64,000 nucleotides of DNA from Oscillospiraceae bacterium (GTDB lineage Bacteria > Bacillota > Clostridia > Monoglobales > Monoglobaceae). A model generated the notes under the pieces. That model was not told where the DNA came from and searched no databases. It saw only the letters and a program-made list of their open reading frames with translations. Made by a program: the position numbers and the translations under genes. Positions 1-64,000 of this stretch are shown in pieces. The stretch is from assembly GCA_015068845.1 (NCBI GenBank), contig SVJR01000004.1, positions 10,779 to 74,778 of the forward strand. Reading direction: 5' to 3'. Position 1 is the first letter of the stretch. Each line of letters begins with the position of its first letter.

Positions 1-688
1 TCATCTTTATGGTCTCGCCGGCACGGAGTGTTCCATCAATCACACGGACATAGGCAATTACGCCCTTGTAGCTGTCGTAGTACGAGTCGAAAATCAACGC
101 CTTGAGCGGAGCGTTTTCGTCACCCTGAGGCGGTGGAACTGCCTCAACAATTTTTTCAAGAACTTCTTCAATGTTTATTCCGTTTTTAGCGGAAATACAG
201 GGCGCAGACTGCGCCTCAATACCGATTACATCCTCAATTTCCTGCTTGACCACATCAGGCTGGGCACTGGGAAGGTCGATTTTGTTGATAACGGGAACCA
301 TCTCAAGGTCGTGTTCCAGTGCAAGATAGGTGTTTGCAAGGGTCTGCGCCTCAATTCCCTGAGCCGCGTCAACAATTAAAATTGCGCCTTCACACGCAGC
401 AAGGCTACGCGATACCTCGTAGTTGAAGTCAACATGACCTGGGGTGTCGATAAGGTTTAAGACATACTGCTGGCCGTCTTTCGCGTTATACAAAAGTCTT
501 ACCGCACGCGCTTTGATTGTTATGCCGCGCTCACGCTCAAGCTCCATATTATCGAGAATTTGTGCCTGCATCTCACGGTTTGTGAGCGCACCCGTAAGCT
601 CAAGAAGTCTGTCAGCAAGGGTTGACTTGCCGTGGTCAATATGCGCAATAATTGAAAAGTTGCGTATGTTCTTCTGGTACTCGTTCAT
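1..688 (-). CDS. lepA: Elongation factor 4 (LepA), 5' part only; the gene runs off the window start
   Basis: Reverse-strand translation from the ATG at 686-688 reads [29 protein letters not shown]...[16 protein letters not shown]...NKIDL, the typical LepA G-domain. Confidence 0.9.
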
Positions 689-735
689 TCAGATTTTCCT
701 TCCGATGTTTGTGTAGTTTTTATGAGCCCCACGGC

Positions 736-1749
736 TTATGCGTTGTAGCCGTCGGGATTCTGTTGCTGCCATCTCCAGCCGTCAGCACACATATCTTCAA
801 GAGTCTTTTTGGCAACAAAGCCAATCTCTTCCTTCGCCTTCTGCGGGTCTGCATAGCAGGCATCAATATCGCCGGGGCGACGGTCTTCAATCTTATAGGG
901 CAATTCTCTGCCGCAAGCTTTGCTGAATGCCTTTATCATATCCAGCACGCTGTAGCCCTGACCTGTACCTAGATTATAGGTAACAATGCCTGATTTTTCA
1001 GAAATCTTTTCAAGGGCACGAAGATGACCGTCAGCAAGGTCGATAACATGGATATAGTCACGAACACCTGTGCCGTCGGGGGTATCGTAGTCGTTACCGA
1101 ATACATGGATATACTCGCGCTTGCCAACCGCAACCTGTGCAATATACGGCATAAGGTTGTTTGGGATACCCTTGGGGTCTTCACCGATAAGACCGCTTTC
1201 GTGTGCGCCTACCGGATTGAAGTATCTGAGCAGCGCAATGTCCCAATCGGAGTCGGAAACTGCAAGGTCACGCAGAATTTCCTCAATCATAAGCTTGGTT
1301 CTGCCGTAGGGGTTTGTGCACTGCAGCGGGAAGTCCTCACGAATTGGAACAGTGTGAGGCTTGCCGTAAACCGTTGCCGATGAACTGAATACTAACTTTC
1401 TAACATTGTTCTCCGCCATAACCTCACAAAGGTTAACTGTGCTGAAGATGTTGTTGTGGTAGTAAGCAAGGGGTACTTGAACAGACTCGCCAACAGCCTT
1501 AAGCCCTGCAAAGTGGATTGCCGCATCGAACTTGTTCTCGGCAAAGACCTTGCGGAGAGCCTCCTTGTCAACTAAATCAACTTTATAGAATTTAAGCGAC
1601 TTACCGGTAATCTGCTGAACTCTTCTGAGCGACTCCTCGGAGCTGTTTGAAAGATTGTCAACAACTGTAACCTCATAACCTGCATTAAGCAGCTGAACGC
1701 AGGTATGACTGCCGATGTAACCGGCACCGCCTGTAACCAAAATATGCAT
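736..1749 (-). CDS. galE: UDP-glucose 4-epimerase
   Basis: 337-aa ORF starting MHILVTGGAGYIGSH (Rossmann motif), with a YxxxK-type SDR core and GalE-like length. AAGGAGG lies 7 nt upstream of the ATG. Confidence 0.9.
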   Translation of the reverse strand: MHILVTGGAGYIGSHTCVQLLNAGYEVTVVDNLSNSSEESLRRVQQITGKSLKFYKVDLVDKEALRKVFAENKFDAAIHFAGLKAVGESVQVPLAYYHNNIFSTVNLCEVMAENNVRKLVFSSSATVYGKPHTVPIREDFPLQCTNPYGRTKLMIEEILRDLAVSDSDWDIALLRYFNPVGAHESGLIGEDPKGIPNNLMPYIAQVAVGKREYIHVFGNDYDTPDGTGVRDYIHVIDLADGHLRALEKISEKSGIVTYNLGTGQGYSVLDMIKAFSKACGRELPYKIEDRRPGDIDACYADPQKAKEEIGFVAKKTLEDMCADGWRWQQQNPDGYNA

Positions 1750-1895
1750 AAATTTACCTCCTTGCGCTGCATTTGCAGCAAAGATAGTTTTTGAATTTTT
1801 ATTTTAACATATTTTTACCCGTTTTTCAAGAGTTTTACCTGTATTTGTTCTGTCTTTCAAATTCTAGTGCTGAATATGCGTTTTTGCTGCAACAC

Positions 1896-1926
1896 AAAAG
1901 CCCCAAGCCAACGGCTCAGGGCTTTT
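1896..1926 (-). terminator. Intrinsic terminator downstream of rpoC
   Basis: AAAAGCCC...GGGCTTTT hairpin followed by a T-rich run on the minus strand, just past the rpoC stop. Confidence 0.5.
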
Positions 1927-1930
1927 GTTA

Positions 1931-5455
<3,525 letters not shown>

Positions 5456-5561
5456 AATATTATCACTCGACTTTCTGCTCACAAGAATACTCAAGCTATC
5501 CGGACTTCGTTATGAGCGTCTCGGTCCGGGGTAATTCTGGATTGCTGAGGTCAGCGGAAGA

Positions 5562-8500
5562 TTAGAACTCGTCGTCTGCACCGTCAATGTCACCAAGCAA
5601 ATCATCTGCAAGGAGGTCAAATGAATCGGCGTCTTCTTCCGGTTCCTCGTCCATAACGGTATCTTCAAAGTCATAGAAGAGGTCGCTTTCATCAAGAGCG
5701 TCTGCGTCCGCTTCCTCGCCTTCGGGCTGACCGAATGTGTTTTCGGGAGCGTCCTCTGCTCTGTCGATGTTAACCTGCAAATCTTCCGGCTCGTCATCAA
5801 GGTTTTCTTTCAGGATAACCTCGTTTCCGTCAGCGTCAAGGACCTTAACATCAAGAGCAAGGCTCTGGAGTTCCTTGATAAGAACCTTAAATGATTCGGG
5901 GATACCGGGCTTGGGTATATTCTCGCCCTTAACGATTGCCTCGTAGGTCTTAACACGGCCCACAACATCATCAGACTTAACTGTAAGGATTTCCTGGAGT
6001 GTATATGCTGCACCATAAGCTTCAAGTGCCCAAACTTCCATTTCACCGAATCTCTGGCCACCGAACTGAGCTTTACCACCCAGAGGCTGCTGAGTAACAA
6101 GTGAGTAAGGACCTGTTGAGCGGGCGTGAATCTTATCGTCAACCAGATGGGCAAGCTTAAGCATATGCATATAGCCTACCGTTACGCGGTTGTCGAAGGG
6201 TTCGCCGGTACGGCCGTCATAGAGAACGGTCTTACCGTCTCTCTCGTAGCCTGCCTGCTCGAGGGCATCCATAATATCTTCCTCGTTTGCACCGTCAAAT
6301 ACGGGGGTTGCAACCTTCCAGCCAAGAGCCTTTGCCGCATAGCCAAGGTGAACCTCAAGAACCTGTCCGATGTTCATACGCGAAGGTACGCCCAGGGGGT
6401 TAAGAACAATCTGGAGAGGTGTTCCGTCGGGAAGGAAGGGCATATCTTCTTCGGGAAGAATTCTCGAAATAACACCCTTGTTACCGTGACGACCTGCCAT
6501 CTTATCGCCGACAGAAATCTTACGCTTCTGAGCGATGTAGCAGCGAACTATCTGATTTACACCGGGGGGCAGCTCGTCGCTGTTCTCACGGGTAAATACC
6601 TTAACATCAACAATAATACCATATTCGCCGTGGGGTACGCGGAGTGATGTGTCACGCACTTCACGGGCTTTTTCGCCGAAGATTGCACGGAGCAGTCTTT
6701 CCTCGGCGCTGAGTTCGGTTTCACCCTTGGGTGTAACCTTACCGACCAAGATATCGCCGCTTTCAACCTCAGCACCGATGCGGATAATACCGCGCTCGTC
6801 AAGGTCTTTCAGCGCATCTTCACCAACATTGGGGATGTCACGGGTGATTTCCTCCGGACCAAGCTTGGTATCACGGGATTCAATCTCGTATTCCTCGATG
6901 TGGATTGATGTGAGGACATCCTCTTTTACAAGGCGCTCGTTAACGAGCATAGCATCCTCGTAGTTGTAACCTTCCCATGTCATAAAGCCAATGAGAATGT
7001 TGCGGCCAAGGCCGATTTCACCGTTCTTGGTTGAAGGACCGTCGGCAATGATGTCACCGGCTTCAACTCTCTCGCCCTCTGCAACGATGGGGCGCTGGTT
7101 AATACACATACCCTGGTTTGAACGGGTGAATTTGATAAGCTTGTAACGGTCGGTTTCGCCGCTGTCTGTCTTGATTTCAATGAACTGAGCCGAAACCTTT
7201 GAAACTGTGCCGGCATTCTTCGCAAGAACACAAACACCGGAGTCTTTTGCTGCCTTGTATTCCATACCTGTACCGATAATCGGTGACTCGGGGCAAAGCA
7301 GCGGAACAGCCTGACGCTGCATGTTTGAACCCATCAGCGCACGGTTAGCATCGTCGTTTTCAAGGAACGGAATCATTGCTGTAGCAATTGATGTAACCTG
7401 TCTGGGGGATACGTCCATATAGTCAACACGGCACTTGCCGGGTTCTGCTGATACTTCAAGGAATTCATCCTTATATCTTGTAACAACTCTCTTTGCAAGG
7501 AACTCGTTGTTCTCGCCGAGAGGCTCGTTTGCCTGAGCGATATAGAGACCGTCCTCCACATCTGCTGTCATATAGTCAACGATGTCGGTAACGCGGCCTG
7601 TCTCCTTATCCACTCTGCGGTAGGGAGCTTCAATAAAGCCGTACTCATTCACCTTTGCAAAGCCGGAGAGTGAGTTGATAAGACCGATGTTAGGACCTTC
7701 AGGTGTCTCGATAGGACACATACGGCCATAGTGTGAGGAATGAACGTCACGCACTTCAAAGCCGGCTCTCTCTCTTGAAAGACCGCCAGGACCAAGGGCT
7801 GAAAGTCTTCTCTTATGAGTAAGCTCACCCAGGGGGTTAATCTGGTCCATAAACTGCGAAAGCTGTGATGAACCGAAGAATTCCTTAACAGCCGAGGTCA
7901 CGGGACGGATATTGATAAGAGTCTGGGGTGTGATTGAATCGAGATCCTGAGTGGACATTCTTTCACGCACAACTCTCTCCATTCTTGAAAGACCGATTCT
8001 GAACTGGTTCTGGAGAAGCTCGCCAACGGATCTCAGACGACGGTTGCCCAGGTGGTCGATATCATCAACTGCACCGAGGCCTGCTGCCAGGTTGCCTACA
8101 TAAGAGATAGAAGCAATAATATCGTCAATAACAATGTGACGGGGGATAAGCTCGTCACGGCGTTCACGGAGCGCCGCCTTGAATTCGTCGGAATTCATAT
8201 CGGGGAACTCTGCGATAATTTCTTTAAGAACGCTGTAACGGACTTTCTCGTTAATTTCATAGTCGCGGGGGTTGTAATCAACCAAGTCGCGCATATCAAC
8301 CATGCCGTTTGAAAGGACATTGGTTGTATGCTCGTCGTCAACCTTGATGATAACCTTGCTGATATCAGCAACCTCAAGAGCACGAGCCATTTCCTTGGTA
8401 ATGGTCTCGCCTGCGGCAACAATCAGCTCACCTGTTTCGGGGTCAACAAGGTTCTCGGCTGAAACCTGTCCGACAATTCTGCCTGCCAGCTCCAGCTTTT

Positions 8501-9326
8501 TATTGAACTTATAACGGCCTACACGGGCAAGGTCATATCTCTTAGGATCAAAGAAGAGGTTTGTAATAAGAGACTTTGAACTTTCGATTGTAGGCGGCTC
8601 GCCCGGACGGAGCTTGCGGTAAATTTCAAGCAGACCTTCCTCATAGGTTTTGGTTGTGTCCTTTTCCATTGTGCGGAGAATTCTTTCGTCATCGCCGAAT
8701 AAATCCCTGATTTCGGTATCTGTGCCGAAGCCGAGGGCACGGATAAGAACGGTGATGGGAGTTTTTCTCATCTTATCAATCTTTACATGGAAAAGGTCGT
8801 TACTGTCGGTTTCGTACTCAAGCCATGCACCGCGGTTCGGGATAACCTGAGATGAGAACAGCTTTTTGCCGATTTTATCGAACTTCTCGGCAAAGTACAC
8901 CGAAGGCGCACGCACCAGCTGGCTGACGATAACACGCTCAGCACCGTTTATGATAAAGGTACCTGACGGGGTCATAATCGGGAAATCACCCATAAAGATT
9001 TCCTGCTCCTTAACCTCGCCGGTTTCTTTGTTGATGAGTCTTACCTTAACTCTGAGGGGAGCGGCATACGTTGCATCCCTCTCCTTGCATTCCTCAATGT
9101 CGTACTTGGGGTTCATATCAATTCTGTAATCAATGAATTCCAGAATGAGATTTCCCGCATAGTCCATAATAGGTGACACGTCGTGGAAGACTTCTTTCAA
9201 CCCTTCGTGCAAAAACCACTCGTATGAATTTTTCTGGATTTCGATAAGGTTAGGCATATCAATGACTTCTCTTATCTTGCCGTAGCTCATTCGGGTGTTT
9301 CTGCCAAGCTTCACCGGATGTACCAT
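5562..9326 (-). CDS. rpoB: DNA-directed RNA polymerase subunit beta, with an acidic C-terminal tail
   Basis: Conserved beta motifs are present ([31 protein letters not shown]). The start is placed at MVHPVKLG (9326), with GAGGTGA 9 nt upstream. The ORF is open up to 9404. Confidence 0.95.
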
Positions 9327-9695
9327 AAAATCAATCACCTCTTCGTAAATTTTGTGGCGCGCCGCAAAGGCCGCCGTTTGTATGCTAAATAAGTAAAAAA
9401 GCACAACATATAGTGGTAATTTTTGAGAATTTCATAAATTTTCACAAAAAATATTTTAAAGAACTATTGCATTTTCAGAAAGTGTGTGCTATACTGAAAA
9501 CACGGTAAAAAATACAGGTAAAAATCGAAAATTCGCAAAAAGGTGCACTATAATAGATAGCCATTATATCATACGATTTGGGCTTTGTCAATGCATTTTG
9601 CGAAATTTTATTTATTTTTTAAAAGAGTGTTGAAGGGCATCAGATTAGTTTTCGGTCTGGTGCCGATTTTTTTGCAGAGAAAGGACATCGGATTT

Positions 9696-10568
9696 ATGAA
9701 GCTGACAAATCCTTCCGAACTGAAAGCCGTTATTGAGCGTCACGGTTTTTCGTTTACCAAAAGTCTGGGACAGAACTTCCTGATTGACGAGAATATATTG
9801 AATAAAATAATCGAAGGCTCCGGAATTGACAAAGGCTGGGGAGCGCTTGAAATCGGGCCCGGTGCAGGAACCCTCACCCGTGAGCTTGCAGCAAATGCCG
9901 ACAAGGCGGTTGCGATTGAGATTGACAAAAAACTTATCCCCTTGCTTTCGGACACTCTTTCAGAGTTCGACAATGTGGAGGTTATCAACGAAGATGTAAT
10001 GAAGGTTGACCTCAAATCACTTATTGCCGAAAAATTCGGGGATATGCCGGTTGCAGTTGTGGCAAACTTACCTTATTATATAACAACCCCGATAATTATG
10101 GGCTTTCTGGAAAACAAAGTTCCCGTCAAATCCCTGACGGTAATGATACAAAAAGAAGTTGCCGAGCGTATGGTTGCAAGCCCCGGCGGCAAGGACTACG
10201 GAGCACTGTCGGCGGCGGTGCAGTTCTACACCGAGCCAAAGCTTGTGTGCCGTGCAGAACCCCATTGCTTTATGCCGCAGCCAAAGGTTGCGTCGGTGGT
10301 TATCCGGCTTGAGGTACTGGAAAAGCCGAGGATCGAGGTCAAAGACCCCAAATTTATGTTTGCGGTGATAAAATCCGCATTCGGTCAAAGACGAAAGACC
10401 TTGGTTAACGCTCTGTCGAAAAGTCCCTACATTAATATAGGAAAAGATTTAATAATTGAAGTTCTTGAAGCTTTGGGTATTGACCCCAACATTCGGGGCG
10501 AAAAGCTTGGGCTTGAGGAATTTGCAAAAATATCAGATTTACTGGAGGAAAGACACAATGACAAGTAA
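9696..10568 (+). CDS. rsmA: 16S rRNA (adenine1518/1519-N6)-dimethyltransferase
   Basis: KSLGQNFLID and EIGPGAGTLT SAM-binding motifs. The start is the ATG at 9696 (MKLTNPSELK). The longer ORF from 9585 is hydrophobic junk. Confidence 0.9.
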   Translation: MKLTNPSELKAVIERHGFSFTKSLGQNFLIDENILNKIIEGSGIDKGWGALEIGPGAGTLTRELAANADKAVAIEIDKKLIPLLSDTLSEFDNVEVINEDVMKVDLKSLIAEKFGDMPVAVVANLPYYITTPIIMGFLENKVPVKSLTVMIQKEVAERMVASPGGKDYGALSAAVQFYTEPKLVCRAEPHCFMPQPKVASVVIRLEVLEKPRIEVKDPKFMFAVIKSAFGQRRKTLVNALSKSPYINIGKDLIIEVLEALGIDPNIRGEKLGLEEFAKISDLLEERHNDK

Positions 10569-10839
10569 AGAAAGAGCATATTTAAAGAGTCTGGCGGCTA
10601 ATGTTCCGTCGCTTTATCAGGTAGGCAAGGACGGCATAACCGAAAATGTCGTAAAGACCATAGACGATGCACTTGCAGCACGGGAGCTTATCAAGGGCCA
10701 TGTTCTTGAAAACTCAATGCTTGGCGTGCGTGAGGTTGCCCAAGAGCTTGCGGCAAAAACCGCATCACAGGTTGTTATCTGTATCGGCAGTAAGTTTGTT
10801 CTCTACCGCCGCTCGAAAAAGAACCTTTGCGAAATGTAA
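10558..10839 (+). CDS. yhbY: YhbY-family (CRM-domain) RNA-binding protein
   Basis: MTSKERAYLKSLAANVPSLYQVGKDGITENVVKTIDDALAARELIKG matches the YhbY pattern. The gene overlaps the rsmA stop by 11 nt. Confidence 0.8.
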   Translation: MTSKERAYLKSLAANVPSLYQVGKDGITENVVKTIDDALAARELIKGHVLENSMLGVREVAQELAAKTASQVVICIGSKFVLYRRSKKNLCEM

Positions 10840-10953
10840 ACTTTTTGTTGCTATGCTGACAGATTATTGACTTTTAACTAAAATCTATATATAATTTAGG
10901 TAAAAATTCAGTTTTTTGAATTGCAAATCAAAAAGAAAGGCAAATGATTTCAA

Positions 10954-11925
10954 TTGGATATATTTACAAAAAAAGGCAAAATTATACTTTCTATAGTATG
11001 CACCTTCTGTATGCTGTTTGCAACGGTGAGCGGTGTTATCTCGGCGAAGTGGGTTACAAACCTTTATCTGGGCGAGGAAATCCTGCTCGACTCCCTTGAC
11101 AAGCAGTCGGACGGTGTAGGTATGGTGAACATACTTCTCCTCGGCGTGGACGAGGGCGGTATGCGCAGCGATACCATTATGCTCGCCAGCCTTAACGGGC
11201 GTACCGGCAAGCTGAGTGTGCTGTCAATCCCCCGTGACACCAGAGTCCGTGTAGGTAATTATTACCAGAAAATCAATGCAGCAATCGGTATCGGCGCACA
11301 AGAGGTCAGAAAGGGCAATATCAAAGAGCCTGAGGAGCTGACCGTTCAGAAGGTAAAGCTTTTGACAGGGCTGCCCATACACTACTTTATGAGTATTGAC
11401 TTTGACGGCTTTAAGGAAGTTATTGACGCCCTCGGCGGAGTTGAATTTGAGGTTCCATTCCGTATGAAGTACGACGACCCGGTGCAGAATCTGCACATAG
11501 ACCTCCAGCCCGGACTTCAGGTGCTGGACGGTGAGGCCGCTCACGATTTTGTCAGATTCCGTAAGGGCAACGCCGGCTACCCCGGCTACGCTATGGGCGA
11601 CCTTGGCAGAATTGAGGCACAGCAAGCGTTTATTAAGGCACTTATCCAGCAAAAGGTAAATGCCAAGTATTTGCTGAAGACAGACGAGCTGTTTGATGTT
11701 GTGGTGCGCAATGTCCGTACCAACTACACCGCAAAAGACCTTGTACGGCATCTGGGCGCCATCAGCAAGGTTGACTCCGACCTGATGACTATGTATCAGC
11801 TGCCCGGCTCGGCGCAGACCATCAGCGGAGTTTCGTACTTCCTGTGCGACGACCGTGCAACTCAGGAGCTGGTTGAAACGGTATTTAACCCCTCAACCGA
11901 CGGGGACAATAATAACAATGAATAA
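10954..11925 (+). CDS. LytR-CpsA-Psr (LCP) family cell-wall polymer ligase
   Basis: N-terminal TM helix, then LLLGVDEGGMRSDTIMLASL...LSIPRDT, the LCP core. The ORF-track start at 10954 is a TTG. An ATG at 11011 is an alternative start. Confidence 0.85.
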   Translation: MDIFTKKGKIILSIVCTFCMLFATVSGVISAKWVTNLYLGEEILLDSLDKQSDGVGMVNILLLGVDEGGMRSDTIMLASLNGRTGKLSVLSIPRDTRVRVGNYYQKINAAIGIGAQEVRKGNIKEPEELTVQKVKLLTGLPIHYFMSIDFDGFKEVIDALGGVEFEVPFRMKYDDPVQNLHIDLQPGLQVLDGEAAHDFVRFRKGNAGYPGYAMGDLGRIEAQQAFIKALIQQKVNAKYLLKTDELFDVVVRNVRTNYTAKDLVRHLGAISKVDSDLMTMYQLPGSAQTISGVSYFLCDDRATQELVETVFNPSTDGDNNNNE

Positions 11926-11942
11926 TGTAAAGGACACGAATT

Positions 11943-14231
11943 ATGAGAGTTTTAATGGCTACCATGCAGCTTGATATAGGGGGCGCGGAAACTCATATTG
12001 TTGAGCTTTCAAAGGCCCTTGCAAGACGAGGAATTGAGGTTTTTGTTGCCTCCAACGGCGGAGCATATGTAAAGGAGCTTGAGGATGCGGGAATTCCCCA
12101 CTTCAAGGTTGCGCTTAACCGCAAAACCCCGGCATCAATGTATTCCGCATACAAGGCACTTAAAAAGATTATCTTTGAAAATAAAATTGATGTGGTACAC
12201 GCTCACGCCCGTATTCCCGGATTTTTGTGCGGACTTCTGGCGAAGCGTTACAACCTGCGGTTTGTGACAACCGCCCACTGGGTATTTGACACCAGATTTC
12301 CGCTTAATCTGCTTACCAACTGGGGTTCACGAAGCCTTGCGGTCAGTGATGATATCAAGCAGTACCTGATTGATAATTACGGCTGCAACGCCGATAATAT
12401 CCGTGTTACCATAAACGGCGTTGACACCGCAAAATTCTCGGACAGTATCGACTACTCCGACATTGCACAGGAATTTGATTTTCAAAAGGACGCAACCCGC
12501 ATTGTGTATGTCAGCCGTATGGACACCGACCGCAGCTTTGCAGCACACAAGCTGATTGAAGCAATGCCCGTTTTGTGCGACAACATCAAAAATCTTGAGA
12601 CGGTAATCGTAGGCGGTGGTAACGACTTTGAAAAAATCAATGCTGAAGCCGAGGAAATGAACAGAATTTTAAAACGCCGTGCCATCATTGTTACCGGCGG
12701 CAGAACCGACATAAACAAGTTTGCGGCGTCAGGCGATGTTTTCGTGGGCGTAAGCCGTGCAGCACTTGAGGCAATGGCTTGCAAGAAGCCTGCCATTATC
12801 GCCGGCAACGAGGGATATATCGGAATATTTGACGAAAGCAAGCTTGCAGTTTCAATTGACACCAACTTCTGTTGCCGCGGCTGTGGCGACACCACCACAG
12901 AGAAATTGACAGCGGACCTTCTGGCACTTCTCGGCGATGACAAGGTGCAATACCGCAAGGCTTTAGGCGAATATTCACTTGAAACAGTCAAAAAATATTA
13001 CTCGGTTGAGACAATGGCGAGCGATGCTCTCAAAATGTATATTTCCGAAATTAAGGACAGCAAAATCAACAAGGTAGACGATGCCGCAGAGCTCGCAGAT
13101 ATTGAAAAGTATCTTATCCACGGCAACAGCCCAAGGGACATTGACATAATGGTTTCAGGCTATTACGGGTTCCATAACAGCGGCGATGATTCTATTCTTG
13201 ACGCAATGATTAAGGATTTGCGTGCTGCTGTTCCCAACGCCAACATCATAGTAATGTCAAAATCCCCTAGGGAAACCGCAAATGAATACAACGTCAGCAC
13301 CGTTGACCGTTTTGACTTTGTTGCAATCTGGAATCTCCTTAAAAAGACCCGCCTTCTGATAAGCGGCGGCGGCAGTCTTATTCAGGATGTAACCAGCTCA
13401 CTTTCTCTTTACTACTACCTTTCAATCATCAGTATGGCAAGGTCGCGAGGCGCAAAGGTTATGCTTTATGCTAACGGAATAGGTCCTCTGACAAAAAAAT
13501 ACAATCTGCCGTTTGTGAAGAATACCCTCAAAAAGGTTGATTGCGTAACACTTCGTGATAAGGATTCAAAGACTGAGCTTTTGAAGCTTCTCCCCCAACT
13601 GACAAGTGCTCAGGTTACAGCCGACCCGGTATTCACCGCAGAGGCCGAGCAGGATGAGGCTGTAGACAAGGCACTCGGCCGTGCCGGAATTGATGGCGAT
13701 AAGAAGTTCTTTGTAGTGTCTGTCCGTGACTGGGAGGATATGGACCCCGATGTGGACGAGAAGATTGCACAATTTGGCGATTATGTATACGAAAAGCACG
13801 GAATTATGCCGTTTATAATTCCGCTTCAGAGCCGTTTTGACAAGGATATTTCAGAGGAGATCGAGGTTCTTACAACCGTACCCCACGGATTATCCCGAAA
13901 CGGCTATGCCCCCGAACTTCTGATGGGAATTATCGGCCGTGCCGAGTTTGTTGTGGGAATGCGGCTCCACAGCCTGATTTACGCCGCAAAGATGGGTATA
14001 CCTTCCATTGCCCTTGATTACGACCCCAAGGTTGAAGCCGCAATGAAGTCTATCGGGCTTGACTATTCACTCAAAGTTGGCAATATTGACAAGGACAAGC
14101 TTTGCCAATTTGCCGACGAGATTGTTGAAAACCGTGAAAGCCTTTGCAAAGCCCTTCGCAAGAAGAGCCAAGCCCTCCGCGAGCTTGCAAAGAGCAACAC
14201 CGAGGCGGCAGTGGAGCTTTTGAAAAAGTAA
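11943..14231 (+). CDS. Fusion protein: N-terminal GT4 glycosyltransferase and C-terminal CsaB-type polysaccharide pyruvyl transferase
   Basis: The N-terminus (QLDIGGAETHIVELSKAL...) is GT4-like. From about 13136 the sequence IMVSGYYGFHNSGDDSILDAMI...LISGGGSLIQDVTS is CsaB/PS_pyruv_trans-like. Both lie in one continuous 762-aa ORF. Confidence 0.8.
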   Translation: MRVLMATMQLDIGGAETHIVELSKALARRGIEVFVASNGGAYVKELEDAGIPHFKVALNRKTPASMYSAYKALKKIIFENKIDVVHAHARIPGFLCGLLAKRYNLRFVTTAHWVFDTRFPLNLLTNWGSRSLAVSDDIKQYLIDNYGCNADNIRVTINGVDTAKFSDSIDYSDIAQEFDFQKDATRIVYVSRMDTDRSFAAHKLIEAMPVLCDNIKNLETVIVGGGNDFEKINAEAEEMNRILKRRAIIVTGGRTDINKFAASGDVFVGVSRAALEAMACKKPAIIAGNEGYIGIFDESKLAVSIDTNFCCRGCGDTTTEKLTADLLALLGDDKVQYRKALGEYSLETVKKYYSVETMASDALKMYISEIKDSKINKVDDAAELADIEKYLIHGNSPRDIDIMVSGYYGFHNSGDDSILDAMIKDLRAAVPNANIIVMSKSPRETANEYNVSTVDRFDFVAIWNLLKKTRLLISGGGSLIQDVTSSLSLYYYLSIISMARSRGAKVMLYANGIGPLTKKYNLPFVKNTLKKVDCVTLRDKDSKTELLKLLPQLTSAQVTADPVFTAEAEQDEAVDKALGRAGIDGDKKFFVVSVRDWEDMDPDVDEKIAQFGDYVYEKHGIMPFIIPLQSRFDKDISEEIEVLTTVPHGLSRNGYAPELLMGIIGRAEFVVGMRLHSLIYAAKMGIPSIALDYDPKVEAAMKSIGLDYSLKVGNIDKDKLCQFADEIVENRESLCKALRKKSQALRELAKSNTEAAVELLKK

Positions 14232-14233
14232 AC

Positions 14234-14269
14234 AAAAAAACACATAACCTTTCGGTTATGTGTTTTTTT
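14234..14269. terminator. Bidirectional terminator between the GT4::CsaB gene and spoVG
   Basis: AAAAAAACACATAACC-TTTC-GGTTATGTGTTTTTTT, a perfect hairpin flanked by an A-run and a T-run. Confidence 0.6.
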
Positions 14270-14290
14270 AGAAATACTGCCTGATATAAA

Positions 14291-14563
14291 TTATTCCTCA
14301 ACCAGTTCATTAAGGGATTCTTCGTATTTTGCAAGAATCATTTCCTGAAGCTGTTCTCTCATTTCAGCATTGATGGGATGAGCGATATCCTTGAATTCGC
14401 CATCGGGAGTTTTTCTGCTGGGCATAGCGATAAAGAGCTTTTCCTGACCTTCGATAACCTTGATGTCATGAACAACAAAGCAATCGTCGAAGGTAACTGA
14501 AACAACAGCCTTCATTCTGCCCTCTGCGTTGATTTTTCTCACTTTAATATCAGTGATTTGCAT
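14291..14563 (-). CDS. spoVG: Septation/sporulation regulator SpoVG
   Basis: [51 protein letters not shown] is the canonical SpoVG sequence. Confidence 0.95.
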
Positions 14564-14763
14564 AAGTGTTGCACCGCCTTCTGCCGGAAATTTCGCCGGC
14601 TTGATTATTATATGTATATATAATTAATAATTTTGCATAAAAAGTTTTTAAAAATAATATAATACCAATATTGATAATTTTTCCAATATGTAGTACAATA
14701 TTAAAGAAATAGATTGCAGAAATGCACCGACATAGATGAAATTATTCCAAGGAGTGAACCACA

Positions 14764-16137
14764 TTGAAAGAAAACAAACTTGCCGGAATCCCCACAAATG
14801 GATATATACATATGATAGGAATCGGTGGAATAAGTATGAGTGCTTTGGCACATATGCTGAAATTCTTCGGTTACCGTGTAAGCGGCTCTGACCGTACAGA
14901 AACACGGATTACAGAGAGCCTCAAAGCGGCTGGTGTCGAAGTTTGCATCGGGCATAGTGCCGATGCTGTTTGTGACCCTGACCTGGTTTGCTACACCGCG
15001 GCGATCCCCAAGGATAACCCCGAGCTTGTTAAAGCCAGATCTCTTGGTATACCGGTGATGGAACGCGCCGAGCTGCTTGGTGAGCTGATGAAACTCTATA
15101 AGTACCCGGTTGCAGTTGCAGGAACGCACGGAAAAACGACCACAACATCAATGTTGTCGCTCGTTTTACTTGAAGCGAATCTGGACCCCACCATTCTGGT
15201 AGGCGGAGAACTTTCACAAATCGGCGGAAATTACAAAATCGGAGCAAAAGATTATCTCGTCTTTGAGGCCTGCGAATATGTTGAAAGCTTCCTTCACTTC
15301 AATCCATATATTTCGATAATCACAAATGTCGAAGAAGATCATCTGGATTATTTCTCCGGTATATCTCATATTATAACAGCTTTTGAGCGTTTTGCAAGAC
15401 TAAATTCACCTGATGGATGCATTATTGTATGTTCTGACGATAAAAACGCTATGACTGTTGTGCAAAACATCAAAAAAAATGTTGTAAAATATGGCTTAAT
15501 TAGTAGAAATAACGATTTTTTTGCAGAAAATGCACACTTTAACGCTTCAGGCAAAACCGAAGTTGACATTTTTGAACACGGCGAATTTGCAATTAAGCTG
15601 GAGCTTTCTGTTCACGGCGACCATAATGTACGCAACGCCCTGGGTGCCTATGCGGCGGCACGGACTTTAGGGATTGATGCCGAGACCGTAAAACGAGGCT
15701 TAGAGGCCTTCGGCGGAACAAAGCGCCGTTTTGAAACTCTGGGCGAGGCAAACGGCTTTACCGTGATTGACGATTACGCCCACCACCCCACCGAAATCAA
15801 GAGCACCCTTGAAACTGCAAAATCAATTGCAAAGGGCAATGTGTGGTGTATATTCCAGCCCCACACCTATTCACGCACAAAAGCGTTCCTCGGCGAGTTT
15901 GCCGAATCACTCTCGATTGCCGACCGCACAATTGTTGCCGACGTTTACCCTGCGCGCGAAAAGTACGACGGCACAATTCACTCCTGCGACCTTGCATCGC
16001 TCATTCACAACTCTGTTTATATAAATGATTTAGATGCTATCGCAAGATATATTTTGAAAAATGCTCAGCCCGGTGACACGGTAATCACCATGGGCGCCGG
16101 TGATGTATTCAAAGTTGGTTACAATTTGGTTAAATAA
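14764..16137 (+). CDS. murC: UDP-N-acetylmuramate--L-alanine ligase
   Basis: IHMIGIGGISMSALA and AVAGTHGKTTTTSM Mur ligase motifs. TTG start with AAGGAG 8 nt upstream. A TTGATA-N17-TACAAT promoter lies at about 14671-14699. Confidence 0.9.
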   Translation: MKENKLAGIPTNGYIHMIGIGGISMSALAHMLKFFGYRVSGSDRTETRITESLKAAGVEVCIGHSADAVCDPDLVCYTAAIPKDNPELVKARSLGIPVMERAELLGELMKLYKYPVAVAGTHGKTTTTSMLSLVLLEANLDPTILVGGELSQIGGNYKIGAKDYLVFEACEYVESFLHFNPYISIITNVEEDHLDYFSGISHIITAFERFARLNSPDGCIIVCSDDKNAMTVVQNIKKNVVKYGLISRNNDFFAENAHFNASGKTEVDIFEHGEFAIKLELSVHGDHNVRNALGAYAAARTLGIDAETVKRGLEAFGGTKRRFETLGEANGFTVIDDYAHHPTEIKSTLETAKSIAKGNVWCIFQPHTYSRTKAFLGEFAESLSIADRTIVADVYPAREKYDGTIHSCDLASLIHNSVYINDLDAIARYILKNAQPGDTVITMGAGDVFKVGYNLVK

Positions 16138-16146
16138 CACCAAACC

Positions 16147-16180
16147 AAAAGGGGCTGTGACTTTTGTCACAGCCCCTTTT
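16147..16180. terminator. Bidirectional terminator between murC and the ABC exporter gene
   Basis: AAAAGGGGCTGTGAC-TTT-TGTCACAGCCCCTTTT hairpin between convergent genes. Confidence 0.6.
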
Positions 16181-16272
16181 ACATCCTTTTTACAAAAAGC
16201 ATCATTAAAGGTAAAGCTAATACCTTTATTTTCCCTGCCTTTTTGCGCTCTGGACTATTTTTACAGCCCCTT

Positions 16273-17931
16273 TTATTCAACACGGATTTTTTTGTTCTCT
16301 ATAAATATCTTCTTGTTACACACATCAAACGCTGCGCGTTTGTGAGAAATAATAATACAGGTTTTGTTTTCCATATTCTTTATATTTTGCAAAAGCCGTG
16401 CCTCGGTTGCCTCGTCAAGTGCCGATGTTGCCTCGTCGAGGAGAATTATCGGTGCATCGGACAGAATTGCACGGGTAACTGCAAGACGCTGAACCTGACC
16501 TTCCGAAAGGCCCATTCCCTTTTCGCCCACATAGGTGTCAAGGCCGTCAGGGAGCTGACGGATAAATTCTGCCGCACAGCTGATTTCCGCCGCCTGCATA
16601 ATCTCAGCGTCGCTTGCCCCGGGGCAGACCATACTTACCGCTTCGCGGATTGTTCCTGAAAGCAGCAGGTTGCCCTGTGGCACATATGAAAATACGGGTC
16701 GTGAATGCTTGCCGACCGGCAGCTTTTCGCCGCTGATTTTGAGATATATCCCACCGCTCTGCGGCGTGATAACACCAAGCAACAGCTTTAGCAAAGTACT
16801 CTTTCCTATACCCGATATACCACCGATAACGGCAAAATCGCCCTTGTCTATTGAGAGGCTTGCGCCGTCTAAAATTTTGTCTCCGCCATAGCCGAAGCTT
16901 ATATCCTCAAAGCTGATAAGCTCCAGCTTTTCATAATCCTTTTCAGCCTCTAATCTCCGGTAGTGTTCCTTTTCGTCGGGGAGACTTTCAATTTCAATTA
17001 TCCTCTCCGCAGACGCTAAAACCGCAAAATACTGAGGTGCTACACCCGAAAGCCCTGCAAACGGTGACTGAATCTGGTTCACCAACTGCAAAATCGCGGT
17101 TAATGCGCCAAAGGTTATTGTCCCGTAGTACAGCCTGAACGAGCTGTAAACAAGAGCATAAAGCGAGCCAATACTGAAAATAAATCCCAGACTGCTTGAT
17201 GCAAAAATCGTGAGGTTGCGGCGTTTCAGCTGAGCCTTATAGTTCTCGTGCTGCAGGTCTTGTGCCGTTTTTGAAACAGCATCCTCAATACCAAACACCT
17301 TGACCATAATCAAGCTGCCCAAGGACTCCTGCAAAAAAGAGCGAACCTTTCCCTCGGTCTCCTGAACACGCTTGTGCAGCTTTTTCATAACGCCCCGGAA
17401 TGCGCTGATAACCGCCAAAAGAATAATTCCGCCGACAAAGAATATAAACGCAAAATTGCGATCAAGAACTGTCAGCGAGTAAAGGGCATATCCAAGACCC
17501 GTGAGCATCGCCAGAACGCTTGGAATGAGCGAAATTGTGCCGCTTGCAATAATGCTTGTATCATTTGAAAGTCTGGTCAGCAAATCGCCGCTGTGGTAAG
17601 CCGTTGCACGGCTGTAATCCTTTTTGAGGATCGAATAGAACATTCTGCCGCGCAGATTCATCTGGAGCCTTGCGGTAGTTACAAGTTCAAGACTTTGCCC
17701 TGAAAGCCGGATTAAAATCTGTGCCGCAATAATCAGGAGCAGCCTGATTGATGCCAACTTCAGCCCTGCCATATTGTGGGCAACCGCCGCATCGATAACC
17801 ACCTGAGAGGTAAGCGCAAAGGTTACGCCCAGAATTGTGGTGGCACTTCGCATTACCGTGAGCAAAAGCACCGCCGGCAGTTGGGCTTTGGAGCTGTTAT
17901 ACAGCCACTTTAGTGTATTTTTGTCTTTCAT
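16273..17931 (-). CDS. ABC exporter, fused permease and ATPase (type 1 exporter fold)
   Basis: An N-terminal half with about six TM helices, then Walker A GGISGIGKST, signature LSEGQVQR and Walker B IILLDEATSALD. Confidence 0.85.
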   Translation of the reverse strand: MKDKNTLKWLYNSSKAQLPAVLLLTVMRSATTILGVTFALTSQVVIDAAVAHNMAGLKLASIRLLLIIAAQILIRLSGQSLELVTTARLQMNLRGRMFYSILKKDYSRATAYHSGDLLTRLSNDTSIIASGTISLIPSVLAMLTGLGYALYSLTVLDRNFAFIFFVGGIILLAVISAFRGVMKKLHKRVQETEGKVRSFLQESLGSLIMVKVFGIEDAVSKTAQDLQHENYKAQLKRRNLTIFASSSLGFIFSIGSLYALVYSSFRLYYGTITFGALTAILQLVNQIQSPFAGLSGVAPQYFAVLASAERIIEIESLPDEKEHYRRLEAEKDYEKLELISFEDISFGYGGDKILDGASLSIDKGDFAVIGGISGIGKSTLLKLLLGVITPQSGGIYLKISGEKLPVGKHSRPVFSYVPQGNLLLSGTIREAVSMVCPGASDAEIMQAAEISCAAEFIRQLPDGLDTYVGEKGMGLSEGQVQRLAVTRAILSDAPIILLDEATSALDEATEARLLQNIKNMENKTCIIISHKRAAFDVCNKKIFIENKKIRVE

Positions 17932-17955
17932 ATTTATATCACCATCATATATTAA

Positions 17956-18756
17956 TTAGAAGCTTCTGAAATACGGCTTTGCCTCGGACACAACAACATC
18001 CAGTTCGGGGAAGTGGTGGCAGAAGAATTCCGCCAGAAAATCGCAGATTATATTTTCGGTTTCAAAGTGGCCTGCATCTACCAGATTAAGTCCGATTTCC
18101 GATGCAAGTCTGCCGTGGTCGTGCTTTAAATCTCCGGTCACATACACATCCGCACCCGAATGGTATGCGGCATAAAGCTCCGAACCGCCGCTGCCCGAAC
18201 ACAGCGCCACCGTCTGAACTCTGTCCGAGAGGTCTCCTGCATACTTGATTGCCTTGCAGCCGAGGGACATCTGAACCTGTTCAATAAAATCCTCAAATGA
18301 CACGGGGAACCGCAGCGTTCCCACTCTGCCTATGCCGTCAAGACTCTCACCGTTTTCTCCTATACATTCTTCGGGATTGAATTTACGGATATTTTCAAGC
18401 CCTAACTTGTGGGCAAGCAAATCGTTCATTCCGCCGTCCGCCATATCAAAGCTGGTGTGCATACAAAAGGCGCTGATATTGTTCTGGATAAGCGCCCTGA
18501 CAATGCTTCCGGTAACGCTGCCCGAAGTAACGCTCTTAAGCGGCTCAAAAATAAGCGGATGATGCGATACGATTAAGTCCGCACCAAGCTCTGCCGCCGC
18601 CTTGACATTCTCTGCGGTTATATCGAGGCACACATACACGCGGCTTATCCGCTGCGCGCCGTCGCCCACCAGAAGCCCCACATTGTCCCACGGGAACTTC
18701 AGTTCAGATGGAGCAACCTTTTCAAGCTCCTCAATGACATTTGAGAGTATTACCAT
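17956..18756 (-). CDS. Nif3-like dinuclear metal centre protein (YqfO family)
   Basis: WDNVGLLVG and LIVSHHPLIF motifs typical of NIF3. The start is placed at MVILSNV (GGAG 7 nt upstream). The ORF is open up to 18789. Confidence 0.8.
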   Translation of the reverse strand: MVILSNVIEELEKVAPSELKFPWDNVGLLVGDGAQRISRVYVCLDITAENVKAAAELGADLIVSHHPLIFEPLKSVTSGSVTGSIVRALIQNNISAFCMHTSFDMADGGMNDLLAHKLGLENIRKFNPEECIGENGESLDGIGRVGTLRFPVSFEDFIEQVQMSLGCKAIKYAGDLSDRVQTVALCSGSGGSELYAAYHSGADVYVTGDLKHDHGRLASEIGLNLVDAGHFETENIICDFLAEFFCHHFPELDVVVSEAKPYFRSF

Positions 18757-18819
18757 AAAAATCTCCATTCCGCCGCCATACGTCGGCACAAATAGTAATT
18801 GAATTTCTCTGCTTTTATT

Positions 18820-19527
18820 TTAATCCAGCAGCAGCTTCATCTGCTGCTCAATCTCCTCCGCCTTTTCGGCATTGCCGGCAAGCTTCGACGCACGAAGTCC
18901 GGATATACGCTTTTCAAACTTCTCTTTCAGCCGAGTGCAGTATTCCTCAAGATCTTCAGGCGAAGTCTTTTCAATATTTCTGCCTAGGATTCGTTCCTTT
19001 TCGGTATACTCTGTACTACCACCCGGAACAACCGTTATTATATTATACAACTTATCTTCCTCACGGGCAAGATATTCGTCCAGAGCCGTAAAACTGTTCG
19101 CCGCAATATAATCACGCAGTTCTGCCGCCGCCGTCATTGGCTGGAGAATAAGTAATTTTGCACGGCTGACGGTCTCTTTTGAATGTTCAAGAATTTCCGA
19201 TATGAGTATCCCCCCCATACCGGCAATAACAATAATCTCCGCCTCGCCCGGCGCAACCGTCTGGAGCCCCGGACCGATACGGACAGTAATATCTCCGCCC
19301 AGACCAAACTTCTTTATATTATCTGCCGCCCTCGCAATAGGACCAAGCTTGATGTCGGACGCAATCGCATGCTTCACCTTGCCACTTTGGCACGCAAAGA
19401 TTGGAATATATGCGTGGTCTGTCCCTATATCCGCAAGGCTCTCCGCCTCGGGGATAAGCTCCGCAATCTTTTGCAGCCTCGGATTAAGATTTAAATTCTG
19501 TATTTTTCCCTCAAAGATTTCGTTCAT
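18820..19527 (-). CDS. trmK: tRNA (adenine22-N1)-methyltransferase TrmK (YqfN family)
   Basis: LADIGTDHAYIPIF...IVIAGMGG matches TrmK, and nif3 lies downstream as in Bacillus yqfN-yqfO. The start could be 19527 or 19545. Confidence 0.8.
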   Translation of the reverse strand: MNEIFEGKIQNLNLNPRLQKIAELIPEAESLADIGTDHAYIPIFACQSGKVKHAIASDIKLGPIARAADNIKKFGLGGDITVRIGPGLQTVAPGEAEIIVIAGMGGILISEILEHSKETVSRAKLLILQPMTAAAELRDYIAANSFTALDEYLAREEDKLYNIITVVPGGSTEYTEKERILGRNIEKTSPEDLEEYCTRLKEKFEKRISGLRASKLAGNAEKAEEIEQQMKLLLD

Positions 19528-19654
19528 AATCCTTTGCCCTTTCATTGGTATTACTTCTATTATAATTGTAATATTGGTCCATTGTCAACAAAAAAAAGGA
19601 TTTTCGACATAATTGTAGAAATATTTGGTAGTAAAGATTTAAGGAGTGAAGTCT

Positions 19655-20653
19655 ATGACTCCCAGAGAAAAGCTTGAGCAGCGCGAGGAGCAATATCTCA
19701 GTCCTTATGCTGCCAAAAGCGCACATAGCCGAGGCAGAGCACAAAAGGAAGAACAATGCGAGATACGCACCGACTTTCAGCGTGACCGTGACAGAATTAT
19801 CCATTCCAAGGCATTCCGACGGCTGAAGCACAAGACCCAGGTCTTTCTGTCACCTGCAGGCGACCATTACAGAACACGGCTTACCCACACCCTCGATGTT
19901 GCCCAGATTGCACGGACTATCTCCCGTGCCCTTGACCTCAACGAGGACTTGACCGAGGCAATTGCACTTGGCCACGATTTAGGTCACACCCCGTTCGGGC
20001 ACGCAGGCGAGCGAACCCTTGACCATCTTTGCCCCGAAGGCTTTCGTCATAACGAGCAGAGCCTCCGTGTGGTGAATGTTTTGGAACGCAAGGGCGGCCT
20101 TAACTTAACGCAAGAGGTCCGTGACGGAATTCTGTGCCACACGGGTGACAAGATGCCCCAGACCTTAGAAGGCAAGATTGTGAGATTTGCCGATAAGATT
20201 GCATACATAAACCACGATATCGACGATGCCGTACGAGGCGGAGTTATGCGCGAAGAGGATATTCCCGAAGAATACTCCAAAATCCTGGGCTACGGCCACT
20301 CAAAGCGGATAAACAGCCTTATCCGAAGCATAATAAGAGCAAGCGAAAACCGCCCGGACATTACAATGGAGCCGGAGGTATTCGAGGCCATGATGGGGCT
20401 CAGGCGGTATATGTTTGACAATGTGTACCTGAACGATTACGCAAAGAGCGAGGAGAAAAAGTCGTTCAATGTAATCTCGTCACTATTCACACTTTACAGC
20501 GAAAATCCGGAGCTTATCCCCGAAAGCGTCCGCGAAATCAGCTGCAGTGAGGATAATATGATAGTTGTCCGTGACACCATTGCCGGAATGACCGACCGCT
20601 ACGCCCTAAGCCTGTTTGACAAGTATTTTGTTCCCAAATCGTGGCGTGGGTAA
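19655..20653 (+). CDS. dGTP triphosphohydrolase-like HD-domain protein
   Basis: FQRDRDRIIHSKAFRRLKHKTQVF, RLTHTLDV and LGHDLGHTPFGH motifs. The ATG at 19655 follows AAGGAG. The gene sits upstream of dnaG-rpoD, as in other Firmicutes. Confidence 0.85.
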   Translation: MTPREKLEQREEQYLSPYAAKSAHSRGRAQKEEQCEIRTDFQRDRDRIIHSKAFRRLKHKTQVFLSPAGDHYRTRLTHTLDVAQIARTISRALDLNEDLTEAIALGHDLGHTPFGHAGERTLDHLCPEGFRHNEQSLRVVNVLERKGGLNLTQEVRDGILCHTGDKMPQTLEGKIVRFADKIAYINHDIDDAVRGGVMREEDIPEEYSKILGYGHSKRINSLIRSIIRASENRPDITMEPEVFEAMMGLRRYMFDNVYLNDYAKSEEKKSFNVISSLFTLYSENPELIPESVREISCSEDNMIVVRDTIAGMTDRYALSLFDKYFVPKSWRG

Positions 20654-20704
20654 AAAGGAAAATATATTTTTATGTCGAATTAAAAGGATAGAGGTGATAT
20701 ATAG

Positions 20705-22489
20705 GTGAAACAATCAGTTGATTTTCAGGATTTTGTTGACGAGGTACTTGCAAAGACCGATATCGTTGACTTGATTTCACGCTATGTCACGCTCAAAAGG
20801 GTGGGCAACCGCTTTCAGGCGCTTTGTCCCCTGCACAACGACAAAAAAACCCCGTCGTTTTCGGTGTCGCCCGACAAGCAGCTTTTCCATTGCTTCGGCT
20901 GCGGCGCAGGTGGAACGGCGATTCACTTTATAATGCAGAAGGAAAACCTGGACTTTATGGAAGCGGTCAAGTACCTTGCCGAAAAGTCCGGTATTCCCAT
21001 TCCCGACTACCGCAGCAGCAGCGAACGCGCCAAGGCTGCGGAAATCCACAACAAAAAGAAGCGTATGTACGAAATGAACGCCGAGGCAGCACGGTTCTTC
21101 TACTCGAACCTGACCTCGCCCTCGGGCAAGGACGCACTTGACTACCTTAAACGCCGTGGACTCAGCAATGCCACAATCAAGGCATTCGGGCTGGGGTATT
21201 CACCGGATTCGTGGTCGGCACTGATTGATTTTATGAAAACGAAAGGCTACACCGAAGCCGAGCTTTGCGAGGCAGGGCTTGCGGTGAAGCGTGACCAAAA
21301 CGACACATACTTTGACAAGTTCCGTGACAGGGTAATGTTCCCCATTCTTGATTTGCGAGGCAATGTTATCGCCTTTGGCGGCAGAATTATGAAGGACAAG
21401 GACAACGCGGCAAAATACCTGAACTCGCCCGAAACGCTCGTGTTCAAGAAAAAGGAAAACCTGTTTGCAATGAACCTTGCAAAGAACTCCAAGGCAGGAC
21501 AGTTCCTTGTTATGGAGGGGTATATGGATGTGATTTCGCTGCACCAGAGCGGCTTTGACAACGCAGTTGCATCGCTTGGAACGGCGTTCACGCCACAGCA
21601 GGCGGAAATCCTTAAGCGGTACGCCGACAAGGCGGTGCTGTGCTACGATGCCGACGAGGCAGGACAAAAGGCGGCAGACCGTGCCGGCGAGATTCTGCGG
21701 GAAGCAAACATCAAAACAAGGGTTATGACCATCACCGACGGCAAGGACCCGGACGAGTACATTAACACCAAGGGCAAAGAGATGTTCGGGCTTCTGATAG
21801 ATAATGCAGAAAGCTTTATCGAGTATAAAATAGGAAAAATTGAGAAACAATATAATCTTGAAGATACTGTTGAAAAACTGGAATTTATTGAGCAAATTGC
21901 AAAAATCCTTGCCAATATCAAAAACGGTGTCGAAAGAGAAATTTATATAAAGAACATCGCACGAAAAACCGACATTTCCCACGAGAGCATAACCGCTCAG
22001 GTGGAAAATCTGATACGGAAGAGCCGTCGCGGTGCTGAGATAAAAGCCGAGCGCGACGAAAAACGCGCATTTGAAGAACGAACAGGAGGCCGTAAGGACC
22101 TTGACAGTATGCGGCTTTACAACGCCGAAAAGCTGATGCTTAACCTTCTTTGTGAAAAAGAGATTTTCAAGGGCGTTTCAGAAAAGCTGCAGCCTGAGGA
22201 ATTCACCGAAGGTCTTCACCGCAGGCTTGCCGAGGTTATCTACGCAAAGCAACAGAGCGGCGAAAAGCTGCAACCGATGTCCGTCATTTCGGAATTTGCC
22301 GAAGCGGACGCCGGTCGGGTATCCGAGATAATTCTGGACGACAAAAATGTTGCCGACAAGAAAATGGCGGCAAACCAGGCATACAAGATAATCAAGGCGC
22401 AAAGCCTTAAAGCCGAGGCAATGTCCGGCGAGGACGATGCCGAAAAGCTTCAGGCGATTATGGACAAGCTGAAAAAGGATAAAACATAG
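20705..22489 (+). CDS. dnaG: DNA primase
   Basis: Zinc-ribbon [30 protein letters not shown] and TOPRIM motif [13 protein letters not shown] start with an AGAGGTGA RBS. Confidence 0.9.
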
Positions 22490-22503
22490 AAAGGCGAGAA
22501 GTT

Positions 22504-24018
22504 ATGAGTACTAAAAAAGCCAAAGATGAAATCAAAGAAACTGCAGTCGAGGCAGCAGTAACCGAAAAGGAAGTAAAGAAAAAGACTTCCAAAAAGGCAG
22601 CGGCAGCCGAGCCGGTAGCCGAGGAAAAACCGGTAAAGAAGGCAACCAAGTCCAAAAAAGCTGTAGAGATTGAAGAAGCTGCACCGGCAGCCGAGGAAAA
22701 GCCGGCAAAGAAGGCAACCAAGTCTAAAAAGGCCGAAAAGGTTGAAGAACCCGTAGTCGAAGAAAAGCCGACAAAGAAGTCGACAAAAAGTAAAAAATTG
22801 ACTGACTATCTTGAAGAAACAGCTGAAGAGATTTTGCCCGAGGAAGCCACAGCTGCCGAGAAGGCAGAAAAGCCTGCAAAAAAGACCTCGAAAAAAGCAA
22901 AGCCTCAGGCAGAAGGCGAGAAAAAAGCCACTTCAAAGGAAGTGCAAAAGCAGGCTCTTCAGGAACTGGTTGAGCTTGGCAAGAAGAACGGCGAGCTTAC
23001 CTATGATGATATTCAGAGCAAGCTTGAAGCTGTTGAGATGGACCCCGACCAGATTGAAAGGGTTTATGACTTCCTTGAAAAGCAGGGAATTGAAATTCTC
23101 ACAAACTTTGAAGAAGAGCTTCCTGAGCTGGAAGAGGACTTTGAGATTACCGAGGACGAGCTTGCAGACCTGAGTGTTCCGGACAGCGTCAGCATTGACG
23201 ACCCTGTTCGTATGTATCTTAAGGAAATCGGTAAGGTTCCGCTTCTGTCCGGTGCGGAAGAAGCCGAGCTTGCCCAGAAAATGTCCGACGGTGACGAGGC
23301 GGCAAAGCAAAGCTTGGCTGAGGCGAACCTGCGTCTTGTTGTAAGTATTGCCAAGAGATATGTCGGCCGCGGAATGCTGTTCCTTGACCTGATTCAGGAG
23401 GGTAACCTCGGTCTTATCAAGGCGGTTGAAAAGTTCGACTACACAAAGGGCTACAAATTCAGTACTTATGCAACATGGTGGATTCGTCAGGCTATCACCC
23501 GTGCGATTGCCGACCAGGCGCGTACAATCCGAATCCCTGTACACATGGTTGAAACGATAAACAAGCTTATCCGCGTAACCAGACAGCTGGTTCAGGAACT
23601 GGGCCGTGACCCCCTGCCCGAAGAGGTTGCAAAGGAGCTTAATATGCCGATTGACAAGGTTGGCGAGATTATGAAGATTGCTCAAGAACCCGTGTCCCTC
23701 GAAACACCTATCGGCGAAGAAGAGGACAGCCATCTTGGCGACTTTATTCAGGACAACGAGACCCCTGCACCTCAGGACGCAGCAACATTCAGGCTCCTCA
23801 AGGAACAGCTGGTTGATGTTTTAAGCACACTGACACCCAGAGAGGAAAAGGTCCTTCGCCTGAGATTCGGTCTTGACAACGGCAGAGCCAGAACTCTGGA
23901 AGAGGTTGGTAAGGAATTTAATGTTACCCGTGAGCGTATCCGCCAGATTGAAGCAAAGGCACTCCGTAAATTAAGACACCCCAGCAGAAGTAAAAAACTA
24001 AAAGATTACCTTGAATAA
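22504..24018 (+). CDS. rpoD: Primary sigma factor (SigA/RpoD) with an N-terminal K/A/E-rich repeat extension of about 148 aa
   Basis: Regions 2-4 are canonical ([54 protein letters not shown]; [20 protein letters not shown]). The N-terminus carries three EEKPxKKxTKSKK repeats. Confidence 0.95.
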
Positions 24019-24062
24019 TAAGGACAAAGATAAAATGCACAGACCGCATAAAGCAGTGTGTT

Positions 24063-24090
24063 GTCATTCTGAGGCAACGCCGAAGAATCT
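24063..24090. repeat. Family-A short palindromic repeat (GTCATTCYGAG...GARGAATCT)
   Basis: gtcattctgaggcaacgccgaagaatct. ATTCT/AGAAT and GGC/GCC can pair. Related copies are listed below. Confidence 0.7.
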
Positions 24091-24113
24091 TGCAAGAGTT
24101 TGATTAATTTGCT

Positions 24114-24197
24114 TTATGCTACGAACAAACTTCACCTCTCGGCGTACCAATGTACGCCTTCAGGTAACCCCTTTGGGTTCAGTTTGTCCGTTCTGCA
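24114..24197. repeat. Family-F hairpin element (TTATGCTACGRACAAACTTCACCT...)
   Basis: The outer arms acgaacaaacttcacc and ggttcagtttgtccgt enclose the hairpin ggcgtac-caat-gtacgcc. The 5' 24 nt recur at 51885-51908. Confidence 0.5.
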
Positions 24198-24275
24198 CTA
24201 TTTTCTCTTCGCCCTATGCTGAACTGTTATATAAACAGCCCATCGTGCGCTATTGTACGATGGGCTGTTTGTTAT

Positions 24276-24332
24276 TGTAGGGGGCATTCACGAATGCCCC
24301 GCAATACGGGCGATTCGTGAATCGCCCCTACA
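24276..24332. repeat. Family-B two-hairpin palindromic element (TGTAGGGG...CCCCTACA)
   Basis: tgtagggggcattcacgaatgcccc-gcaatac-gggcgattcgtgaatcgcccctaca. An inverted, near-identical copy lies at 27792-27848. Confidence 0.75.
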
Positions 24333-24335
24333 ATT

Positions 24336-24360
24336 GTCATTCCGAGCGATGCGAGGAACC
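24336..24360. repeat. Family-A repeat copy
   Basis: gtcattccgagcgatgcgaggaacc, abutting the family-B element and the stop codon of micro-ORF 1. Confidence 0.65.
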
Positions 24361-24361
24361 T

Positions 24362-24511
24362 TTACTCTTCTTCCTCATCGTCCTCCTCAGGATATTCGTC
24401 GTAAGAATCAATATACATATCCTCACATTCAAGCTGCAATTCTTTTAATTCTTCAATCACATCGGTCACCTTATTGAACATTTTCAAATACATCTTTTTG
24501 TAATTTGGCAT
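24362..24511 (-). CDS. Acidic micro-protein, 49 aa (paralog 1): MPNYKKMYLKMFNKVTDVIEELKELQLECEDMYIDSYDEYPEEDDEEEE
   Basis: Hand-translated and too short for the ORF track. TAGGAGGG RBS lies 7 nt upstream of the ATG. A paralog at 54268-54426 has the same first 17 residues. Confidence 0.55.
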   Translation of the reverse strand: MPNYKKMYLKMFNKVTDVIEELKELQLECEDMYIDSYDEYPEEDDEEEE

Positions 24512-24692
24512 ATTTAGCCCTCCTAATAAAAAAGTGTGTCACCGGAGTGACACACTCAAAAAACGCATCACTCTGGATAGTTCACGACAACTATTTTATT
24601 AAGCACCAAACGGAGTAATAAAACCAGAGGTACGCTTTTTGCATAGCGTAACTCCATTCGGTGCGAAATATTCATAATAAAATAATTGTCGT
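24512..24692 (-). promoter_or_regulatory. Structured 5' leader with an intrinsic terminator (candidate attenuator or riboswitch-like RNA), copy 1
   Basis: Minus-strand nested stems. P1: CACGACAATTATTTTATTA / TAATAAAATAGTTGTCGTG (19 bp). P2: GCACCGAATGGAGT / ACTCCGTTTGGTGC (14 bp). P3: TACGCT/AGCGTA. Then the terminator GTGTGTCAC-TCCG-GTGACACAC + T6, immediately before the RBS. Confidence 0.5.
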
Positions 24693-24698
24693 GTTTTT

Positions 24699-24727
24699 AT
24701 TATAACACCACATTACATAAATTGCAA
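24699..24727 (-). promoter_or_regulatory. Sigma-A type promoter TTGCAA-N17-TATAAT for the leader and micro-ORF 1
   Basis: Minus strand: TTGCAA (24722-24727), a 17-nt spacer, TATAAT (24699-24704). An identical 36-nt block (24719-24754) covers the -35 and the 27 nt upstream of it in both paralogs. Confidence 0.6.
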
Positions 24728-24760
24728 TAGTTTTCTGTAAAATTTTGTAAATTTTAGGTG

Positions 24761-24830
24761 AGATTCTTCACTTCGTTCAGAATGACAAACAATTTACAGT
24801 ATTGTCATTCCGAGCCTGTCGAGGAATCTT
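24761..24830. repeat. Inverted pair of family-A repeats
   Basis: agattcttcacttcgttcagaatgac (inverted orientation), a 17-nt spacer, then gtcattccgagcctgtcgaggaatctt. Confidence 0.65.
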
Positions 24831-24903
24831 ACTGCCCCCAAAGCCCCACCCTGACAAATATCGCCCAAATCTGCCAATTGGGGCGAAGAGGAGCAACCTT
24901 GAT

Positions 24904-24938
24904 AAAAAGACCCGTATATGATTTCTCAAATACGGGTC
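24904..24938 (-). terminator. Intrinsic terminator on the minus strand, the likely true 3' end of the era-recO-queG-like transcript
   Basis: Minus strand: GACCCGTAT-loop-ATACGGGTC followed by TTTTT. Confidence 0.5.
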
Positions 24939-24953
24939 ATAACTTTACACCAA

Positions 24954-25084
24954 TCAAGTCACAAAAAAATTGCGCAAGATTAGTGATTTAGTGAGCGCCT
25001 GCACTTATCCGGTCAACTATAAAAACCCTTCTCCACATCCAAGTCACAAAAAAATTATTTAGATTTCGTGATTTAGTAAGCGCC
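24954..25084. repeat. Two direct repeats of about 46 bp (period about 85 bp), each with an internal AAGTCAC...GTGATTT inverted motif
   Basis: tcaagtcacaaaaaaatt..gtgatttagtgagcgcc (24954-24999) and ccaagtcacaaaaaaatt..gtgatttagtaagcgcc (25039-25084). Confidence 0.6.
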
Positions 25085-25241
25085 GCGTACTTGTTGCACG
25101 CAAGTCGAGTCTAAATCGCGGAAGATGTGTGATTTTTACGCCTTTTTCGGTCAATTGTAAAATTGATGAAGATTGTTCGTTTAGTCACCCGCCGTGTACT
25201 ATGTGTACACAAGGGCGGCGAAACGGGCGATATTCGCAATT

Positions 25242-25889
25242 TTACTTTGACCTTGGACAGATGCGCATACAGATGCCGCATACTACTCCCCTGCCTATAT
25301 GTTGAAACTCTCTTTTCATATAATCGCTGCAGGCTTTGGCATCAACTATGTTTTCCCTTGTTTCGCCGGCTTTCCACTCGTTGCCGGTTATTGCCATTGC
25401 GGGACAGGCATCAACGCAGAGCCGGCAATTACCGCATACGGACTCTTTTGGCTGAGCCTTGCAAGCAAATGGATAGTCGGTCAGAATTGTTCCAAGCCTT
25501 ACTCTCGGCCCGAATTTGTTCGATAAAAACAAACCGCTTTTACCGATGGTTCCAAGTCCCGACATTACCGCCGCATACTTGTGCGAGAATATCCCCTGCA
25601 AGCCGTTTACCGACTGCGATGCTGGAATGCAGGCGTATCTGTAACCCTCACGGGCAAGCATAAGCCCCACTTTGAGGGCGGTATTGTCAATAAACGCATT
25701 AACCGTGCGGTAATGGTGAAAATATGTATGAGTCGGCTCGTTTGTAATCCCGTCAATCACCGCATCCGACAGCGGAACGGTGAACGATACTGCATAGGGC
25801 AAATTGAACGGGTTTTCGACATCAATCGGGCAGAAGCCTGCCTCGCCTATTCCGTTTTCGTAAAGGAAATTCTCAATTTTGTTCTTCAT
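25242..25889 (-). CDS. 4Fe-4S protein of the epoxyqueuosine reductase (QueG)/reductive-dehalogenase-like family, short form
   Basis: CGNCRLCVDACP and CGICMRICP ferredoxin-type cysteine motifs. The overall pattern resembles the QueG catalytic domain. The family call comes from motif recall only. Confidence 0.6.
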   Translation of the reverse strand: MKNKIENFLYENGIGEAGFCPIDVENPFNLPYAVSFTVPLSDAVIDGITNEPTHTYFHHYRTVNAFIDNTALKVGLMLAREGYRYACIPASQSVNGLQGIFSHKYAAVMSGLGTIGKSGLFLSNKFGPRVRLGTILTDYPFACKAQPKESVCGNCRLCVDACPAMAITGNEWKAGETRENIVDAKACSDYMKREFQHIGRGVVCGICMRICPRSK

Positions 25890-26685
25890 TGCTTTGCTCC
25901 AGTGCTTTAACCTTATTCAGGTAATTAAGGGTTGGAAAGTCGCGGTCAAGCTGGGATTTTAAATACCCTTCGCTAACGCGGCTTAAATAATTCACCGTTT
26001 TTTCGCCGGCATCGAACGAGAAAATCTGCCGGCTGTCGGTGGTTGTGATATATTCAATCAGCTTAATCATTGCCGGGCTGAGCTTTGCAGCTCCGGCTTT
26101 TCCGCTGCCGCAAGCCTCGCAAAGTGCCGTACCCGTTGCAAGTGACAGATACGCCGCATCGCCTGCTCCGCAGCTTTCGCAGCCCGAAATCAGCGGTGCG
26201 TACCCTGCCTCTGCCGCAAGCCGCCATTCAAAGACGGTTTTTATCTTCTCGTACGGACACATTTCCTTGTCAAGCGCATACAGCGTGTTTAAAAGAAGTC
26301 TTAAAATATTCTCGTCGGGGGCGTCCTCAGGCGTTGCCACCGTTGCCGCCTCGGCAAAGTACGAGGCGTACGCCATCTTGTCGAGGTCGTACCGGAGCGA
26401 CGAAAAGCTCTCCTGAACCGACATCTCGTTGAGGTTGTAAAGGCCTTTTTTGCTTTTTGCCTTATACATAACAATCTCGCTGTACGCAAACAGTTGAAGC
26501 CCTGCAAGCATCTGCGATTTTTTTGTCCGTACGCTGTTTGCAATTGCGGAAATTCTGCCAAAATCCTTGGTCAAAACGGTGACAATCAGGCTTGTTTCAC
26601 CGTACTTGGTCGTTTTGGTCACAATCCCCGAGGTTCTTATCAATCCCAAAATCCTCACCGGCCTCGACTTTCGTTTTTTCTTCAC
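25873..26685 (-). CDS. recO: DNA repair protein RecO (start uncertain)
   Basis: SGIVTKTTKYGETSLIVTVLTKDFGRISAIANSVR resembles the RecO OB-fold N-terminus, and a C-terminal CxxC...CxxC zinc motif is present. The ORF-track start at 26685 is a GTG. In-frame TTG codons at 26649 and 26643 fit the Bacillus RecO N-terminus better. Confidence 0.85.
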   Translation of the reverse strand: MKKKRKSRPVRILGLIRTSGIVTKTTKYGETSLIVTVLTKDFGRISAIANSVRTKKSQMLAGLQLFAYSEIVMYKAKSKKGLYNLNEMSVQESFSSLRYDLDKMAYASYFAEAATVATPEDAPDENILRLLLNTLYALDKEMCPYEKIKTVFEWRLAAEAGYAPLISGCESCGAGDAAYLSLATGTALCEACGSGKAGAAKLSPAMIKLIEYITTTDSRQIFSFDAGEKTVNYLSRVSEGYLKSQLDRDFPTLNYLNKVKALEQSNEEQN

Positions 26686-26767
26686 AGAACTGCCTGAACT
26701 TCAGGTAGGCATACACACTCCCCGTATGTTTAAAGGCTGTCCACAATATTTTTTTGTAATCAAGCAT
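26597..26767 (-). CDS. yqzL: YqzL-family small protein, 56 aa: MLDYKKILWTAFKHTGSVYAYLKFRQFCEEKTKVEAGEDFGIDKNLGDCDQNDQVR
   Basis: Hand-translated and absent from the ORF track. GGAGGA RBS upstream. It sits between era and recO exactly as Bacillus yqzL does. The W..F..TG.I..YL.FK pattern is YqzL-like. Confidence 0.55.
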   Translation of the reverse strand: MLDYKKILWTAFKHTGSVYAYLKFRQFCEEKTKVEAGEDFGIDKNLGDCDQNDQVR

Positions 26768-26856
26768 TGACTTAGTCCTCCGTTCTCAGATACTTTTAGT
26801 ATTGAATGAAGGCTCAAGGTATATGCTGTTACTTTTTGCCACAATCTCCATAATTT

Positions 26857-27741
26857 TTATTCGAAGCCAATGGTATTCATAAACGCTTCTTTATTGCGCC
26901 AGTCCTCCTTGACCTTTACCCAAAGCTCAAGATATACCTTTGTGCCCAAAAACCTTTCAATGTCCTGCCTTGCGCGGCTGCCGATATCCTTGAGCTTTTC
27001 GCCCTTTCTGCCGATTATGATTGCCTTGTGGCTCTGACGTTCGCAGTAGATTGCGGCTAAAATTTCATAGGTACCGTTATCGCGTTTTTTCATTTTTTCA
27101 ATCTCCACGGCGATTCCGTGGGGAATTTCCTGATTGAGCAGACGAAGCGCCTTTTCGCGGATATATTCTGCCGCAATCTGGCGTTCGGGCTGGTCGGTAA
27201 TCAGGTCGCCGGGGAAGAACTGCGGGCCCTCGTCAAGGTGGTTTTTGATTTCTTCCACAAGAGCGTCTACATTATCGCCCATCTTTGCCGAAAGCGGAAC
27301 AATCCCCGAAAAATCGTAGAGGCGACTGAGCTTTTCAATCACGGGAAGCAGAGCCACCTTTTCAACGGTGTCTGCCTTATTGACAACCAGAATTACCGGT
27401 ATGTCCGATTTTTTAAGGCCTTCAAGGGCCATGCGTTCCTTCTCGTACTCGTTTTCGTAGAGGTTGCAGTCAACAACATACAAAAGAACATCAACGTCCT
27501 GAGTTGCGGTGTAGATGTACTTTTCCATTTTCTGACCCAGCTTGTTGTGGGGCTTGTGTATACCGGGGGTGTCGATAAGGACTATCTGGCAGTCCTCGGT
27601 CGTGTGAACGCCCATAATTTTTGTTCTGGTGGTCTGGGGCTTGTTTGAAACAATAGCCACCTTTTCACCTATAATCTTATTCATAAGTGTTGACTTGCCG
27701 GCATTGGGTCTGCCGCAAATCGCAACAAAGCCTGATTTCAT
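26857..27741 (-). CDS. era: GTPase Era
   Basis: GFVAICGRPNAGKSTL, DTPG and NKAD G-motifs plus a C-terminal KH domain. The start is placed at MKSGF (AAGAGGA upstream). The ORF is open up to 27777. Confidence 0.9.
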   Translation of the reverse strand: MKSGFVAICGRPNAGKSTLMNKIIGEKVAIVSNKPQTTRTKIMGVHTTEDCQIVLIDTPGIHKPHNKLGQKMEKYIYTATQDVDVLLYVVDCNLYENEYEKERMALEGLKKSDIPVILVVNKADTVEKVALLPVIEKLSRLYDFSGIVPLSAKMGDNVDALVEEIKNHLDEGPQFFPGDLITDQPERQIAAEYIREKALRLLNQEIPHGIAVEIEKMKKRDNGTYEILAAIYCERQSHKAIIIGRKGEKLKDIGSRARQDIERFLGTKVYLELWVKVKEDWRNKEAFMNTIGFE

Positions 27742-27791
27742 ATATTCGTCCTCTTTTCTTATGTGCTTGTCCGCCATCCGGTGTCATTCCT

Positions 27792-27848
27792 TGTAGGGGC
27801 GATTCAAGAATCGACCGAATTCCGGGGCATTCGTGAATGCCCCCTACA
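27792..27848. repeat. Family-B two-hairpin palindromic element, inverted copy
   Basis: tgtaggggcgattcaagaatcgacc-gaattcc-ggggcattcgtgaatgccccctaca. This matches the reverse complement of 24276-24332 with a few mismatches. Confidence 0.75.
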
Positions 27849-27867
27849 TTATCTGTATGGTCTGCAT

Positions 27868-28353
27868 TTACCGTTCCAGATTCATTTCCTTCAAAATTTC
27901 CTTTTGATAGCCGAACATTTCCGCCTCGTCGTCGGGGGTCTCGTGGTCGTAGCCCAAAAGGTGCAGCATCGAGTGAACCGTGAGGAAGCCGACCTCGCGT
28001 TCAAACGAGTGTCCGTATTCCTCCGCCTGCTCCGCCGCGCGTTCGAGGGAGATTACTATATCGCCGAGAACCATTTCGCCGTTTGGATTAAAGTCCATAT
28101 ACTCCTCAATCACATAGCCTTCCTCGTCGTATTCGATCAAAGGGAACGACAAAACATCTGTTGCACGGTCAATATTTCGGTGTTCACGATTAAGCTCACG
28201 GATTTCCTCGTTGTCGGTGAACATAACGCTTATCTCCACCTTGGTGCCAAACTCCATATATTCAAGGGACGCCTTTGCGGCGCTTCGTACCAAATCACGA
28301 AGCGCCTTTGAAACCTTAAACTTTTTCTGGTTATTTCTTATCGCTATTTTCAT
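27868..28353 (-). CDS. ybeY: rRNA maturation endoribonuclease YbeY
   Basis: HSMLHLLGYDH zinc-binding motif, 161 aa, and a phoH-ybeY-era gene order. Confidence 0.9.
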   Translation of the reverse strand: MKIAIRNNQKKFKVSKALRDLVRSAAKASLEYMEFGTKVEISVMFTDNEEIRELNREHRNIDRATDVLSFPLIEYDEEGYVIEEYMDFNPNGEMVLGDIVISLERAAEQAEEYGHSFEREVGFLTVHSMLHLLGYDHETPDDEAEMFGYQKEILKEMNLER

Positions 28354-29335
28354 ATCTCTTTTTGCCTCTGTAATTTATCTGTTCACGCTCAATGGTCTTT
28401 TTCTCGTAAGCCTTGACAATCTGTTGTACCAGCGGATGCCTTACAACATCCTTTTCGCTGAGATACATAAACTCAATACCTTCAACGCCCTTCAGAACAA
28501 TCTCGGCATCACGGAGTCCCGATTTCTTGTTGGAGGGCAAATCTATCTGGGTTATGTCACCCGTAACAACTATCTTTGACGAAAAGCCCATACGGGTGAG
28601 GAACATCTTCATCTGCTCTGGCGTGGTGTTCTGCGCCTCGTCTAAGATAATAAACGCATCGTCGAGGGTTCTGCCGCGCATATAAGCAAGCGGTGCAACC
28701 TCAATAAGCCCCCGTTCGATGTTCTTATGGAACGACTCGCCGCCCAGCATATCGCCGAGGGCATCATAGAGCGGTCTTAAATACGGGTCAACCTTGTCCT
28801 GCATATCGCCGGGGAGAAAGCCCAGCGACTCGCCTGCTTCAACCGCAGGTCTTGTGAGAATTATCTTGTTGACCTCTTTATTTTTAAACGCCTTGACCGC
28901 CATAGCCACCGCAAGGTAGGTTTTACCCGTTCCGGCGGGGCCTATACCAAAGACAATGGGGTTCTTCTCAATCGCAGTTATATAGCTCCGCTGACCAAGA
29001 GTCTTTGCACGAATAGGTGTACCTCGCGAGGTTATACACACGCAGTCCTGCCCCAGCGTTTCAAGCTCCTTGTCGTTGTCCTCCTCAATCTGGGAGATTA
29101 CATAACGAACCTCCTGCTCGCCAAGAGCCGTTCCACCCCGTGCCATACCCATCAGATGCTGGATAACACGGACAGCACGGTCAACCTTCTCCGGCTCGCC
29201 GCCGATTTTGATGTCCGAACCACGGTTAATCACCGCAACATCAAACTCTTTTTCGATAAGTCTGATATTTTCGTCAAAGCTGCCGAAAAGGTTAATCAGA
29301 ACCTCCATTTTTTCAACCTCAATGTGTCGCTCCAT
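28331..29335 (-). CDS. phoH: PhoH-family ATPase
   Basis: Walker A GPAGTGKTYLAV and ILDEAQNTT motifs. The start is placed at MERHIEVEK (29335). The upstream in-frame extension runs through a palindromic repeat. Confidence 0.9.
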   Translation of the reverse strand: MERHIEVEKMEVLINLFGSFDENIRLIEKEFDVAVINRGSDIKIGGEPEKVDRAVRVIQHLMGMARGGTALGEQEVRYVISQIEEDNDKELETLGQDCVCITSRGTPIRAKTLGQRSYITAIEKNPIVFGIGPAGTGKTYLAVAMAVKAFKNKEVNKIILTRPAVEAGESLGFLPGDMQDKVDPYLRPLYDALGDMLGGESFHKNIERGLIEVAPLAYMRGRTLDDAFIILDEAQNTTPEQMKMFLTRMGFSSKIVVTGDITQIDLPSNKKSGLRDAEIVLKGVEGIEFMYLSEKDVVRHPLVQQIVKAYEKKTIEREQINYRGKKRYENSDKK

Positions 29336-29377
29336 ATATGCCTTTTTCCTTCCTGTTTTATTCAACGCTGAACACAG

Positions 29378-29408
29378 TAGGGGCGGATGCCCACATCCGC
29401 CCGTGAGC
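29378..29408. repeat. Family-C palindromic element (GTAGGGGCGGATGCCCACATCCGCCC)
   Basis: The ggggcggatg / catccgccc hairpin resembles the family-B termini. It lies between yqfD and phoH. Confidence 0.5.
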
Positions 29409-29421
29409 ATACAAACCCCCA

Positions 29422-30648
29422 CTATGTATTTTCACTATCCTCATTGTAATTCATATTTTCAATTTTGTCAATCGCAGATTGCTCGGCAATGTCCTCATAG
29501 CATTGGATTTTGACCGTTACAGTTACCGCCTTTTCGGTTTGAGTAAATGTTGACTGAACATTCCGTATCTCAGCCGACGGCGAAATCTCCTTTCTGAGTC
29601 CTTCTTCAAGCTGCTTTTTTGCCAGATTTACCGTCTGTTCTGCTGTCCGTTTCCGTTTTTCGGGGGTGTACTCTCTGTAATTCACCTTGCCTATGGCAAA
29701 GGGCGGAAGCTTATTCCCAAGCAGGCTGTACTCCGTGCGGGTTTCGGTTTTGTCGGAATACTCGAACGGTGACCCTGATTTAAGATATAATGGCAGCTCC
29801 TTGCCGAAAAGTGAAACGGTGAACCTTGATTTACCTTTACCCGTATATATTTTTTCAACATATTCCAAAGGATATGTACCCGATTTTTGGTACTCCGTAT
29901 CGGCATACACCTCCCCAAAGGAATGTGCGTAGCGGATGCCCTCCTTTGTGCTGTCTATCACGCCGCTGACAAGCAAATCGCCCTTTTCCACCATATCATT
30001 GACCTTGACCGTTGTCTGCCCCGCCTTAACCTCCAGAAGCCTTATCATTCCGTCACGGCGTGCCACAAGATTGCAGGGGACATCCGTGTTTTCGACACGC
30101 TTGGTATCAAGCCGTTCGCGGACCTCGATATACGCCTTTGAGCCTTTGATGTTTACGCCAATCCACGAAATATCGTCAAAGGCTGTCATCATCTTGTTCT
30201 GCACCGATTTTGGCTCGATTTTTCGTACTGCTGCGCCGCGGTAGACGCCCACGGCTTTCAGCCCCTGCTCGATTTCGGCGGCAGAGAGCCGCTCGCAGCC
30301 GGTTATGTCAATCCCCATAATATGCGTAGAAAGATACCAAAGCACCGCCACAAACAAAAGCACCCCCGAAAGCGCAAACCTTCTTTTCCGGAATCGGTGG
30401 AGCAGAAACGGCAGTCCGTAGCGTCTGCAAAGCCTTACCCGTGTTCTGGTTTTGCGGGCGATGGGGCGAAGCTCCCTGAAGCCCTGAATGCTTATCCGGG
30501 CATCTATGCAGTTTTCGCCGCGGTGCCTGACATCACGGAGCAAAATTCCCCGATGCATACATATGTTTAAAAACCGTTCAAGGAACATTCCCTCGGCACG
30601 GATTGTAACCGAGCCGCGGATATAACCGATAATTTTTGCAACCGACAC
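29422..30648 (-). CDS. yqfD: Sporulation protein YqfD
   Basis: 408 aa starting YIRGSVTIRAEGMFLERFLNICMHRGILLRDV with one central TM helix. This is the YqfD architecture and its position next to yqfC. Confidence 0.85.
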   Translation of the reverse strand: MSVAKIIGYIRGSVTIRAEGMFLERFLNICMHRGILLRDVRHRGENCIDARISIQGFRELRPIARKTRTRVRLCRRYGLPFLLHRFRKRRFALSGVLLFVAVLWYLSTHIMGIDITGCERLSAAEIEQGLKAVGVYRGAAVRKIEPKSVQNKMMTAFDDISWIGVNIKGSKAYIEVRERLDTKRVENTDVPCNLVARRDGMIRLLEVKAGQTTVKVNDMVEKGDLLVSGVIDSTKEGIRYAHSFGEVYADTEYQKSGTYPLEYVEKIYTGKGKSRFTVSLFGKELPLYLKSGSPFEYSDKTETRTEYSLLGNKLPPFAIGKVNYREYTPEKRKRTAEQTVNLAKKQLEEGLRKEISPSAEIRNVQSTFTQTEKAVTVTVKIQCYEDIAEQSAIDKIENMNYNEDSENT

Positions 30649-30651
30649 CGC

Positions 30652-30966
30652 CTACACCTCCTGTCTGAATTCCACCGATGAGATTTTGCCTGTTATATAC
30701 AGCATTTCCCTTGCTATGCTTTTTATTTCAAGGTCGCAGCCTGAAATTCGTATACGGTTAGGGTTTGCCAAAAGAATTATCTCTTTTTCGGTATATTCCA
30801 CTATGCTTTTATAATTTTCGACCGTAAGCTCACGGTTGCCCAGCATTTCAATTCTTGCAAAGTCCAGTATTACCTCTTTGGCGGTCTCCAGCGTGTCGGC
30901 AAGCCGTTCACGGACGGTGGCTTTGGGGCTGGCTGCCTTTTGTTTTTCTTTTTTCATATAAATCAA
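30652..30966 (-). CDS. yqfC: YabP/YqfC-family sporulation protein
   Basis: Small protein with the EMLGNRELTVENYKSIVEYTEKEI...ISGCDLEIKSI pattern. TTG start at 30966 with AAAGGAG 7 nt upstream. An ATG at 30957 is an alternative. Confidence 0.8.
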   Translation of the reverse strand: MIYMKKEKQKAASPKATVRERLADTLETAKEVILDFARIEMLGNRELTVENYKSIVEYTEKEIILLANPNRIRISGCDLEIKSIAREMLYITGKISSVEFRQEV

Positions 30967-31048
30967 CGCCCTTCTCCTTTAAAATTATGCTTAAAACCTC
31001 CTATTAATGAATATATGTAGAATAAACTAAAAAAAGAGTGTGAGAAAA

Positions 31049-32143
31049 ATGACGGTCAGCTTTTCAAAAATTCTTCGGTATGTATTTTTGCTGTGTGCCC
31101 TGCATATAGCTTTGTTTCTGGTTATGTTCCCTGCCGACTGCATCGAGGTCGGCCGTTCGGCGGTTAATCTGTGCCTGAATTCGGTGGTGCCGTCGCTTTT
31201 TCCGTTTCTGATATGCAGCGGTTTTTTCTCGGCTACCGGCGCAGCAACCGTCTGCAGTCGATATCTTTCACCTATTGTCAGACCGCTTTTCAAGGTGCCG
31301 GGCTGCGGTGCGATGGTGCTTGTCCTCGGCGTTGTCAGCGGCTATCCCGTAGGTGCGGCTTGTGCCGCGAACCTTTACGCCACCGGTCAATGCACAAAGG
31401 CAGAGGCGGAAAGGCTTTGCGCTTTTTGTAACAACTCCGGCCCACTTTTCATTATGTCGGTGGTTGGCTGTGGTTTTTTAGGGAATGCCGTCTTGGGCAG
31501 ATACCTTTATTTTACCCACATTCTGTCGGCAATTCTCTCGGGCATTGTTCTTGGCCTTTTTTCGCGGCGGAATTATGAAAGCAGGTCTATTCTTCCGCCA
31601 AAGTCTGTCCCTGCCCCGAAAGATACCATATTTATCCTTGGTGATGTGATGGACACCTCTATCTCCTCAATGCTGAAAATCTGCGGCTTCATCGTGTTCT
31701 TCTCGGTTTTTGCCGCAACTCTCCCGAAAAGCAATCTCACCCCATACCTTGCGGCAATCCTTGAAATCACCGGCGGAATAAAGCAGCTTGCCGCACTTGG
31801 AATTTCCCTTGACACAAAGCTTTGTCTTATCTCATTTTTTGCCGCATTTTCCGGCATTTCAGTTATGCTTCAGGTGGGTGCGATAACTGCGCCGCACCGC
31901 CTTTCGCTTATCCCTTACCTTTTTGGCAAGCTGATGCAGGGCGGATTTTCAGTTGTAATTATGAAGGTCCTGCTCCGCCTCTTTCCACTTAACCAGAGCA
32001 CATTTTTGCAAGAAAAGAGCCCTGCCGCATTTGCGGCAGAGCCTTTGGGGAATCTTTTTTATTCACTTTCGCTGCTCTTTGCAGCACTTATTGGTATTAC
32101 AGCTGTTATATCAATTATCAAGCTGTTTAAACGAATGTTTTAA
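31049..32143 (+). CDS. ylbJ: Sporulation integral membrane protein YlbJ-like (nucleoside-recognition/Gate domains)
   Basis: Polytopic membrane protein. GRSAVNLCLNSVVPSLFPFLI resembles the YlbJ N-terminus. The start could be the ATG at 31049 or the GTG at 31040. Confidence 0.7.
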   Translation: MTVSFSKILRYVFLLCALHIALFLVMFPADCIEVGRSAVNLCLNSVVPSLFPFLICSGFFSATGAATVCSRYLSPIVRPLFKVPGCGAMVLVLGVVSGYPVGAACAANLYATGQCTKAEAERLCAFCNNSGPLFIMSVVGCGFLGNAVLGRYLYFTHILSAILSGIVLGLFSRRNYESRSILPPKSVPAPKDTIFILGDVMDTSISSMLKICGFIVFFSVFAATLPKSNLTPYLAAILEITGGIKQLAALGISLDTKLCLISFFAAFSGISVMLQVGAITAPHRLSLIPYLFGKLMQGGFSVVIMKVLLRLFPLNQSTFLQEKSPAAFAAEPLGNLFYSLSLLFAALIGITAVISIIKLFKRMF

Positions 32144-33486
32144 TATCTCGGTGGATTATAATTGTTCATTCTGCGTCTTTTCCTCTTGCTCTTTTTGAGG
32201 GCACGGACAAAGCCGACTATTATAAGCGTTATGAACGCCACTACCAGACCGAGTGCTGTATAAACCACGAACTTGACTGCACGGAAGCTCCAAAGCCATT
32301 CAAAAAATGTCATTACAAATCCGAAGAAATGGCGTTTTACCTCTTGCGTAGAGCAGAGGTTGACGCTGCCGATTTCCTTGCCGTCATAAGTGAATTTCAC
32401 CTTGCCGATTATCTGACCTGAGGTAATGGGAGCATAGACCTTTTCGGGGATTTCGGTAACAAATTCTATCTTCTCGCTGTCACCGCCTTCGGGGAAAAGT
32501 GCCTCAAGGTTCTTTTCAGCAGAAAGAAGAATATGGTCGGTGCCGTCAGCCGACTGCTTGACCTTTACCTCGCCGAATATATCGTCGCGCTTGGCAAGGG
32601 TTTTAAGGCTGAACGCTGTCAGACCGTACTGCAGGATTTCCTTTGACTCGTTATGCGAAACGGCTATGTCCTCTGCATTGAATACTACCGAAATTACCGA
32701 CTTGCCTTTGTCTTCTGCAGATGCTACCAGACAGTATCCCGCCTCGGAAGTGGAGCCGGTTTTGATACCGGTTGCCTTGTCGTAGAAGTAATAGGGGTAA
32801 CGCATCAGGGATACGAGGTTGTTGGTGTTGATAAAATAGCGCTTGTCGGACATATTGGTTGCCGGCAGATAGATATGCGCACATTCCACAATCCCTTGGA
32901 AGGCCGGGTTCTGCATTGCCGCTCTCGCAAGCTTTGCCATATCCGCCGCCGTGGTGTGGTGGTCCTTGTGGTGCAGACCGTGGGGGTTCACAAACGAGGT
33001 GTTCTCAAGGCCGAGCGCCTTTGCCTTCTCGTTCATACGCATAACAAATTCTTCCACTGTTCCGCATATTCCCTCGGCAATCACCATTGCCGCATCGTTG
33101 CCCGAAGCAATCAAAAGACCTTGCAGAAGTCCCTCAAGGGTCATACTTTCGCCGACCTTGAGTGCGATACTGCTGCCGTCGATATCAAGAGAGTCATACG
33201 CCGCCTGGCTGAGGGTCAGAGGCTGGTCAAGGCTGATTTCACCGTTCTTTACCGCATCAAGTGCCACAAGTGCCGTCATTATCTTGGTGGTGCTGGCAGG
33301 GTACATTACCTTTTCCGAGTTCTTTTCAAACAGCACATTTCCGGTGTTTGCGTCTATAAGAATAACCGCCTCTGCCGTGGGACTTGGCTTAGGAGTCGCA
33401 AAAGCCGGAACTGTCGCACCAAGCATAATTATTGCCGCAAGACACAAACCCATCGCCATGCGAGTGTATGTAATCGCCTTTTTCAT
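32140..33486 (-). CDS. D-alanyl-D-alanine carboxypeptidase (PBP5/DacB-like serine peptidase S11)
   Basis: Signal peptide, SxxK motif (PASTTKIMT), SGN (ASGND), KTG (IKTGST) and a C-terminal TM anchor. The start is placed at MKKAITY (GGAGG upstream). Confidence 0.85.
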   Translation of the reverse strand: MKKAITYTRMAMGLCLAAIIMLGATVPAFATPKPSPTAEAVILIDANTGNVLFEKNSEKVMYPASTTKIMTALVALDAVKNGEISLDQPLTLSQAAYDSLDIDGSSIALKVGESMTLEGLLQGLLIASGNDAAMVIAEGICGTVEEFVMRMNEKAKALGLENTSFVNPHGLHHKDHHTTAADMAKLARAAMQNPAFQGIVECAHIYLPATNMSDKRYFINTNNLVSLMRYPYYFYDKATGIKTGSTSEAGYCLVASAEDKGKSVISVVFNAEDIAVSHNESKEILQYGLTAFSLKTLAKRDDIFGEVKVKQSADGTDHILLSAEKNLEALFPEGGDSEKIEFVTEIPEKVYAPITSGQIIGKVKFTYDGKEIGSVNLCSTQEVKRHFFGFVMTFFEWLWSFRAVKFVVYTALGLVVAFITLIIVGFVRALKKSKRKRRRMNNYNPPRY

Positions 33487-33533
33487 CTCTTTTCCTCCAA
33501 CATTGTATTCACAGCAAGCAATATGCCGCTGCA

Positions 33534-34241
33534 TTATTCATTGCTAAGCTTTTTGAGTCTGTCCTGCTCCGCCTGAGAAAGCCGCACATATTCGGGGACA
33601 AGCTCGGAATAACTCACCGTTTCGCCCGATTTGAACTTTTCAAGACCGATTTCCGCAACCGCTCCCGCAAGGTTCATGCAGGTTGTTTTTGGAGCAAAAA
33701 ACGCACGCTCGCCCAAAGCTTCACGAATTTCGTCCTCAAATACCAGCGTTCCGTCGCCCATAAAGATAACATCACGGTCATAAGCCTTAAGTTCTTCCAG
33801 AAGCTCTGAAAGAGCAAGAGCTCGGTCGGGAGTCATTCGGGCGGCATTTTCCTTTTTGCAATCAAACAATGCATTGTAAACCTGATTGCGTCTTGCGTCA
33901 AGGATGGGAGCAATAATCCCGTCAAAATACCTTGAAGAATACGCCAGAGCCTCCAATGTGGATACCGCAATGCAGGGCTTTTGTGCCGCCTGAGCCATCG
34001 CCTTTGCCGTTGCAACGCCGATACGCACACCCGTGAACGAGCCGGGGCCAACCGCCGCCGCAAACGCATCAACCGATTTCGGGTCAATGCCGCAAATCTT
34101 AAACATTTCCTCGACCTGCGGCATCATCATCTGGGAATGGGTTTTGCCGTGGTTCACCACCGTCTGGGCAACCAGAACCCTCTCGTCAACCAATGCCGCC
34201 GTTGCCGCCATACAGCAGGTATCTATTCCGAATATAAGCAT
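33534..34241 (-). CDS. tsaB: tRNA t6A37 biosynthesis protein TsaB
   Basis: MLIFGIDTCC...VGPGSFTGVRIGVATAKAMA motif. It lies adjacent to tsaE. Confidence 0.85.
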   Translation of the reverse strand: MLIFGIDTCCMAATAALVDERVLVAQTVVNHGKTHSQMMMPQVEEMFKICGIDPKSVDAFAAAVGPGSFTGVRIGVATAKAMAQAAQKPCIAVSTLEALAYSSRYFDGIIAPILDARRNQVYNALFDCKKENAARMTPDRALALSELLEELKAYDRDVIFMGDGTLVFEDEIREALGERAFFAPKTTCMNLAGAVAEIGLEKFKSGETVSYSELVPEYVRLSQAEQDRLKKLSNE

Positions 34242-34251
34242 AATTTACTCC

Positions 34252-34680
34252 TTATTCAATGGTAATTTTTCTGTAATCGTCGCCCTTTTCGGGGTCTTTT
34301 TCTATCCTTACATCAATATAGCCGTCGGGCAGAACAGCTTCTATGTTCACCGCCCACTCGATAAGGCAGATTCCTTCACCAAAGAAGTAGTCGTCCATCC
34401 AGTCGCAGCTGTCGGCGATGACATTTTCAAGCCGGTACGCATCAAAATGGTACACAGTCAAATCACCGCTATATTCATTTACCATAGTAAAGGTGGGGCT
34501 TGACACTTCGTCTGCAGGAATGCCAAAAAACCCTGCCACACCCTTTGTAAACGCGGTTTTGCCCGCACCAAGCTCGCCCGAGAGTGCGATTATATCGCCG
34601 GGCTTCAGGTTTTTGGCAAATTCCTTTGCAAGCTCCATTGTTTCTGCCGCACTGCGGCTTTCGTATATCTTCATCAGCAT
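34252..34680 (-). CDS. tsaE: tRNA t6A37 biosynthesis ATPase TsaE
   Basis: LSGELGAGKTAFTKG Walker A and SPTFTMVNEY...HFDAYRL motifs. Confidence 0.85.
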   Translation of the reverse strand: MLMKIYESRSAAETMELAKEFAKNLKPGDIIALSGELGAGKTAFTKGVAGFFGIPADEVSSPTFTMVNEYSGDLTVYHFDAYRLENVIADSCDWMDDYFFGEGICLIEWAVNIEAVLPDGYIDVRIEKDPEKGDDYRKITIE

Positions 34681-34817
34681 TTTCGTCCAATCAATAATGT
34701 ATCTTTATTTTATTTTACCGATATTTGAGTATAAAGTCAATACAAAACTATTGAAATTTGATTTATTTTGATATATAATCAAAGTATAATTTTTATCGAA
34801 AAAAGGGGAACCTTGTT

Positions 34818-35315
34818 ATGGAAAAGAAAAGAGTTGACAAACACAACTATTATCTGGATATAGCTGAAACAGTTATTGAGCGAGGCACCTGTATCCGCCG
34901 CAACTTTGGCGCAATCATTGTTAAGAACGACGAAATTGTATCAACCGGCTACACCGGCGCACCCCGCGGCCGCGAAAACTGCTGCACAACGGGCGTTTGT
35001 ATCCGTGAAAAGCTGGCTATCCCCCGTGGCGAGCGTTACGAGCTGTGCCGCAGCGTTCACGCAGAGGCGAACTGCATCATCAGCGCCGCACGCAGAGATA
35101 TGATAGATGCCACACTTTACCTTGTGGGTAAGGACTATAACACCGGAGAATTGGTAGAAAACACCTCAAGCTGTTCGATGTGCAAGCGTCTTATCATCAA
35201 TGCCGGCATCAAACGCGTGATCATACGAAACACCCCCACCGAATACACCATCGTCAATGTCGAAAAGGAATGGGTCGAAAATGACGAATCTCTGGAAGGC
35301 ATTCTGGGTTACTAA
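34818..35315 (+). CDS. dCMP/cytidine deaminase-family zinc enzyme (ComEB-like)
   Basis: VHAEANCI and CSMCKRLIINAG (PCxxC-type) zinc-binding motifs. Confidence 0.85.
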   Translation: MEKKRVDKHNYYLDIAETVIERGTCIRRNFGAIIVKNDEIVSTGYTGAPRGRENCCTTGVCIREKLAIPRGERYELCRSVHAEANCIISAARRDMIDATLYLVGKDYNTGELVENTSSCSMCKRLIINAGIKRVIIRNTPTEYTIVNVEKEWVENDESLEGILGY

Positions 35316-35328
35316 CCACTCCAAGTTT

Positions 35329-35357
35329 GTCATTCTGAGGCACCGCCGAAGAATCTT
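35329..35357. repeat. Family-A repeat copy
   Basis: gtcattctgaggcaccgccgaagaatctt, between the convergent deaminase and PFK genes. Confidence 0.65.
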
Positions 35358-35412
35358 TCCAAAAACATAAAATCCCTTGCAAAATTTTGCAAGGGATTTT
35401 TTTGTCCTTATA

Positions 35413-36627
35413 TTAAAGCTTAGGAGCAAATTGCAAGCTACCGCCTTTATATATGAGGTCAGGCTCGCCTGTGATAAGAGGACGGGCATATTCGCAGAAC
35501 TTGTCTGTGAGACCAAAGCCGTCTGCGGTAATCATCTCGTCGGGAATCTTCTTTTCAAAGTTTGCAATATCACAAACAGGCAGGGGAACAATTTCCATAT
35601 TATAGGGGTTGTTGGAGATTCTCTTAAAGCCTGCCATCATTCCGGTATGACCGGCAATGGCAAATTCAACACCCTTAACACCTGCGTTAAAGGCCTCGGT
35701 CACATCGCAGAGTGATGTTCCCGCTGCAAAGCATCTCTGGAGAGTGCTCAGCTCGATGCTGCGTGTCTTGAAGCCAAGCTCGGATGCAATCCAGCCTTCA
35801 ACAGTCTTGCCGGCGCCGCCAAGTGCCGCATGGCCGAACTTATCGCCTCTGGAATTGTTTTCCTTTATGTAGTTGCCGTCCTTGTCACGAATACCCTCGG
35901 AAACAGCAATCATAATTGTCTTTTTGGTTTTGCTTACTTCCTCAACCTTTTTGATGAACGAATCTGCATCAAATGCGCGTTCGGGCAGGCAGATAATGTC
36001 TGCTGCAGAAAGCTCGCTGTCGTTTGCCAAAGCTGCAGCTGCGGTCAGCCAGCCGGCGTTTCTGCCCATTGCCTCAAGAACAACAACCGACTGCATTTTG
36101 TACACATCGGTGTCAAGCGCAATCTGGCGCATACAGTTTGAAACAAACTTTGCCGCAGAGCCATAACCCGGGGTGTGGTCGGTAATCACCAAGTCGTTAT
36201 CAACTGTTTTGGGAACGCCGATAACACGGATGCTCTTGCCCTTTTCAGCAGCATAAGCACTCAGCTTATTTGTGGTGTCCATAGAATCGTTACCGCCGAT
36301 ACAGCAAAGATAACCGATGTTATATTTTTCAAGCACCTCAAAAATTCTGTCATAGAATGCATCGTCGCTGCCAAGCGGAGGCAATTTTTTACGGCATGAG
36401 CCCAGATATGATGCCGGAGTCTGCTTCAAGAGTCTGAGGTTCTCCTCATTTTTAAAGATGTCCAGTTCACGGATTGTCTCGTTTTCAACGCCTTCAATAC
36501 CGTTAAGGCTTCCGTAAACCTTTCCGATTTTTTCCGGATGGTCAAAGCCGCCCTTGATTACGCCTGCAAGTGATGCATTGATAACCGCAGTAGGGCCACC
36601 GGACTGAAGTACCAGTAAATTTTCCAT
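35413..36627 (-). CDS. 6-phosphofructokinase, PfkA family (long, PPi-PFK-like subtype)
   Basis: LVLQSGGPTAVINASL, CIGGNDSM and GVPKTVDNDL motifs, 404 aa. The phosphoryl-donor specificity cannot be decided from the sequence alone. Confidence 0.85.
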   Translation of the reverse strand: MENLLVLQSGGPTAVINASLAGVIKGGFDHPEKIGKVYGSLNGIEGVENETIRELDIFKNEENLRLLKQTPASYLGSCRKKLPPLGSDDAFYDRIFEVLEKYNIGYLCCIGGNDSMDTTNKLSAYAAEKGKSIRVIGVPKTVDNDLVITDHTPGYGSAAKFVSNCMRQIALDTDVYKMQSVVVLEAMGRNAGWLTAAAALANDSELSAADIICLPERAFDADSFIKKVEEVSKTKKTIMIAVSEGIRDKDGNYIKENNSRGDKFGHAALGGAGKTVEGWIASELGFKTRSIELSTLQRCFAAGTSLCDVTEAFNAGVKGVEFAIAGHTGMMAGFKRISNNPYNMEIVPLPVCDIANFEKKIPDEMITADGFGLTDKFCEYARPLITGEPDLIYKGGSLQFAPKL

Positions 36628-36764
36628 TATTCATCCCTAACCTTTCATAATTTCAGTTTTTACTCTTTTATTTTAACACCTTTTACCTTTTTTGTAAAGA
36701 ACATTTATTTAATTGACCTTTACAAAAGTTTATGCTACAATATTTTGGAAAGGCAGGTCGTTTT

Positions 36765-37520
36765 ATGAAAGCATTAATCACCGGAGCAAGCTCGGGTATC
36801 GGCAGAGATATGGCACATATTCTCCACGCAAAAGGCATTGAGCTGTGGCTTGTTGCACGCCGCGAGGACAGACTTCGCGAGCTTAAAGATTTTCTGGGCG
36901 ACAGCGTACACATTTTGGCTCTTGACCTTGGTAACGAGGAGAATTGTCACATTCTTTACAATGAATTAAAGGACAAAGATATTGATATTGTAATTAACAA
37001 TGCAGGCTTTGGCCAGTTTGGATTTTTCACCGATGTTGCGCTTGACCGCGAGCTTGAAATGATTGACCTTAATATCCGTGCTCCGCATATACTGACAAAG
37101 CTATTCCTGCGGGACTTTGAAGAACGCGGTAGCGGATATATCCTGAATGTTGCCTCGTCTGCGGCATTTTTGCCGGGGCCGCTTATGTCGGTTTACTATT
37201 CAACCAAGGCGTACCTGTACCGGCTGACCCTTGCAATCTACGAGGAGCTACGCCGGAAGGACAGCCGTGTTTATGTAGGCGTTTTATGCCCCGGTCCGGT
37301 GGAAACCGAATTCAACAGCTGTGCCGGGGTGCGGTTCAGTATAAAGAGCCTTACCTCTATGGCTGTAGCAAGGTATGCAATTGAAAAAATGTTTAAGAAA
37401 AAGCTTGTGATTGTGCCCGGACTTACCGTCCGGCTGGGAACAGTTTTCCAAAGGCTTGTCCCAACAAAGCTTTTACTAAAAATATCATATCATATCCAAC
37501 ACTCAAAGGAAAAGGGGTAG
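36765..37520 (+). CDS. Short-chain dehydrogenase/reductase
   Basis: MKALITGASSGIGRDMA, NNAG and YSTKAY (YxxxK) motifs. Confidence 0.8.
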   Translation: MKALITGASSGIGRDMAHILHAKGIELWLVARREDRLRELKDFLGDSVHILALDLGNEENCHILYNELKDKDIDIVINNAGFGQFGFFTDVALDRELEMIDLNIRAPHILTKLFLRDFEERGSGYILNVASSAAFLPGPLMSVYYSTKAYLYRLTLAIYEELRRKDSRVYVGVLCPGPVETEFNSCAGVRFSIKSLTSMAVARYAIEKMFKKKLVIVPGLTVRLGTVFQRLVPTKLLLKISYHIQHSKEKG

Positions 37521-37529
37521 TATCTAAAT

Positions 37530-37604
37530 GTCATTCTGAGCCAAAGGCGAAGCATCTTTTCCCCATTGCATCTGCTAAAATGATTCGACTGCACTCAGCA
37601 TGAC
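37530..37604. repeat. Inverted pair of family-A repeats
   Basis: gtcattctgagccaaaggcgaagcatctt ... gattcgactgcactcagcatgac (inverted orientation). Confidence 0.6.
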
Positions 37605-37889
37605 AACACCCATTAATCAAGGGCAAAAATTAGCCCGATATTCTTTATATCGGGAGTTAAAAAGTGAGTTCGAAACCATCCTCACTCAGCTAACGGGATA
37701 TTCCCCAATAGCTGGGGGGATAGAAGAATTGAAAAGCGTGTGCTCGGTGCGGGGTAAATTTCCTGCACCGAGTCGCAGAGTTTAAGACGAGCAAATTTTT
37801 ATGTCAGAGAAGTTAAAAGCGGAGCGAATACTTTGTGTATTTGCGAGCATTTTTACGCACTATGACACAAAATTTGCCGACTTAAACCA

Positions 37890-37930
37890 TACGGGATTCA
37901 ACTCTTCTACCCCCTTAAACAAAACTAAGG
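37890..37930 (+). promoter_or_regulatory. Probable preQ1-I riboswitch overlapping the queT RBS
   Basis: ACGGGAUUCAACUCUUCUACCCCCUUAAACAAAACUAAGG has a short GGG/CCC stem, a UUC-containing loop and an A-rich tail ending in the SD. Compare the recalled Thermoanaerobacter preQ1-I tail UUAACAAAACAAGG. It lies directly upstream of a QueT gene. Confidence 0.55.
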
Positions 37931-37941
37931 AGCGATTTATT

Positions 37942-38424
37942 ATGAAAAGAAAAAATGGTGTACGGTTCACTGTACAGGGTGCAGCAGTTGCGGCACTTTA
38001 TGTTGTGCTGACCTTTGTGTCAGCGTTTTTCGGTCTGTCAAGTCAGGCGATTCAGCTTCGGCTGTCGGAGGCACTCTGCGTACTTCCCGTATTCTTTCCG
38101 GCGGCAGTCCCCGGACTTTTCGTCGGCTGTATAATTGCAAACTTCCTCACCGGCAGTATTTTTATCGATGTTATTTTCGGTAGTATTGCAACTCTTATCG
38201 GCGCAATCGGGACACGGCTTTTAAGACAGCACAAACTTCTCTGTCTCACGCCCCCGATACTCTCAAACACCTTGATTATTCCGTTTGTTCTGGCATTTGC
38301 CTACAAATTTGAAGGGTCGATATTTTACTTTATGCTGACCGTTGGTCTTGGCGAGCTGCTCTCCTGCGGAGTTTTGGGGTACTTCCTCGCTGCAGCACTT
38401 AAAAAGAGAATAAAAAATATGTAA
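37942..38424 (+). CDS. queT: Queuosine-precursor transporter QueT family
   Basis: About 160 aa with 5 TM helices. The LSEALCVLPVFFPAAVPGLFVGCIIAN pattern is QueT-like. The ATG at 37942 follows AAGGAG. Confidence 0.8.
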   Translation: MKRKNGVRFTVQGAAVAALYVVLTFVSAFFGLSSQAIQLRLSEALCVLPVFFPAAVPGLFVGCIIANFLTGSIFIDVIFGSIATLIGAIGTRLLRQHKLLCLTPPILSNTLIIPFVLAFAYKFEGSIFYFMLTVGLGELLSCGVLGYFLAAALKKRIKNM

Positions 38425-38434
38425 CAAGACAAAT

Positions 38435-38490
38435 GTCATTCCGAGCGATGCGAGGAATCTTAGGATTCTTCGGCTTTGCCTCAGAATGAC
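38435..38490. repeat. Back-to-back inverted family-A repeats forming a long hairpin between the convergent queT and ptsH genes
   Basis: gtcattccgagcgatgcgaggaatctt-a-ggattcttcggctttgcctcagaatgac. Confidence 0.7.
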
Positions 38491-38497
38491 ATCTTTT

Positions 38498-38755
38498 TTA
38501 AAGGTTTTCTTCAAAGAATTTCTGCATTGCATCGGCTACGGCTTCCTCGTCGTCACCTTCAACGGTTATCCGGATTTCGTCGTCCTTTTTTGCGCCAAGA
38601 CCCATAACCGAAAAAATTTTTTTGGCGTCTGCAGACTTTTCGCCCTTAAAAAGCTTGATATCTGCACCAAAACCTGTTGCCGCCTTGACAAGAAGACCTG
38701 CCGGCCGTGCGTGAATTCCTACCTCGTCTTTTATTTTGTATACGAATTCCTTCAT
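38498..38755 (-). CDS. ptsH: Phosphocarrier protein HPr
   Basis: GIHARPAG active-site His motif and KSADAKKIFSVMGLG Ser-46-like region. The start is placed at MKEF (AAGGAG 8 nt upstream). Confidence 0.9.
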   Translation of the reverse strand: MKEFVYKIKDEVGIHARPAGLLVKAATGFGADIKLFKGEKSADAKKIFSVMGLGAKKDDEIRITVEGDDEEAVADAMQKFFEENL

Positions 38756-38871
38756 TTGTGACACTCCTTTTGAAATAATTATTTTTAGTATGCCCGCAAA
38801 TTACAAAAATAAATAATTTTTGAATAAACCCTTGATTTTTCAAAGAAATTGTAGTATACTGTTTTAGTCTC

Positions 38872-38963
38872 GGAGAGGTGGTCGAGATGGTTTAAGGCGC
38901 AGCATTGGAAATGCTGTGTACGTTTATAGCGTACCGTGGGTTCGAATCCCATCCTCTCCTCCA
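38872..38963 (+). tRNA. tRNA-Ser (anticodon GGA) with a long variable arm and encoded CCA
   Basis: Acceptor GGAGAGG/CCTCTCC. Anticodon arm CAGCA-TTGGAAA-TGCTG. Variable arm GTACG..CGTAC. T-arm GTGGGTTCGAATCCCAT. A TTGATT-N17-TATACT promoter lies upstream. Confidence 0.9.
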
Positions 38964-38969
38964 GAAAAA

Positions 38970-39003
38970 AAGACAGATTTCGCATCGAAATCTGTCTTTT
39001 TTT
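38970..39003 (+). terminator. Intrinsic terminator after tRNA-Ser
   Basis: AAGACAGATTTCG-CAT-CGAAATCTGTCTT followed by a T-run. Confidence 0.6.
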
Positions 39004-39004
39004 C

Positions 39005-39125
39005 AGCTAAATTCGCTAACGCGAGCTAAATTGAGCAAGCTCAGCTAAATTGCCTGCGGCAGCTAAATGTGCTTCGCACGCTATAAGCGAATTTAATTTA
39101 GCTACTCCGAAGGAGTTATTTAGCT
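39005..39125. repeat. Mini-array of AGCTAAAT octamers: four direct copies, then two inverted copies
   Basis: AGCTAAAT at 39005, 39024, 39043 and 39061 (spacing 19, 19 and 18 nt). ATTTAGCT at 39096 and 39118. Each unit carries a different 3-4 bp mini-palindrome. Confidence 0.5.
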
Positions 39126-39361
39126 ATCGAACGAAGTGAGATAATTTCGCTTTGCAACCTGTTGCAAAATTTAGCAAAAACTAAAATATCTCTATGGTTC
39201 TGCTTTTTTCAATGTAATAAAATCAAACTGCAACTATCTCCATATCCCGTCTTGTTACCGCTTTATTATTTTTTTCAAAAAAATCCCTATATTCCCATAA
39301 AAACCTTGCTGTTTTTGACCTATTGCCCAAAGTTTTGTTCATAATTTGTACAAATTTAGTA

Positions 39362-39390
39362 TTGAAAGGGTGTCCCGTTTAAGGTATAAT
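39362..39390 (+). promoter_or_regulatory. Consensus-like promoter TTGAAA-N17-TATAAT for the polysaccharide locus
   Basis: Hand-counted 17-nt spacer. It is followed by a leader of about 120 nt containing the hairpin GTGGCA..TGCCAC. Confidence 0.5.
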
Positions 39391-39514
39391 GAAATATATA
39401 CTTGTGGCATTATGTCTTTTTGCCACCTTATATAAAATTCTTTGATTTGGCATACTGTTTTAGCAGCTCGAGATATCATCGTATGTCTTTACAAAACCTT
39501 TGGAGGAAATACTT

Positions 39515-40693
39515 ATGAAAGCAGCCTTAATAGCCACTAACGCTGCCTCGATGGTCCGACTTTTTAACGAAAACAACATTCAACTTCTTTTAGATGCCGG
39601 ATACGAAGTGCATATCGCTTGTAACTTCGAAAAAAACAACACCTTTCCGCAAGAGGAAGTTGACAAGTGTAAGGCCGATTGGGAAAGCCGAGGACTTGTT
39701 TTGCACCAGTTTGCCACAAACAGAAGCCCCTTGAGTCTCGATAATCTGAAGGCATTCTTCGACCTTAGAAAAATACTCAGCAAAAAACACTTTGACCTTG
39801 TTCATTGCCATGCCCCGATAAGTTCGGTTATTTGCCGGCTTGCCGCAAAAAAACACCGTCGCAAGGGCACAAAGGTTATGTATACCGCCCACGGCTTTCA
39901 CTTTTTCAAGGGTGCGCCGCTCCTTAACTGGCTTGTATACTTCCCCATCGAATGGTTCTGCTCATTTTTCACCGATATACTTATAACCATCAATAAGGAA
40001 GACTTTGCTTTTGCAAAAAAACATATGCACGCAAAAAACACCGAGTACATACCGGGCGTTGGCGTTGATACCGTTAGCCTGAAAAACATAACCATTAACC
40101 GCGAAGAAAAACGCGAAGAGCTTGGAATTCCGCTTGACAGCATTGCTGTCCTCTCGGTCGGCGAGCTTAATGCCAACAAAAATCACGAGGTTGTTCTCCG
40201 CGCAATTGCAAAGCTTGACAGAAAAGACATCGTATATGTAATTTGCGGTATCGGCAAGAAAGAAGCCTTTCTCATTGACCTTGCAAAGGAGCTGGGACTG
40301 GATAACCGACTGATACTTTTGGGATACCGTACTGACATTGCCGAAATTAACAAATGCTGTGATATTTTTGCCTTTCCTTCCTTGCGCGAGGGTTTACCCG
40401 TTTCGCTTCTGGAAGCAGTTTCTGTGGGCCTTCCTGCCGTTGTTTCAAAAACGCGCGGAAACAGGGACATAATCGACGGCAAAAACGGATTTTTATGTAA
40501 AGCCGATTGCCCCAATGAATTTGCCGACGCCATCCTGCGCCTTGCAGAAAGTCCGGACCTGCGCCGTGAAATATCCCTTACCGCAATGTCCACAGCAGCA
40601 AAATTTGATATTTCAAATATTAACAGCCTTATGCCGTCGTTCTACACCGGCGCAAACATAGAGACCAATGTTGCCGATACGGCTCTTGTGTGA
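39515..40693 (+). CDS. Glycosyltransferase family 4 (GT-B, Glyco_trans_4_2-type N-terminus)
   Basis: MKAALIATNAASMVRLF...HIACNF N-domain and a FPSLREGLPVSLLEA C-domain EX7E-like motif. The ATG at 39515 follows GGAGG. Confidence 0.8.
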   Translation: MKAALIATNAASMVRLFNENNIQLLLDAGYEVHIACNFEKNNTFPQEEVDKCKADWESRGLVLHQFATNRSPLSLDNLKAFFDLRKILSKKHFDLVHCHAPISSVICRLAAKKHRRKGTKVMYTAHGFHFFKGAPLLNWLVYFPIEWFCSFFTDILITINKEDFAFAKKHMHAKNTEYIPGVGVDTVSLKNITINREEKREELGIPLDSIAVLSVGELNANKNHEVVLRAIAKLDRKDIVYVICGIGKKEAFLIDLAKELGLDNRLILLGYRTDIAEINKCCDIFAFPSLREGLPVSLLEAVSVGLPAVVSKTRGNRDIIDGKNGFLCKADCPNEFADAILRLAESPDLRREISLTAMSTAAKFDISNINSLMPSFYTGANIETNVADTALV

Positions 40694-40753
40694 TTGATTA
40701 ATACCGCTTACACCCGGAATATCAAGGTTAAAAACCGCAAAGGAGCAACTAAA

Positions 40754-41464
40754 ATGATACCAAAAATTATTCATTATTGTTGGTTTGGTGGAAATCCACT
40801 GAGCGATCTGGCAAAAAAATGTATTGCAAGCTGGAAGAAATATTGTCCCGATTACGAAATAATTGAATGGAACGAATCAAATTTTGACATATCCGGCAAC
40901 AACTTTGTGAAACAGGCTTATGAGAACAAAAAGTTTGCATTTGTCGCAGATTATGTTCGCCTTTATGCTATGTATAACCATGGCGGTATATATATGGACA
41001 CTGATGTAGAGGCCACAAGACCTTTGGACGAGTTTCTCGTTCACAAGGCTTTTTCCGGGTTTGAACGCGGCGTTTTTGTCCCCACCGGAATAATGGCCTC
41101 AGAACAAGGATTTCCGCTATTTAAAGAACTGCTCGAATATTATACCGACCGCAATTTTGTAAAAGATGACGGCAGTCTTGACACTATTACCAACAGCGTA
41201 ATTATAACCAACACGCTTAAAGAATATGGGTTCGTCGCAAACGACAAGTTCCAGATTATAGAAGACTTTGCGTTATACCCAACCGATTACTTCTGTCCGC
41301 TGAATGGTGCGACCGGCAAACTGACCGTAACAAAAAACACGGCCACAATACACTGGTTTTCAAACACATGGGCAAGCCCCGCAAAACGCTTTGCCTCAAA
41401 GATTGCAAGAATTGTTAAGCGTATATTCGGCGAGGATTGTCTGGAAAAGCTGAAAAAGCTGTAA
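40754..41464 (+). CDS. Glycosyltransferase, GT32-like (sugar-binding DXD region)
   Basis: IPKIIHYCWFGG...FAFVADYVRLYAMYNHGGIYMDTDVE is typical of the Gly_transf_sug/GT32 family. Confidence 0.75.
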   Translation: MIPKIIHYCWFGGNPLSDLAKKCIASWKKYCPDYEIIEWNESNFDISGNNFVKQAYENKKFAFVADYVRLYAMYNHGGIYMDTDVEATRPLDEFLVHKAFSGFERGVFVPTGIMASEQGFPLFKELLEYYTDRNFVKDDGSLDTITNSVIITNTLKEYGFVANDKFQIIEDFALYPTDYFCPLNGATGKLTVTKNTATIHWFSNTWASPAKRFASKIARIVKRIFGEDCLEKLKKL

Positions 41465-41528
41465 TCCTGCATTGCGGAATTCATTGCCGGCAACCGCTGT
41501 AAACACAAAGAAATCAGGAGGACTCATT

Positions 41529-42413
41529 ATGACGCCGCTTGTTACCGTTGTAACCCCTACCTACAATCGCGAAGAATACTTGCCCTCGCTGTTTGAGAGT
41601 CTTAAGCTGCAATCCAACCATAATTTTGACTGGCTGATTATTGACGACGGCAGCACAGACAACACCGAGTCTGTGGTGAACTCCTTCAAGGACGACGCAC
41701 CGTTTCCCATCGAATATATAAAAAAGGAGAATGGCGGCAAGCACACCGCTCTTAATCTTGCATTTAAAACTGTTAACGCACGATATACCTTTATTGTGGA
41801 CAGCGATGACACACTCACTGCTGACGCTATACAGCTTATATACGATAATGACCAAACCATTATGGAAAACAACCTTGCCGGAGTCGCCTTTTTGCGTGGC
41901 TACACCGAAACTAATGTTATTGGCACAGCCTTTCCGGATAACGGTATATTTAACGATCTGGATATCCGGTTCAGGTATAAGGCAATTGGCGATAAAGCCG
42001 AAGTGTATCGTACTGACATACTGAAAAAACACTCATTCCCGGTTTTTGAAAACGAAAGATTTCAGGGCGAGAACTATGTATGGTGGCAAATTGCTATGGA
42101 ATATGATATGCTTTATGTAAACAGTATTGTCTATATTACCGAATATCTCCCCGACGGTTTAAGTAAATCCGGAAGAAAACTGAGAATTAACTGTCCCTTT
42201 GGCGGAATGGAAAATTCCAGAATCGGGCTTAATAAAAAATTTCCTCTAAAGCAGCGTATTAAATGCGCTTGGCTGTATATTTGCTATGGGCTGTTTGCCA
42301 AAAAGTCTTTTTGCAAAATCATCAAGTCGTCGGATTCTCCTGCGCTCATTATCCCCAATCTCCCCTTTGGATTTATGCTGTATTTTTACTGGGGCAAAAA
42401 ATATAAAGATTAG
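41529..42413 (+). CDS. Glycosyltransferase family 2
   Basis: VTVVTPTYNREEYL...DWLIIDDGSTDNT...FIVDSDD, the GT-A fold DXD motifs. Confidence 0.85.
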   Translation: MTPLVTVVTPTYNREEYLPSLFESLKLQSNHNFDWLIIDDGSTDNTESVVNSFKDDAPFPIEYIKKENGGKHTALNLAFKTVNARYTFIVDSDDTLTADAIQLIYDNDQTIMENNLAGVAFLRGYTETNVIGTAFPDNGIFNDLDIRFRYKAIGDKAEVYRTDILKKHSFPVFENERFQGENYVWWQIAMEYDMLYVNSIVYITEYLPDGLSKSGRKLRINCPFGGMENSRIGLNKKFPLKQRIKCAWLYICYGLFAKKSFCKIIKSSDSPALIIPNLPFGFMLYFYWGKKYKD

Positions 42414-42466
42414 GCCCCTTAAACCTAACAATACCTTGTTTTATACACCGAAAGGAAACGAGTTTT

Positions 42467-43585
42467 ATGCTGACCGAATTTAACAGCTGGCTTCTTACAT
42501 TGTTCATATTCTGCGGTTCGCCTTACCTTCTGGGCTTTGCAAAGCAAACCCAGCAAAGGACAACCTTTTTTTCTGTTGCGGTAACTTTTACGGCGCTTGC
42601 CATACCTATCCTGTATTTTGGATATCATGTCAATGGTGTCGATACCGTCCGTTATATATATAATTATGTAAGCATAAGAACAGATTCTTTTAGAGAAATT
42701 TTGTCCAACTTCTCGCTTACCGATGAGTCTGGCTATATCGTACTGACAAAGGCTCTTTCTTACTTCAGAAATACACGCCTTTTTCTCTCTGTCTGTGGCG
42801 CAATAATTGTTCTTTTCTTTTACTATGCGGCGAAGGATATAAATTCCGATTCCGTTGCAATGGTAATGCTTATATTCTACTTTTCCATTTTTGCCGTGTC
42901 TTTTAACATACTAAGACAAGGTATAGCGGTTGCGATTGTTGCCTATGCCTGCAAGTATATTTTTAAAAGAAAATTTCTGTTATTTTTATTTTTTATTCTC
43001 CTGGCAATGACCTTTCATCTGTCTGCCGCAGTTGCTGTTGTTGTATACTTCTTCTGGACAAAAAAGGAAAAGGTTCTGCCGTGGCCGATGCTAACGCTTA
43101 TTGTCCTTGCCACCATTGGCATTTCATTGGGTCTTGACAGTATCTTGAGCAGCCTGGGAGGTCAGGAGCTTGAAAACCTTTCGCTTCAGCGCTATGCCTC
43201 GTATAACGCTCAGAACTCCCTCGACGCGCAGAACCGTGACTTTTATGTTGACCTGCTGGTATCATTTATTCTTGCAATTCATTATAATCGACTTGTTAAA
43301 GTAAATAAGCGGAACGCACTGTTTATATTTATGTTCTTCCTGGCTACAGCACTGGGTCTTTGCGGTTTTATAAACCCTTACACCAAGCGAATTGCCTATT
43401 ATTTCAGCATTGGCGCTTACTGGGCACTTGCGGACATTCCAAGATGTTATCACGACCACCACTCGATATGGGTAGCGAGACTTCTGATTATCACTTATGC
43501 TATCACGCGATTTACCATCATTGTTTTACTTGAACAATCCGCAGTTGTTCCGTACATCTGGCTTCTCCCACCCTGGGCACGGTAA
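42467..43585 (+). CDS. EpsG/Wzy-like polysaccharide polymerase (polytopic membrane protein)
   Basis: 372 aa, about 10 hydrophobic segments, AT-rich, and placed among glycosyltransferase genes. The family assignment rests on architecture only. Confidence 0.7.
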   Translation: MLTEFNSWLLTLFIFCGSPYLLGFAKQTQQRTTFFSVAVTFTALAIPILYFGYHVNGVDTVRYIYNYVSIRTDSFREILSNFSLTDESGYIVLTKALSYFRNTRLFLSVCGAIIVLFFYYAAKDINSDSVAMVMLIFYFSIFAVSFNILRQGIAVAIVAYACKYIFKRKFLLFLFFILLAMTFHLSAAVAVVVYFFWTKKEKVLPWPMLTLIVLATIGISLGLDSILSSLGGQELENLSLQRYASYNAQNSLDAQNRDFYVDLLVSFILAIHYNRLVKVNKRNALFIFMFFLATALGLCGFINPYTKRIAYYFSIGAYWALADIPRCYHDHHSIWVARLLIITYAITRFTIIVLLEQSAVVPYIWLLPPWAR

Positions 43586-43611
43586 AATATTAAGTTTAAG
43601 AGGCGGTAATT

Positions 43612-44796
43612 ATGAAAAAAATATTACTCTATCAACACAGCGGAAGCGGAAATCACGGTTGCGAGGCGCTTGCTACAACTGTTTCTGAGGAAATTAAAAG
43701 AATTTCCCCCGATGCCGAAATCAGTCTTCGCTCTATTCGTCCGGAGGAGGACCGCAATATCACAACAATAGATAAAGTATTATTGCATAAAGGGTTGAAA
43801 AAGTGGACCATTCCTCACATTGTTTTTCAGGTTGATAAAAGACTGTTCCGACTGGGAAAGCTTAAGGATATTATTCTTGCCGACAGAAAAATGTCTGCCA
43901 TAGCAGACGACTTTGACGGGTTTGTTGCAATCGGAGGCGATAACTACTGCTATACCAAGGGCAAATCCGAATGGCCCACCGACCTTGCAATTAAAAGGGC
44001 AGGCAAGAAAATGATGCTGTGGGGCGCATCCATTGAGCCGGATGAAATTCCCGGCGAATTAAAAGAGCACCTCAACAATTTTGACCTGATAACCGTACGC
44101 GACAGCATCACATACAACGCTCTCCTCGACAACGGCTTTGAGGGCAAGGCTCACCTTGTTTCAGACCCCGCTTTTTTGCTTGAAGCTGAAAACCTTCCGC
44201 TCCCCCAAAACTGGAGGGAAGGGAATATGGTGGGTATAAACTTTAGCCCGCTTATCCTGAATTATACCAAAAACAAGGCTGTGGCACTGGACTCTGTTTA
44301 CCGTCTTGTTGACCATATCCTGAAAACAACAAAGATGAACATTGCCCTGTTCCCGCATGTTATGCATAGTTTCCCCAATGACCTGACCGTGCTTGAACCA
44401 ATCTTTGAAAAATACAAAGACAGCAAAAGAGTTGTTCTTATATCCGACCCCAAGCTAAGCTGCAAGCAGCTTAAAGGCTACATTGCCCGTTGCCGCTTTT
44501 TCATTGGCGCACGCACACATTCCATAATTGCAGCATACTCGACCGGTGTCCCCGCTCTCGCTTTAGGTTATTCGGTAAAAGCAAAAGGTATCGCTAAAGA
44601 CCTTTTCGGGAGCGAAGAAAATCTGGTGCTTCCTATCCAGACCTTTGATTCGCCAAAGCTTTTGATTGATGCGTTTGACCGACTTCTTGAAAACGAGGAC
44701 AGTTTAAGACAGATTTATGCCGAAAAGCTTCCCTCTTACATCGAAAAAGCAAAAATCTCTGCAAAGCTATTTGCAGAACTGATAAATGGAGACTGA
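43612..44796 (+). CDS. Polysaccharide pyruvyl transferase (WcaK/AmsJ-like)
   Basis: GSGNHGCEAL...AIGGDNYCY...TVRDSITY...VSDPAFLL pattern of PS_pyruv_trans. Confidence 0.8.
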   Translation: MKKILLYQHSGSGNHGCEALATTVSEEIKRISPDAEISLRSIRPEEDRNITTIDKVLLHKGLKKWTIPHIVFQVDKRLFRLGKLKDIILADRKMSAIADDFDGFVAIGGDNYCYTKGKSEWPTDLAIKRAGKKMMLWGASIEPDEIPGELKEHLNNFDLITVRDSITYNALLDNGFEGKAHLVSDPAFLLEAENLPLPQNWREGNMVGINFSPLILNYTKNKAVALDSVYRLVDHILKTTKMNIALFPHVMHSFPNDLTVLEPIFEKYKDSKRVVLISDPKLSCKQLKGYIARCRFFIGARTHSIIAAYSTGVPALALGYSVKAKGIAKDLFGSEENLVLPIQTFDSPKLLIDAFDRLLENEDSLRQIYAEKLPSYIEKAKISAKLFAELINGD

Positions 44797-44800
44797 TTTT

Positions 44801-46330
44801 ATGAAAATTAACCAGCTGAAGGCCGGTGTCATACTTTCCTATGCCACTCAGGGGGTCCATATCTTGACGGGGCTTTTATATACTCCTATAATGCTTCGCC
44901 TTCTTGGTCAAAGTGAATACGGACTTTATCAACTGGTATATTCAGTTGTATCATATCTTAGCTTGCTCAGCCTTGGTTTTGGTGCAAGCTATGTCCGTTT
45001 TTATTCCAGATACAAGTCCCAAAACAACAGCGATGAAATCTCAAAATTAAACGGAATGTTTATGACTATTTTTACCATTATCGCTCTGGTATGTATTCTT
45101 TGCGGTTTTGTAATGGTACAAAACGCCCGCAGCATTTTTGGCAAGGGGCTGACCGCCGCCGAACTTTCAAAGGCAAAGATTTTGCTTTCTATAATGGTTC
45201 TTAATATGGTTGCGACCTTTATAAACAGCGTCTTCTCAAGCATTATTACCGCTCACGAGAGATTTTTTTTTCAAAAGCTTGTTTACTTCATAAAGGAACT
45301 TTTTAACCCCTTTTTGACGCTACCCCTTTTAATTATTGGCTATGGCTCGATTGCAATGGTGTCAATAACAACCATTCTGACCTTTACAGTTTTGATAGCC
45401 GACCTCTTCTTCTGCCTTAAAAAGCTTAAGGTAAAGTTTAATTTCCACAAATTTCAGTTTTCATTGTTCAGGGAAATGTGGGCCTTTACTTTCTTTATTT
45501 TTATAAATATGATTGTGGACCAGATAAACTGGAGTATCGGCAAGTTTCTGCTTGGCAGAATGATAGGCACCTCTGCTGTTGCCGTTTTTGGTGTTGCAGC
45601 GCAGCTTAACAGCCTGTATTTGACCCTGTCAACAGCAGTTTCGGGAGTCTTCATTCCAAGAGTAAATCTCATTGTTGCCAGTGGCGGTGACAACAACCGG
45701 CTTTCAAATCTTTTCACAAAGGTGGGAAGAATTCAGTTCTTGATTTTGGGACTTATAATCACCGGCTATATCCTGTTCGGAAAAGAGTTTATTGCTCTGT
45801 GGGCAGGTCCGGGCTATGATAGTGCATATATAATCGGGCTGTTTTTGATGGTTCCCGTAACTGTCCCTTTGATACAAAACCTCGGCATTGAAATACAGCG
45901 GGCAAAAAACAAGCATCAGGCACGCTCGGTTGTTTATCTTCTTGTCGCAATATGTAACATTTTTGTAAGTATCCCATGCATAAAAAAATGGGGCGCAAGC
46001 GGAGCAGCTGTAGGTACAGCAGTTTCGCTCACTGCCGGAAATATTTTGTTTATGAACTGGTACTATCACAACAGGATGCATCTGGATATGCTGTGCTTCT
46101 GGAAAAATATCATAAGTCTGTTAATTCCAACAGCAGCTGTTACAGTTATCGGCTTTTTACTTAAAAAGCTTATACTTGTTCCAAACCTACCGATTAGTCT
46201 TGTCTTTGTAATTTTGCTTTATTCTGTTTTATACATTTTGGCGCTCTGGACCTTCGGGATGAACACAAACGAGAAAGACCTTGTTCAAAAACCTATAAAT
46301 AAAGTGAGAAGTATCCTATGGAAAAAATAA
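44801..46330 (+). CDS. Wzx-type oligosaccharide flippase (MOP superfamily)
   Basis: About 12-14 TM helices. The N-terminus LLYTPIMLRLLGQSEYGLYQL is typical of polysaccharide biosynthesis flippases. Confidence 0.8.
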   Translation: MKINQLKAGVILSYATQGVHILTGLLYTPIMLRLLGQSEYGLYQLVYSVVSYLSLLSLGFGASYVRFYSRYKSQNNSDEISKLNGMFMTIFTIIALVCILCGFVMVQNARSIFGKGLTAAELSKAKILLSIMVLNMVATFINSVFSSIITAHERFFFQKLVYFIKELFNPFLTLPLLIIGYGSIAMVSITTILTFTVLIADLFFCLKKLKVKFNFHKFQFSLFREMWAFTFFIFINMIVDQINWSIGKFLLGRMIGTSAVAVFGVAAQLNSLYLTLSTAVSGVFIPRVNLIVASGGDNNRLSNLFTKVGRIQFLILGLIITGYILFGKEFIALWAGPGYDSAYIIGLFLMVPVTVPLIQNLGIEIQRAKNKHQARSVVYLLVAICNIFVSIPCIKKWGASGAAVGTAVSLTAGNILFMNWYYHNRMHLDMLCFWKNIISLLIPTAAVTVIGFLLKKLILVPNLPISLVFVILLYSVLYILALWTFGMNTNEKDLVQKPINKVRSILWKK

Positions 46331-47466
46331 CGGATTTTGAAAAATGCTCGGGCTGTCACGCCTGTTATAATATATGTCCCAAGAAATGTATATCTATGCA
46401 ACCGGATAGTGAAGGATTTCTGCGTCCGGTTGTTGACGGCAGTTTATGTATAGACTGCGGTTTATGCATAAAGATTTGTCCCATTTTGGGCGAATATAAA
46501 GGAAATCCAAAGGGAAAGGTCTATGCCTGTATAAACAACAACGAGGAAACAAGGCAGCAAAGCTCGTCGGGCGGTGTTTTTTCACTTCTTGCAGAACATA
46601 TTCTAAAGCAGGACGGCGTTGTCTTTGGTGCAGCTTTTGATGAGGACTTAAATGTTAATCATATAGAGATAACTGATATTACCGATTTGGAAAAGCTGTA
46701 TGGTTCAAAATATCTGCAAAGCCGGATTGGCGATACATACAAGTCAGCAAAAGAATATCTTGAAGCCGGCAAGGTTGTTTTGTTTACAGGAACGCCCTGT
46801 CAGATAAGCGGTCTGAAAGCTTATCTTGGTAAAGACTACGAAAATCTTTTTACTCAGGATTTAATTTGCCACGGGGTACCTTCACCCTCCGTTTGGCAAA
46901 AATATTTACGATTTCGTGAAAAGAGCGCGGGCGCAAGCACGCGGAGAACATTTTTCAGGCATAAGAAATATGGCTGGAAAATGTTCTCCGTACTATTAGA
47001 TTTTACTAATAGCACGGAGTACCTACAAATCTTTTCCAAAGATTTGTATATGCGGGCGTTTCTCTCAAACCTTTGTCTAAGGCCCTCGTGCTACAACTGC
47101 CATTCAAAGTCTGTTGAGCGCGAGAGCGATATTACCCTTGCCGACTTCTGGGGCATAGAGAAAGTCTGTCCCGAATTTTTTGATGACAAAGGTACTTCCC
47201 TTGTCCTTGTAAACTCAAAAAGGGGACAACAGCTGTTTGCTGATGTTGCCTCAAAAATGCGCTATACCGAGGTTGATATGGACGCCGCACTTAAATTTAA
47301 TTATCCGGCATATCGCTCGGTTGCAATGCCAAAAAACAGAGAGCTTTTTATGAGCTTGGTAAATGATATACCCTTTGACGAAGCGATTAAGGTCTGCATT
47401 AAAACAAGCCCTGTAAAAAAAGCAGTACGGCTTGTAAAAAGAATTTTACGCAAGGTGATAAAATGA
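46318..47466 (+). CDS. FrhB-like protein: coenzyme F420 hydrogenase/dehydrogenase beta-subunit family with two 4Fe-4S motifs
   Basis: CSGCHACYNICP and CIDCGLCIKICP motifs, then SSSGGVFSLLAE...TGTPCQISGLKAYL, characteristic of the FrhB N- and C-terminal domains. Confidence 0.75.
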   Translation: MEKITDFEKCSGCHACYNICPKKCISMQPDSEGFLRPVVDGSLCIDCGLCIKICPILGEYKGNPKGKVYACINNNEETRQQSSSGGVFSLLAEHILKQDGVVFGAAFDEDLNVNHIEITDITDLEKLYGSKYLQSRIGDTYKSAKEYLEAGKVVLFTGTPCQISGLKAYLGKDYENLFTQDLICHGVPSPSVWQKYLRFREKSAGASTRRTFFRHKKYGWKMFSVLLDFTNSTEYLQIFSKDLYMRAFLSNLCLRPSCYNCHSKSVERESDITLADFWGIEKVCPEFFDDKGTSLVLVNSKRGQQLFADVASKMRYTEVDMDAALKFNYPAYRSVAMPKNRELFMSLVNDIPFDEAIKVCIKTSPVKKAVRLVKRILRKVIK

Positions 47467-48623
47467 TAAATTATCTGATTAATATTATAAAATCCGTGCT
47501 TTCCGGCACGGATTTTAATGCTCCCGAAAATGTGAATATTGATTTTGAACAGCTGTACGCCTTTTCAAAGGCGCATCATCTGGCAGGGTTTGTTGCCCTT
47601 TGCCCGAAGGCCCTTGAAAAGATGCCCTCTGAGCTTGCGGCAAAATTCATTTATGAAAACAACCGTGCAACCGCACGCGAAGCAACTCAGGAAGTTGTAA
47701 TCAACACATTCCTTGACGAAATGGAAAAGGCAGGTCTGCGTGCAATGCCACTGAAAGGGTTTTACACCAAGCATCTTTATCCGCACCCGGCGCTTAGGTA
47801 TATGACCGACACCGACATTCTGATTGACAGAAATCGGCTTGACGAAGTCAAGCCGATACTCGTAAATCTTGGCTTTGTCCTTGACCACGAGACTCCTCAC
47901 GAAATAATTTTCAAAAGCCGTCAACTTGTAATTGAGCTGCACAAGGAGCTTGTACCCCCGACTTTCGGCACGCTTTATGATTACTATGTCGACCCGTGGA
48001 AATATGCAAGGCTTTGCGAAAATAGGAACTTTATTTACGAAATGTCACCCGAGGATTCGTATGTTTATGCAATTGACCACATTGCCAAGCATTATGTAGA
48101 AGGCGGAATAGGCATTATGCATCTGCTTGATGTTTTTGTAATGAATCGACAACCACTTGACCGTGAATACATCAACTCAGAGCTTGAAAAGCTGACACTT
48201 TGCGATTTTGAACGACTTTTTGCCACGCTCTCGGCGGTTTGGTTTGGCAACGAAACAGCCACCGATAACCGCATAAAAGAAATGGCGGCATTTATCCTCG
48301 GCAGCGGTGCTTACGGTAATTCTGAAAACCGTATTGCTTCAAGGCTTGTGGCAAATTACGGCAGCGACGGGCAGAAAGCCACCAAAGCGAAGCTTATTTT
48401 CCGTAAGATTTTCCCTACAGTAGAGTTTTTAGGGTTTCACTATCCCGCGGTGAAGAGGTGCAAGCTGCTATACCCCATATTCTGGGTTGTGCGATTTTTC
48501 AACATTTTGTTTTTCAGAACAAAGGAAATCAAAAAGCTCTCCCATTATAACGAGGTAAGTCAGGACAAGGTAAACACCCTTGACGAGCATCTTCGCAGGG
48601 TGGGACTGTCAAATGAATTGTAA
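47463..48623 (+). CDS. Uncharacterised nucleotidyltransferase family protein (NTP_transf_5-like)
   Basis: PLKGFYTKHLYPHPALRYMTDTDILI and ELHKELVP resemble the PF14907-type pattern. ATGA start-stop overlap with the upstream gene. Confidence 0.65.
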   Translation: MINYLINIIKSVLSGTDFNAPENVNIDFEQLYAFSKAHHLAGFVALCPKALEKMPSELAAKFIYENNRATAREATQEVVINTFLDEMEKAGLRAMPLKGFYTKHLYPHPALRYMTDTDILIDRNRLDEVKPILVNLGFVLDHETPHEIIFKSRQLVIELHKELVPPTFGTLYDYYVDPWKYARLCENRNFIYEMSPEDSYVYAIDHIAKHYVEGGIGIMHLLDVFVMNRQPLDREYINSELEKLTLCDFERLFATLSAVWFGNETATDNRIKEMAAFILGSGAYGNSENRIASRLVANYGSDGQKATKAKLIFRKIFPTVEFLGFHYPAVKRCKLLYPIFWVVRFFNILFFRTKEIKKLSHYNEVSQDKVNTLDEHLRRVGLSNEL

Positions 48624-48654
48624 AAGACCCTTCGACAAGCTCAGGGCGACAGTA

Positions 48655-48689
48655 AACAGATATACGGAAATTCGTATATCTGTTTTTTT
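48655..48689 (+). terminator. Intrinsic terminator ending the polysaccharide locus
   Basis: AACAGATATACG-GAAATT-CGTATATCTGTT + T-run. A second long hairpin lies at 48690-48732. Confidence 0.6.
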
Positions 48690-48732
48690 GTATAACGAAA
48701 ACCACGCGATTATCGCGTGGTTTTCGTTATAC

Positions 48733-48770
48733 AAAAATATCGGGGCAAAATATCAGAATTTTGCCCCGAT
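48733..48770 (-). terminator. Terminator for the YjbQ-like gene
   Basis: ATCGGGGCAAAA/TTTTGCCCCGAT hairpin followed by a T-rich tract on the minus strand. Confidence 0.5.
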
Positions 48771-48784
48771 TGTATCAGCAAATA

Positions 48785-49405
48785 TTATCTCTTAAGCTGG
48801 AGATCGTAATGTACATCGTATGCCTTTTCTTCGTCAGTGAACTTGTGAAGTGTGTTGATAACTTCGCCGTTGTTCCACTTTCTGTCGTTTACATCCTCGG
48901 TTGTACCCATAACGGTAACATTGAGCTGTCTGCGACGAGCGCGTACATGGTCCCAGTCTATGAAGTAAATATGAGCAAATTCGCCGCCGTCGAGAACGCC
49001 GTCCTTAATTGTCATTGTTTCGCTTCTGCCGAAGAATACGCTGCGGAGGTGGCCGTCTGTGTTCATTGATGTGTAGTCGCCGGGCTCGTTAACGTATCTG
49101 CCGAACTGTGAGTGGATGGGACCCGGATGACGGTACTGATGTTCTTCAGCAAAGTCGGGGATCATCTTTCTCATAATGTCGAGAAGGTCGTGCTGGAGAT
49201 ATTCGAGATCGAATGAATCGATATCGTGTGAGCATTCCTGAACCATTACTGAACAGGTTGTGTGGTGTGATGCGATTGCAACGGTACCATTCTTAACGCC
49301 TGATTCCTTTACAATCTCCATAATTTCCTTTGATACATCGTGGAATGTGGGAATCCAGCCTCTTGACTGAAGTTCCAGTTCCTTCTGGTAAACTTTGAAT
49401 TCCAT
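48785..49405 (-). CDS. YjbQ/UPF0047-family protein (secondary thiamine-phosphate synthase fold), long form
   Basis: GTVAIASHHTTCSVMVQE and NTDGHLRSVFFG fit the YjbQ HTT...E / H-L motif pattern, with additional C-terminal length. Confidence 0.7.
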   Translation of the reverse strand: MEFKVYQKELELQSRGWIPTFHDVSKEIMEIVKESGVKNGTVAIASHHTTCSVMVQECSHDIDSFDLEYLQHDLLDIMRKMIPDFAEEHQYRHPGPIHSQFGRYVNEPGDYTSMNTDGHLRSVFFGRSETMTIKDGVLDGGEFAHIYFIDWDHVRARRRQLNVTVMGTTEDVNDRKWNNGEVINTLHKFTDEEKAYDVHYDLQLKR

Positions 49406-49448
49406 AGTTTAATCCTCCTGAAAAATATGTATTAAATTTTTTAATTGT

Positions 49449-50045
49449 TTACTTTTTATTGAGTCTCTCACCAACAGCTCCTCCCGGATGGGTGATGGCA
49501 AACTGTTCGTTTAAGAAGCCGGTTTCCTCGATTAAAGCGGTCTGAAGAATGTGGAATATAACCGCAAGCGAGGTTGATGATGTTGTACCCTGACAGTTGT
49601 ATTTGTCGGTTTCACGGTTTACATACTGCTTGATTACAACATCTGCCATTTCAGCAAGGGGTGATTCAAGGTTCTCGGTAACCGAGATAATGTGTACACC
49701 CTTTGTCTTACAGATATCAAGAATAGGAAGAAGCTCCTTTGTCTTACCACCGCGTGATGCAAAAACGCATACATCACCTGCCTGAAGGTAGCCGGTTGCA
49801 CCGTGAACTGCCTCTGCCGGTGAAATAAATCTTGCAGGCTGGTCAATACAGCACATAAGATGCGCAAAATGCTGACAGATAATACCCGAATGTCCGCAGC
49901 CGGTCACACCGATACGGGGGGCGTTCTTCAAAAGCTCAACTGCTTTTGAATACGCTTCTTCATCAAAGTATTCAGCCATATTTTTTATGCATTCGCTTTC
50001 AATCTCGTATACCTGCTTTGCTGCCTTTAATGCTTCGTTATTCAT
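49449..50045 (-). CDS. SIS-domain sugar-phosphate isomerase (KpsF/GutQ/PHI-like, no CBS domains)
   Basis: GVTGCGHSGIICQHFAHLM...AVHGATG...ASRGGKTKE pattern. The start is placed at MNNEAL (AAGGAGG upstream). Confidence 0.75.
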   Translation of the reverse strand: MNNEALKAAKQVYEIESECIKNMAEYFDEEAYSKAVELLKNAPRIGVTGCGHSGIICQHFAHLMCCIDQPARFISPAEAVHGATGYLQAGDVCVFASRGGKTKELLPILDICKTKGVHIISVTENLESPLAEMADVVIKQYVNRETDKYNCQGTTSSTSLAVIFHILQTALIEETGFLNEQFAITHPGGAVGERLNKK

Positions 50046-50058
50046 AAATGAGTCCTCC

Positions 50059-50757
50059 TTAGTGCATTTCGTCCCAAGCCTTGCGGACGCTTGCAATCAT
50101 TTCTTCCGCCAAGGCCAAGGGGTTTTCAGCCTTTGCTATTGCACTTGAGCAACCTGATGCGGATGAGCCTGCCTTTATGATGTTGTAGCAGTCTTCACCC
50201 TTGCTGATTCCGGCTGACGGGAAGGGAAGAATGTCCGGATTAATTTCCTTTATGCACTTGATAACCTCGTCAACATATTCCTTGTCGGCAGGTTTGCCTG
50301 TGCCGATAAGCTCGGTCGGCTCTGCAACCAGAATGTTGGGGGCAAGCTTTGCAATCTCTTTTACTTCTTCAACGCTGTCTGCGCATACCATAGTTGCAAG
50401 ACCAACCTCATCTGCACGCTTGATAGCCTCAGCGATTTCGTCCATAGTCAATTTGTGTTCAGCGTGGTTAAGCATTACACCAACAGCACCTGCTGCCTTT
50501 AAAGCTTCGGGGAGGCTTCTGCCCATACCCTTACCTACGGGGATGCTGTCCATATGCTGCGAGAAAACGTGTATTCTCTTTGTGTTTTTTGCGATGTTGC
50601 TGATTTCTGTATCAGGAATATCAAGAATTACATCAACGTCATATTTTTCTGAAAGGGCGTCAAGACCCTTTGCAATTTCAAGAAGGACGTCTCCGTACAT
50701 ATAGCATTTGGGGCCGTATTCAAAAAACGGCTGTTTGATGTTAAAATTTTTAAGCAT
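50059..50757 (-). CDS. Archaeal-type (short) triose-phosphate isomerase-like protein
   Basis: LNHAEHK, VAEPTELIGTG and SAGISKGED align with the recalled archaeal TIM motifs (INHSEKR, VEPPELIGTG, GAGISKGED). Confidence 0.8.
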   Translation of the reverse strand: MLKNFNIKQPFFEYGPKCYMYGDVLLEIAKGLDALSEKYDVDVILDIPDTEISNIAKNTKRIHVFSQHMDSIPVGKGMGRSLPEALKAAGAVGVMLNHAEHKLTMDEIAEAIKRADEVGLATMVCADSVEEVKEIAKLAPNILVAEPTELIGTGKPADKEYVDEVIKCIKEINPDILPFPSAGISKGEDCYNIIKAGSSASGCSSAIAKAENPLALAEEMIASVRKAWDEMH

Positions 50758-50838
50758 ATCAAATCTCTGCCTTTATCTTTATAGTAGTAGTTTTTCCGTC
50801 CCTCTCCAAGGACTGACTTTAGTTTTTCTTTAGATATT

Positions 50839-50867
50839 ATTATATACGCCTTTCGGCGGCTTGTCAA
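50839..50867 (-). promoter_or_regulatory. Consensus promoter TTGACA-N17-TATAAT (minus strand) for the TIM-SIS-YjbQ-like genes
   Basis: Hand-counted: TTGACA at 50862-50867 and TATAAT at 50839-50844 on the minus strand. Confidence 0.55.
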
Positions 50868-50892
50868 CATTATTTTGGACTTTAACTTTTTC

Positions 50893-50921
50893 TTGACAAT
50901 CTTTTTGTTTGGCTGTATACT
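50893..50921 (+). promoter_or_regulatory. Promoter TTGACA-N17-TATACT for the divergent aldolase gene
   Basis: TTGACA at 50893-50898, a 17-nt spacer, TATACT at 50916-50921. Confidence 0.55.
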
Positions 50922-50972
50922 AAGAAACGGAAAATTTAGATAAGAAAATGAAAAGAAAAGGAATGACACACA

Positions 50973-51647
50973 ATGAAATACTTAATCGACACTGCCAACA
51001 TTGAGGCAATCCGTTACCTGAACGAATACTATCCCGTAGCAGGTGTAACCACCAACCCAACCCTTATCGCAAAGGAAAACGGCGATTTCTGGGAAATTGT
51101 TAAAGAAATCCGCAACATCATCGGACCTGAAAAGATGCTTCATATTCAAACAGTACAGAAAACAGCTGAAAAAATTGTTGACGAAGCACTGCTTGTAAAG
51201 CAGACGCTTGGCGGCAACTTTTACGCCAAAATCCCGATTTGCGAGGAAAGTCTTAAAGCAACAAAGATGCTCAAGGAGCTTGGCATCGGCGTTACCATGA
51301 CCGCAATCTTCACTCCGGCACAGGCACTTATGGCAGCAAAAGCCGGCGCAGACTTTGTTGCACCCTATGTAAACCGACTTGACAACACCATCAGCGACGG
51401 TGTAAAGGTTGTTGAATACATAGTTGAACAGTTTAAAAACTATAACCTTGATTGTCAGGTGCTGGCTGCAAGCTTTACCAATGCCGAGCAGGTTCATAAA
51501 TGTGCGGTTGCAGGCTGTCACTCGGTGACAATTGCACCCAAGATTTTCGAGTCGCTGATTGCCCATCCTATGACTGAGGCTGCAATCGAAGGCTTTGAGC
51601 GTGACTGGGAAGCAGTATACGGCAACAAAACAATTATGGACTTTTAG
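50973..51647 (+). CDS. Transaldolase-family class I aldolase (fructose-6-phosphate aldolase/TalC type)
   Basis: MKYLIDTANIEAI...GVTTNPTLI...AKIP...APYVNRLD motifs, 224 aa. Confidence 0.85.
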   Translation: MKYLIDTANIEAIRYLNEYYPVAGVTTNPTLIAKENGDFWEIVKEIRNIIGPEKMLHIQTVQKTAEKIVDEALLVKQTLGGNFYAKIPICEESLKATKMLKELGIGVTMTAIFTPAQALMAAKAGADFVAPYVNRLDNTISDGVKVVEYIVEQFKNYNLDCQVLAASFTNAEQVHKCAVAGCHSVTIAPKIFESLIAHPMTEAAIEGFERDWEAVYGNKTIMDF

Positions 51648-51849
51648 GGCTGGAGCGTTAAGGCAATATGCCGGTGGCATATTGATAGCGCAAGATTATA
51701 AAATGCGAGAGCATTTTATAATAAAAGAAAACGCAAAGCGTTTTTACATACTGCGCCCTACGCGCTTTCAAAAACAGCACCGAACGCATAAAACGGGTTT
51801 TGTTTTATTTGTTAGTTTGTGCAAATATTTTAATATGCTATTTTCAATG

Positions 51850-51881
51850 TAGACATTCATCAAACGAATGTCTATTTTTTT
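51850..51881 (+). terminator. Strong intrinsic terminator in the aldolase/amidohydrolase spacer
   Basis: TAGACATTC-ATCAAAC-GAATGTCTA + T7. Confidence 0.55.
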
Positions 51882-51884
51882 GCC

Positions 51885-51908
51885 TTATGCTACGGACAAA
51901 CTTCACCT
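51885..51908. repeat. Truncated family-F element
   Basis: ttatgctacggacaaacttcacct matches 24114-24137 with one mismatch. Confidence 0.5.
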
Positions 51909-51996
51909 TTAAAGCCGTCAATGCTATAATATTGTCAATATGTGTAATTATTATCAAAGACAATAAAAACACTTTTATATTTTTTAAATATTATAA

Positions 51997-52025
51997 TTGA
52001 CAGAACGGCGAAACTAAAGTATAAT
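51997..52025 (+). promoter_or_regulatory. Consensus promoter TTGACA-N17-TATAAT for the amidohydrolase and deaminase-like genes
   Basis: Hand-counted 17-nt spacer, about 80 nt upstream of the ATG at 52105. Confidence 0.55.
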
Positions 52026-52104
52026 AAGTTTAATAGGTAAATTAGGCATTTATACCCAATTCGGGGTGCGAATACCATAACTTAACCGGAAAGAGGGAAG
52101 TATA

Positions 52105-53241
52105 ATGAAAGCGATAATCAACGCAACACTTGTTATGCCTGACCATTATATCCCCCGGGCTACTCTGCTTATGGACGGCGAAAGAATCGTGGACTTCGGC
52201 AAAAAGCTCGAAATCCCCGAGAGTGCTGAGATTATAGATGCAGAGGGGCTTTTTGTGGGACCCGGTCTGATTGACATACATACCCACGCTGACGGCGACA
52301 CATATTTCCATGATGACCCCGTTAAGTGTTCGAGAACACTTCTTGACCACGGTGTTACATCGGTTCTGCCGGCTCTGTTTTACAGTATGAACAAGCAGGA
52401 GCATCTTGATGCAATTAAAAAGTACAAGGATGCAATTGCTAACGGCGAATGTCAGAACATTATCGGTGTTTATATGGAGGGTCCGTACCTCAACCCCGAT
52501 TTTGGTTGCGACAAGGAAAAGAATGTGTGGAAGGACGCAATTGTTGAAAAGGACTATGCCGAGGTTGTTGAAGCCGCAAAAGGCTTTGCAAAGGTATGGT
52601 GCGTTGCGCCCGAGCGTGAAGGAATTCTGGACTTTGTGAAGTATGTTAAGCGCGAAATTCCTGAAATTGTGTTCTCAGTTGCACATTCCGAGGCAACTCC
52701 GGAGCAGGTTGAGGCGCTTATGCCCTACGGCCTGAAGCTTGGCACACACCACACAAACGCAACAGGAACTTTGGAGAACTATCCCGAAGTACGCGGAGTT
52801 TGCGTTGACGAGACAGTTAACTACAACGACGGAATTTACGCAGAGCTTATCTGCGATTCCATGGGTGTTCATGTTCACCCGTATATGATCCGCCTTGTTA
52901 AGAAAATCAAGGGTCAGGACAAAATCATTCTTATTGCCGACTCGTTTGTGGCAGACGGACCTCCGCTGCCGGGACTTGAAGAGGCTTTCGACATCAACTT
53001 TGACTGGGGCGGCGACATTGCCGGCTCAAAGCTGACACTCGATATTGCCTGCAGCAATATGATGGTTCACACCGGTGGCTCGGTTTGCGATGTGTTCAAG
53101 TATGCATCGCTCAACCCGTCAAAGCTTCTTAATATGCCCGAAATCGGTCAGATTAAGAAGGGAAATCTTGCTAACTTAATCATTGTTGATCAATGGTTTA
53201 ATGTTAAGAATACTATTTTAAAAGGAGAAATTGTAAAATGA
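52105..53241 (+). CDS. Amidohydrolase, N-acetylglucosamine-6-phosphate deacetylase (NagA)-like
   Basis: GPGLIDIHTHADG metal-binding HxH motif, 378 aa, NagA-like length and layout. Confidence 0.7.
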   Translation: MKAIINATLVMPDHYIPRATLLMDGERIVDFGKKLEIPESAEIIDAEGLFVGPGLIDIHTHADGDTYFHDDPVKCSRTLLDHGVTSVLPALFYSMNKQEHLDAIKKYKDAIANGECQNIIGVYMEGPYLNPDFGCDKEKNVWKDAIVEKDYAEVVEAAKGFAKVWCVAPEREGILDFVKYVKREIPEIVFSVAHSEATPEQVEALMPYGLKLGTHHTNATGTLENYPEVRGVCVDETVNYNDGIYAELICDSMGVHVHPYMIRLVKKIKGQDKIILIADSFVADGPPLPGLEEAFDINFDWGGDIAGSKLTLDIACSNMMVHTGGSVCDVFKYASLNPSKLLNMPEIGQIKKGNLANLIIVDQWFNVKNTILKGEIVK

Positions 53242-54212
53242 GCAATTTTATTACCGACCCGGCAACAAAATTTGATTTTCAGCCGCATGAATTTGTTCCT
53301 TTCAAGGACAAGAAGGTTTGCGATTATGTTCGTAGCCTCAGCGGTAAGGATCTCGAAAAGAGAGAAGATTGGTGGCATCCTGAATTTAATGTAAAGGTTA
53401 TGATGAACCCCCATCCCGTTCTCATCGCAACACTTTTTGAGCGCCTCAGAGCTGCATCAGAAGCAGGCAAGAGCTTCACAATGATCCTCGGTAACCCCGA
53501 ACCGGATACATACATTCCTCTTGCACAGCTCATCAACTACTTCGGTATCGATTGTAGCAAGGTTCACCTTGTTGCAGAGGACGAATGGGCAGATGAAGCA
53601 GGCAACATCGCTCCTATCACATACGAAGCAGGCTTTGCACATTCTATGATTAAGTATCTCTACAACCAGATCGATGAAAAGCTCCGTATGCCTATGGAAA
53701 ATGTTCACTTCCCCACAAACGCAAATATCAACGATTATTCTAAGATAATCGACGATATTACTGAGGGAACAGGTGCTGATATCGCATCTACATCTCCCGG
53801 TTGGGCAGGCCATATGGCATTCGTTGATCCTATTCCTGAATTCATCGGCAGCGGTGATGTTGAAGAATGGCTCAACCAGCCCGCACAGATCGTTAAGCTC
53901 CATCCCATGACCATCATGCAGAACTCTCTCAACGGTACATTCGGTCAGTCCGGTGATATCGCTAATGTTCCTCCGTGTGCAGCAACCATCGGTCCTCTCG
54001 ATGTAATGCGCGCTAAGGAAAGAATCGAAGTTCATGCACTTGCAACATGCGGTACATTCTCATCATGGCAAAGAATGACAAGCCGTCTTTGCACACACGG
54101 TCCTGTTACACCTTATCTCCCGAGCTCAATGCTCCAGACAAAGAAGACTCAGGTTTATATCAGTGAAGAACTTGCAGCTCCCTTTGAATGCTGGGAAAAG
54201 GTTGGATATTAA
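53238..54212 (+). CDS. NagB/6-phosphogluconolactonase-superfamily protein (sugar-phosphate isomerase/deaminase-like)
   Basis: FTMILGNPEPDTYIPL...VAEDEW resembles the NagB GxxTGxTP...NxDEY layout. ATGA overlap with the upstream gene. This is a weak family call. Confidence 0.5.
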   Translation: MSNFITDPATKFDFQPHEFVPFKDKKVCDYVRSLSGKDLEKREDWWHPEFNVKVMMNPHPVLIATLFERLRAASEAGKSFTMILGNPEPDTYIPLAQLINYFGIDCSKVHLVAEDEWADEAGNIAPITYEAGFAHSMIKYLYNQIDEKLRMPMENVHFPTNANINDYSKIIDDITEGTGADIASTSPGWAGHMAFVDPIPEFIGSGDVEEWLNQPAQIVKLHPMTIMQNSLNGTFGQSGDIANVPPCAATIGPLDVMRAKERIEVHALATCGTFSSWQRMTSRLCTHGPVTPYLPSSMLQTKKTQVYISEELAAPFECWEKVGY

Positions 54213-54234
54213 TATCCGATTTAAGATTACAAAT

Positions 54235-54265
54235 AAAAAAGACAGTCTGCAGACTGTCTTTTTTT
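54235..54265. terminator. Bidirectional terminator
   Basis: AAAAAAGACAGTCTGCAGACTGTCTTTTTTT between convergent genes. Confidence 0.6.
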
Positions 54266-54267
54266 GT

Positions 54268-54426
54268 TTAAAAATTAAAATCATCTTCTTCGCCATCATC
54301 CTCAGGGGATTCGTCATAGGTGTCTATATACATATCCTCACACTCTACCTGCAATTCCATTAATTCTTCAATTATGTCGGTCACCTTATTGAACATTTTC
54401 AAATACATCTTTTTGTAATTTGGCAT
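54268..54426 (-). CDS. Acidic micro-protein, 52 aa (paralog 2): MPNYKKMYLKMFNKVTDIIEELMELQVECEDMYIDTYDESPEDDGEEDDFNF
   Basis: This is the C-terminal part of ORF-track entry 54268-54483. The start is placed at the ATG at 54426, preceded by TAGGAGGG. It is a paralog of 24362-24511. Confidence 0.6.
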   Translation of the reverse strand: MPNYKKMYLKMFNKVTDIIEELMELQVECEDMYIDTYDESPEDDGEEDDFNF

Positions 54427-54599
54427 ATTCAGCCCTCCTAAAATTAAAAAATGCGCCAACCGAAGCTGACGCATGAAAAACACACAGCTTCAGTTCTAAG
54501 TTGCTACACTTTTAACTACACCCAAAGGTACAGCGAACCAAAGTGTGCGTTTTTACCAAACGCACACCTTCAGGTGTATATATAAGTTAAAAGTGTAGC
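54427..54599 (-). promoter_or_regulatory. Structured 5' leader with an intrinsic terminator, copy 2
   Basis: Minus strand. P1: GCTACACTTTTAACT / AGTTAAAAGTGTAGC (15 bp). P2: ACACCTGAAGGT / ACCTTTGGGTGT (12 bp). P3: GTGCGTTT/AAACGCAC. Terminator: TGCGTCAGC-TTCG-GTTGGCGCA + T-run. Confidence 0.5.
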
Positions 54600-54605
54600 A
54601 TTGTC

Positions 54606-54634
54606 ATTATACCACTAAACTTTTAAAATTGCAA
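54606..54634 (-). promoter_or_regulatory. Promoter TTGCAA-N17-TATAAT for the leader and micro-ORF 2
   Basis: -35 at 54629-54634 and -10 at 54606-54611 (minus strand). The block 54626-54661 is identical to 24719-24754. Confidence 0.6.
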
Positions 54635-54673
54635 TAGTTTTCTGTAAAATTTTGTAAATTTGCAAATAAAAAT

Positions 54674-54822
54674 AGGCTCCCTTGTGTAAAGGGAGCTGTC
54701 GAACGCAGTGAGACTGAGGGATTGTTTCTTTATTTTTGTTGTTTCCTATTATTTTTAATTTAACAATTACAATCCCTCCGAGTTTGCTACGCAAACCCAC
54801 CTCCCTTTACACAAGGGAGGCT
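54674..54822. repeat. MITE-like element: imperfect inverted arms of about 50 bp flanking an AT-rich core
   Basis: The left arm is aggctcccttgtgtaaagggagctgtcgaacgcagtgagactgagggattg. The right arm is caatccctccgag...ctccctttacacaagggaggct. The arms share CTCCCTTGTGTAAAGGGAG and GAGGGATTG. Confidence 0.5.
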
Positions 54823-55040
54823 TTACCCATTAAAACTTTCTGCTAAATTGCTCATTTGAACTATATAACGATCTTTATCTGATTTTATAGTATTTTATTT
54901 CGTTCCCTCAGCAAACGCACCGAAAAGCTCGTAGTACTTTTGGCAAAACTCCTTGTCATTTTTGGCAATTGGTTTATCAGACAAACAGTGTATAAACGAA
55001 AAATAACATCTTTCAACATATTCTGCAATAGGTTTGTTTC

Positions 55041-55739
55041 TTATCTCGGAAATACGCCGTTGTTCATATCCACGCAAAAGCCGGTTATATAGTCGGGGGC
55101 ATCTGTTCCCAACCAGAGAATGGTCTTTGCAACTTCCTCAGGCTCGGCAAACCGGTTTGTGTAGGTGTTTGCCTTCATATACGCCTTGCGGTCTTCGGGG
55201 ATAACGCTCATCATATCGGTGAAGGTCGGGCCGGGGGCAACCGCATTAACCTGAATATTTTTTGCAGCAAACGCTTTGGCAAAGCTCTTTGTGGCGTTGA
55301 TAAGTGCCGCCTTGGACGCGCCGTACCACACATCGGGATGACCGATTTGCCCTGCAACCGACGCAATATTGATAATTCTGCCGCCGCCGTTTTCAATCAT
55401 AGCCGCAGAAAATGCTGTTATAAGCTCAATGGGTGCGTAAAGATTTACATTCATCAGCATATCTCGCTTTTCCACGGGGTAGCTGTTATAGGGCAGAGAA
55501 TACATCATACCGGCATTATTGACCAGAACATCAACCGCCCCGATTTTCTCCACAAGTGCGGCAATGTCCGAAACCCGGCTTATATCAAACTCCACAATCT
55601 CCACCTGGGCGTTGTCCTTGTACGGAAACTCCGCAAAGTCACGCGCAACAACAATCACCCGGTATCCCTTTTCCAGAAACAGTTTTGTTGCCGCAAGTCC
55701 TATACCCTTGTTTCCGCCTGTAATTAATACTTTTTTCAT
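55041..55739 (-). CDS. Short-chain dehydrogenase/reductase
   Basis: MKKVLITGGNKGIGLA, NNAG and YGASKAA motifs. The start is at 55739, with AGGAGG upstream. Confidence 0.85.
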   Translation of the reverse strand: MKKVLITGGNKGIGLAATKLFLEKGYRVIVVARDFAEFPYKDNAQVEIVEFDISRVSDIAALVEKIGAVDVLVNNAGMMYSLPYNSYPVEKRDMLMNVNLYAPIELITAFSAAMIENGGGRIINIASVAGQIGHPDVWYGASKAALINATKSFAKAFAAKNIQVNAVAPGPTFTDMMSVIPEDRKAYMKANTYTNRFAEPEEVAKTILWLGTDAPDYITGFCVDMNNGVFPR

Positions 55740-55744
55740 AAAAT

Positions 55745-56653
55745 TTACCTCCTGCTTAGTATTTCGTATTTTGTTTTCAAGCGTTCCAGTTTTTCTATCA
55801 TAGGCTCTGAAATAAACCACAAAAACATTGCCGTTGATGCGCCGTAAATCAGGTCAAAGGGTATTCCGCTGATACACGAGGCAATCAGCATTTCGAATGT
55901 CGGCTCGGGCTGCCACAAAAACACGCTTGAGGCATTGAGAATTATCCCGTGGACCACAACCGCCATAACCGCACCAAACACCGAAAGCACCACTCTTGTT
56001 GCCGGAATTTTGCCGTTTGCAAAAACCAGACCCGAAATCAGACCGACCAGACCCGATGCAAACATCTGCCAAGGTGTCCACGCACCCTGACCGAAGAAGA
56101 AGTTGGATACAAACGCCGCAGCGGCGCCGACCAGAAACCCCGTCTCGCCGCCAAAGCACACACCGGCAATTATCACGACTGCAAGTGTCGCCTTGAACTG
56201 CGGCAGCATATAAAACGCCGCTCTGCCGGCAACCGCCAATGCACACAGAACGCTCACCGTAACCAGCTCCCTTGCCTCGGGTTTTCGCCCCTCAAACATC
56301 GCAAAGAACGCAAGCATTACTTCAAAAATAATCAAAACGCTTATCAGATAATACCGTCTGTTTTGCAAATATACCATACCGAAAACAACCGTAACCGCAG
56401 CAAAAATAATAACCAAAATTGCCGTTAGGATATTTCTTTTTGTAAGCCTTGCGTAGCTCCGCTTTGACTTTTCAGCTTTATTTTTCCGTGGCAGAAAGCA
56501 GGAAATTGCAAACGCCGCAAGGGCGATTGACAAAAGCTGTACCAAAAGCTGAATCAAGGTCGGCTGACCGTCCGTCATTCCCGTGAGCTGTGCTACGCAG
56601 CACGCTAAAAACAGCACCCCGAAAATCGCTCCCAAAATAACTCTCTTTATCAT
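55745..56653 (-). CDS. ECF-transporter substrate-capture (S) component-like membrane protein, long form
   Basis: 302-aa polytopic protein immediately downstream of the EcfT and EcfA-A' genes, with overlapping stop and start codons. The assignment rests on context and hydrophobicity. Confidence 0.65.
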   Translation of the reverse strand: MIKRVILGAIFGVLFLACCVAQLTGMTDGQPTLIQLLVQLLSIALAAFAISCFLPRKNKAEKSKRSYARLTKRNILTAILVIIFAAVTVVFGMVYLQNRRYYLISVLIIFEVMLAFFAMFEGRKPEARELVTVSVLCALAVAGRAAFYMLPQFKATLAVVIIAGVCFGGETGFLVGAAAAFVSNFFFGQGAWTPWQMFASGLVGLISGLVFANGKIPATRVVLSVFGAVMAVVVHGIILNASSVFLWQPEPTFEMLIASCISGIPFDLIYGASTAMFLWFISEPMIEKLERLKTKYEILSRR

Positions 56654-58308
56654 AATTTCTTCTCCTTCCCACCGCAGGCAAGGATTATATCCTCTGCCAG
56701 AACTGCCGCAGGTACTTGCGACCTTGCCATTCGGTTGGCGCTTGTTGTGTAAAAGCTTTTACCTGCAAAAAACTCTCTCGGTCTTGCCACCGATATGATT
56801 TCACCGTCGAACATAAGGGCACACCGATCGGCATATTTTGCACAAAATTCAATATCGTGAGAAACGAGTAGTATCGTTACACCGTCTGCCGTCAGGCTTC
56901 GCAGAATTTCCGCAAACTCGTCCTTGAAGTTGCTGTCCATGCCCTTTGTCGGCTCGTCTAACAGGAGTCTCTCCGGCTTCTTCAGCAGAACCTTCGCAAG
57001 TGCCGCCCTTTGCCGCTCGCCGCCCGAGAGGTCCGAAGGATGCCTATCTAAAAGTCCCTGTATGCGGCAGAGCCTTGATATGTCCTCAATCTCTTTTTCC
57101 CCATCCTTGCCCTGTATCATATCCTCAAGGTCAAGCCTCACTGTATTTTTCACAAACAGACATTCAGGGCTTTGGGGTAGAACGCCAAGCACGCCATCAT
57201 AAAGCTTTGGTATTTTTTTCAGCGGCACACCATTTATCAGAATCTTGCCCGAGTATGGGGTATTAACCCCCGAAATTAAAGATAGTACCGTACTTTTCCC
57301 TGCACCATTGCCACCCATAAGGGCAAAAATCTCGCCCTTGAATACTTCAAGATTCAAGCCCCTGAGTATATCGGGGAGCTCACGCCCGTAGCGAAACCAC
57401 GCATCTTTGACCGTTACTGCCACATCGCCTTTTCGCAAAGGCTGCACCTTTGGTATCCGTTCGGGGAATATGGGGTTTGACTGCACAAATCTCTCCATCC
57501 ACAGCCGTCCGTCACGAACTGTCAGCGGGACTTCTCCCGACCTTTCCAAGGCACTAAAAACACGCATCGGCACCGGCAGAGCCTTTGCCATAATATGCCC
57601 AATGTCCGTCAGTTGCCGTACAACCTCCTGAGGACAGCCATTGCAAATTATCCTTCCCTCGTCCAGCACCACTATGCGGTCAGATAAGGGAACTACCTCC
57701 TCCAGCCGATGCTCGGATATAATTATTGTTGTTCCGAGCTCGAGATTCAGCCGTTTAAGCGTTTCCAAAAACTCTCTTGCCGCAATGGGGTCAAGCTGGC
57801 TTGTGGGCTCGTCCAGTATGAGCACCGACGGCTGCATAACCATTACCGAGGCAAGGTTTAAAAGCTGCTTCTGTCCGCCGGACAGGTCGCAGGTTTTGCT
57901 TCGAAACCATTCCTCAATCCCGAAGAACGCCGCCATCTCGGCAACCCGTGCCCGAATTTCAGAATTTGGCAAGCCGAGATTTTCTGCGCCAAAGGCAAGC
58001 TCGTGCCAGACCTTGTCACAAACAATCTGGGTCTCAGGGTTTTGCATCACAAACCCGATATCCGCCGCCTGACCTCGCGCGTCAATATCCGCCAAAGACT
58101 TGCCGCCAAAGTATATACCGCCGCAAAGCTCGCCCACGGGGCTGAGCGCCGGCTTGAGAAGTCTGAGAAGAGTGGTTTTGCCGCAGCCGGACTGACCGCA
58201 AACCGTTACAAACTCGCCCGAATTTATAGAAATATTTATTTCTGCAAGTGCAGCCGTGTTGCCGCCTGGATATGTAAAGTTTAAATCTTCGACCTTAATG
58301 AGTTCCAT
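56650..58308 (-). CDS. ECF-transporter ATPase, duplicated (EcfA-EcfA' fusion)
   Basis: Two ABC cassettes: GQSGCGKTT...LSGGQKQ...ILDEPTSQLD and GGNGAGKST...LSGGERQ...LLDEPTKGMD. The start is placed at MELIKVEDL (GGAGGTGA upstream). Confidence 0.85.
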   Translation of the reverse strand: MELIKVEDLNFTYPGGNTAALAEINISINSGEFVTVCGQSGCGKTTLLRLLKPALSPVGELCGGIYFGGKSLADIDARGQAADIGFVMQNPETQIVCDKVWHELAFGAENLGLPNSEIRARVAEMAAFFGIEEWFRSKTCDLSGGQKQLLNLASVMVMQPSVLILDEPTSQLDPIAAREFLETLKRLNLELGTTIIISEHRLEEVVPLSDRIVVLDEGRIICNGCPQEVVRQLTDIGHIMAKALPVPMRVFSALERSGEVPLTVRDGRLWMERFVQSNPIFPERIPKVQPLRKGDVAVTVKDAWFRYGRELPDILRGLNLEVFKGEIFALMGGNGAGKSTVLSLISGVNTPYSGKILINGVPLKKIPKLYDGVLGVLPQSPECLFVKNTVRLDLEDMIQGKDGEKEIEDISRLCRIQGLLDRHPSDLSGGERQRAALAKVLLKKPERLLLDEPTKGMDSNFKDEFAEILRSLTADGVTILLVSHDIEFCAKYADRCALMFDGEIISVARPREFFAGKSFYTTSANRMARSQVPAAVLAEDIILACGGKEKKL

Positions 58309-59168
58309 CTTCTCACCTCCCACAAGTCAATTATTAAGGGTAATCCACACAAAATAAAATATGCCGCATACACGCTTATGCTAAAGCCGGTCGGCGCTTT
58401 GCCACCAAACGACGGGAAGTACCAAAACCTCAGCTCGCCCAATGTCGCTCCCAATGCCGTGTATGTGCCCAAAAGTACAATAACCAAAAGGAATTTAAAG
58501 TCACGCGCCGTAAACCGAAAAGGCGAGAACGCCGTTCTGCCCGAAAGACCGTAGCCGCGCGCCTTCATACTGTCAGCGGTGATAACCGACCCCTCAAGCG
58601 CCCACGAGGTCATTGCAGACAGCACCGCACCGCCATTCTTTATCCGCTCCGTGACTTTGCCGCATCTTTGATCCTTGCCGATACACCGCTGAGCCGTAAT
58701 AATCTTTTTAATCTGTCCGGAAAACCTCGGCACAAACCGAAGCGTCATTGAAAGTATCAGCGACAATGCCGGCGATACCTTGCCAAACAAGTACATCAGC
58801 TTGTCCGAGGTGAAAATACGGTTAAAGCACGAAAACCAGAAAATCACAGACGCCAGCATTACCGCCGCAACCGCACCAAAGATTATGGATTCTGCCGTCA
58901 GCGGATTTCCGCCGGGAAAGTACCAAAGGATTGTTACGCCACGGTGGTTGAAAAGGGGATTGAGCACCGCAGTGAAAAACATCAGTGGAATAACAAAAAT
59001 CAGATTTTTCCGCACCGACGCTTTACCGCCAAGCATAAGCGAATATAAAAAACCGCACATCAAAGAGATACCAAGACTTATCGGATTCATAACAAGCATG
59101 GAAAAGCCCAGCACAAATACAAAATATATAAAGCACACCAACGGATGGCTGTTTCTAAATCCGACCAC
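58281..59168 (-). CDS. ECF-transporter transmembrane (T) component, CbiQ/EcfT family
   Basis: Polytopic protein. The RFVPRFSGQIKKIITAQRCIG region resembles the EcfT coupling-helix Arg motifs. GTG start with AAGGAG 8 nt upstream. Confidence 0.8.
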   Translation of the reverse strand: MVGFRNSHPLVCFIYFVFVLGFSMLVMNPISLGISLMCGFLYSLMLGGKASVRKNLIFVIPLMFFTAVLNPLFNHRGVTILWYFPGGNPLTAESIIFGAVAAVMLASVIFWFSCFNRIFTSDKLMYLFGKVSPALSLILSMTLRFVPRFSGQIKKIITAQRCIGKDQRCGKVTERIKNGGAVLSAMTSWALEGSVITADSMKARGYGLSGRTAFSPFRFTARDFKFLLVIVLLGTYTALGATLGELRFWYFPSFGGKAPTGFSISVYAAYFILCGLPLIIDLWEVRRWNSLRSKI

Positions 59169-59239
59169 GGCTAATTCTCCTTTCGGTGATTTTTTTGGAT
59201 ATAAGGTTTGGATGCCTTTTTTAGCGACATCTTGAAAAA

Positions 59240-59485
59240 CTATTTATCATATTTGATTAATTCTTTGCATCTTTCCGAAAAGAAGTCATCAATGTTATTT
59301 TCATCATACAATGCAACTGTTATTTCTTTTGAATAATCTTCATTATTTATGTGAAAATGATTGCCTCTTGTATCATCATTAACCAAATCTTCCAAATCTG
59401 AAATAAGTTGCTCTGCTTCCTGTTTTGTAAACAACAACAAAATGTTTTTTAAGGCTTTATCTCTGTCTTCGTCTAAAATTCTCAT
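59240..59485 (-). CDS. Small acidic hypothetical protein (immunity-protein-like)
   Basis: 81 aa, AAGGAG RBS upstream, and rich in D/E. No family was recognised with confidence. Confidence 0.5.
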   Translation of the reverse strand: MRILDEDRDKALKNILLLFTKQEAEQLISDLEDLVNDDTRGNHFHINNEDYSKEITVALYDENNIDDFFSERCKELIKYDK

Positions 59486-59613
59486 ATTTTTCTCCTTAGT
59501 AATTTTATTTTATACTATTTACACTTATTATAAAGACTGTATAATCCGGATAACATTCGTTTTTAGCTGTCGTTCGTGTCGGATCAGGGCTAAAAACACA
59601 AATACATTGAAAT

Positions 59614-59910
59614 TTACCTTGTTAATTCAACTTTAACATCATGATCCGAGTCATTATACAGCATAATTTCCAATAGCATTAATATCGTTTCATCACCTAA
59701 ATCCTTTTTGCTTTTGCCATAGTTTATCCACTTAATAGTGATGGGTTCATTATATTCATGTACACCAAACCCTCCACGCAATAAATCATTAAAGGCATGT
59801 ATATTATGCCCCGTCTTCCATTGCAAATTTTTTGTTAATAATTTATCTATTTCGTCATAGAAACCTTCCATGTCAGAAAAGTTATTGCCGTCTAATATGA
59901 ATGTGGTCAT
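59614..59910 (-). CDS. Barstar-family ribonuclease inhibitor, orphan
   Basis: FILDGNNFSDMEGFYDEIDKLL...GHNIHAFNDLLRGG...ITIKW follows the barstar layout (LDG..i.s.e.l...l...l.fP.yyG.NlDAl.DcL.g....p..i.W). Confidence 0.65.
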   Translation of the reverse strand: MTTFILDGNNFSDMEGFYDEIDKLLTKNLQWKTGHNIHAFNDLLRGGFGVHEYNEPITIKWINYGKSKKDLGDETILMLLEIMLYNDSDHDVKVELTR

Positions 59911-60042
59911 ATCTGTATCTCCTTCGTCAAATTGTTATTTGTCTTTCTACAACATTCGACAGTCTTTATAGTCTTATATCAAGTTAAGTCTAAAAACTAT
60001 TTATTTACATATACTAACCAAAAAACCAATGCGAGGTATTTT

Positions 60043-60483
60043 ATGATAGTTCTATTTTTGTGTATTCTTGCAATCTTTGCAGGGGTACTGGTCAACGCAA
60101 AATTCCGTGTTTTCACCTTTAAAACCTGTATCGCCTTTTCGCTGCTTTTAATTCTGTCGGTATTTTGTGGTCGGACACTGAACTTTTATGCGACCGTTCC
60201 CTACTGGGACAAAGTTCTCCACTTTGAGTCCGGCTTTATCTTTGCCCGTGCCGGCAAAGAGCTGTATCTCCGGCTTGGCGGAAGCTTAGAGAAAAAGTGG
60301 CTTTCCCTCTGTTTTTCGCTGTTTGCCGCCATTTCTGCCGCCGCAATTTGGGAAATATGGGAATTTGCCGGAGACAGCCTGTTTGGCTTAACCTCTCAGA
60401 ACAATTCCCTTCAAGACACTATGCTTGATATAATCCTCGGTTCTGTAAGCGGCGCAATATACTCCCTGTTTCTCCTCTTTTAA
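60043..60483 (+). CDS. Small integral membrane protein (possibly YjdF/DUF2238-like)
   Basis: About 4-5 TM helices and a WDKVLHFESGFIF motif. The start is the ATG at 60043, after GAGG. Confidence 0.5.
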   Translation: MIVLFLCILAIFAGVLVNAKFRVFTFKTCIAFSLLLILSVFCGRTLNFYATVPYWDKVLHFESGFIFARAGKELYLRLGGSLEKKWLSLCFSLFAAISAAAIWEIWEFAGDSLFGLTSQNNSLQDTMLDIILGSVSGAIYSLFLLF

Positions 60484-61403
60484 TCAAGCCTTGGCAACAT
60501 CCTGATTGCCGCAAGCAAATCACCCAGTTTATCCGACTTTTTGACCGCCTTGAAGGTCTTTTTCTCGTCGGGGAAATTCCACATTATATACATCCAGATT
60601 TCCTTCAGCTTATGGAGTGTGTAAACCTCCGAGCCGAGAACCTTTAAATACCGCTCCGCAAGAATATCGGTAAATTCTATAAGCTCCCGTGTTTCTAAGG
60701 CTCTGCCGCCCTTTATCTCGCGGAAAATTGCCGGATTCATAACCGCACCTCTGCCAAACATAACCCCCCCAAGGTTGGGGAATTTTTCGCAAATTTCAAT
60801 GTGCTCCGACCTTAAGAATACATTGCCGTTGTAGCAGACAGCGTTTTTGGATACGGTGTATGCCCTCTCAAAAACCGCCATATCCGGCTCGCCGTTATAG
60901 AAGTCCGCTCTTGCTCTAGGGTGAATTATCAGGCTTGTGAGATTATACTTGTTGTAAATCTCCATCAGCTTGTCCAGCTCCGCACCCGACGAAAAGCCTG
61001 AACGGGTCTTAATTGAGATTTTCAGCTTGCTCTCCGCAAACACCCCGTCCAAAAATTGGTCAACGCCCTCAACATCACGCAAAAATCCCGAGCCACGGTT
61101 CTTTTTGACCACTGTTCCCGAGGGACAGCCAAGATTAATATTTACGCTGTCATAGCCAAGTCCCCGTATTTTGTCCTCGAACTTTAGGAACGAGTCCGCA
61201 CGATTGGTCAGCACCTGCACCGTTACATTCGTCTTATTCACATCGGGGTTAATGTCCCTGAGGCACTTCATCCCAATCTTCTCGTTATCGCTGGGAGTGA
61301 TGAACGGTGCAAAGTACCCATCACAGCCGCCAAAGAATTCGGCGTGGGTGTTGCGGTATGTGTAGGTTGTTATGCCCTCAAGGGGCGCAAAGTAAAGGTT
61401 CAT
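60480..61403 (-). CDS. tRNA-dihydrouridine synthase family protein
   Basis: FAPLEGITTYTYRN...VNINLGCPSGTVVKKNRGSGFL is the Dus TIM-barrel active-site region. The start codon abuts the upstream stop codon. Confidence 0.85.
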   Translation of the reverse strand: MNLYFAPLEGITTYTYRNTHAEFFGGCDGYFAPFITPSDNEKIGMKCLRDINPDVNKTNVTVQVLTNRADSFLKFEDKIRGLGYDSVNINLGCPSGTVVKKNRGSGFLRDVEGVDQFLDGVFAESKLKISIKTRSGFSSGAELDKLMEIYNKYNLTSLIIHPRARADFYNGEPDMAVFERAYTVSKNAVCYNGNVFLRSEHIEICEKFPNLGGVMFGRGAVMNPAIFREIKGGRALETRELIEFTDILAERYLKVLGSEVYTLHKLKEIWMYIMWNFPDEKKTFKAVKKSDKLGDLLAAIRMLPRLD

Positions 61404-64000
61404 TTATTCTTCAATTCCCATTTCCAGTTCCTCCATCTTGTCACGGATGGTCCTCAGGAACTTTGTGTTTTCTGCATCAATATTGTACTGCTCCACAATC
61501 TCACGGACGCGGTTTTCAACACGAAGAACATCCTCTAAAAGTGCCCGTGCCGGAAGCCTGTACGCACCGCTACCAAAAATTATCATCTGCTCCAGTCCGT
61601 CAGAGGTGGCAACAGTTACCTTATAATTCCGACTTAATTCCTTTGCCGCCTTTTCGATATAAGCATCGGCGGTTTGTGCCTCCTTGGTATACACAACCGT
61701 TATGCCGTTGACACGCTCTGCCTCGCCCGGATTGCCCTTGACCTTGTAGGCATCAAATACCAGAATAATCTCGCAGTCACGAAAGATTTTGTACGCTGAA
61801 ATTCTGTCGGTCAGCGCACTCCGAGCCGCCTCTAAGCTGTCGCCTGCCAGCTTTTTCAGGTAGTCCCATGCAAAAATTATGTTGTAGCCGTCAATAAGCA
61901 GGTATTCCTTATCGAATTCCTTTTTCTTTTTAGGCTTGTACTCGTATTCGGTATTCGCCGGCTTTGGTGTCCGCATTGCGTGGTTGGGGTTTTTGCGTTC
62001 CACCTTGCCATAGGTGTGCTCAAAAATTTTCAGCAGCTCGTCATCAGACGCACCAATGTTTCCCGTCCGCCGCACCAAAGTGTGCTCGTCCGCCGCTCGC
62101 TGCGGCTTTAACACGCTTTCAAGGTGCATATTATCGCACACCTCGTCCCACTTCACAACAACACCTGCACCGTGAGAACAGAACACGCTGTCTGCCGTGT
62201 TTTCCACATCGGCATCGACATTATAACCAATCTCCTCAATTATCTTTTCTGCATTTTTACAAGGTCCGTAGTCACGAAAAGCGCAGCTGAGCTTGCCCTT
62301 ACCGTGGGTGTAGCCGACAAGCTCCCTCTGGTAGTTGCGTATTGCATCTGCCGCCACGCTGCCCGTAATACGGGTTTTGCCGCCCCAGGAATGAGGGAGT
62401 GTAAATTCCGCACCCATAAAGTTGAGGTCGGTCATTGCCTTGCCCACATTCTCGTCGGGGACTTCAAGGGTAAAGTCATAGTACGGCTCAAGCAGTACAC
62501 TTTTTGCACACCTCAGTCCGTGCCGCACCGCACGATAGGTCGCCTGACGGAAGTCGCCGCCGTCGGTATGCTTGATGTGGGCCCGCCCCGACCTTAATGT
62601 AACCTTTATATCAGTTATCGGCGAGCCGGTCAGAACACCTATGTGCGTCTTTTCCATCAGGTGTGTCATAACAAGTCTCTGCCAGTTTTTGTCCAAAATA
62701 TCCTCGCTGCAATCCGCCGCAAACTGCAGTCCCGAGCCACGGGGCAGCGGCTCTAAAACAAGATGTACCTCGGCATAGTGACGGAGCGGCTCATAGTGGC
62801 CAACCCCCTCAACTCTTGCCTCTATCGTTTCCTTATATACAATGCGCCCCTCTTCGAACTCGACATCCATATCAAACCGCTTTGAAATCATCTGCTTCAG
62901 CACCTCAAGCTGAATTTCACCCATTACCCGAAGCTGAATTTCCCGAATAGGTGCATTCCATTCAACATTCAGCTGGGTCTCCTCCTGTTCAAGCTGTCTC
63001 AGCCTTTCAAGAGCTGTTCCATTGTCCACGCCCTTGGGGAGAATAACCCGATAACTGAAAATCGGCTCTGCCGTCAGCTTTTCCGAATTTTCCTCGAACC
63101 CCAGACCCTGTCCGGCATAGGTTCTTGTGGGTCCCGTAACCGCACAAACACAACCACTTTCCGCAATGTCGCAGTTTTTATATTTTTCGCCGGAATAAAT
63201 CCGGATTTCATTTACCTTTTCGCCGCCTGAGGCATCCTTTAGAATGTCCTTGACCTTAAGGCTGCCACCGGTTATCTTCATATATGTCAGCCTTTGTCCC
63301 TTATCGTCCTGACCGATTTTGAAAACCTTTGCACCAAACTCGCTCGGTGCGGCACTTTGCACGGTGAGCCGTACAAACGCTTTCAGGAAAGTTTCAACGC
63401 CCTGCATTTTAAGGGCCGCTCCCGAAAATACGGGGAAAACATCACGGCGTTTAATCGCTTTTTTAACAAGCTCCTCATCGATTTTTCCGTCGTCAAGGTA
63501 CATCTGCATCAGTTTTTCATCGCACATTGCAAGATTCTCGCAAAGGGCCTCACGGTCGGGGTCGCAAAAGTCAATAAAGTTGCCGCCAAAATCGGCTTTC
63601 AGCTCGTCTATAACGCGCATCTTATCCGCTCCGTCAAGGTCAAGCTTGTTTATAAATATAAATACAGGGATATTGTACTTTTTCAGCAAATCCCAAAGGG
63701 TTTTTGTGTGACCCTGAATCCCGTCTGTTGCGCTGATTACAAGGGTTGCGTAGTCTAAAACCGCAAGGGTGCGCTCTGCCTCTGCTGCAAAGTCGATATG
63801 ACCGGGGGTGTCAACAAGGGTGATTTGGGTATCGTCTACCGACAAAACCGCCTGCTTTGAAAACACTGTTATCCCACGGCTGCGCTCTATTTCGTCGGTG
63901 TCGAGAAAGGTGTTTTGAGTGTCAACTCTGCCAAAAGTCCGGATTTCGCCCGCACAGTAAAGAAGCCCCTCAGAAAGAGTGGTTTTGCCTGCGTCTACAT
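61404..64000 (-). CDS. TetM/EF-G-like translational GTPase fused to a C-terminal YacP/Rae1-type NYN ribonuclease domain; the N-terminus lies beyond the window end
   Basis: G-domain VDAGKTTL (63990s), DTPGHIDF, NKLD. EF-G/TetM-like domains II-V (MGEIQLEVL, GVGHYEPLRHYAEVHLVLEPLPRGSGLQF). The C-terminal 167 aa (61407-61907), LLIDGYNIIFAW...ILVFDAYKVKG...VVYTKEAQTADAYIE...VATSD..EQ, closely parallel the recalled B. subtilis YacP/Rae1 sequence. Confidence 0.85.
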   Translation of the reverse strand, partial: VDAGKTTLSEGLLYCAGEIRTFGRVDTQNTFLDTDEIERSRGITVFSKQAVLSVDDTQITLVDTPGHIDFAAEAERTLAVLDYATLVISATDGIQGHTKTLWDLLKKYNIPVFIFINKLDLDGADKMRVIDELKADFGGNFIDFCDPDREALCENLAMCDEKLMQMYLDDGKIDEELVKKAIKRRDVFPVFSGAALKMQGVETFLKAFVRLTVQSAAPSEFGAKVFKIGQDDKGQRLTYMKITGGSLKVKDILKDASGGEKVNEIRIYSGEKYKNCDIAESGCVCAVTGPTRTYAGQGLGFEENSEKLTAEPIFSYRVILPKGVDNGTALERLRQLEQEETQLNVEWNAPIREIQLRVMGEIQLEVLKQMISKRFDMDVEFEEGRIVYKETIEARVEGVGHYEPLRHYAEVHLVLEPLPRGSGLQFAADCSEDILDKNWQRLVMTHLMEKTHIGVLTGSPITDIKVTLRSGRAHIKHTDGGDFRQATYRAVRHGLRCAKSVLLEPYYDFTLEVPDENVGKAMTDLNFMGAEFTLPHSWGGKTRITGSVAADAIRNYQRELVGYTHGKGKLSCAFRDYGPCKNAEKIIEEIGYNVDADVENTADSVFCSHGAGVVVKWDEVCDNMHLESVLKPQRAADEHTLVRRTGNIGASDDELLKIFEHTYGKVERKNPNHAMRTPKPANTEYEYKPKKKKEFDKEYLLIDGYNIIFAWDYLKKLAGDSLEAARSALTDRISAYKIFRDCEIILVFDAYKVKGNPGEAERVNGITVVYTKEAQTADAYIEKAAKELSRNYKVTVATSDGLEQMIIFGSGAYRLPARALLEDVLRVENRVREIVEQYNIDAENTKFLRTIRDKMEELEMGIEE

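Follow-up and report, generated by a model that had tools for sequence, protein, structure and literature searches.

Premature termination of transcription within 5' leaders is described for the multi-hairpin attenuators of Firmicutes, including the pyr leaders of Bacillus subtilis with PyrR and the trp-type leaders with their 1:2, 2:3 and 3:4 pairings. PyrR binds a loop with the consensus ARUCCAGAGAGGYU in the anti-antiterminator. The T-box leaders (RF00230), also from Firmicutes, begin with a long, irregular stem that has a hinge, an internal loop on its 3' side and a specifier loop; behind it, an antiterminator with the conserved T-box sequence competes with a terminator. They stand before genes for aminoacyl-tRNA synthetases and for the biosynthesis or transport of amino acids. 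In the ZTP/pfl, preQ1-I, c-di-GMP-II and fluoride riboswitches, the 3' tail pairs with an upstream loop, closing the sensing fold, and doubles as the switching strand of a terminator-based expression platform. The c-di-GMP-I and c-di-GMP-II riboswitches of Clostridia stand before many unlinked genes for surface or secreted proteins and regulators, and occur in several copies per genome.

The window, i.e., the whole 64-kb stretch of DNA analyzed here, contains two copies of a promoter, a structured leader, an intrinsic terminator and a micro-ORF. We consider it about 75% probable that both copies are members of a large Clostridial family of 5'-leader transcription attenuators, absent from Rfam 15, which operates as a five-segment switch. 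The leader has two features of attenuators in general: a G + C-rich stem-loop with a U-tract lies between promoter and start codon, and a conserved alternative pairing sequesters the 5' arm of the terminator. Its chained, mutually exclusive pairings and predicted premature termination within the 5' leader resemble those of the pyr and trp-type leaders, but no local hairpin serves as its anti-antiterminator; that part is played by a long-range pseudoknot in which the linker pairs with the apex of a 30-bp hairpin. In further contrast to these systems, the family lacks a leader peptide and its downstream genes have no relation to the metabolism of pyrimidines or amino acids. The linker of copy 1 includes a segment similar to the PyrR loop (AUCCAGAGUGA); however, we regard this as a chance likeness, the family consensus at that place being only GAG-YY-R.

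The leader resembles the T-box in its overall layout, but RF00230 did not match it even at E ≤ 10. Its antiterminator folds as a plain hairpin whose loop reads UUUUUCR, whereas the T-box antiterminator carries a 7-nt bulge with UGGN, and its genes encode micro-proteins, BspA and XRE proteins, peptidases and AMP-binding enzymes instead of aminoacyl-tRNA synthetases or products of amino-acid genes. The pseudoknot riboswitches share the use of the 3' tail as switching strand; they differ in that the leader has far longer stems, few conserved unpaired nucleotides, no Rfam match and no hint of a ligand from its genes. The likeness to the c-di-GMP-I and c-di-GMP-II riboswitches is functional only, with no structural similarity and no cmscan match, and no GGDEF, EAL or motility genes were found among the listed downstream families (68 products).

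A cmscan search of the whole window against Rfam 15 at the gathering threshold returned one tRNA (38872-38960) and no match to the leader. When the region 24000-25100 was searched at E ≤ 10, only chance-level matches far below threshold were obtained, and ten metagenome loci (among the matches listed) gave no match on their leaders at E ≤ 1. We also compared the motifs of T-box, PyrR, ANTAR and RAT elements with the family consensus and rejected all four, none being conserved in the family. The literature searched contains no description of the leader; a catalogue from 2021, which lists 3161 RNA candidates from microbiomes without names, could include it. The original prediction had recognized no known riboswitch, T-box or leader-peptide class, which holds for Rfam 15 and the literature searched, and relative to both we rate the leader, from its sequence, as a putative new family of conditional intrinsic terminators.

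Two leader copies in the window

Copy 1 occupies positions 24362-24754 of the minus strand. The original prediction had described here a consensus promoter, a three-helix leader of about 180 nt, a linker and a terminator, followed by a ribosome-binding site and an ORF of 49 aa, and all of these were recovered from the sequence, RNAfold and the scans. The promoter (24699..24727) is of the sigma-70 type and has the predicted form TTGCAA-N17-TATAAT; the -35 element lies at 24727-24722 and, behind a 17-nt spacer, the -10 element at 24704-24699, preceded by a TG. In the promoter scan it had 10 of 12 matches with the TG present and was the sole promoter-like site between 24200 and 24800. Judged from the spacing, transcription would start near 24693, and the hairpin begins 6 nt past the -10 element. 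A 34-nt block that includes the -35 element (AAATTTACAAAATTTTACAGAAAACTATTGCAAT; 24721..24754) contains a TTTACA direct repeat, is identical in copies 1 and 2, and recurs in the related loci L001-L004 and L027. It may represent an UP element or a factor-binding site.

The long hairpin (24583..24693), obtained with RNAfold and with the covariance model described below, consists of three helices whose predicted dimensions were all reproduced by RNAfold. P1 comprises 19 bp (24693-24675 with 24601-24583) and is followed on the 5' side by a 10-nt hinge bulge, UGAAUAUUUC (24674-24665). P2 has 14 bp including two G-U pairs (24664-24651 with 24616-24603), and P3 has 6 bp (24650-24645 with 24636-24631) closing a loop at 24644-24637. 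The 14-nt 3'-side internal loop J, CCUCUGGUUUUAUU, lies at 24630-24617. RNAfold gives this nesting an energy of -70.3 kcal/mol, compared with -37.9 ± 3.95 kcal/mol for dinucleotide shuffles (z = -8.2), and none of 200 shuffles was as stable as the native fold.

A 27-nt linker separates the hairpin from the terminator and holds the switch sequence Y, CCAGAGUGAUGCGUUUUUU (24558..24576), which was delimited by duplex energies and covariation. Its pseudoknot partner, X'J, is AAAAAGCGUACCUCUGG (24624..24640), composed of the A-run, the 3' strand of P3 and the start of loop J. In copy 1, CCAGAGUGA forms a duplex of -18.6 kcal/mol with loop J and the 3' strand of P3, and one of -11.9 kcal/mol with the left arm of the terminator. 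The terminator, GAGTGTGTCAC-TCCG-GTGACACACTT with its T-tract (24557-24528), was identified by RNAfold and the terminator scan and has 11 pairs and an energy of -18.2 kcal/mol. It is followed by the ribosome-binding site TAGGAGGG (24525-24518, with AGGAGG at 24524-24519) and by the micro-ORF (24511-24362), which encodes 49 aa with an acidic tail, MPNYKKMYLKMFNKVTDVIEELKELQLECEDMYIDSYDEYPEEDDEEEE. Neither the sequence nor the scan indicated a promoter of the micro-ORF's own between terminator and ribosome-binding site in either copy. A second terminator was read from the sequence 3' of the micro-ORF of copy 1 (24233..24267); it is absent from the terminator scan because its loop has 10 nt, and it makes the micro-ORF gene monocistronic and convergent with rpoD. 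Copy 1 is flanked by REP-like palindromes. A leader peptide was considered and rejected: the ATG in the hinge of copy 1 opens a 35-codon ORF (24675-24568) without a ribosome-binding site, and this ATG is not kept in other leaders.

The predicted second copy is present at 54661-54268, also on the minus strand, with the same architecture and different stem sequences in P1, P2 and P3. Its upstream block and promoter span 54606..54661 (TTGCAA at 54634-54629, a 17-nt spacer, TG, and TATAAT at 54611-54606), and its leader, supported by RNAfold, the covariance model and the scan, spans 54446..54600. The helices are P1 (54600-54585 with 54517-54502), P2 (54577-54569 with 54526-54518) and P3 (54568-54558 with 54552-54542), with the hinge at 54584-54578, loop J at 54541-54527 and X'J at 54554-54535. 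Y lies at 54496-54476, the terminator at 54474-54451 followed by the U-tract, the ribosome-binding site at 54440-54433 and a micro-ORF of 52 aa at 54426-54268, behind which the scan placed another terminator (54235..54264). Y pairs with X'J at -21.8 kcal/mol and with Z, the left arm of the terminator, at -12.6 kcal/mol. The coding regions of both copies are 85% identical over a 168-nt repeat. Scores with the covariance model R1 were 77.8 bits for copy 1 (24529-24693) and 105.5 bits for copy 2, and the model detected no third leader copy in the 64-kb window.

The leader family and its covarying pairings

Relatives of the micro-ORF were collected by a word-indexed protein search, which gave ten, and by a back-translated scan of one genome per species, which gave 224 loci confirmed by tblastn, 80 of which were fetched. 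All 80 are from Clostridia MAGs, the carriers including Monoglobaceae, Oscillospiraceae, Ruminococcus, Christensenellales, Peptococcaceae and Syntrophomonas, and several genomes have more than one copy. The same leader was present in more than 50 of 82 upstream regions (the 80 loci plus the two window copies). For model R1, 31 compact leaders were aligned with MAFFT, and the structure supplied consisted of P1, the terminator and a P3 that was provisional; the E-values of the model are rough. Homologous leaders, on whose existence the original prediction had staked itself, were found with this model in many genomes.

Within the 80 protein-selected loci, model R1 gave 57 plus-strand matches, nearly all ending 20-70 nt 5' of the micro-ORF. 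A micro-ORF relative lies downstream of 56 of them, directly in 55 cases and with a second leader copy in between in one; the remaining match (L047:2496-2660) has another leader copy, and no gene, as its next feature. The extra matches in L001 and L066 precede further micro-ORF paralogues. In two other loci, L043 and L062, palindromic inserts lie between leader and ORF. Leader and micro-ORF, presented in the original prediction as one module, do not form an obligate pair in either direction.

These counts bear on a very unlikely reading, in which the terminated transcript of about 160 nt would be a trans-acting small RNA and the micro-ORF a mere neighbour reached by occasional read-through. 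The strong terminator and the L047 leader that precedes a second leader would suit it. However, the micro-ORF has no promoter of its own behind the terminator, 56 of 57 matches stand before a micro-ORF relative, nearly all of the metagenome leaders listed lie 14-80 nt from a gene on the same strand, and the antiterminator is conserved.

Additional leaders were obtained by scanning metagenome contigs with the pattern AAAAAYGCNNNCTC-N(42-70)-GYRTTTTTYRTGCG, which matched at least 120 stretches. All 99 metagenome loci run through model R1 (among the matches listed) aligned over the full length, with scores of 59-118 bits. The search pattern covers and fixes part of the pseudoknot, so this set adds little independent covariation for it.

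The consensus of the family has UGC-S-A-N-AC paired with GU-N-U-S-GC at the hairpin base, AAUA in the 5' hinge bulge, a variable P2, and UUNGGY-AAAAA-YGC at the apex, with RCUC opening the 3' loop. The linker reads GAG-YY-R-YGCR-UUUUU-YR and leads into the terminator, the U5 run between Y and Z being invariant. Few unpaired nucleotides are conserved, and the long stems are purely structural. The A-run, which lies in the P3 loop in copy 1, is paired with a U-run in most other leaders.

Covariation, another point on which the original prediction could be checked, was strong for P1, the terminator, the antiterminator and the anti-antiterminator contact. Pairs were counted in A5, a model-derived alignment of the protein-selected leaders. 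Both-sided changes occurred in 12 of 13 pairs of P1 (95.6% of cells paired), in 7/8 pairs of the terminator (97.2%), and in 4/5 and 1/5 pairs of the two antiterminator helices (95.6% and 94.9%). The pseudoknot X'J:Y, which is absent from the structure of model R1 used for the alignment, showed both-sided changes in 10 of 14 pairs with 89.6% of cells paired; the column pair 165/262, for example, is UA in 22 leaders, CG in 16 and UG in nine. P3 as modelled had changes on both sides in four of seven pairs and only 75.1% of cells paired, because its register differs between subfamilies. When the structures were shifted by 1-3 columns as controls, 34-57% of cells were paired, and none of 500 shuffles matched the observed values.

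RNAalifold, applied to the plain MAFFT alignment of the 31 compact leaders and hence independently of the model, predicted P1 with 13 pairs, including positions with CG 14 / GC 13 / UA 2 / AU 1 and AU 13 / CG 11 / GC 5, and also an antiterminator hairpin formed by the linker and the left arm of the terminator. An alignment-free comparison of cognate and non-cognate duplexes gave -17.6 versus -12.8 kcal/mol for X'J:Y, -11.8 versus -9.3 for Y:Z, -16.5 versus -6.4 for the base of P1 and -11.5 versus -6.0 for the inner stems (permutation p ≤ 2e-4 for all), and the result was repeated in the metagenome set (among the matches listed). All 53 hairpins had z < -5.8. The two pairings proposed for the linker thus both exist and covary, in support of the predicted logic of antiterminator and anti-antiterminator; the anti-antiterminator, however, is longer than the CUCUGG:CCAGAG contact first described. 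The X'J:Y helix has 15-20 bp and extends into the invariant A-run and the YGCR of the P3 3' strand.

Plus-strand matches to model R1 in the 80 loci scored 50-143 bits, whereas reverse-strand matches reached 30-37 bits. Together with the frequent G-U pairs, these much weaker reverse-strand matches indicate that the structure is that of an RNA of this strand. The same asymmetry largely refutes the idea that the inverted repeat is a DNA-level feature, i.e., a mobile palindrome of the REP or MITE type or a recombination site, which we regard as extremely improbable. The palindromes beside copy 1 and the similar ones that split leader and ORF in L043 and L062 would be expected from such an element, but not the constant placement and direction with respect to promoter, terminator and gene, the covariation of a non-palindromic long-range pairing, or the many G-U pairs, which become A-C mismatches on the opposite strand.

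Genes behind the leader and the micro-protein

In most metagenome loci (among the matches listed), the downstream gene begins 14-80 nt past the terminator on the same strand. A Pfam search of 68 dereplicated downstream products (among the matches listed) identified BspA-type leucine-rich-repeat surface proteins in 13, and small XRE helix-turn-helix proteins in many copies. Further products include AMP-binding enzymes, zinc-ribbon membrane proteins, proteins with Ricin-lectin and CHAP matches, an Ltp lipoprotein, an M23 peptidase and an SPFH protein. A leader specific to the micro-ORF was rejected, given that none of 121 metagenome leaders (among the matches listed) matched in the micro-ORF regex screen; reading the translations revealed two distant relatives, L150 and L167, among the downstream products listed.

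The 24 long metagenome loci have heterogeneous chromosomal contexts, with dockerins and housekeeping genes among the neighbours and no phage signature around the leader. The RNA pattern occurred in only eight viral contigs, each time upstream of one small conserved gene family that we read as putatively HIRAN-like, and the micro-protein search of viral contigs gave no match. A phage origin was rejected on these three grounds.

The micro-ORF had been predicted to be kept in frame in relatives, and this was found. It has 35-61 codons in the 80 loci and the motif M-[PE]-[DN]-Y-K-K-[ML]-Y-x-x-[LM]-F-N-x-[VI]-T-D-x-I-E-x-L. Across loci, the first, second and third codon positions showed pairwise differences of 0.34, 0.19 and 0.56, and the two window copies differ there at 3, 3 and 16 sites, respectively, which is a coding signature. 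AlphaFold2 modelled a single helix of residues 2-39 followed by a disordered acidic tail (mean pLDDT 83.6). The probable mode of action of the protein is the binding of a partner. Among 1.84 billion cluster representatives, a profile search recovered 1351 micro-protein clusters (E ≤ 1e-3, 50% identity). Almost all of the best 150 of the 1351 are 37-116 aa long, in accordance with a family of stand-alone small proteins. Searches of Pfam, NCBIfam and PHROGs gave nothing above cut-off; the matches were all weak, including those to the C-terminus of PRK06851 (E about 0.003-0.015).

Approximately 25 of the 80 micro-ORF loci have no leader; there, an XRE gene (72-120 aa) is divergent from the micro-ORF and palindromic operators lie across the shared promoter. 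This arrangement suggests that the micro-protein is repressed from the divergent XRE regulator in the leader-less loci. Two modes of control, by an RNA leader or by a divergent XRE repressor, would further suggest that the dosage of the micro-protein matters. SinI and SinR offer a comparison for the micro-protein only: a helical protein of 40-60 aa is encoded beside a small XRE repressor with operators at a shared promoter, although the micro-protein has no sequence similarity to SinI and its genes are divergent and not tandem. As a lead by analogy, the pairing with an XRE repressor suggests that the micro-protein may be a SinI-like antagonist.

The proposed switch and its effector

The proposed mechanism involves five segments in series: X, the 5' strand of P3; X'J, i.e., A5-YGCR plus RCUC; Y, the linker GAG..YGCR-U5; and Z and Z', the left and right arms of the terminator. 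A strong sigma-A-type promoter would start transcription at the first base of a hairpin of 100-150 nt, composed of P1, the A-rich hinge bulge on the 5' side, P2, the long 3'-side loop J and the apical P3. In the read-through state, P3 (X:X') would hold, and Y would pair with Z as soon as Z is made, blocking the terminator and letting the polymerase enter the gene. In the termination state, X'J would capture Y and leave Z free, so that Z:Z' could form and transcription would stop at the U-tract. Since X'J:Y reaches into the 3' strand of P3, it competes with P3, and since it crosses P1 and P2, it constitutes a pseudoknot.

In 51 of 53 leaders, the terminator exceeds the antiterminator in stability. 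For read-through, the antiterminator must therefore form first, as a local hairpin and under kinetic control, and for termination Y must already be held by X'J. At the invariant U5 run between Y and Z, the polymerase may pause long enough for this choice to be made.

A straight hairpin was ruled out as the form of the pseudoknot: straight P1 and P2 together measure about 32 bp, and the connecting single strands of about 8 nt are too short to span them. A sharp bend at the hinge must consequently be assumed, which would bring the apex back to the hairpin base. A bulge on one side only connects the two arms of the hairpin, which are alike in length at about 12-19 bp each. Arm lengths and linker lengths showed no correlation (r = -0.18), and the extended variants with an extra branch hairpin fit the bent geometry less obviously.

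Some of these observations could also be explained by an element that needs no factor, namely a constitutive or kinetic attenuator that lies behind a strong promoter, doubles as a stabilizer of the 5' end and allows a fixed low read-through, or senses polymerase speed or NTP supply at the U5 run. P1 starts at the presumed +1, so that the 5' end would be buried in a helix; the U5 run is invariant, the terminator is the more stable structure in nearly every leader (51/53), and the downstream genes (among the matches listed) have no ligand-like theme. Nevertheless, a five-segment switch with two exclusive, covarying pairings is hard to explain without conditional use, and we consider this explanation unlikely.

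Our best guess for the conditional switch is that it acts as an OFF switch, in which a trans-acting factor, either a metabolite, a second messenger or an RNA-binding protein, would stabilize the bent, pseudoknotted fold. One tentative possibility, drawn from the sequence and given clearly less than an even chance, is a new riboswitch class whose bent hairpin and pseudoknot would bind a global small-molecule signal and shut off dozens of unlinked genes in a coordinated manner. The signal could be, for example, a nucleotide second messenger or a metabolite of envelope stress or growth state, read in Oscillospirales, Christensenellales and Monoglobales before genes for surface proteins, small XRE regulators and helical micro-proteins. 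The paucity of conserved unpaired nucleotides is atypical of metabolite-binding pockets, and the downstream genes of the metagenome loci (among the matches listed) are too heterogeneous to indicate a ligand.

About as likely is protein-dependent antitermination, itself a doubtful proposition, in which a dedicated RNA-binding protein of a PyrR-, LicT- or ANTAR-like kind would lock P3 with its UUNGGY-A5 loop, the hinge, or both, and thereby turn the genes on with no need for a small-molecule pocket. Purely structural long stems with few conserved loop nucleotides, very diverse accessory genes as in the regulon of one protein, and several copies per genome would be expected from it, and the alternative pairings fit it equally well. 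However, no conserved neighbour gene for an RNA-binding regulator was seen in the flanks of the leaders, the family shows no conserved PyrR loop, ANTAR double hexaloop or RAT element, and there was no Rfam match.

Under either kind of effector, the five-segment attenuator is a candidate for a new class of gene-control RNA. It would also be a clean natural switch between a pseudoknot and an antiterminator, useful for studies of co-transcriptional RNA folding. If the proposed reading is true, the abundant and poorly studied Clostridia of gut and rumen, relatives of Ruminococcus, Christensenellales and Monoglobus, share one RNA gate that precedes a large number of unlinked accessory genes, including those for cell-wall hydrolases, BspA-type surface proteins, helical micro-proteins and small regulators. 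Identification of the effector would delimit a new regulon in these organisms and might bring to light a signalling molecule or an RNA-binding regulator that is also new.

Repeats and a possible structured RNA around copy 1

REP-like palindromes were identified on the minus strand on either side of copy 1, the module of promoter, leader RNA, terminator and 49-aa micro-ORF, at window positions 24275-24355 and 24762-24786. One is composed of GUAGGGGCGAUUCACGAAUCGCCC followed by GGGGCAUUCGUGAAUGCCCCCUAC, the other of GTCATTCTGAACGAAGTGAAGAATC, and each occurs only once within the window. Related units adjoin the leaders in L001 and L009, two of the loci fetched for comparison, and in L043 and L062 inserts related to these palindromes separate the leader from the ORF. 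A 45-nt direct repeat occurs twice (24955-24999 and 25040-25084; 80% identity, spacing of 85 nt) in the intergenic sequence that lies upstream of copy 1.

A minus-strand segment at 24095-24230, in the gap that separates the terminator of the micro-ORF from the end of rpoD, folds into a three-way junction, with two hairpins inside a closing ACAAACU...AGUUUGU helix. The fold energy of -42.1 kcal/mol (z = -5.2) was equalled by none of 200 shuffles, and nothing in Rfam matched the junction; candidate explanations are a small RNA and a repeat element. The rpoD (sigma-A) ORF itself carries 72-nt tandem repeats on the plus strand in its N-terminal region (22605-22748), which are 83% identical and encode units rich in lysine and glutamate.

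Leader variants and the genes behind leaders

Natural variants of the leader were found among the fetched loci. L002 (2871-2978) has an internal deletion, such that the 5' strand of P1 almost directly abuts the linker and terminator. In L047 (2496-2660), another promoter and leader take the place of a gene downstream of a complete leader. Several leaders (L091, L142, L146, L148 and L176) lie upstream of AMP-binding enzymes whose N-terminus reads (L)TGYPSIDKPW(L/M)KYY, and those of L089 and L156 precede very large proteins (≥1389 aa and ≥1820 aa), both truncated at a contig edge, which we presume to be NRPS-like. Because leaders precede both kinds of gene, the leader may also gate secondary-metabolite genes.

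Promoter-proximal elements with and without the leader

At micro-ORF loci that lack the leader, a divergent gene encodes an XRE helix-turn-helix protein of 72-120 aa; it is located ~350 nt upstream of position 3001 in L005, L010, L017, L018, L025, L064, L073 and others. At these loci the micro-ORF promoter is overlapped by perfect palindromes, e.g., GGACAAATAGTCC ... GGACTATTTGTCC. The divergent XRE gene and the leader-less micro-ORF form a two-gene, switch-like cassette.

Copies 1 and 2 share a 34-nt minus-strand block comprising the -35 and the sequence upstream of it (24721-24754 and 54628-54661), with no difference between them. The block, which contains a TTTACA-N4-TTTACA direct repeat, is also present in L001-L004 and L027, and may be a UP element or a factor-binding site. 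If so, it would provide promoter-level control in addition to the attenuator.

Follow-up and report, generated by a model that had tools for sequence, protein, structure and literature searches.

Among the described leaders closest to the element reported here, the pyr leaders of B. subtilis, which like the rplJL leader belong to the protein-controlled leaders of Firmicutes, use a terminator, an antiterminator and an anti-antiterminator controlled by PyrR. The ZTP/pfl and M-box elements are transcriptional riboswitches, in which the aptamer is closed by a long-range pseudoknot that competes with the terminator. Countertranscripts drive attenuation in the leaders of pT181, pIP501/pAMbeta1 repR and pCF10 prgQ/Anti-Q, while trp-type attenuators rely on overlapping alternative helices (1:2, 2:3, 3:4) that end in a terminator. 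The rplJL leader is controlled by a protein, L10(L12)4 (PMC4538822).

Here, we analysed a window of 64,000 nucleotides from an Oscillospiraceae bacterium, which is the whole stretch of DNA to which all coordinates refer, and which carries two copies of a leader module. The element is a predicted terminator-based attenuator with an uncatalogued leader, distinct from known leaders in several features. Copy 2, on which we focus, is probably a 5' leader that acts in cis on a small gene transcribed by itself, attenuating transcription through four mutually exclusive helices (P3, X:Y, AT, and T). The helices, their conservation and their mutual exclusivity are demonstrated in silico, by computed folds, duplexes and alignments. 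The features of copy 2 are as follows.

54643..54657, minus strand: direct repeat TTACA-N5-TTACA, directly upstream of the -35 box, read from the sequence
54634-29 and 54614-06, minus strand: sigma-70-type promoter (promoter scan), with -35 box TTGCAA (54634-29), a 17-nt spacer and an extended -10 element TGgTATAAT (54614-06; -10 hexamer 54611-06)
54502..54600, minus strand: nested rod-like hairpin, P1 enclosing P2 enclosing P3, about 100 nt, starting at or a few nt from the predicted transcription start (MFE fold)
54599-585 with 54517-503, minus strand: P1, GCTACACTTTTAACT/AGTTAAAAGTGTAGC; one further U-A pair extends it to 54600/54502, giving 16 bp
54584-78, minus strand: J1/2, a 7-nt bulge on the 5' side
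54577-66 with 54529-18, minus strand: P2, ACACCTGAAGGT/ACCTTTGGGTGT, 12 bp with two G.U pairs
54565-58 with 54552-45, minus strand: P3, GTGCGTTT/AAACGCAC, 8 bp, loop GGUAA at 54557-53
J3/2, minus strand: 15-nt "internal loop" on the 3' side, holding CUUUGGUU
54543-36, minus strand: motif CTTTGGTT, within J3/2
54536..54554, minus strand: segment X, the anti-antiterminator strand, AAAAACGCACACUUUGGUU, made of the P3-loop A's, the P3 3' arm and CUUUGGUU; written AAAAACGCACA-CUUUGGUU
54476..54495, minus strand: segment Y, AACUGAAGCUGUGUGUUUUU, made of the linker and the antiterminator 5' arm; written AACUGAAG-C-UGUGUGUUUUU
54458..54495, minus strand: antiterminator hairpin AT, formed by Y and AUGCG.CAGCUUCGGUU, the latter covering the T 5' arm, the loop and the first 3'-arm bases
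54446..54474, minus strand: intrinsic terminator T (terminator scan), ATGCGTCAGC-TTCG-GTTGGCGCAT and T run, hairpin at 54474-51
54439-34, minus strand: RBS AGGAGG, about 10 nt past the terminator hairpin and about 6 nt past the T run
54426 (ATG) to 54268 (stop), minus strand: 52-aa ORF, MPNYKKMYLKMFNKVTDIIEEL followed by an acidic tail
54235..54264, minus strand: second terminator (terminator scan), the end of the monocistronic unit, common to the convergent 324-aa gene

Copy 2 shares with the pyr and rplJL leaders a terminator, an antiterminator built on the terminator 5' arm, and a third structure that keeps the antiterminator from forming, with the gene expressed only by read-through. The third structure is a local anti-antiterminator hairpin with a conserved protein-binding sequence in those leaders, whereas in copy 2 it is the long-range pairing X:Y across a rod of 28-33 bp whose sequence is free. 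Copy 2 also has an extra fourth tier, P3, shows no visible conserved binding motif, and is not matched by the Rfam models. As in ZTP/pfl and M-box, a domain lies upstream of AT and T, and a distal 3' segment is predicted to pair back and decide the terminator; riboswitch cores, however, have invariant ligand-contacting nucleotides, while copy 2 has no conserved unpaired nucleotides of this kind and its helices are perfect and hypervariable. The resemblance to the countertranscript systems lies in a loop-toehold pairing with the antiterminator strand that would lead to termination, and in a structure that is kept while the sequence is free, but the counter segment of copy 2 resides in its own sense transcript, there is no antisense promoter, and the locus is chromosomal and does not serve replicon control. 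Trp-type attenuators and copy 2 both end a chain of overlapping helices in a terminator, and the 5' strands of copy 2 carry no conserved leader peptide or RBS.

The promoter of copy 2 scored 10/12 with the TG extension in the promoter scan, and a 22-mer across its -35 box occurs in the window only at copy 1 and copy 2, where none is expected by chance. The TTACA repeat may serve as a binding site for a transcription factor or resemble an UP element. A candidate CodY box near the promoter (ATTTTACAGAAAACT, 12/15 to the consensus) was set aside, as such matches are common in the window (11 compared to 6.4 expected). P1, P2 and P3 were all recovered in the unconstrained MFE structure of copy 2 (-69.7 kcal/mol, z -6.98), and none of 200 shuffles was as good. 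The terminator has an energy of -14.6 kcal/mol. It lies between promoter and gene, with no promoter in between, in copy 2, in copy 1 and in all ten leader types described below; in copy 2 the gap from T to the RBS is too small for a separate ORF promoter. Being behind T and having no promoter of its own, the ORF can therefore be made only on read-through of T.

Y has two possible partners, X or the terminator 5' arm. Its 3' part, GUGUGUUUUU (GUGYGUUUUU), is nearly a copy of the P3 5' arm, GUGCGUUU. AT appeared in the fold of the transcript without the terminator 3' arm, at -16.6 to -18.4 kcal/mol for copy 2, and X:Y was predicted by RNAduplex for this copy at -23.4 to -24.3 kcal/mol with 20-22 bp (z -5.7 to -6.3 compared to shuffles). 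The state with rod, P3 and AT (ON) amounts to -57 to -67 kcal/mol, and the state with P1, P2, X:Y and T (OFF) to -67 to -79 kcal/mol, before a pseudoknot penalty that ViennaRNA cannot score; by these models the two end states are near each other in energy. It is worth mentioning that two natural alleles, L002 and L030, carry a deletion of about 96 nt with its junction exactly at the repeats formed by the P3 5' arm and Y.

Copy 1 has the same layout, also on the minus strand.

24362..24752, minus strand: entire module
24750-36, minus strand: TTACA repeats
24727-22 and 24704-699, minus strand: promoter, -35 and -10
24693-675 with 24602-583, minus strand: P1
24664-651 with 24616-603, minus strand: P2
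24650-645 with 24635-630, minus strand: P3
24641-624, minus strand: X
24576-557, minus strand: Y
24576-542, minus strand: AT
24557-532, minus strand: T, with T run to 24528
24524-519, minus strand: RBS
24511-24362, minus strand: ORF, 49 aa

The first-pass annotation had proposed that the two copies share their promoter geometry and the order of P1 enclosing P2 enclosing P3 before a terminator, with helices that differ in sequence and remain complementary. These points were borne out by the comparison. The promoter block is identical over 36 nt and the ORFs are about 88% identical, while only 31 of 58 P1 and P2 columns are identical and the pairs nevertheless hold. The nested helices were recovered on the minus strand as the MFE structure of both copies, and copy 1 (24698-24512, minus strand) takes the same fold at -70.3 kcal/mol with z -8.93. 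The covariance model R1, built from type-C leaders only (the type of copy 2), detects copy 1 at 57 bits (E 1e-11). The linker indeed starts with AACU, and the suggested pairing of its GAAGCUG with CAGCUUC of the terminator is found as the complementary segments GAAGCTG (54491-85) and CAGCTTC (54468-62), which are part of AT. Copy 1 has era, recO and the gene of a 4Fe-4S protein as its neighbours on the minus strand, and dnaG and sigA as those on the plus strand. Copy 2 is flanked by short-chain dehydrogenase and ECF-transporter genes on one side and by an amidohydrolase gene and the 324-aa gene on the other. Both settings are housekeeping chromosomal regions and not mobile elements.

Close relatives of the small protein fall into only seven clusters, and a genome scan gave 15 loci in metagenome-assembled genomes of Monoglobaceae, Oscillospiraceae, and other Clostridia; further look-ups added more. 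The leaders from these related Oscillospirales and Monoglobaceae assemblies fall into ten types, which keep the topology while their helix sequences are unrelated. The types and the X/Y partners read in them are listed below.

Type A: copy 1 and L033; partners GCGUA..CUCUGG/CCAGAG..UGCGU
Type B: L003 and L032; partners CUCUGAUUU/AAAUCAGAG, a G-C to A-U exchange compared to type A with the same terminator
Type C: copy 2, L001, L020-28 and L031; partners CGCAC/GUGCG
Type D: L004; partners CGCAG(G)CUCC/GGAGCUGCG
Types E and F: L006 and L007, two copies 10 kb apart; partners in type F UGCAAAUUUC/GGAGUUUGCA
Type G: second tandem copy in L001
Type H: L034, adjoining the S10 operon
Type I: L039; partners UGCGAACUCC/GGAGUUUGCG
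Type J: MT835503.1

The nested hairpin was the MFE structure in all 13 full-length leaders folded, which cover the ten types, and the three leaders tested by shuffling (copy 2, copy 1, and type J) gave z scores of -7 to -8.9. Types E, F, G, I and J have an additional side hairpin. The TTACA-N5-TTACA repeat is the same in copy 1 and is present in types G and H, while in type E it lies farther upstream. A covariance model made from four type-C leaders found types A, B, D and H at full length, with 52-63 bits. In an alignment of nine sequences from types A-D, 97.3% of the cells are paired, as compared to 75% in shuffles and 32-48% in slid controls, although the alignment was fitted to the model structure and the pair counts are thereby favoured. 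Both sides change in 36 of 46 pairs of this alignment, and in 9 of 10 pairs of T across types. Its helices contain 39 G.U cells and a single A.C cell, which indicates that pairing is selected on the sense-strand RNA.

AT formed in every type when the transcript was cut before the terminator 3' arm, with -10 to -18 kcal/mol. Its sequence changes with the terminator (GRAGCUG/CAGCUUC, GAGUGA/UCACUC, AGGAG/CUCUU), and the two change together in types A/B and E/F. X:Y was predicted by RNAduplex in 12 of 12 sequences tested from nine types, with 15-23 bp, -15.7 to -25 kcal/mol, and z -2.8 to -6.3 compared to shuffled Y. Within the A-D alignment, X:Y is 89% paired as compared to 87% in the shuffle control, only two pairs change on both sides, and the covariation is not significant; two rows of the alignment are misregistered. 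Because of this weak count and the misregistered rows, we relied instead on the per-sequence duplex statistics and on a permutation test over the ten types. For cognate X-Y pairs the summed energy is -203.5 kcal/mol, compared to -161 +/- 11.5 kcal/mol for permuted pairs, and 1 in 20,000 permutations was as low, in a test that does not correct for relatedness. Many an X finds a stronger partner than its cognate Y, whose rank lies between 1 and 7 of 10. Since X and Y are fairly conserved among types A-D, covariation support for X:Y rests on the divergent types and on this kinship-uncorrected test.

These homologues maintain the proposed pairs, as the first-pass annotation had expected of a functional RNA whose structure is preserved while its sequence drifts. 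The structured leader stands, but simple drift does not describe its history. Related genomes share 87-92% identity in the flanking genes, and the type-C leader has diverged to a like extent. At the copy-1 locus, however, relatives carry entirely different P1 and P2 helices (types A, B, and D), which fits cassette exchange better than stepwise compensatory change. Type D resembles type H, which occupies a different locus. This pattern points to an exchange of leader cassettes between paralogous loci, in which promoter and ORF would act as homology arms. The same annotation had described a conserved motif in the unpaired 3' loop. The motif is present at 54543-36, but it is not a conserved single-stranded element, since it is predicted to pair with Y and its sequence is absent in types D to J; the CTYTGGTT 8-mer alone has five matches in the window compared to 5.4 expected, and thus is not rarer than chance.

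The small proteins downstream of the leader belong to a family of 1418 clusters, none of which is named or has a Pfam domain, and searches of Pfam, PHROGs and NCBIfam with the small protein gave no match. A weak match to Tad4 (E 0.09) was dismissed. AlphaFold2 predicts the 52-aa protein as a single helix over residues 4-39 with a disordered acidic tail (pLDDT 83). Most members of the family have no leader; they are accompanied by a divergent gene of 74-96 aa of the XRE family (helix-turn-helix), with palindromic operators in between, and a metagenome scan added only such XRE-linked relatives without leader. It thus looks as if the same gene can be gated in either of two ways, by the RNA leader or by the XRE repressor. 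The type J leader (z -8.9) is upstream of a different set of genes, an operon of an EcoRI-like adenine methylase and a GmrSD_N/HNH nuclease, with no promoter between T and the operon. The occurrence of a homologous leader before an unrelated operon indicates that the leader is an autonomous, portable cis-regulatory module. MT835503.1 is labelled as phage, and its first 9 kb looks bacterial. IMG/VR held no real match to the promoter motif, to two Y/T motifs or to the protein family, and nothing was found in the plasmids searched. We dismissed a phage or plasmid origin, the sole "phage" match being this bacterial-looking sequence.

How the switch may work can be described as a chain of exclusion, in which P3 would block X:Y, X:Y would block AT, and AT would block T. 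The G+C core of X would be locked within P3 by the 5' arm, whose sequence repeats the 3' part of Y. With P3 closed, Y would be free to form AT and transcription would read through; once Y captures X, T could form and transcription would stop. Pairing of Y with X probably begins at two exposed toeholds, where the U5 of Y meets the A5 of the P3 loop and its 5' portion meets J3/2, and the P3 5' arm would then be displaced. The P1-P2 rod, with free sequence and strictly kept pairing, would hold X at one end of a stiff helix, bulged on its 5' side, and Y at the other, and may set the rate of X:Y formation. When P1 and P2 are formed, X:Y would be a pseudoknot across a rod of about 80-90 Angstrom, which, by geometric estimate, the 5-8 nt linker, the rest of J3/2 and the bulge as a hinge could just span.

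Among the unpaired positions of types A to J, no base is invariant in J1/2, J3/2 or the P3 loop except the A-run, the U-run of Y and the mutually pairing segments. As no other unpaired nucleotide is conserved, a small-molecule ligand is an unlikely input. We favour as input a factor or condition that would shift the race between P3 and X:Y. This could be a protein that binds RNA by its structure or processes dsRNA, an RNA chaperone, or the speed or pausing of RNA polymerase at the U-run of Y.

Several other readings share part of this evidence. The layout, with a structured domain at the 5' end and AT and T behind it, is also that of a metabolite or ion riboswitch, in which occupancy of a P1-P2-P3 aptamer would decide between AT and T. 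It is conceivable that a cation compacts the RNA and so draws X and Y together, as in the M-box. We consider a riboswitch quite improbable, because the ten types share no junction or loop nucleotides besides those runs and pairing segments, the long and nearly perfect P1 and P2 helices are unrelated in sequence, and no common metabolite is suggested by a small helical protein in one case and a methylase/nuclease operon in the other. Rfam offers no match to this reading either (E up to 10 for copy 2 and up to 1 for copy 1 and type J): the permissive search of these three leaders gave noise, with best scores of 13-27 bits compared to thresholds of 40-140, and at gathering thresholds Rfam 15 found only one tRNA in the whole window. 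No curated Rfam 15 family (T-box, PyrR site, L10 leader, riboswitch classes, RAGATH or other candidate motifs) thus reached threshold. A T-box was also dismissed on its own account, since the UGGU of J3/2 is a predicted partner of Y and does not occur in type B or in types D to J. In a different reading, which is unlikely but somewhat less so than a riboswitch, RNA would act in trans: X of a leader or mRNA already made, whether by the same copy or by a paralogue, would capture Y of a nascent transcript and force termination, giving negative feedback or cross-talk between copies. X has exposed toeholds, X:Y reaches 15-23 bp, the rod poses no steric problem in trans, there are two to three leader copies per genome, and X of copy 2 is predicted to pair with Y of copy 1 as well as the cognate X does (-22.4 kcal/mol, compared to -21.2 to -21.4). 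On the other hand, X and Y are always in one transcript, which gives pairing in cis a large advantage of local concentration, and the 64-kb window contains no other complementary locus; nor does the leader have an antisense promoter, as the plus-strand promoter-like sites at 54601-54650 point away. Antisense attenuation of the pT181/pIP501 type was rejected for want of a countertranscript promoter in the leader. A blastn-short search of both leaders against the window for trans targets of the variable arms returned only self and arm-to-arm matches, and a conserved leader peptide was rejected, as the short ORFs occur in single types and are not common to them.

The rod itself could be the point of the element, as a processing or stability determinant (an RNase III substrate or a 5' protective hairpin), with the terminated product as a stand-alone small RNA and the alternative pairings incidental. 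P1 and P2 indeed form a near-perfect duplex of about 28-33 bp, of arbitrary sequence and at the predicted 5' end, and RNase III, a dsRNA-binding enzyme, recognises such a duplex. This reading leaves unexplained both the complementarity of X, Y and the T 5' arm across ten types and the promoterless ORF or operon after T, and we judge it about as doubtful as action in trans. Processing and attenuation are not exclusive, and cleavage of the rod may itself be an input. Finally, P1 is an inverted repeat of 15-16 bp around about 70-85 bp, and the leaderless relatives of the small gene have palindromic operators next to the divergent XRE-family gene, so that a palindrome acting at the DNA level (an inverton, a cruciform or a repressor operator) could be imagined. 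It has very little to recommend it, because the tolerance of G.U over A.C is strand-specific and makes sense only for RNA, all homologues have the same internal orientation, including nine independent assemblies of one allele, no recombinase adjoins either copy, and the repeats lie downstream of the promoter and not around it.

Returning to the attenuator, we tentatively suggest a wider interpretation, which we hold as possible and not yet as probable. Copy 2 and its relatives may represent a ligand-free class of attenuator, a toehold strand-displacement switch (P3, X:Y, AT, and T) mounted on a hypervariable dsRNA rod, where the rod would be a spacer or a handle for a factor that recognises dsRNA. 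For example, co-transcriptional cleavage by RNase III could remove X and license read-through. Such a portable cassette would gate, in uncultured gut Oscillospirales, a large uncharacterised family of single-helix acidic proteins, which elsewhere are under a divergent XRE-family repressor, as well as at least one methylase/nuclease operon.

The host range is narrow and uncultured. If confirmed, the leader would found an attenuator family that is not yet catalogued, in which four alternative pairings are nested, one of them a pseudoknotted anti-antiterminator, and no ligand pocket is conserved. It would, if true, be a natural case of toehold-mediated strand displacement for gene control, and a small module, programmable by sequence, that synthetic biology might employ. 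The leader is also linked to a restriction-modification-like operon. For the helical proteins of about 50 aa in gut Clostridia, which form at least 1,400 clusters, it would be the first handle on their regulation.

In two related assemblies, the type-C leader, the type of copy 2, has lost ~96 nt (L002:2912-2978 and L030:212-298), and the deletion junction falls exactly at a direct repeat, GTGCGTTT, that is formed by the P3 5' arm and its antiterminator copy. Both alleles lack X (the P3-loop A-run, P3 3' arm, and J3/2), the P1 and P2 3' arms, and the greater part of Y, the antiterminator 5' arm complementary to X, but retain an intact ORF. In one metagenome-assembled genome, a third module of type G, with a long leader, immediately precedes the type-C module in a tandem arrangement (L001:402-840); the equivalent place in the window has no such module. 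The copy 2 ORF can be extended in frame to 71 aa from GTG/ATG codons within the antiterminator/terminator (54427-54483, minus strand). As copy 1 has an in-frame stop at this place, the extension is probably fortuitous.

Upstream of both promoters, a direct repeat that is identical in the two copies abuts the -35 box:

54643-54657, minus strand: direct repeat TTACA-N5-TTACA of copy 2
24736-24750, minus strand: direct repeat TTACA-N5-TTACA of copy 1

The overlapping sequence ATTTTACAGAAAACT agrees with the CodY-box consensus at 12 of 15 positions; CodY-box-like matches show only slight enrichment across the window, with 11 found as compared to 6.4 expected. REP/MITE-like palindromic repeats occur on the flanks of both modules (54676-54830, 24755-24840, and 24280-24355), for example GCTCCCTTTACACAAGGGAGC with its inverted partner and units of the GTCATTCTGAACGAAGTGAAGAATC type, with one repeat scoring as terminator-like (54696-54676). 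The sole Rfam match at gathering level in the window is a tRNA on the plus strand (38872-38960), which at 89 nt is long as compared to the 71-position tRNA model.

Most members of the small-protein family, the relatives of the ORF behind the leader, have no RNA leader (L005, L008-L019, and L040; e.g., L009:2676-3171). These members instead have a divergent gene of the XRE (helix-turn-helix) family encoding 74-96 aa, with palindromic operators between this gene and the small gene, which is monocistronic in these loci too.

At the type-F locus, the gene preceding the leader ends in a terminator composed of GCGCATTCTCTTATTGAGGGTGCAC and a T run (L007:2670-2700), nearly identical to the internal terminator of the type-F leader 250 nt downstream, and the product of this preceding gene has a hydrophobic C-terminus as judged by eye.

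A homologous long-type leader, type J, is found before a methyltransferase/nuclease operon on MT835503.1 (loci L041/L053):

334-545: type J leader, fold z -8.9
575-1723: EcoRI-like adenine methyltransferase
1720-2829: GmrSD_N/HNH nuclease

The record is labeled "UNVERIFIED: Bacteriophage sp."; despite this label, MT835503.1 looks bacterial, because a MATE transporter and two ABC transporters are also encoded in its first 9 kb.

Follow-up and report, generated by a model that had tools for sequence, protein, structure and literature searches.

The endoribonuclease Rae1 (YacP) of B. subtilis, a stand-alone protein of ~170 amino acids, cuts mRNA internally and in dependence on translation; it does so at ribosomes that have stalled or collided, and it feeds the tmRNA pathway (PMC12407103, PMC13622287). 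A preliminary description of the locus analyzed here took Rae1 to be an A-site endoribonuclease; that view is outdated according to Deves et al., and a 2026 preprint ties the enzyme to collided ribosomes and tmRNA (PMC13622287). The mode of Rae1 binding to the ribosome is still unresolved, with structural work under way (PMC12407103). Cleavage at a stalled ribosome followed by rescue is also known for SmrB of E. coli and for Cue2/NONU-1 acting with Hbs1-Dom34 (PMC13622287, PMC12407103); the likeness of these systems to the protein described below is one of functional analogy only, as their folds are unrelated (SMR versus NYN), and their sensor and nuclease are separate whereas here they form one chain. 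Proteins joining a Tet-like GTPase to an NYN_YacP domain have been reported twice, in both cases from purely bioinformatic work: Atkinson 2015 (BMC Genomics, PMC4342817) assigned such fusions from ten species of Clostridiales, with sequences given in Additional file 8, to the Tet subfamily and proposed a novel mechanism of resistance; Matelska et al. 2017 (NAR, PMC5499597) noted "TetM-NYN_YacP fusion proteins" in Clostridia. The fusion architecture is therefore not new; what stands of the novelty first claimed for it is that our literature search found no functional study of the fusion.

The window (the whole stretch of 64,000 nucleotides that was analyzed) derives from an uncultured Clostridia bacterium and encodes a new sequence of this type. 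Judged from its sequence, the protein belongs to a large family of translational GTPase-NYN_YacP fusions in Clostridia and is encoded on the chromosome. The reading frame lies on the minus strand, as do all features given with coordinates below. From the right end of the window, where base 63998 is in frame, it stays open as far as the TAA stop codon at 61404..61406, which abuts the ATG of the next gene (GAAGAATAAATGAAC); it comprises 864 codons with no internal stop. The visible frame begins within the G1 motif, and because homologs with identities of 94% and 86% span 875 amino acids and start with MKRIAAGILAH, some 11 N-terminal residues of the window protein are expected beyond the window. 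The first ~11 codons and the promoter of the gene are past the window end. Pfam searches found GTP_EFTU, EF-G domains II to V, and NYN_YacP on one uninterrupted chain, bearing out the proposal of a single-ORF fusion between an EF-G/TetM-like GTPase and a Rae1-type domain. The G domain (63366..64000; residues 1 to 211; GTP_EFTU, E = 1.5e-43) is followed by domain II (63111..63338; residues 221 to 296; EF-G_D2, E = 1.5e-4), domain III (62853..63068; residues 311 to 382; EFG_III, E = 5.7e-6), domain IV (62505..62849; residues 384 to 498; EFG_IV, E = 5e-18), and domain V (62250..62498; residues 501 to 583; EFG_C, E = 1.4e-15).

With intact G1 to G5 motifs and a catalytic His after DTPG, the N-terminal part belongs to the translational GTPase superfamily: G1 (VDAGKTT), G2 (T44), G3 (DTPGH, with H67), G4 (NKLD), and G5 (G193/A195/L196) are invariant among 121 sequences. 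The AlphaFold2 (AF2) model has a confident EF-G-like body, in which domain II is a beta barrel (block-mean pLDDT mostly 82 to 93, one block 76), and a confident NYN domain beyond a disordered tether. The best Foldseek matches to the whole model were ribosome-bound EF-G structures; only EF-G was returned, so that this search was uninformative for the junction module described below. Conservation peaks in domain IV, which has a mean column identity of 0.87 and a family signature, G[RK]AHxKHT[ED]GGDFR, that reads GRAHIKHTDGGDFR in the window copy. Taken alone, it matches EF-G better than the Tet proteins, and H474, in a region where loop 3 is SGRAHIKHTDGGDFR, aligns with H573 of T. thermophilus EF-G. 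The protein falls below the EF-G cut-offs, scoring 327 against 583 with NF009381 and 260 against 659 with TIGR00484 (NCBIfam/TIGRFAM). In domain IV, loop 1 lacks 4 residues relative to EF-G and 2 relative to TetO. The G' insertion is reduced, with 73 residues counted between G4 and G5; in EF-G roughly 120 residues separate these motifs.

Between domain V and the nuclease, the preliminary description had seen a K/E-rich linker. A disordered tether with a basic stretch is indeed present, but residues 584 to 632 and 650 to 672 match the enzymatic domains in conservation, and residues 583 to 623 are predicted to be folded. The first conserved part, a family-specific module delimited by conservation and the AF2 model (L1; 62103..62249; residues 584 to 632), comprises a helix (583 to 590), a beta hairpin (strands 604 to 608 and 611 to 615; ..ADSVFCSHGAGVVVKW..), and a second helix (617 to 623), with a block-mean pLDDT of 72 to 88 over 581 to 630. 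Its mean column identity is 0.80, and its motif DSVFCxHGAG (ADSVFCSHGAG in the window copy) is retained at 35 to 50% overall identity; it follows a segment that we read as corresponding to the C-terminal helix of EF-G. The flexible tether, delimited by pLDDT and conservation (61905..62102; residues 633 to 698), has pLDDT values below 50 at residues 633 to 650 and 664 to 694, with a helix at 652 to 663. This helix falls in the second conserved part (L3; 61983-62051; residues 650 to 672; ASDDELLKIFEHTYGKVE), whose conservation of 0.78 compares with 0.38 and 0.43 for the variable parts of the tether. The last 30 tether residues, just before the nuclease, are 26% K+R and 12% D+E. Across the family, between 85 and 217 residues separate SVFC from DGYN, and we take this variable length to argue against a rigidly held nuclease.

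The C-terminal domain (61407..61904; residues 699 to 857, with a short C-terminal helix to 864) matches NYN_YacP over residues 700 to 857 with E = 1.1e-48 and 165.8 bits (PF05991 gathering cut-off, 24.6), in agreement with the earlier assignment of the last ~170 residues to the Rae1/YacP type. Compared with B. subtilis Rae1/YacP (PDB 5MQ8/5MQ9, residues 3 to 142), it is 42% identical over 139 residues (E = 1e-26), and D703, D749, D778, and D800, all invariant in the 121 sequences, align with Rae1 D7, D53, D81, and D104. Two of these residues are altered in the published catalytically dead Rae1, D7N D81N (PMC10351889). Chemistry similar to that of Rae1, together with a link to translating ribosomes, would be expected of this domain, and from the conserved motifs both the GTPase and the nuclease half look catalytically competent. 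In contrast to stand-alone Rae1, the domain forms the C terminus of an 875-amino-acid GTPase, and the cysS-mrnC-rlmB-yacP-sigH neighborhood typical of Firmicutes orthologs is absent at the fusion gene. The stand-alone homolog of C. difficile lies among cysS, an RNase III-domain gene, thyX, rlmB, and sigH; a search with this protein returned matches from Peptostreptococcaceae only. No second NYN gene was found within the window, nor was a stand-alone NYN gene found in 85 fetched loci.

The same architecture occurs in more than 120 close homologs (64 to 94% identity, the nearest database relative being the one at 94%) and, at the level of clusters formed at 50% identity, in 75 full-length representatives, whose GTPase part is 35 to 54% identical. 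A GTDB scan with two sequence patterns, one of them taken from L1, provided the phylogenetic survey that had been called for: relatives are encoded in at least 593 species representatives, all of one class, Clostridia. Among 80 loci fetched from GTDB, 70 have the full fusion architecture and 8 more are interrupted by contig ends. Hosts include Ruminococcus, Agathobacter rectalis, Lachnospira eligens, Intestinimonas, and Acetivibrio thermocellus. Aligned with R. albus 7 YP_004106010.1, one of the sequences of Additional file 8, the window protein has 53% identity across 851 residues, and it shares domain order, L1, L3, tether, NYN domain, and domain IV signature with the fusions of Atkinson and Matelska, from which it differs in nothing essential. 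The junction (L1 and L3) and domain IV signatures, which recur both in the family and in the published member sequences, were derived in the present analysis and not from these two papers. The sequence and model data show the fusion architecture, catalytic residues that are intact in both enzymes, the conserved family-specific domain IV tip, L1, the tether, and the wide chromosomal distribution.

Of the functions considered, recruitment of an mRNA nuclease to stalled ribosomes by its GTPase partner is, on these features, our best hypothesis. Specifically, we suggest, with a probability of roughly 45%, that the fusion is a stalled-ribosome factor in which a Tet/EF-G-like GTPase would dock at the factor site and carry a tethered, active Rae1-type mRNA nuclease. 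In its GTP form the protein would occupy the factor-binding site of the ribosome and extend domain IV to the decoding center, and the docked GTPase would recognize a ribosome that is stalled or collision-blocked; the recognized state may be one with an empty A site, as for TetM, or a rotated, translocation-blocked one, as for EF-G. The nuclease, on a tether of 65 to 190 residues, would then cut RNA outside the A site. GTP hydrolysis, triggered by the sarcin-ricin loop (SRL) of 23S rRNA, would release the factor, and the truncated mRNA would be passed to tmRNA rescue. Delivery of the nuclease into the A site, which the preliminary description implied, is an outdated proposal and, by reasoning from known EF-G and TetM complexes, sterically unlikely on the same ribosome, because domain IV would occupy the A site and the tether is disordered and of varying length; with domain IV there, the tethered nuclease would have to cut elsewhere. 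More tentatively still, the fusion might constitute stalled- or collided-ribosome surveillance in one polypeptide, the GTPase reading the factor site and the decoding center and thereby licensing cleavage of the adjacent mRNA. If so, Clostridia would possess a form of the Rae1-tmRNA rescue pathway that is gated by GTP, and as a corollary, mobile Tet(M)/Tet(O) may have descended from such housekeeping sensors of stalled ribosomes.

The way in which Rae1-type nucleases find ribosomes that have stalled or collided is still being worked out (PMC12407103), and a natural fusion present in so many species is an evolutionary hint that links Rae1 chemistry to recognition of the factor site. The family is at home in abundant gut and rumen Clostridia. 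Some of the Clostridia that carry the fusion are genetically tractable.

A doubtful alternative is that the enzyme is directed at rRNA or tRNA: the GTPase would dock on the 70S ribosome or its subunits, and the nuclease would cut ribosome-bound tRNA or rRNA, with the region of the 16S 3' end as one example, either to mature ribosomes and control their quality or to inactivate and turn them over under stress. The Rae1 mRNA cut site lies near the 16S 3' end, which speaks for such a target. So does the operon of stand-alone yacP with the genes for Mini-III and RlmB, which act in rRNA processing and modification (PMC5499597), a kind of context shared by the C. difficile stand-alone gene; moreover, the next gene in the window (60480..61403), whose start codon abuts the fusion, encodes an RNA-modifying enzyme of the Dus (dihydrouridine synthase) family (Pfam Dus, E = 1.6e-27). 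The Dus gene is probably cotranscribed with the fusion, and the arrangement is repeated in the relative with 86% identity. However, this neighbor is not conserved in the fusion family: of 79 loci, only 3 have a Dus gene no farther than 4 kb away, where adjacency was not required, and the gene is absent at the loci of further relatives that were inspected, so that we rejected it as a conserved partner and regard it as a local neighbor. Clustering of the neighbors at the 79 loci, a search for a conserved operon partner, revealed nothing shared by more than 5 loci, and rRNA-processing genes adjoin the fusion in none of them. In addition, B. subtilis Rae1, the sole characterized homolog, cleaves mRNA in a way that depends on translation (PMC12407103, PMC10351889), as the stalled-ribosome factor would.

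It is improbable that the fusion is a genuine tetracycline ribosomal protection protein, in which the GTPase would dislodge the antibiotic from the A site and the nuclease would be an accessory or additional resistance mechanism. The five-domain EF-G-like architecture is shared with Tet(M)/Tet(O), which are also the best full-length sequence matches (TetO, 234 bits; TetM, 222; EF-G, 203); tet_protect is the best-matching NCBIfam model, several members bear NCBI product names of the TetM/TetW/TetO/TetS family, and the Tet-subfamily placement by Atkinson 2015, with its proposed resistance mechanism (PMC4342817), points the same way. Against this, all of the curated cut-offs are missed by far, with 400 bits against 775 for tet_protect (NF012153) and, for the TetM-type models, 272 against 1100 (NF033148) and 219 against 1420 (NF012155). 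The loop 3 tip of TetM domain IV, Ser508-Pro509-Val510, clashes with tetracycline (PMC7456112), whereas the aligned residues of the fusion are I475-K476-H477; the tip reads AH-x-KHT where Tet proteins have YYSPVS, and the TetM-type pattern Y[YS]P[VI]S occurred in 0 of 265 family members. The resemblance of domain IV alone to EF-G, noted above, likewise argues against a Tet protein. Further differences from Tet(M)/Tet(O) are the added L1, tether, and nuclease.

The setting of the gene is also at odds with a mobile resistance determinant, and we rejected a mobile-element context: the gene is chromosomal and has varied neighbors, with no transposon, and searches for plasmid and phage contexts placed family members solely on chromosome-sized records labeled as plasmid and on unannotated fecal contigs. 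The fusion gene shows no compositional anomaly. In a close relative, the gene has a promoter-like site of its own; its leader there is short, and no tet(M)-like leader or attenuator is present. Together with the ordinary chromosomal surroundings of the loci examined in a family spread through one class, these features make the fusion resemble a housekeeping gene spread across the lineage rather than a resistance gene that is mobile. The earlier caution that homology alone does not justify a tetracycline-resistance label is thereby vindicated, by the scores below the NCBIfam cut-offs, the missing Ser-Pro-Val tip, and the nonmobile context. Family members are nonetheless often annotated as TetM/TetW/TetO/TetS-family tetracycline resistance proteins despite failing the curated tests, and resistome surveys based on product names could thus be inflated.

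Very little speaks for a toxin or anti-phage abortive-infection effector, in which an activated ribosome-docking GTPase would deliver a translation-stopping nuclease. Fusions of nucleases with NTPases are common in defense systems; a barstar-family ORF lies ~1.5 kb from the fusion in the window, and a BrnT/CopG toxin-antitoxin pair adjoins the A. rectalis member. PADLOC, however, gave no defense match for the fusion protein or its neighbors, on which ground we rejected a defense system; an immunity or antitoxin partner is conserved in none of the 79 loci, and a single gene that occurs in ordinary chromosomal surroundings, in 593 or more species belonging to one class, is not what such an effector would lead one to expect.

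That a frameshift or misassembly merged a GTPase gene with a separate yacP gene can practically be dismissed, because the architecture is conserved across genomes: a corresponding uninterrupted ORF recurs in independent assemblies and isolate genomes, and the junction carries the conserved, family-specific modules. A separate NYN protein made from an internal start was rejected as well, as no start codon with a Shine-Dalgarno ribosome-binding site precedes the domain. Other combinations encountered in metagenomes (ABC_tran+NYN, Band_7+NYN, NYN+RNB+S1, and POTRA+NYN) look like chimeric assemblies or gene calls.

The minus-strand ORF at the right-hand end of the window encodes an EF-G/TetM-like translational GTPase and a Rae1/YacP-type NYN nuclease in one chain of 864 codons with no internal stop, ending at a TAA codon at positions 61404-61406. 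A Pfam profile search identified six domains in order: GTP_EFTU (residues 1-211; E = 1.5e-43), EF-G_D2 (residues 221-296), EFG_III (residues 311-382), EFG_IV (residues 384-498), EFG_C (residues 501-583), and NYN_YacP (residues 700-857; E = 1.1e-48). The NYN domain is 42% identical to the crystallized B. subtilis YacP/Rae1 (5MQ8/5MQ9; E = 1e-26). This domain order and the Rae1 alignment, found within one ORF, show that the preliminary description was correct in reading the gene as a single-ORF fusion and in expecting GTP_EFTU, the EF-G domains, and NYN_YacP in one chain. The visible ORF starts within the G1 motif (VDAGKTT); homologs that are 94% and 86% identical have 875 residues and begin with MKRIAAGILAH, which places the promoter and the first ~11 codons beyond the right-hand end of the window. 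The protein is a member of a large family already described, on bioinformatic grounds only, in previous work: Atkinson (2015; PMC4342817) gave fusion sequences and proposed assaying their RNase activity, and Matelska et al. (2017; PMC5499597) reported TetM-NYN_YacP fusions in some Clostridia, leaving their role open. Of the proteins listed by Atkinson, the one from R. albus 7 shares 53% identity with the window protein over 851 residues. The preliminary description was aware of no functional account of the fusion, which agrees with our full-text literature search for the fusion or its domains, where no functional study was found, but the fusion itself was already in print in 2015 and 2017; the recent Rae1 papers cited here do not mention it.

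Judged by their conserved residues, the GTPase and the nuclease halves both appear to be active enzymes. Across 121 sequences there is no variation in the G1-G5 motifs, the DTPGH His included, or in the NYN aspartates D703, D749, D778, and D800; the aspartates align with Rae1 D7, D53, D81, and D104, and Rae1 D7N D81N is a published catalytic-dead mutant (PMC10351889). Domain IV is the best-conserved region of the family (mean column identity, 0.87), with a loop 3 signature, G[RK]AHxKHT[ED]GGDFR, whose His matches H573 of T. thermophilus EF-G in the alignment, and a loop 1 that is 4 residues shorter than in EF-G. The region between domain V and the nuclease had been described as a K/E-rich linker, but it is not a simple spacer. 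Its first module, L1 (residues 584-632; ..ENTADSVFCSHGAGVVVKWDEV..MH..), has a conservation of 0.80, on par with the enzymatic domains, and its predicted fold consists of two helices flanking a beta hairpin (block-mean pLDDT, 72-88); a second segment, L3 (residues 650-672; DELLKIFEHTYGK), is a conserved helix. The remainder is predicted to be disordered (pLDDT < 50) and is poorly conserved, with 85-217 residues between L1 and the nuclease across the family and a basic stretch in the final 30 residues ahead of the nuclease. We also noted a possible 2Cys+2His ligand set, C580, C607, H609, and H625, in L1 (window positions 62103-62249, minus strand, plus C580). Close homologs either never vary at these positions or conserve them at 90% or more, and distant ones mostly retain them; the four residues could make up a candidate zinc site.

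In the 2017 model, which the preliminary description used in proposing GTPase-guided delivery of the nuclease to the A site, Rae1 is an A-site nuclease. That proposal is now outdated, as Deves et al. (2025; PMC12407103) located the Rae1 cuts on stalled ribosomes 12 nt upstream of the A-site codon; following collisions, Rae1 generates tmRNA substrates (Tetreault et al., 2026 preprint; PMC13622287). We propose, with a probability of about 0.45, that a factor-site GTPase docks on a stalled or collision-blocked ribosome, that the tethered nuclease cuts mRNA nearby, and that tmRNA rescue follows. The GTPase body, through its conserved domain IV tip and L1, would dock in the factor-binding site and decoding center of such a ribosome; domain IV would occupy the A site, and the nuclease would therefore not be placed there. 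Held on a long, disordered, length-variable tether that is basic at its end, the nuclease would most plausibly cut mRNA at the periphery of the docked ribosome or between it and a neighboring collided ribosome; GTP hydrolysis would then free the factor, leaving the cut mRNA as a substrate for tmRNA rescue. Stand-alone Rae1 cuts at the same kind of place. A role directed at rRNA or tRNA instead, in ribosome maturation or turnover, seems unlikely. The family offers a timely lead, open to direct testing, on the recruitment of Rae1-type nucleases to stalled ribosomes.

The family also matters for an annotation problem, in that resistance names are attached to proteins that fail tetracycline-protection tests. 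None of the defining tests for a tetracycline ribosomal protection protein was positive for the window protein: it scored 400 bits against the NCBIfam tet_protect cut-off of 775 and far under the cut-offs of the TetM/W/O/S models. In TetM, the loop 3 tip Ser508-Pro509-Val510 overlaps bound tetracycline (PMC7456112); these residues align with Ile-Lys-His in the window protein, and a TetM-type loop 3 motif was present in 0 of 265 family members. Domain IV alone is a closer match to EF-G than to Tet proteins. The earlier warning against annotating tetracycline resistance by homology was thus justified by both the profile score and the replaced tip, and genuine ribosomal protection against an antibiotic is improbable. 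NCBI nevertheless assigns several family members to the TetM/TetW/TetO/TetS family, while giving others the name "translation factor GTPase family protein" or simply "GTP-binding protein". Two members on chromosome-sized replicons labeled plasmids (L086, 3219-5807, and L087, 3117-5918; NZ_OY725736.1 and NZ_CP143948.1) carry different RefSeq names, "translation factor GTPase family protein" in one case and [quoted passage not shown] in the other.

In its genomic context the fusion looks like a stand-alone chromosomal gene of the housekeeping type. The next gene, for a Dus-family dihydrouridine synthase (60480-61403, minus strand), has its ATG on the base after the fusion stop (TAAATG), and this pair recurs in the 86% relative (loci L001 and L002); neighbors differ in members at 65-70% identity, the Dus pair is not found in more distant ones, and no neighbor family recurred in more than 5 of 79 family loci. 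In a close relative, a promoter-like site is followed by a leader of ~30 nt, in which no attenuator was found. A toxin or defense role is very unlikely; PADLOC returned no match for the fusion or its neighbors. In plasmid and phage collections, members occurred only on chromosome-sized records labeled plasmids and on unannotated fecal contigs. The A. rectalis copy adjoins a BrnT/CopG toxin-antitoxin pair. In the window, a barstar-family ORF (59617-59910, minus strand; Pfam E = 1.3e-07) is separated from the Dus gene by a DUF2238 membrane protein ORF (59932-60483, plus strand), and no barnase-like gene was found among the ORFs scanned around it. At a single locus (L003), a family member (5001-7601) is preceded on the same strand, at a distance of 46 bases, by an RNase J-like metallo-beta-lactamase/beta-CASP/RMMBL gene (3344-4954). 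The window also contains a LepA/EF4-like translational GTPase gene, truncated by the window start so that its N-terminal part is present (2-682, minus strand), and a tRNA gene (38872-38960, plus strand), its sole Rfam match above the gathering score.

The fusion is real, and a join created by faulty assembly is very improbable. GTP_EFTU, EFG_IV, EFG_C, and NYN_YacP occur together in all of the best 120 database homologs (64-94% identity, 862-930 aa). With the query limited to residues 576-864, which span the junction and the nuclease, an exhaustive search matched 427 representatives of 50%-identity clusters (E <= 1e-30); 75 of the 150 best were at least 820 aa long, and all 75 contained the GTPase part, 35-54% identical to that of the window protein. 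A GTDB scan of one genome per species, with two peptide patterns from the junction and nuclease, yielded at least 593 confirmed relatives among the 600 matching stretches listed. The sequencing or assembly frameshift that the preliminary description had allowed for is not borne out, since one uninterrupted ORF with the G1 motif, junction motif, and nuclease was found at 70 of 80 fetched loci (contig ends interrupt another 8). In the window gene, base composition is even along the fusion, and a search ahead of the nuclease domain found no ribosome-binding site paired with a start codon. The hosts are Clostridia, including Oscillospiraceae, Ruminococcus (R. flavefaciens among them), Eubacterium xylanophilum ATCC 35991, Intestinimonas butyriciproducens, Dorea, Faecalimonas, Anaerotruncus, and Monoglobus. 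At one GTDB locus (L065, 4654-6813), where the contig continues, the family ORF has no G1 motif and, measured between stops, spans just 720 codons; it may be a frameshift or pseudogene. Four metagenome proteins (P0131, P0245, P0253, and P0228) combine an NYN domain of the fusion type with a truncated ABC_tran, RNB+S1, Band_7, or POTRA region; they most likely reflect chimeric assembly or gene calling rather than new architectures.
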